64,000 nt of DNA. It comes from Glycera tridactyla (lineage: Eukaryota). The stretch lies in the NCBI GenBank assembly GCA_965644265.1, contig OZ286469.1, positions 47,058,001 to 47,122,000 of the forward strand, in the 5' to 3' direction. Position numbers and translations under genes: made by a program. Numbering within the stretch: position 1 is the first letter of the stretch; each line of letters starts with the position of its first letter. Shown here piece after piece: positions 1 to 64,000 of the stretch. The notes below the pieces were generated by a model. The model saw only the letters and a program-made list of their open reading frames with translations. It searched no databases and was not told the DNA's origin.

Positions 1-846
1 GAACATTGAAAGTGATATTTGTCGACTCATCAGCAACATATGTGCTATATTGAGGCGATCTTGCATTAGGCATGGGGTGGGTCAATCTAAAATACCCTCT
101 CATGGATCCCTGGAGGCAAAGTTAGGGGGAAGATAATATGGATATGGACATGAAGATGAACATGACCAGAAGAGGCTGAATAAATATTTGATCAACAAGT
201 GTGGTACCCATGACCCCACAACAAGCAAGCAATCGAAGTGCATATATATATTATTTCAGATTTGCTAGAGCAGCTCATGGACTGTGTAGTATATCAAAGG
301 GTAGGGTGATTGGGAATGATACCAGATATTGATCAAAGTGCATTTACTTTGGAACCTGGACACACATTTTTGCTGACCCAATGCCTTACATTTGAAAGCC
401 CAGACAGGGTACCAACGGCGATGTATGGTACATGATATAATGACATAATATGTCATGTCTCCACCCCACTTCTGGATATCATGGGAGAGATTTCTGCCCG
501 TCATCAGTTAAAGTACTAACTCATTTGTCATATCATTGACATGCTTACTACGAGCGAGAAACCAAACTTGCTTGTTTGGATAGAGCAATAGTGAATTGAT
601 ATGTTGTAGGTTTCATCGAGAAACTATCTCAGTCAACCCCAACTGGACAATTTGGATGATAGAGGCGGGCATCTGAAGAGATCCAGAGAACCCTAAATGT
701 TCAATGTTGAACATTTTATGAAGCATTATTTCGATTCCTAGCTGACCATACAATCTGTACCTCAATATTGGTAACTTTATTATCTGACACATGCTCAGGC
801 AAATAATTCTAGTGTTGTAGCTATGAACTCGAGCCAGTCCACTTAC

Positions 847-915
847 ATGCTGGTCAGTTTCGTGAGACGCTGCAGTTCAGGTGGCAGAACAGTGATGCTG
901 TTTCCGTCCAGGTAC
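847..915 (-). CDS. slit: Slit exon, D4 LRR1 ([22 protein letters not shown])
   Basis: 69 nt (23-aa LRR); acceptor gtttttccag, donor gtaagt; the next exon is not found in 1..846. Confidence 0.95.
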
Positions 916-3900
916 CTGGAAAAACAATGAGAACGTTGCTTAGCAAGTTGATGATAAGTACATGCAGGTAGGCGTGCTGATAATGATTTGCAAATCCAGC
1001 TCTTTGGAATTCCGAATCGACTTTACATCCTGTCTGAGAAGTGTGTCACAGTGCAAATCATTGGGCGTCCGTCTGTTTATCAGATTATTCCAAGCATTCA
1101 CTTAGTAAAGAATATTTGAATTAGACCTGAAGCCATTTTTTATATTGGGCAGTTTTATATCAGTTTTTACATCAAGGCGCACTCAATCTCCGACCATATC
1201 CAATCATCAAAAACAGGTAGCTTCAAAGCAAAACACAACTCAGGCTGCCTGGAAGCCGCCTGGTTGGTCTTACTCAGCCACAGAACTACACGAGACCCGG
1301 AATATACCCTTATCATAAGAAGGGATAGCATAATTACTGAAGTATATAGGACAATACATGATGATGTCAGTACGCGATCTCTTCCAGCCCACATGTTCAG
1401 CCTTCCTCATTATTACAAGAAGGAATAACAGAATTTCTGAGCTATATAGGACAATACATGATGATGTCAGTACGCAATCTCTTCCAGCCCACATGTTCAG
1501 TCTACGAAATACTAGAGAAAATAAATATATACGGATATCTGGATGTTCAAGTCATCATCATACGCCACTTACATTGACCCTATATTATCCGCACCCCATA
1601 GATAATGAGGTAAAATTAGAATATGATGAAGACAATATCGGGAGGTGTGGTCGACGAGAATTGATATTCATTTCACAAAAACAGGTACTTACAGCTCAGT
1701 AGTATCAAGAGGAATATCAGTGGGGAAACTTTCAAGACCAGCACTGCTACACCGGATGGTGGTTCCATCACATTTACAATCGGCAGGACAATGAGCAGCT
1801 GAGTCACAGCTACTCTCACCATCTGCACAAAGAAAAGATAAATCCTTTAAGTTTGTCGAGGATATGCACATGCTTTACAAGACCAGCAACATTACATCCT
1901 TTTTCAGAGATACTAATAACAACTTCCTACATCCATCATATACAGACCTTGATTTGAAGTCCAAAAATGACATCTTGAGTGTCAGTGAATTCAATGAATT
2001 TTCGCTTCCCGTTGTGAGGCCAGAAGGAGAAGTCTTGAATGATCCCATTGTATGGGCGTCTCAATATAGCGCAGGTGGTACTCACGATATGTAAAACTAC
2101 CCAAACAACCCTAACGGGATAAGCCCCTAGTGTCCAGAGTATAAACTATGTGGTATGATATCTTGGGGACAATCGATAGACATCGGTTGGTAATGACTCT
2201 ATCTCACAGACATCTCAACATTTATTCACGTATATGAATCCAAGATACAATAACGAGGCAGTTTTCAAAAAGTTTCCAGAATCAGTAACGTTTCTCTCGT
2301 TATATCAAGACGGAATATTACATTTTACGAATAATATAACGGTGAAACACAGATCATCCAATACAAATGGTGATCACATTCATGCATTTTGTTTCAGTCT
2401 TAATTGTTTGTAATTTGCTATTTGGCAGAGTTCAGACTATAGTCTTTACTGACAATTGTCGACACTCACATTTTACATGGATGCAAGCAGATGGCTAATT
2501 GCAAAATTAGGCATGCAATATTCTATTTGACTATTATAAATCCCAGTGCTCTGAGAAAATTATCCCCGCTACCTTAGCGCTTTTATGACCATTTACATAA
2601 TATACTACACGAAATCACTAGTTTCATTATTCCTATAATGGTCCTTTTCAGATTACATCTCTCATAATTACAGTGACCTATTAATGTAATACTGCTCTTG
2701 ACTACAAGAGAGCTCTGCATGGAGCAATTGGTCCGACCTTTCCCTTAGAAAATTGACGAATGGATATACAATGTGACAAAATGGAAATAAATGAAGAAAA
2801 TGATTACCGGATCAGTACAGAAACAAGAGATCGTCAAAACAAGGTCGGACATTGAAATGATAGAATGTGTATTACTCTCAACCATAGCGAGGTACATGTT
2901 GAATCCAGACAGTTAGAGGGCGATAGGATAAAGTTGCTTACATCCACATACTTGAGCGCTATTCCGTGGCTTAATTTGTGGTGTATATTTGAAATGAGAT
3001 GATGTATTGGTCTCAAGTGACAATGACAAACATAGATGTTTTTGTAGAAAGGGCAAACATAAAGATCATAGTGCCATATGAGTTGAACAATGTTTTTGCC
3101 CAGTCACATTGAGATATCGGCCTAGATACACCAATATAATCCTCATGAAATACTTATCGAAGAACTCATAGCACTATTCCTGACCCAATTCATCGAATTT
3201 TCTTATCGCATCAAATATAATATGTTTAATTTTTCCCGGTGCACACTACTTCAAGAAGAGGTCAGCTCAACCAAATGATTTCTANNNNNNNNNNNNNNNN
3301 NNNNNNNNNNNNNNNNNNNNNNNNNNNNNNNNNNNNNNNNNNNNNNNNNNNNNNNNNNNNNNNNNNNNNNNNNNNNNNNNNNNNNNNNNNNNNNNNNNNN
3401 NNNNNNNNNNNNNNNNNNNNNNNNNNNNNNNNNNNNNNNNNNNNNNNNNNNNNNNNNNNNNNNNNNNNNNNNNNNNNNNNNNNNNNNNNNNNNNNTTCTC
3501 ATGTAAACTTTATGTCAGTCCAAGACTTCTGATTAAGGCACCCACAGTCAGCACCCCTGACCATTATTCCACATAATCATCAAACTATAGAGGGAATTTC
3601 TGGGAGGAGCTATTGAGCTAGCACTGCGATACATCACCCCTTTCCAGTAGTCATGATATCATGGTACATGCCGTATGTACACATTTTCTATGTAAAATCC
3701 ATGGCAGTGTCATGATGCATGCACTACAGGTCCATGCAATGTGTCAAATACCCGAAATGTGTTTGTGTATACCCAAACCGATTTCTCGGTTACCACATGT
3801 CCACATAACCCCCCCCCCCGCCCACACACACACAGACCCACACGGGGATTGCCAATTACTCTACATATTAGAGCACATGAAATTCGATCTCATTTTGATA

Positions 3901-6900
3901 GTTTTCATGGAGAATGATTTACAGAACCTGCTGCGACCTTTGAAAGTCAATTATTTCTGCATGACACACACATACACACAAAAACATGCTCACAAATAGT
4001 AACACAGAACACAGAAAGGATACAAATCAGTATATATCTCACGGTAGAGTATGGTGAGTACAGTCGAAGCTTTGGAGTGCATTACACGGAATTAGAGGGA
4101 GTAAAATTTAGAGGGAGTGATTACTTATCTATTTGAGAGAGAATCAGTGAATAGAAATGAGAGTATCACCTGCAGATCAAACAAGAAAATGTTCCTCAGC
4201 AATGTGATGAAGAAGGTTGGTATGACTGTTCCCATTCCAGATGAATGTTCCATATCAACAGAATTTTAAATCAATGAGGGCATGCATTTGAGCATCAGTC
4301 ACTTCCCTCATTTTCACAAAGAATGATCATTTGTTCGACATGAAATATCATATAACGACTGTCAAAAACATTTAGATTCTCTATGTAGGTCAGCACCAAA
4401 GCTGCTCTTCAATGTAAAAAAAAATCTGTGTTTCATATCGTAGCATCTACACGAAAGGGTAGCGTTGAATATGTTGACAATCCTCTCATTTAGGTAAAAC
4501 AATGAGAATTTCAAAGTTTGAAGAAACAGTATACAGGATTTCTACAAGGCATGCAGTGAGAATTAAATTATGCTCTAGCAATAAGGCAAGGTATCTGCTA
4601 TTTCTGAATCTTGGCGAACAGAAACCATAAAGCTTATGTATATACAAGTTCTGTAGATATAATGAACGAACATTTGACGAATCAAGACTCATCCAATGGT
4701 ACGTATGCAATTCCATCATTCATCTTCAATACGAAGATACTTCAATCCCTTAGGAAGGTTTCCATAAGGTAGGTATGGTTTCGGATACATCAAGCTTCAG
4801 ATAGCAGTTAGAGCAGGTGATATCTAGTAGAAAGAAGGGACATTAGTATGGACGTACTTTCGCCATTTTCTGTGCATCTGTTGGCTGGAGTTTCCTCAGG
4901 ACGCGGTTGCATACATTGCCAATCTGTGATATAAGAGGGACGATCAAAATAAAAGAATATCAAACAATAGTACCCAAAAATCTATCGAACTTCAAAGAGA
5001 AATAGTTCAGATGATTACAAAAAGCTGCTCATGGCTAACATTGGCACTAGAATAAAGAAGAATATTGTCATGACAATTCGAAAAGATGGATCTTGGTCTT
5101 ATCACAAAACTACCCTCCTCCTTTAATTGAATGTCCTATGTGAAGGATGAAGCTTTTTAGATGGGTTGACATATTTTACTCCTCTCCCAAAACAATACAC
5201 TTATGTACAATATAATAACTCACTTATGTTTTGGAACAAGGACTTGTTCTCCTTTCTGACCTTTACCTGGTTTTCTCCCATCATTATCCCCACCGTTATA
5301 TGTATGTCTGAAGCAGCACAGATCTTGTCTCATCGAAATATACAAGTTGTATGCCTAAGAATCATTGCTGCTTATCCAACACACAGGTTCTCAAAGCTAT
5401 GTCATCAAAGCTGGTTACTACGATTCCGACAATTTTTTCAACATTCATTCTTCCCTACCATGATCCATAGCGAATGAATCTTTATAGGCAATTTCCAATC
5501 CCCCTGCCACAAGAATCTGTCATATGAGTACAGCCCTCCATGAAACCTTGAATTCCCTAACTTGTGGAAGAAACGACAAGTAGTTATTCATTTCTGAATG
5601 ACATTGTAATTGGTAACCATACTTTGAAAGGAAATTGTGGTAAACAGGGACACCAACTCAACGGATACATCAATCAGGTAAATTAGACCAAATCATGGTA
5701 GTGAATCATAAGTAATCACCTTCGAGCACACAGAAAATAACTCTTTCCATTCAGTGAATCCAGAAACTGACCCAAAGCAAGACACCTGCCACAGCATTTT
5801 GCATGAAAAGAAAGGCTGTATAGCTTTATTCGTACAATCCATACATTTCATACATTTGGAATTTCATCTGATCTATGACAAGCAATTTGATGTGACAGCA
5901 TTTTTGGAGTTGTAGCAATATGGAGCTAGTTCTAAAACATTCTCATGTGATTCGATATTTTTCACGGGAACCTCGCAGGTAATAATATTGGTTACTCAAA
6001 GAAGTGCTTTTCCTTCAATTTGTTGGAATTTTTAAAGGAAAATGGCAGCATCTGAGATCCATCCCTACACATCCTGTTTTTACCGCAGCAATTTTGGCAG
6101 GGAAATGCTGTGACTCTTATAATTTGATTCTACTTCGTGAATGAAATGCCACATCATAACTTGAATTAGGATGTGCACAATAATCCCCTCCAGCATTATT
6201 TGCATTTATGGTAGATTCCTCACAACATTAATGATAAGGAACGCAGCCTTGGCTTGTTGAAAATAGCAGGCATCTTCATGTAAATACAATGCATTGCTAT
6301 GCGAATCCAGCATATATAACATTGCAAATGGCCGTGACGTTCAAATGTAGATAAAATGGGCCTAGTTTGAATCCGCTTTGAAAACCAGTAATATTGGGAA
6401 TCCCAGATTTCGGATATGAAGGAATCTATGTATTCCGTGAAGAGGATTACGAATTCTTTTCGAGCACTCTTACTGAAAAGGACGTCTGAAATGTACGAAA
6501 CTGATGGATAAGTACTGTAGCTGTCGTTAGGAAGTGACCCAAGTAGAAAGGAGGGGTGACCAAGGAAAGCTGTCTGTGCCCGTGTATATTAATCCATTGT
6601 GATCATACATAGAACAGGTGAGCTGAGACTTACCTATCTCATCGGAACAACATTTAGGGGCTCCTGGATGGCATCCAACCTCATTGCTGGCTGTAAACAA
6701 ATGAAACAAATCGATGTTTCAAACCCAATCACTCCACTCTTCACATGGTGTTTCCTAAGTGGCTTTGGTTGTTATGGTTTTCAACAGTTTGAGCATGTTC
6801 ATGTTTCCAAAGCGAAACCTTGTAATACTAATCTGTATATTAATTATCTCCATTCTCCAGGCCAAATATATCATACATTTCTCTCTTGATAAGATGAGCT

Positions 6901-9900
6901 ACTGGCGCTCACAAAGATCCATTCTCTCGCTGTTTCAGAAGCGAGATCGAGCGTTTGTGTCGAAAAGGACTCATAAATGTTCAGCGTTCAACATTGACAC
7001 ACCGATGCAAATTCAAGATAGCTATGTGGAGACTTCAAATGAAAAATTGTACATCCAATAGATGACTTTAACATCATCATAGAGGGGATGGATCTAATAA
7101 TCAGGCCTGCAGTAGACATTTGGAGCTCAGAATTTTCTCCATCAGATCGACGAGGGATCTGGTATGAGGGTACACTGTCAGCCGATTGAGACTGGAAAAC
7201 TGCTTGAAGGAGAAAATAGTCTTGGATACAGACCTTCACATTTGAACTCTGTATTTTTCAGATGTTTGATGGGTATGTCTTGCAGCATTGTGGGACTGGA
7301 ACATCTAGGGTTTCCGGTCACAATATTCTTCTTCTTCAACCAATCAGACAACCAACCCAGATGGCAATTGCATGCGAACGAATTTGATAGCAGGTTCCTG
7401 AAAAGAGATGAGAATAGGATAACTATGCGAATGCGAGACACGAAGTGCAATACATGCATGCCATTTTTGGTGGATATATTACATTCATGTAGATGCTGCA
7501 TACCAAGCACCAAGGGCAAGTTTTGTTGCACTAAAGGATGACCTTCGGGCGATTCAATACCTTAGGCAATATTTGACCCAAAGCTGGTCATAAACTGCTG
7601 CTTCAGTATCAACGCCAGATGTTCTCTCTTTACTGTCACTCCATGAAATTATAAATGTGGTGGAAGCAATCTTTCAATGCTAGCGTATCTCGAATGATCA
7701 CAAAGAGGGTCACACCCGCATTAGAAGGCACAGGCTATTATTGATTTCAACTTCCAAACCATTGATACTTCATAAAGACCAACAGAAAACGATGGGAAAA
7801 CTGATTTTGATTCTCAAAGTTGGTATTCAACATCACACAAATATACCTCTTAAAGGAATAGAAAAAGGATATGCATGTGTTCAACGATATCATGTGCATT
7901 TTGATAGCAGAAACGAAGGCAATAATCTAAGGGTCTCTTCCAAATATAAGGTGACAAGACTGGAACCAAGCGGAATACGGATATTTAATTATGATATGGA
8001 GATACATCATCAGCAAAATCATGACTTCAGGGAGGAGGAAGAATGGCAGAGTGAAACTCACAGCGTAGTCAAAGACTTGAGGCGATCGAACGACCCCGGC
8101 TGGATGCATCGAATTCCATTTCCATACAAGGACCTGCGAAAAAGATGAAAGTACAGTTGATGGGAGAACACTCAGCCTACCCACGTCTATTTCAAACTCA
8201 CCTTTCCCACGAACAGCTGACATTCCCATGTCTCATTATGGATATTAGTTCATAATTTTAAAAAATCGCAAAGAATTCGAAGAGAGACATTTGACAAAAT
8301 ACCTTTTTTAGGATATGATGTCCCAATGACTCTGATCAGAGGTCCATCAAATGCCAGAATTTCATTTACTGGATCCAATCTTTTCCCAAGCGTACACAAA
8401 AAGAGCTGCCACATATGCTTTCGTCTTTCCACTGTAAGAAATCTTAATCTAAGGGGTTTTCCAGTGTGCAGACTGTACTATGGAATATACACAAATTCGT
8501 CTCTCATAATTGAGAAGTTGTCCCATCAAGTAAAGAATTGTTCCATAGGTTTGAGTTTGTGTAGAGCATTTGTCTCATTCACTTCTCTACTCAGAAATTT
8601 CCCTGCCTTTCCCTCGATTATGCGTCTAAACGTAGGGACGACCAGATTGATATTTTCAGTGAGCATATCCTGAGGTCTAATTGAAAATATCGGAAAAAAT
8701 CAGCGTCGATATCTGATCGGAAAAGATATGCAAAAAGGAGCGACTCTGTTGTAATTATATCAAAATACCGCCATATTACATTCATCGTTGGCAATAAAAT
8801 GACAAAATGAGGTGATATACGACACTACTATGATGTTTTCTACTTACAGCAATACGAGAGATTCCAAGTCGACGAAGGTTGTATTCTTGACGCAGGTGAT
8901 CTTGTTACTTCGCAACATCCTGCAAATTTGGAGTAGCAAAATGGTGATATCATCGCCTTCTCCACGAGAACTGACGTCACTGACGCCATCGCCGCCGCCA
9001 TTACCGACACCACCACAAGTATCCTTATACAATGGCGACAGCGACGGCGTCGTGAACACCATCATCCCAACATCATCAGCATCAACACCAGAAGGCAATA
9101 TGTGCGTTTTGTGACAGGTCCGGCAAAAGCGTGCACGCACGCACGCACAAACATTCAAGGGATCATCGATTTTTCAACGATAGCGTGTCCAACTTATAGC
9201 AGTAATATGGCAAAAAGCTGCGAAGGGTCATTTCTGACCTGAGTACATCTCTCCTCAAATATAAATATAAGTTTTTGAATCCAGTGATCAATCATCGTTC
9301 GTATCATCAAACCTGTATGAATCAAAACNNNNNNNNNNNNNNNNNNNNNNNNNNNNNNNNNNNNNNNNNNNNNNNNNNNNNNNNNNNNNNNNNNNNNNNN
9401 NNNNNNNNNNNNNNNNNNNNNNNNNNNNNNNNNNNNNNNNNNNNNNNNNNNNNNNNNNNNNNNNNNNNNNNNNNNNNNNNNNNNNNNNNNNNNNNNNNNN
9501 NNNNNNNNNTCCCACACGCACAAATACGCACACACGCACGCATGCACGCACAATGATGAACTTACAGTGTCTCAATATCCCTCAGACCATGGAACATCTC
9601 GCTGCTGATTCGTGTCAAAAGATTCTCCGTCAGACGCCTGAAACCAACAACATGTCAATCTCAACTGTCATAAAAAGAAGCGAGTGCAGCGAATAGAATA
9701 GCTCAACATCATCTTTGGAGGATTTAGTTGGGAAAATTAATGAAATGTTTCACGATTCAATATCACAATAATTCTGAAAACACCTTATGCTTAGTGTACC
9801 TGATTTGGAATACAAGTATATCAATATGACATGATTGTATCTTTCAATCAATTGAAGGTTTTTGTTGGATGGTTTGGCTTCAACTTCAATGTCACTGGAT

Positions 9901-12900
9901 TATATTAATTTGAAAATGCTGAGGATAGTAGGCACCGCTGCCGTTGACAATCGGCTACACTTTGCGAAAGATGGCAGTGGTTCGTTCGAATGCACACTTG
10001 ATGAAATTCTGGGAAAAATTGTGCTTTGAAATAACCATTTGAAGGTTGGGTGAAAGGAACGTGATATTAATGTTTGTCGGATACTTACAGATCTTTCAAG
10101 TTGTTGGCACCATCAAATGCACGTTCCTCAATCACCTCAATGCGGTTGTTACGCAGATCCCTGGAGAGAAAGCAAAAAATAAGTTCTTGATTACTCAGAA
10201 GAAATGTATGTATGCACTAGCATGATCAATGACCAATCAAACTGAAAAAAATGTGGGGAATTATTCACGAATTCGTTCTGACTCTGTTCATCCATTGCTC
10301 CCCCCCCCCTGCAACCAGATTCTGACCCATAACTCTAACTCCATACTTTATTNNNNNNNNNNNNNNNNNNNNNNNNNNNNNNNNNNNNNNNNNNNNNNNN
10401 NNNNNNNNNNNNNNNNNNNNNNNNNNNNNNNNNNNNNNNNNNNNNNNNNNNNNNNNNNNNNNNNNNNNNNNNNNNNNNNNNNNNCTATGACAAATCAGAC
10501 TGAATAAAAATTGTAGCATATGGACATATCATTAGAAAATGTCATGAATCGCACAACTTCAAGTATACTATGTCTTTAAATATGAAAAATGAACAAAGAA
10601 TTAATTGAAAATATGGGGACGTGGTGGCATGACATTTATAAACTTATACTCGCAAAAATACGATAAATTGTTTTATTCGGGAGTGTAATCCATAGTCTAA
10701 TCATGCTTCATATAAATGGAGATGATAGCTATCATGGCCAAATAAACTATCCTCCAAGCTGTTCATCACCCCTACACACAATAACATTCAATTGGACCAC
10801 ACATTCTACTTTTCAATACAAGCAATTCGTGATCAGACAAAGCTCAATCCCTTTCAGTAGTCCTAATTCCACACCGAAATGGTGACTAACCTCCTCGAGC
10901 CAGGAGGAGCAGCCCTGCAATCGGACACTCTGCAAGTTTGCTCAGCTTGTCCAAGAACAAATAAACTTGGGAATGAACTCGTTCGCGGCTCACAAATACA
11001 CAGACCTACCACGTGGTGAACTCGACTACAGTTGGTTACATCCACAACCCCCTTTCTTATTTGGGACAAAAAGTGTGGATTTAATTATCCCCATACACTG
11101 ATGATATCAAGCTGCTAATCTCCCTACGAAAATACTGTATCTCATTCAGTTCAAGCTCAAATCGCACCAAAATATCCACTGATATTTAACTCTTGTGGAG
11201 ATCAACTCTGGACTGTTCTATTCGCCTGAATGGTTGATAGGAAACGGGCATAGGAACATGGTATTGATTGAGTCAGGTCACCTGAGTATCTCGGAATAAT
11301 CCTGGTCATGATAGTGTACCTCTGCCTCGCAAGTTTTCTGTAGAGTCTGAGGTTGATATAACTAGAATGAAGATAGGCAAATGAAGGAAGGATAACAATG
11401 ACATCATCACATCATCCTTGACCGCCTGACTTGAACGCAATAGACAGGAAATCCTGTGAAGCATATCCTCTACAGAGGTATAGTGGAACCGGCACCGAGG
11501 GATAATTTCCAGCAAAAGGCATCCTGCCTACAAAGGCGTATGAGAAGTGCGCTTTGGCTGTCAGGTTTGGCTGTCAATTGAGAATATGTGGGTGGATTAC
11601 AAAAGTCGTGACTAATGGTTTTCATGCAGCAATGTGGTCCATGTACATAAACATCTACCAATGCACCTGTCCATCTTCTCAATCGTTTGGACATTGTTTT
11701 CGACCCTGTTTAATCATTAACCCACCATTACCCCCATAATTTCAACTTTTGAAGTCCAATTCAAATCTTTTTTCATTGCACAAACATATTCATTCATCCA
11801 TCTATTTGTTCATCCTCCACAATGCACATAGAATATGGCACGACTAATCTCCAGTAACAAATCCAGCCTTGCTTTATACAATTACCAATCCTATGCACCA
11901 AACCAACCATCAAAACACCCAGCTGTCTACCTATCCATCCATTCACAGATCCGTCCATCCATCAATCCATCCATGTATCCATTCATTCATCCGCTTGTCT
12001 CTCCATCCATAAATCAATTCATCCACCTATCAATCTCTTTCTCGAACCACCCATCCCATGTCCACCCATTCATCTATCCATCAATCCATCCACCCATCCA
12101 CCCTTCGCCCCTCTCCCCTTCCCTCCCCCTCACTCTCTTCCTCCCCCCCTCCGTCTATCCATCCATCCATCCTCCCCTCCATTTCCTACCCCTTCCTCCC
12201 CTCCATTCATCCTTCTCACCATACATCCATCCACTCTGCAAATACCCTTTCATTATTCAGCCTGCATACCTGCGATTGTATCGTTAGACAAAGTTCAGCC
12301 GGTACATATAAACCTCACTGCATACTTGAGACGTATGTTCCTCCGTATACCCGCTCTGTTTTACCCCCCCCCCCCCAACTGCACCACTCGGAATTCCATC
12401 ATTTGCTCTCAGTGCTTATTTTCTGCAATTGCAGAAGGGTATTCCTGTTGCAGTAATGGTTGTAGTGATAACAGTGAAAGATATAATAGTGGTGGATGCC
12501 GCAGTGGTAGTAGTCGTCGGAGTGGTGGTGGTGAAGACGTGAACATGTGTTCTATTATACAGATCAAAGACATTATTTTACATAAGACACAAAGTCGCAA
12601 TACATTTGGAAATTGAACTGAAAACAGTAATACAGTGCTAAACATTTTTGGCTCTGTCTCCCACCCTCTTGGGGTCACTAGATTGTNNNNNNNNNNNNNN
12701 NNNNNNNNNNNNNNNNNNNNNNNNNNNNNNNNNNNNNNNNNNNNNNNNNNNNNNNNNNNNNNNNNNNNNNNNNNNNNNNNNNNNNNNNNNNNNNNNNNNN
12801 NNNNNNNNNNNNNNNNNNNNNNNNNNNNNNNNNNNNNNNNNNNNNNNNNNNNNNNNNNNNNNNNNNNNNNNNNNNNCTTCTTGTTGGTGGTGATAACTAT

Positions 12901-37566: not shown

Positions 37567-40500
37567 GAGAGAGATTGATCGAGTGGTGGATTGATGGATC
37601 NNNNNNNNNNNNNNNNNNNNNNNNNNNNNNNNNNNNNNNNNNNNNNNNNNNNNNNNNNNNNNNNNNNNNNNNNNNNNNNNNNNNNNNNNNNNNNNNNNNN
37701 NNNNNNNNNNNNNNNNNNNNNNNNNNNNNNNNNNNNNNNNNNNNNNNNNNNNNNNNNNNNNNAGTAGGTTGATAGGTCGCATGAATGATACTATAAGCGG
37801 CTCGACTTATGCTAAACACGGTGAGCCCTGACTCTGTGACTTCTGCGAACTAGATCGTGGAAATGGTAAAACCTTCGCTGACTCTTTTTGCCTATTGCTC
37901 TGTATTCAGAAATGGCATCAGATCACAAATAACACTAGCGGATCATGATGAATTGATGCCGGCGGAGACTAGGATGTAGAAGAAATATTGCCTTCCAGAA
38001 AGAGAGGGTTCAGCCACATTCGCATCTGCCGCTCGCACCAATCCATAGCATAAGCCGATTTTCTTCTATTGCCGGCGTCTTTGTTTGGCAAAATTAGATT
38101 GAGCTAAGTGTATTTGTCTAAGACGGTAGGAATGCGGAGGGATTAGGTTAGAAGCGTATTAACAATATTTACATAGATCGAGGCCCTTTTTCTCCTTGGT
38201 CTCAGGATAATCGCGCGAAGGAAAGCGATAGCACTCTATGAACCCATCCCAAAAGGTGGATGGCTGGTGATCATGGTTACTGAAACTGATAGTCATCAAA
38301 CAGATTTTGACCTGGTGAAATTCACAGGTTGAGAATTCCTCATGTCAATTGTCAATGAGAGCAGTTTACACCATGATAGTGTCCGGAGTACCGGTATCCA
38401 CCATGATGAGTTTCGGAAATGCTGATAATTATGAGATTCTATCTGCACTGGACACCACGTATCATGGGGTGGGATAGGGATTGTATCTGATTGTAGGTGT
38501 TGACACCTGGGTGTCAAACTAGTCCGAGACAGGTAAGGTGAATGTACTGACTAGACGGGGCTGATGCTACAGCAAATATACAATTACAGTTCACAGATGC
38601 CAATGACCACCCTTTCGACATTTGCTGTTTTTCTAAGTCTTGATTCTGGTTGCATTTATGCAGCTAACCAAAATGTCACATTGGTGAGTTCAGGTGATGA
38701 AAGAGTGCAATAGAATGCACAAGTCGGTATAAAGGTGACCTATTGCATCGTGTGTAGCAAAACAATTGCTGTTCGGTATGCACATATCGGTAAATGCCAC
38801 CCATAGATCGGTTAATGGAGCCACCATAAAGCCACCAAGCATATCCCGTCAGCTCATCATCATTCAACTATAAACCTGTGAATGATTCCCTGATTTGTAC
38901 TAGTATTCATTGTCAGTCCTACACTGGCAGTATCATCTTAAAATCCCATTCAAAACAAAATATATCAGGTAACATTTTCAATTCTTCCAGAAGCGAGTCA
39001 AACCCGACCACGGGCTGTACCAAAAATATCTATTATCATGCAGTTAAAGCCGAGAGAATGGAATCATATAAAGAGAAATCGCAGACAATGCGATTCAATC
39101 ACTCAATATCAACAAGAGCACCATGATAAAAATGGCTCAAGCTGATCATCTAACAAACCATTTCTGCAGGATTTGACCGTAGACAAATAATATCCATCCA
39201 AAATTGGATGCGATTAAGAATGATAGCCGACGGTCTCATCTTCCACCCGTCTAGTCTGTATGTCTGGTATATTTTGCTTTGTATTTTATGGAGGATTTCT
39301 TTTTATGTTATTGCTATCAATGCATAATTTTATGGAACCTTGAGGCGTATGCACTCGCTAGTTCCACTATGAATTTAGACCATAATCTCAAATTCCTATC
39401 ATCAGCTGTCAGTCAGACAGTCCGAAAGTCACATGGGGAATTGATCAATCCACCGAATTTCTATACTGTCATGCTAGAGATAACAAAGTTTGGGGTATTT
39501 TAGCGAAGTCCCCATTGTAACAGAAGCAAGTGAAATGATTATTTCACAACGGAGAATGTAACGTGTTAAAACATCCCTTTGATATGCAATTACACTACCA
39601 ATCCGCCTGCATTAAAAAGGCGGGGTCGACTCTAATTAGGAGATAAAGACTCTGATATTGATTGATTATTGACAAGAACAATTTCGATCAAATGAGAAAG
39701 AATGGGAGCCCGTTGCCATCAGTCAGTGCTGTAGGGATGCTGAGGATGGGGATAATGAAGATCAAGGATGCGAAGAGGATGCGGGATATCGACCCCAGAT
39801 GCGCTTTCATCAAATTAACATCCAGCTTACTTTGAAATAGAGAGATTATTTCACTCTCAAAACTACGACAACTAACGAAATATTGCTGTTTGGCACAAGA
39901 AACAAGGAAGACGTACCCATGAACATGACATTGTTTATATTCCAATCGTTTCGTATATATTCCAACCCTTTTGATTCCATCCTAGTCTTTTTGATTTTTT
40001 TCTTCGAATCCTCATATATTCATGTCAATTTTTCCTTATATATTTCGATCCACTTATGCATACTTCAGTCCTTCAGTATTGTTATGAAACCACCGGTTTT
40101 CGCTTCAGATCTCAAGTTTGTATTTCAACCCTTTTTCTATGACCACGCTTTCGTATTTTCTCAATCTTCTCGTATCCATTTGAATCCGTTTGCAGTCATT
40201 TCAATTCTTAGCATCCTCAATAAAATATCACTGAGCGTAATGGTATTGCTCGAATATCCATGAAAACAATCTGATAACTCTAATTCTGGACACCAATAAC
40301 ATTCATTAGTGATTCTGAAAAAGACCCTCAGCCGAAAAAAAGAATCACTTCTGGGAGGGTGAGTTGACTGAAATGGTCACAGTCATAATGAAATACACAT
40401 AGAACAGGGAGACTTAAGACAAAATCTGGTATGGTTCTGGATGCCTTCAAAATTTAGTGCAACATGACTGCCGAGGTCATGTTCGCGCATCTGAGGAACG

Positions 40501-43500
40501 CCATGGGTCATTAGTTTAATGGCATGATCGATACCCTGGCAAGCATTTCACCAAAGTGTGAAAGGTTCAACATTCAGAAATGGTACTCAGAGGCGCTTTG
40601 CAAGACCGGAGCCCCCATCTTTGGTTCCCACCTATACCATTGATATGGGCCCCTGGTTGATTGATATACAGGGGCGTTTCTGTATCGCATGGATGCTTTC
40701 CCCCATATAGATTGATCGGTAATTGATTGATCACCTTCTACGAGAATAAAAGCAGCATCGCCCCAGCTAACGTTGGTGAAAAGCCATGAGCGTAACATGG
40801 AGACACCATAACAAACTTATCCACTGACATTGGCGAACTCATTTTTGTGATCTTCGTTGGAGATCATTATGCTGCCACCTCTCTGCTCGAAATGCTTTCT
40901 AACTTCGCAGATCCTGTCTCTCGAGGCTGATATAATCAAACGAATCTTGATGGGATCTGTGTGAAAGGATCGAATGATCTAATCTAACACAATTTTGAGA
41001 TGATTTATTGATCTGATTAACGACAATTTGAGGAAATGTAGCGATTACGTAAGGGGCATTTCGCCATACATTCGTTTTTGTTGCCGATTACCGAAGCACA
41101 CGGATACGACGGCTGAGAGATTATAGCTACGCACAAATAGTAAATGCCTGTCAATCAAGCTCCTTGGGCACGCCCACTTCGATTTCTGATTGGCTAGTTT
41201 TACACATGCTATCTACAACTTCATTCATGAATCGGCGCATTGATCTATGAAACCTGGTAATCAGGTGCGAAGAAGAAGCACTACTTTACTCCCCTACGGA
41301 CTATCATATCAACCAAAACACAGATTTTTCGAGATGTATACATGGAGGTAAGACAAATGNNNNNNNNNNNNNNNNNNNNNNNNNNNNNNNNNNNNNNNNN
41401 NNNNNNNNNNNNNNNNNNNNNNNNNNNNNNNNNNNNNNNNNNNNNNNNNNNNNNNNNNNNNNNNNNNNNNNNNNNNNNNNNNNNNNNNNCCCGGCTCTGT
41501 TTGTGATGAAATGTGGCCATAATGGTACAAGACAAATCCACGGATGGCTTGCTCATGACTCGCTGCCCCATATTCCTGAAGGAGGGCTCGTCAATACCCC
41601 CACACATCCGTCTTTTCTGTGTCTGAAGGTGGTGGTGGTGGCGGTGGTGGTGGGTATGAAGGTGGTGGTGGTGGGTATGAGGTGGTGGTGGGGGTGGTGG
41701 TGTTGCATGGTGATTGTGGTGGTGGTAGTGGTGGTGGTGGTGGTGGTGGTGGTGGGTATGGAGGTGCTGTTGCCATTGCTGGTGTCGTCGTCGTTGTCAT
41801 CGTCACCTCTCTCTTTCTCTCTCTCCCTCTCTCTCTATTTCGGAGATCTCTCGGCGCCCCTGGGCGCTCTTGTTATATATTTTCAACATCATCTTGGTGC
41901 TTCTGATTTTGAGATCAATATTGTCGATATTGAATTAATTTGCTACAGTTTCATCTTCATTATTGTACGTAGGTACGTAGGTCCGAATTGATAGTTGGTC
42001 ACTCTAGACAAAGTCTATTGCTCAATTTCTATCCTGTGCCAAAGGTCGTTGGGAATGATACTTGTGGTCTAACTGCAACACCCCAAGAAAGGTCTTCAAC
42101 ATTTGACTACATAGTCACATAGGTTCATATATGCCGTTGATCAACCAAGCATTTGCACAACCTAGGAGGATCACAATTGAGAAATACCCAGCGCACCACA
42201 TACTAATATGATAGAATCACGATAATGGCAATTAGGGAGAGGGGTGGGAAAGAATGAGTGAATTTGAACTCCAATACTACTCCCTTCACATTATGTATGA
42301 ATACTGACCAGCTGCGCAATAAATTTGTCTAAAGAGAGATGCAAAGGGGATAGATCCTCCTCATTATTTCTGAGCACTGTATAGATGAGATATATACACG
42401 TGATACCGTGGCTGATACGTTCGCTATGGTGTCAATCAGGGTGCACGGTTGAGCCCCACTTGTAGCTGGGGCCCTTTTCACGGAAGCTTCCAGAATTAGA
42501 TCTGGCGCTCACAGTGGTTAGGGACTCCCTAGCTAGTCTCAGCACCCGCTGACACCTGCACTCACATTTGGATGAGATGGGCCATGGTATGTGTTCTGAT
42601 GATAAAACCAGACAGCAACTGGCAGGTGTAAGTAGGGATGAAGATATAGACGGCTGGCTTGTTGGACAATGTTTAGAGTCTAGGGTCATCCAAAGGTCGA
42701 ACAGATATCATCTCAATGCTGTGCGATCCATGGACGTTGAAAGAACATCACTTGTACGCAGAATATGTGCAATCGGCAATTACGTTACAGGGAATTCTCT
42801 TCATACACGCAGGCATCACGAGTTTATGAAGGTCCACTGTTGAAAATCGAAAAATAATGAATTGAAAACCACCAAGCATTTGTCTTACTAAGTCGTGGAA
42901 CCTATTTGTTAAGGGAAATATTCCAGTGAAATCTCCTCCTGAAGTAATAATTTGAAGATGTCCAATACTATGAGATCCCAATTTGACACCCAGAAATTGC
43001 AAAACATTAGACGGTTACAACTCTTGCACAAAAATATCGAACTTCAACTAGATATTTTCAGGCACCGAAAAGATGAAGTGAGATATATATTTTCAGCAAA
43101 AAGTCATGAGATTTTCATGGATTTCATGGTGGCCGTGGCCTTCACATCATTAATGAAGGTTTCTTTTAGCCTATCTACAGGCTATACTGTACTCCCAACC
43201 AATACATCTGGCCACCCAGCCAATCCTGTAAAGCGTGGGAAAATACGGACATCTGATGATAAAACGAATCTGTTTACAGGATTTTCCTTGCTTTGGTTAG
43301 AGCAGATATCCCCACACGGCACTAGCATGAAGAAGACACGCAACTGAAAATGCAAGCCTTGACAAAAATTAGGCTTTTTCCTAATTGAGCACCTAATTCA
43401 ATCTCCTCCAGAGGACTGAAAGTTAGATATGGTGTCTCATCTTACTATCTATGTGAGAAGTTCCATTGCAATCTTGGTCCCTATTCGAGAAGCACGCAGA

Positions 43501-46500
43501 TATTATTCTCCTGCGTTTGGTACATCGCGTCATGGCACAGGGCTGACGTTTTCCAAGCAATTGGATGGGCTAAGAATTAAATCCTCGGTTTAGTCACTTC
43601 TACTAATTTGCGGAACATTATTCATGAAGGTTCGGTGAATGGAAGCTCAACCAGCACAAGAACCAATCTTGTGTATCTTCACCTTCCCGCTTGTGGCATA
43701 TGTTATCCAGTCGGGCAAAATTCCTTTGCCACAGTGATGGTTCAAGTACAAGACATCACATCTCATCGCATCTAAGGAGATAAATCCACAGCTAAACCGA
43801 CCTGTGGATTGATGAAATAATCAGATGGGTAACAACGTATCTCAGCATCAAAGGAGTGATCAAACGCAGCTGCGATCTGCTACATCAACAAGGCAAACAA
43901 CTCATCTTCTCTTCTTTCTTTCGTGGACAAAAAATAACCCGACACATGTGTCGTCCCTAGCGAATTCCCTGGGCCAGCAAGCTAGACGATCAGATTCGCC
44001 ATATCGCTTTCATTGACCTGGATCTATTTTGGCGATGGCTCCTGGTAGTCCCGAAGTGACTACCAGGCACAGAGTCTCAAGTCTTTGTAGAAGAACTAAC
44101 AGGTCATCGTTCTCACTCAAGGTCACCACTTGGCCTCAGGATGAACATTCCTTCGCCCCATACCCCCCTCAGAAGTGGGCAGATCATCGATTAAGCATGA
44201 TCCTAGAGGATCAGTATTCCTGGGTATACCTAGGGGATTGGTGCATCCGATCGGAGTATGACAGCAGTCTTCGAATTTAGCCGCTCTCCCGAATCCCAGG
44301 GAGAGTGCATTTGGTTTTGGGAGAGTGAAAAGGCCAAACTCACTCTCTCGATGTGAGAGTGTGAATCTTTCAGTTGATCAGAATGTTATGAGTTTTTCGT
44401 GAAGACAGAACATGGTTCTGACTCCTGCAACAAAAACCCTATTCCCTGCAAGATGACTCTGCATATACCTGCACATGTTTGATTCTGGAGAAAGAACCTG
44501 AGAGAAAAATTGGATGGTGTTACCTAAATAGTCACTCCCATGATGGATAAGTTGGAATTCATGTCATGACAAGGCATTTATTCACACGAATGTCTCGCTC
44601 TCCGAATAGCCTAGATTGAGCTTGTTTCCCCTGCGCTTGTTGAACAAATTCGGGAGAGTGAATTTATTTTCGGGAGATTGATTTCTCTAGTCCGCCGGCT
44701 GAAAAAGTTTTCCGTGAAGACTGTCAGACAGTATTTTCTATTGCGATTTTTAGAGACCTTAATTCTTCATCTAGGCGCGATAATTCTGAAATTTCACATT
44801 ATGAATGAGTATGAATGAAAGTCACTGAAAGGAGGCTGGTATTGGGATTCGCATTGCCATGAAGTAATTGCATATCAATGTGACGAATCGGATCACCTTT
44901 CGGGTCAGGCTTTGACATGGAAACATTGAAAGGCACATAGGTAGGCACAAACACAGACAGACGCGCACGTGCACGCAGACACAAGCTAACCGATTCATCC
45001 ATCCATCTGTCCATCCATCCATCCATCCATCCACACTCCACACGCACGTACATATTCACCAACACACCTACCCCACTCCACTCTCCTGCTCACATCCCCA
45101 CCGATGAGAGCAGGCGTATTTCACTGACTCTCACAGTTGCCATGGTCCCCTTTTTCAGATCCAAGGAATCAGGCTATGAACCGATAAATCTACACAGACT
45201 CACTTGATGTTAACCCCAAAAGAAGCATATATCTATATCAACATTCCTCTCTATATTTGTTGTGAAAAAGAGTCATCTGAAGTAATTGATTGGCGATGAG
45301 TCAGCAGTGACCGGAGGTGAGACAGTATTTTGACGAAGAAGGAGCACATTTATATGCATTCCAGGTGATGATTTCATAAAACAGGATGACTGTTTTACTG
45401 CAACCGGAAGTGGATGACCCCCACCTAATGCTGAGGGATTAGCCAATTGAATGGGTTTATTTGTTTGCACTGTGGCCTAGTCATCGACTCAGTCAAGAGA
45501 AATCTTTGGATGAGGTCACCTGGATTAAGACTAAGTTAATCTCACCATGACCCAATTTTCAAGAAAAACAGGCCATCGATAGCATCACGGAAGTGAAGCA
45601 TCAGCAAACAGGTTTCTGATAGACAAATAATTATTCAATGCCAGACAATATTCTAAATGTAATGAACCACAAATTGAATATCGCCTTTTAAAGAGATATA
45701 TCACAAACTGCTTTTGAAGCAAGTGGGCGAACGAGTAAAAATGACCAACTGGAAATGGGTTTGGCAAGATTCGTGACAAATACTACCAACAAAATATCAC
45801 GATTTCCGTCAGTACCACCATCACCACTAATTGCATCACCATCACTATCATCACAAATACCAGCACCAATATCATCAATACCGCAAACACCTCCTCCGCC
45901 AATAGAAAAATGTAAATGTAGTGGTTTATAGTCTGGTATCCTTAGCAAGTTCACTCGACTTTACAAATACATTCCTCGGCAGGCCTGTTCAAGCTTGAAC
46001 CTCTCTAATCTCCCCGGGGAGTCTACAACCACTGACACAGAATTAACTGCATGGGCTAAGTACTCTACAATCACCATCACTGCCTATATGCCAAGTACCC
46101 ATTCACACCTGGGTGATGTGAATTGGTGGAGTACAGAGGGTCCACTCAGTTACCTCCATGCAGAGTGAGTGGCACATATCTTACAGATCTGTGTAATGGT
46201 GCAGGTCCGGTATGGAATACGGTATGGTCACCAATACGAGGAGCAGGCCTGCTCACTGTTGTAAACAGCGCTGCTCAGTTGAGAACCGGAGTGTCCGCCC
46301 CTACCCCGCCACTATCCACCTATCTGAATGAGAGGGGGATATAATCACCACTACCAACACCACCAGCAATGACACCAATATCACCACAACCGGCAACAAC
46401 ACCATTACCACCACCAATTACACCCCGACCGAGACCTGCAGCTCCACCAACACCTGTACCACCACCCCACCAGATGTGAGTCATCATGACAGAGAGTTTG

Positions 46501-48672
46501 TTATGAAAGGTTGCCGGATTAACCAGAGGCCATTACGTACAGAATAATCTGGATGACTCCATGGATTAGGCTCGCGAGTAAGAAATAAGCAAATAAACAG
46601 ATGAATGGCATGGGAAGTCCAGCGGGTTCTTCAACAAAGTCTAGATGAACCCCTAATTTGGCAAGTGTCTTGGCTGCTGTAGACTCCCGAGTAAGACGGC
46701 TGATCTCTCTGGTAATTTAGGGAAACTGTCCCCAGGTAGCGGAGGCGTGGCACCTGACTAATGGTGGCCATTGAAGCAAGCACCAATGACACATGCATCA
46801 CCAGATCAACCAACTCCCAAACTTTTACTCGGTCTCTTGGTTTGTTTGCTGAATAATTTGTTCGTTTCTCTGGTGAATGGTAGGTCTCTTGTTTGATTTT
46901 CGGTGGACCTTCCGGATGGTCAATTGATTGGCTATTTGGTTATTCTGTTGACTTGGTCGATTGAGCGTATGCATGAATTTTGTTTGATTGTTCTTTGACT
47001 GACTGCTTGGTCGGTTGATTGTGTTTCATGGAGCGTTTCATGAATGGAAATCGTATTTTCCTTTGAGGCATTTGATTCTAGTGAACCGCTTGTAAATCTC
47101 CAGCTCTAAAAACGCCGTTGATCCAGCTATTTGGCTGAGAGTGTGAATTACCGTACCCTGAATTCGCGAAAAATAGGTCAACTCCAGTATTGAATGATGC
47201 AATCTGACCAAAATTATTGTTCATTATGTGTGATTCCACGTGCAAGATCCGGCAAATTCAATGTACACCAGAGGAAACATCTCCATAGTAAAAGATTGAA
47301 ATAAGTCAATTAACCGTTTTCATTTTAGGAAATTCCCGAATCCCTATGTTGAATTCTGTGCCTGGGTAAATTACATGTTCAATGCGTCTGCAATTTTTAG
47401 TTGGTATGAAGTGAAGTCATAAACATATTATGCATGCGATACACCGAACTTCTACTTGCTCAGTAGTTTGTTAGTTTTGTGGTATTCTGGGATAGTTCGG
47501 TTGTTGGGAATGCAGAACTTATTTGGTCCCGTAAAGATGCGAACTTTGGACGTACAACGTAAGGAGTGTATTCATACACAGTGTTTCATTTCACCCTCGG
47601 GGGCAGCAGCTGGTATTGCTGTGAGATGAACACATTGTAGTGTAGAGACATGAGGCCTAGCCACACAACTGACCAATCTGTAGGCCGAGAGAGCCATTGT
47701 GAAGCCGTTATTTACAGACTCCCTTGCCACTGGATGATAGCCGGCGATGTATACTAGGGGAATACCCAATCAGGAAGGGACGCTTGTAAAGAAACAGATC
47801 GACTATATGTTATAGTCACTGTCATACTCGGATAATGTACCCCTCATGAACTGGTAGCCTGGTCATAGTCAGTTTTATCACATCCTGGTGAATCCGCCGT
47901 CACCCAGGATCAATCGGGGAGAGGGAACAATCAACATGCACTGAGTCGATCACATGATCGTTGATTGGGTGATCTCGTGTCACGTGATTGGTGTACGGTT
48001 CATGATTGGTAGGCGTGGTATAAAAACTTGATACAATACAGAGACCCCGTCTCTTCTGAATGCCCACCGATAGACAAGAATTGCGAATTCTGCTTGTAGC
48101 ATCGTGCACTGAGAATCTATAAACCATCTCAATGGTAGATGAAATGAATCTATCAGGTGCAAAATGCTTGGTAATTTCTCTTGTTTCTGGTAAAAATCAT
48201 TGTCAATACACCATTACAACCAGTCAGGATCTTCCACCGCCACTGATCTTCATAGTTTTATATCCTAGATACCAACTGGGTAGTCTATTTGATGGTTGAT
48301 TATGGCTCTGGGATGAGCATTCGCTAAAGTTACTCAAGTTACTTACTTTAGCAGTTATACGCACATATCATGGTAATTCAAGCGGAAATTGCCAGAAATA
48401 GTGTGAAAAACTACGCCAATACAATTCAATACACGTATTCCACCAAGAATGAAATTCGTGATTGAATTGTGAGCAATCTCAAGCTGTATGATGTGTTGAT
48501 GGATTTCGATTTTTGTCGCAGTTAATCGAGTTATTAGGCTCTTACTGAGTGGAAGATTAGAGCTCCGAAGATGCGTATCCTTTCTGTATTCAGGGCTATC
48601 TAAAATCAAAGCTATACCCTGTAACTCATCTATCCTTTATTTGCGTCTGACTATACTCTTCTACCATAAGTT

Positions 48673-48722
<50 letters not shown>

Positions 48723-51700
48723 GTGCATGAAAAGCTTATGCGATCATCTGATTCACGGATAAGTCCTTGGGTTCATAACTCAAGATGGTAAGTGTATATT
48801 GCTTGCGCTACAAATTGCAGGCAGAGAATTATTAGACTTGTGGGTATAAGAGAGTCAATCAGGCAGTGTGTGGCTGGTTGCCGTGACACGGCTGACTTTT
48901 AGCTCTCATTGCAAGATAACAAATACCAGAAGGCTCGACCCGTCCTCTCTTGCGTCAATAAATGCCTTTAATCTATATATTTCTTCTTGGGGGACAGCCA
49001 CCTCGGAGGCCTCCGCCATGATTGTCCAGACACATGACCGCCACCTGGTGGGCTGATCATACATATCTGGCACCCACACCCANNNNNNNNNNNNNNNNNN
49101 NNNNNNNNNNNNNNNNNNNNNNNNNNNNNNNNNNNNNNNNNNNNNNNNNNNNNNNNNNNNNNNNNNNNNNNNNNNNNNNNNNNNNNNNNNNNNNNNNNNN
49201 NNNNNNNNNNNNNNNNNNNNNNNNCATAGACAAAGGCAGATGCCTAAGGACNNNNNNNNNNNNNNNNNNNNNNNNNNNNNNNNNNNNNNNNNNNNNNNNN
49301 NNNNNNNNNNNNNNNNNNNNNNNNNNNNNNNNNNNNNNNNNNNNNNNNNNNNNNNNNNNNNNNNNNNNNNNNNNNNNNNNNNNNNNNNNNNNNNNNNNNN
49401 NNNNNNNNNNNNNNNNNNNNNNNNNNNNNNNNNNNNNNNNNNNNNNNNNNNNNNNNNNNNNNNNNNNNNNNNNNNNNNNNNNNNNNNNNNNNNNNNNNNN
49501 NNNNNNNNNNNNNNNNNNNNNNNNNNNNNNNNNNNNNNNNNNNNNNNNNNNNNNNNNNNNNNNNNNNNNNNNNNNNNNNNNNNNNNNNNNNNNNTGGAAA
49601 GACGATCAAATGGAGAGAAGTACATATGGATGAACAGAAGGATGGACAGATAGATGGATGGATGGATAGACGGATAGATATCTAACAAACACACAGACAA
49701 ACAGGCAAAGCACATACGTGACCTCTAACCAAGTAAGGCCACTGGGAAGAGCCATTTGTTTCTGACATCTCCGGAATCCTAGGCTGTACTGTGGCATCTT
49801 GATAGGATTAGTCAAGCTCTTGTATCACTATCTCTGACCACAATATGGTCGCAAATTTGATTCACGGAGGAGATTCCAATCCATTCAGGGAACGGAACAC
49901 TTCTCCTCTGCTGCCCCATATATATCATCCAAACACTTGGCTCACTGTCATTGTCTTTATAATTGTCCGTCTCTAGGCCTGTCTGCCCGCGTTTGTCTGT
50001 TTGTCTGTCTGTTCGTCTGTTCATTTATTTGTTGTCTGTCTGCCTGTCTTTATCTGCCTGGCAGTCTGTCTCCACCTCGGTCCCTGTCTGTCTGCTGTTT
50101 GTTTGTCTGTATGTCTGTCTGACTGTCTGCTTATTTGAATCACAATCAACCGTCAAACCTCCTCTAAAGACCATCTCTCCATGAAACCACCTCTCTATAC
50201 AGAACACCCTGAGCTGCGACCATGGTAGTATTTTCAACAGTCGATGCCCTCTCTATGAAGACCACCTCTCTATAAAGGTCACTTTCTGATGCGACCGAAG
50301 GTGGTCTTTATGGAGAGGTTCGACTGTATACTGTTCCCAAAGAGTACATCTCATTGAGCCATGTTTCAGCGTGCTGCGAACATATCATCCCACATTGTTC
50401 ATGACAGCAATCCCACAACCGAGGGGCCGTCATATTTCACCGGAAATTGGCGTGTACAACTAGAAGCCTCTGGAGCCCCATCTTCACATCCATTGGACAA
50501 CAAAGCAGGACTGTCAACTGTTGCAGCTTCTTGCAACCACCAGTTCGAATTTGCTGCTTATTATTCCAGTCAGAATCCGGGCGAATCAAGCGCCTTGTGA
50601 AGGAAGGGCAACATCTCACCACTTGATAAGATGCTGAATGAATCAAAATCTGCTTGCATTCGCATTGAATTTCGAATGAAGAACAATTATCACCTCATTG
50701 TTGACTAACTCACACAATACTCTTATTATTTCAAATAGATATCAAGGAATGATCAGTGTAGATGGCTATGATTGATCAAATGAGAAAATCTCATCACACA
50801 TACTGGATAGGGGTGAAATCGGGCCCCGGAACATCCTGGATACAAGTCAGGTATTTAATTTAGACGACCAAGCCCACTAACTGGTTGGCCGTCATTGACT
50901 GGAGTTGACGGCCAAACACCCGCCAATTGTACTCACTATGTAGTCAGTACATATATAGGGACGCCAATCTTGGGACAATACACTCGCCCCGGAGTTGGCC
51001 TCACTTCATATGAGAGAGGCTTGTGGGTGCGCGCGCGCGCGCGTGTGGGTGCTTGGGTGTGTGGGGTGGGTGTGGAGTGAAAAAGAGAGAAACAGAGTNN
51101 NNNNNNNNNNNNNNNNNNNNNNNNNNNNNNNNNNNNNNNNNNNNNNNNNNNNNNNNNNNNNNNNNNNNNNNNNNNNNNNNNNNNNNNNNNNNNNNNNNNN
51201 NNNNNNNNNNNNNNNNNNNNNNNNNNNNNNNNNNNNNNNNNAAGTAGAGAACGAGAAAGAGAGAGAGGGAGCGCAAGAGAGAGATAGAGAGAGGGAGAGA
51301 GAGTGTGAGAGAGAGGAGAGGCGTAGATAAAGAGAGAAAATGAATATATACATAAATGAAACAATGGGTCAAGGGAAAATAGATAGATTGAAAAACGGCT
51401 AAATGGAAGGGTTGACACATAGCTGGATGGATGAACGACAAAATGAATAGATTGATGGTTGAAAAGATTGATGGAAAGTTCGATTGATGGATGGATCGAT
51501 TGATGCAGGGTCGGATGGGTGGATGGGTGGATAGATGCTGATGGGTGTTTGGATGAATGTTTTCGATGGGTGCTTGCATATGATGCCAAGCACTTGATTC
51601 CGGGAAACAAATCATAATCCCCAAGCAAAACCAAGCATCCAGTGCATCTGAGATGGAATCTGATGGCAGTCAGAGATACAGACAGACAGGGAAAGAGGAA

Positions 51701-64000: not shown

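What the first reader, a model, noticed from the sequence alone, without database searches (positions are those of the whole stretch)
6634..6690. Extra Cys-rich 57-nt exon in the Slit D3-D4 linker: a candidate cassette module
Seen: strong splice sites (tttgtttacag / TAG|gtaagt), 57 nt, phase 1-1, stop-free. It inserts [19 protein letters not shown] between the D3 C-cap (FKCE) and the D4 N-cap (DGESSC). Recalled knowledge: human SLIT2 and Drosophila Slit have a short linker here with no CC motif. Inference: the exon adds three Cys beside the extra Cys of SSCD, giving four Cys that could form a small disulfide-bonded module. It sits just before D4, the dimerisation domain. Skipping preserves frame and restores a vertebrate-like linker, so it could be an isoform switch for D3-D4 geometry or dimerisation.
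Basis: partly seen in the sequence, partly recalled or inferred. Interest (0 to 1): 0.72.

Follow-up and report, generated by a model that had tools for sequence, protein, structure and literature searches.

The report
Lophotrochozoan Slit linker exon, real and constitutive
The 57-base exon is a genuine part of this (annelid-like) Slit gene; it encodes a cysteine-bearing linker piece found in every mollusc, annelid, ribbon-worm and brachiopod Slit examined and in no other animal group sampled, and no evidence from relatives suggests it is switched on and off.

Summary
On the minus strand, 6690..6634 is a stop-free 57-nt exon in phase 1-1. It has a strong acceptor and a GTAAGT donor, and it lies between the Slit D3 C-cap exon (7397..7234) and the D4 N-cap exon (1822..1693).

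It is not a chance ORF. A profile built from 23 other Slit linkers hits only this ORF in the six-frame window (E 8e-8). The motif N-E-x-G-C-x-x-G-x-x-x-C-C, with invariant C-x6-CC spacing, occupies the same place in all 28 lophotrochozoan Slits tabulated. It is absent from a rotifer, ecdysozoans, deuterostomes and xenacoelomorphs.

In the nemertean Tubulanus and in a closer unnamed relative, the motif is likewise a separate phase 1-1 exon (60 nt and 72 nt).

The cassette idea finds no support in relatives. All annotated isoforms and transcript-derived proteins seen that cover the junction keep the insert, although other Slit exons are annotated as alternative. I could not get RNA data for this species.

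The "four-Cys module" is unproven. AlphaFold gives the linker pLDDT below 50. A cysteine census (2 D3-repeat Cys plus 4 linker Cys) fits extra disulfide stapling of the linker to D3 at least as well.

The exon is ordinary as a gene feature and modestly interesting as a clade-specific change. This scan had not noted it before on other DNA.

The parts
6634..6690 (-). Linker-insert exon, 57 nt, phase 1-1. It encodes (A)[18 protein letters not shown] and contains the conserved G-C-x2-G-x3-C-C motif.
   Evidence: sequence, translation; HMM E 8.4e-8, unique hit in window; orthologous motif in 28 lophotrochozoan Slits; same separate exon in Tubulanus L001 and relative L002.
6691..6710 (-). Acceptor region: pyrimidine-rich tract plus cAG (AG at 6692-6691).
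   Evidence: best acceptor/donor combination among 151 frame-compatible candidates in the intron.
6628..6633 (-). Donor gtaagt after exon-final TAG.
7234..7397 (-). Slit D3 C-terminal cap (LRRCT) exon, 164 nt. It ends ...FKCE + G (phase 1).
   Evidence: 68% identical to Owenia Slit residues 649-704; best library hits are Slit D3 C-caps.
1693..1822 (-). Slit D4 N-terminal cap exon, 130 nt. It starts AT (completing a D codon) then [17 protein letters not shown]..., and holds the ancestral linker Cys (SSC) plus the four N-cap Cys.
8062..8133 (-). D3 LRR5 exon (72 nt) with Cys codon TGC at 8108-8106 (GIRCIQPG). This is a candidate disulfide partner for the insert.
   Evidence: this Cys is present in all lophotrochozoan and most other protostome Slits, and absent in deuterostomes.
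8848..8919 (-). D3 LRR4 exon (72 nt) with Cys codon TGC at 8894-8892 (NKITCV). This is the second repeat Cys of D3.
1823..6633 (-). Downstream intron (4811 nt, with a masked N run at 3285-3495). It holds no second copy of the insert exon.
6691..7233 (-). Upstream intron (543 nt).

Best explanation
The stretch is a genuine and most likely constitutive coding exon of the Slit orthologue of a lophotrochozoan; the Slit is closest to annelid Slit.

The exon lies in the phase-1 intron that separates the D3 C-cap and D4 N-cap exons. It lengthens the D3-D4 linker by 19 residues that carry an invariant C-x6-CC motif.

Shown:
- The exon and its motif are orthologous to a segment present in every mollusc, annelid, nemertean and brachiopod Slit examined.
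- It is encoded as its own phase 1-1 exon in at least two other species.
- It is absent from a rotifer, ecdysozoans, deuterostomes and xenacoelomorphs.

Inferred origin: it arose once, by exonisation inside an older linker intron in the lophotrochozoan stem, and has been kept since.

Inferred mechanism (about 40% confidence): lophotrochozoan Slits have six 'extra' cysteines around this junction. Two are on D3 repeats LRR4 and LRR5, three are in the insert, and one is the ancestral linker Cys. Most other Slits have two. The insert therefore most likely adds two disulfides: a small intra-linker loop closed across C-x6-C(C), and a second staple from the linker to the flank of D3. This would hold the start of the dimerising D4 domain more rigidly against D3.
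For: - Sequence and splice sites.
- Homology: P0002 (Owenia) was found with the D3 C-cap exon alone and shows ...FKCE-KLGENSVACHSGAPLCC.... There are 28 lophotrochozoan linkers with the motif. The insert HMM hits only this ORF in the window (E 8.4e-8).
- Exon architecture: Tubulanus L001 35231-35290 is ccag|CG...ATGG|gtaagt, 60 nt, phase 1-1. Relative L002 has a 72-nt phase 1-1 exon about 700 nt after its C-cap exon. DNA conservation is confined to the exon core, and most differences there are synonymous.
- Constitutive use in relatives: every isoform and transcript-derived protein seen that covers the junction includes it. Annotated alternative events lie elsewhere.
- Cysteine census: 2+4=6 in 26 of 28 lophotrochozoans and in the window itself. 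The unnamed protein P0174 has a longer linker with two further Cys, so parity is kept.
- The fly D3 crystal construct 1w8a ends exactly at the linker Cys and has ten Cys, consistent with a bond between a repeat Cys and the linker Cys.
Against: - No RNA data could be obtained for this species.
- No transcript fragment of this species is in the protein collection.
- AlphaFold2 of the Tubulanus D3-linker-D4 gives pLDDT below 50 for the whole linker and pTM 0.56, so no structure supports any disulfide topology.
- The LRR5 Cys also occurs in arthropods that lack the insert, and five non-lophotrochozoan Slits have an odd count (2+1). Parity arguments are therefore soft.
- Flatworms, bryozoans, phoronids and other spiralian groups were not sampled.
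Confidence: 0.78

Rival explanations
1. Regulated cassette exon. The exon would be included or skipped by tissue or stage. Skipping would restore a short arthropod- or vertebrate-like linker and so change D3-D4 geometry or dimerisation.
For: - It is symmetrical (phase 1-1), and skipping keeps the frame and gives FKCE-D-GESSCD.
- There is a precedent for a linker cassette in vertebrate SLIT2: exon 15, the 8-residue AKEQYFIP piece between D2 and D3 (PMC7720527; seen in P0178).
- RNA of this species is untested.
Against: - None of the roughly 35 annotated isoforms in 10 species lacks it, nor does any of the further models and transcript contigs seen. The same annotations do list skipped LRR exons, a KG micro-variant and an EGF block.
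- Both splice sites are strong.
- Skipping would leave an odd number of cysteines (2 repeat Cys + 1 linker Cys) in a protein whose clade keeps 2+4 almost without exception.
Confidence: 0.12
2. Self-contained four-Cys mini-module. The three insert Cys plus the SC Cys of the D4 exon would form two disulfides among themselves, as a small knot independent of D3.
For: - Four Cys lie within about 20 residues, and the C-x6-CC spacing is invariant.
- The number of linker Cys is even in all lophotrochozoans, including the six-Cys P0174.
Against: - The SC Cys is ancestral and present in all Slits as the only linker Cys, where it must pair outside the linker. The fly D3 construct 1w8a has ten Cys including it.
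- Lophotrochozoans keep two repeat Cys in D3, which would then need to pair with each other.
- The spacing between CC and SC varies from 9 to 42 residues.
- AlphaFold gives no confident fold.
Confidence: 0.25
3. Chance open reading frame with splice-like flanks (a pseudo-exon) that is never spliced in.
For: The intron holds 151 frame-compatible AG..GT stretches, so some good-looking ones are expected by chance.
Against: - The profile hit is unique and significant.
- The same motif sits at the same place in 28 orthologues, including transcript-derived sequences.
- The same exon is present in two other genomes, with mostly synonymous differences in its core.
Confidence: 0.01

Closest known systems
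D3-D4 linker of annotated lophotrochozoan Slit proteins (e.g. Owenia fusiformis P0002, Tubulanus polymorphus P0154, Paralvinella palmiformis P0371, Aplysia, Crassostrea, Octopus models)
   Same: Same position (right after the last Cys of the D3 C-cap). Same motif N-E-x-G-C-x2-G-x3-C-C with C-x6-CC. In Tubulanus it is also a separate phase 1-1 exon. Same 2+4 cysteine census.
   Different: Length after the CC and the flanking residues vary (exon 57 nt here, 60 nt in Tubulanus, 72 nt in L002).
Standard Slit D3-D4 linker of vertebrates, amphioxus, hemichordates, arthropods and Drosophila (structures of single domains: 2v70, 2wfh, 1w8a)
   Same: Same flanking domains and caps, and the same single ancestral linker Cys (..NSC..) before the D4 N-cap. 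The vertebrate genomic ORF fragments continue with unrelated residues just after the C-cap, which suggests a linker intron within about one codon of the same place (inference).
   Different: The linker is short (13-19 residues from the last C-cap Cys to the first N-cap Cys, against 32-35 in typical lophotrochozoans), has no C-x6-CC, and mostly has only one repeat Cys in D3. No solved structure spans D3-D4, so the effect of the insert cannot be read from known structures.
Vertebrate SLIT2 exon 15 cassette (Slit2-deltaE15; PMC7720527 citing Yang et al. 2015)
   Same: A short, frame-neutral exon in an inter-domain linker of the Slit LRR region.
   Different: It lies between D2 and D3, has 8 residues without Cys, and is demonstrably alternative. 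For the exon here no skipping is seen in any relative.
Conserved microexon 6b of Robo1/2 (PMC12308364 citing Johnson et al. 2019)
   Same: A small conserved exon in the same signalling pathway.
   Different: It is in the receptor rather than the ligand, it is regulated by NOVA, and its alternative use is shown experimentally.

Membership tests
Slit (secreted axon-guidance ligand with four LRR domains D1-D4) | Tandem LRR domains with LRRNT and LRRCT caps, in the order D2 C-cap, D3 N-cap, five D3 repeats, D3 C-cap, D4 N-cap | tested here: met
   The exon-by-exon tblastn and scan against Owenia Slit finds the D2 repeats, D2 C-cap (34627-34469), D3 N-cap (17754-17611), D3 LRR1-5, D3 C-cap and D4 N-cap in order on the minus strand.
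Slit (secreted axon-guidance ligand with four LRR domains D1-D4) | Best database relatives are Slit orthologues | tested here: met
   The D3 C-cap exon alone retrieves full-length Slits at E 1e-38 to 1e-25, with the match at their D3 C-cap. Named hits are slit homologues.
Slit (secreted axon-guidance ligand with four LRR domains D1-D4) | EGF repeats, laminin-G domain and C-terminal cystine knot after D4 | not testable with these tools
   These parts lie beyond coordinate 1 of the window.
Lophotrochozoan Slit D3-D4 linker insert | G-C-x2-G-x3-C-C motif with C-x6-CC spacing, placed 6-10 residues after the last D3 C-cap Cys | tested here: met
   The window has [16 protein letters not shown]. The profile hit is E 8.4e-8. 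The spacing is identical in all 28 orthologues.
Lophotrochozoan Slit D3-D4 linker insert | Encoded by its own exon, phase 1-1 | tested here: met
   Window 57 nt; Tubulanus 60 nt; L002 72 nt.
Lophotrochozoan Slit D3-D4 linker insert | Accompanied by two repeat Cys (LRR4 and LRR5) in D3 | tested here: met
   Cys codons at 8894-8892 and 8108-8106. Census.
Alternatively spliced cassette exon | Length a multiple of three, so skipping is frame-neutral | tested here: met
   57 nt, phase 1-1.
Alternatively spliced cassette exon | Both inclusion and skipping forms observed in transcripts | tested here: not met
   This could be tested in relatives only: no form seen that covers the junction skips the exon. 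In this species it is not testable, because no RNA run was listed and no transcript fragment was found.
Alternatively spliced cassette exon | Sub-optimal splice sites and/or conserved flanking intron sequence | tested here: not met
   It has the top-scoring sites in the intron. The flanks are not alignable with L002 or L001, though those species are distant.
Autonomous disulfide-rich mini-domain | Confidently predicted independent fold | tested here: not met
   AlphaFold2 on a 35-sequence alignment gives pLDDT below 50 for linker residues 220-246, against above 90 for D3 and D4.
Autonomous disulfide-rich mini-domain | Even number of Cys within the module itself | tested here: inconclusive
   The exon has three Cys, or four with the ancestral SC Cys. 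Counting the two D3 repeat Cys gives six. The pairing is unknown.

The most novel reading that the evidence does not exclude
The insert would be a single, ancient exonisation in the linker intron of Slit that marks Lophotrochozoa in the strict sense (molluscs, annelids, nemerteans, brachiopods) to the exclusion of rotifers. It would turn the usual single disulfide tether between D3 and the linker into a three-disulfide clamp. That would change how the D4 dimerisation domain is held, and so how Slit dimers present D2 to Robo in this clade. A rarer version: in some cells of this worm the exon is skipped, giving an isoform with an unpaired Cys.
Probability: 0.3. Interest if true: 0.55.

Novelty: new member of a known kind. 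Interest (0 to 1): 0.33.

Why it matters
For annotating this genome, the exon should be included in the Slit model; a homology-only model based on fly or vertebrate Slit would miss it.

More broadly, the insert is a clean presence/absence character. It is present in all 28 lophotrochozoan Slits tabulated and absent in 22 tabulated Slits from other groups. It could serve as a rare genomic change for placing disputed spiralian groups such as flatworms, bryozoans, phoronids, entoprocts and chaetognaths.

It also shows that the Slit LRR region, usually treated as invariant in architecture, has a clade-specific cysteine-bearing addition next to the dimerisation domain. No solved structure spans that junction.

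I found no paper describing it. Searches returned nothing on it. The segment is, however, already in many public gene models, so the sequence itself is not new.

Tried and rejected
1. RNA evidence. The look-up of sequencing runs on 1600-7500 listed no RNA run. The stretch was mostly intron, so RNA contigs may have fallen under the word threshold.

2. Transcript fragments of this species. A word search with the stop-free ORF 7561-7181, scoring the C-cap part, found only four genomic ORFs of relatives.

3. Origin by duplication of the D4 N-cap start. Insert versus N-cap alignment scores do not exceed composition-preserving shuffles in any of seven species, so this is rejected as unsupported.

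4. Co-occurrence of the LRR5 Cys with the insert as proof of pairing. This fails as a strict correlation, because arthropods, a rotifer and a nematomorph have that Cys without the insert.

5. Structure. PDB holds only single Slit domains.

6. Genomic loci. For Owenia, Lingula and Ostrea the proteins were not on record. The Patella gene is too long to fetch. The contig of the closest relative (P0006, 81% identity) had no DNA served.

7. The Howitt et al. 2004 paper on the fly D3 structure is not held. The statement that the linker Cys bonds a repeat Cys therefore rests on my memory plus the Cys count of chain 1w8a.

8. A second copy or mutually exclusive twin of the exon in the window: none found.
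Full report
**1. The observation**

Reading the minus strand shows the exon exactly as described:
- The acceptor is tttcatttgtttacag|, with the exon starting at 6690.
- The exon is 57 nt and stop-free.
- The donor is TAG|gtaagt, with the last exon base at 6634.

The exon upstream (7397..7234) encodes a leucine-rich-repeat C-terminal cap ending ...NTEFKCE plus one base G. The exon downstream (1822..1693) begins with AT and encodes [17 protein letters not shown]..., an LRR N-terminal cap. The split codons give Ala (G|CC) at the first junction and Asp (G|AT) at the second. Skipping would also give Asp (G|AT), so both forms are in frame.

The 5411-nt intron contains 151 AG..GT stretches that are open in the right phase. 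This one scores best on a simple splice-site count. That alone would not prove it is used.

**2. What it is**

No RNA run could be listed for the region, so I turned to relatives.

A whole-library search with the D3 C-cap exon alone returned full-length Slit proteins. One of them, P0002 (later identified as Owenia fusiformis, an annelid), continues after ...DFKCE with KLGENSVACHSGAPLCCTKAG... before the D4 N-cap. This is clearly the same motif as the window's [14 protein letters not shown].

Two word searches seeded with P0002 and three cluster look-ups gave named Slits from many phyla. The result is clear-cut.

Groups in which every Slit has x-N-[ED]-x-G-C-x-x-G-x-x-x-C-C at this place, with C-x6-CC invariant:
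- gastropods, bivalves and cephalopods
- the annelids Owenia and Paralvinella
- the nemerteans Lineus and Tubulanus
- the brachiopod Lingula

Groups in which the Slit has a short linker with one Cys:
- the rotifer Adineta and the nematomorph Gordionus
- chelicerates, myriapods, an amphipod and insects
- hemichordates, amphioxus, lamprey and vertebrate SLIT1/2/3
- four xenacoelomorph Slits

An HMM built from 23 of these inserts (the window excluded) and run with all filters off on the six-frame translation of the whole window finds a single significant hit. That hit is the ORF 6718-6530 (minus) that contains the exon, at E 8.4e-8. The next hit has E 0.06. There is thus no second or mutually exclusive copy.

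**3. Exon architecture in relatives**

The genomic locus of Tubulanus Slit (L001) shows three things:
- The D3 C-cap exon ends ...TGT GAA C|gtaagc.
- A separate 60-nt exon follows at 35231-35290: ccag|CG AGT AAT GAA ATT GGT TGC CAT CCT ... ATG G|gtaagt.
- The D4 N-cap exon starts tcag|GC ATA GAA AAC TCC TGT.

A 4.8-kb genomic contig of a closer, unnamed relative (L002; its C-cap is 72% identical to the window) has a 72-nt phase 1-1 exon about 700 nt after its C-cap exon. It encodes ...ATNEVGCHPSMPICCAPEGL.

In a three-way DNA alignment only the exon core aligns. Within it, most differences between the window and L002 are synonymous: N, E, G, C, P, C and C codons differ only at third positions.

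The exon is therefore old, under protein-level constraint, and always symmetrical in phase.

Vertebrate genomic ORF fragments (e.g. ...FTCD|DGKK...) continue with unrelated residues right after the C-cap. This suggests that an intron lies within about one codon of the same place there. The simplest history is an exonisation inside an ancestral linker intron in the lophotrochozoan stem. That step is inference.

**4. Whose gene**

Scored exon by exon, the window's Slit is closest to Owenia, then an unnamed JGI sequence, Lingula and the nemerteans. This agrees with earlier notes of this scan that the genome is probably an annelid's.

D3 is complete in the window:
- N-cap 17754-17611
- LRR1 17060-16986
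- LRR2 10159-10088
- LRR3 9636-9565
- LRR4 8919-8848
- LRR5 8133-8062
- C-cap 7397-7234

**5. Cassette or constitutive?**

Where it can be tested, the evidence is against it.
- In ten species with RefSeq-type isoform sets (X1 to X5, about 35 proteins covering the junction), all carry the insert.
- So do oyster isoforms and transcript-length Logan contigs (about 6.2 kb encoding 1455-1468 residues).
- So do further Logan or JGI transcript-like sequences resembling mussel, clam and cephalopod Slit.

The same annotations do record alternative events elsewhere:
- a two-residue KG after the D2 C-cap (Haliotis, Lineus)
- skipping of single LRR exons of 23-24 residues (Haliotis, Ostrea, Lingula)
- a 79-residue EGF block
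- C-terminal variants

The lack of a skipped form at this exon is therefore not due to a lack of isoform annotation.

The splice sites are strong. Skipping would also leave 2+1 cysteines where the clade keeps 2+4.

I could not test this species itself. The run search was blank, and my query of 5.9 kb of mostly intron may have caused that. No transcript fragment of this species is in the protein collection. I put the cassette reading at about 12%.

**6. How it may work**

D4 is the Slit dimerisation domain. Its N-cap disulfides are Cys727-733 and Cys731-740 in human SLIT2 (PMC2693880). The Cys just upstream (..NSC..) is therefore not part of the cap.

Every Slit has that one linker Cys and at least one Cys on a D3 repeat. 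The fly D3 crystal construct 1w8a ends exactly at the linker Cys and has ten Cys. This fits my recollection of Howitt et al. 2004 (not held) that this Cys is bonded back to a D3 repeat, tethering the linker.

The cysteine census is as follows.

| Group | D3 repeat Cys | Linker Cys | Total |
|---|---|---|---|
| Most non-lophotrochozoans | 1 | 1 | 2 |
| 26 of 28 lophotrochozoans, and the window | 2 (LRR4, LRR5) | 4 | 6 |
| P0174 (longer linker) | 2 | 6 | 8 |

The best-fitting model is three disulfides instead of one. Vicinal CC residues rarely bond each other, so the first insert Cys probably closes a small loop onto one of the CC pair. The other CC residue and the ancestral Cys would then go to the two D3 repeat Cys.

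This is inference, and it has three weaknesses:
- AlphaFold2 on a 35-sequence alignment models D3 and D4 at pLDDT above 90, but the linker (residues 220-246 of the Tubulanus segment) below 50, with pTM 0.56.
- The LRR5 Cys also exists in arthropods without the insert.
- Five outgroup Slits have an odd 2+1 count.

**7. Comparison with what is known, and novelty**

The closest known things are the identical segments in public gene models of other lophotrochozoan Slits. The window's exon is a new member of that set.

The nearest described phenomenon in the literature is the SLIT2 exon 15 cassette in the D2-D3 linker (PMC7720527). It differs in place, in content (no Cys) and in being demonstrably alternative.

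I found no paper that mentions a lophotrochozoan-specific Cys insert in Slit. A recent comparative review (PMC12308364) and a leech Slit/Robo paper (PMC10071614) describe the standard architecture only. The phylogenetic pattern may therefore be unreported, but it is a modest finding.

**8. Limits and steps left out**

Exons were searched one by one by reference, and the fold used an orthologue (Tubulanus P0154:487-926) with an alignment of database proteins.

Short exon peptides copied from tool translations were typed into scripts as alignment probes.

Masked N runs (17 in the window) were left as they are.

**Verdict**

The exon is real and orthologous to a clade-wide Slit linker insert. The cassette interpretation is unsupported, and the disulfide-module interpretation is open. 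Interest is about 0.33.

Noticed in passing
window 8108-8106 and 8894-8892 (minus); alignment: The position of the D3 repeat Cys differs by clade. Deuterostomes and xenacoelomorphs have it on LRR4 only. Flies, ticks, a rotifer and others have it on LRR5 only. Lophotrochozoans and some arthropods have both. The linker tether point seems to have moved or doubled during evolution.
   Followed up: partly
P0174 (unnamed JGI transcript-like protein), linker after its D3 C-cap: One relative has the insert plus about 27 further residues with two more Cys (six linker Cys in all), so the linker can expand while keeping an even Cys count.
   Followed up: partly
window 29923-29947 (another first-stage note, s1-340526); protein isoforms of Haliotis and Lineus: Annotated isoforms of Haliotis and Lineus Slit differ by two residues (KG) immediately after the D2 C-cap (KFKC). 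This is the same linker where the other note proposes a microexon and where vertebrate SLIT2 exon 15 lies. I did not examine the window candidate itself.
   Followed up: partly
Protein isoforms P0288, P0210, P0277 versus their longer forms: Single LRR exons of 23-24 residues are annotated as skipped in abalone (D3), oyster (D1) and Lingula (D4) Slit. This changes the repeat number of one LRR domain and could change its curvature.
   Followed up: no
window 1693-1822 (minus): The D4 N-cap start of this species ([12 protein letters not shown]) departs from the motif SCDPRAYCPPKC, which is almost invariant in the other lophotrochozoans.
   Followed up: no
window 16769-16953 and 32039-32168 (minus-strand ORF listing): There are long (TG/CA)n microsatellites in Slit introns. 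Seventeen masked N runs of 130-343 bases are scattered through the window.
   Followed up: no
L002 3092-3104: In the relative's insert exon, a second AG 12 nt downstream of the main acceptor would give a 60-nt version aligned with the window's exon start. This is a possible alternative acceptor or simply drift in exon length.
   Followed up: no
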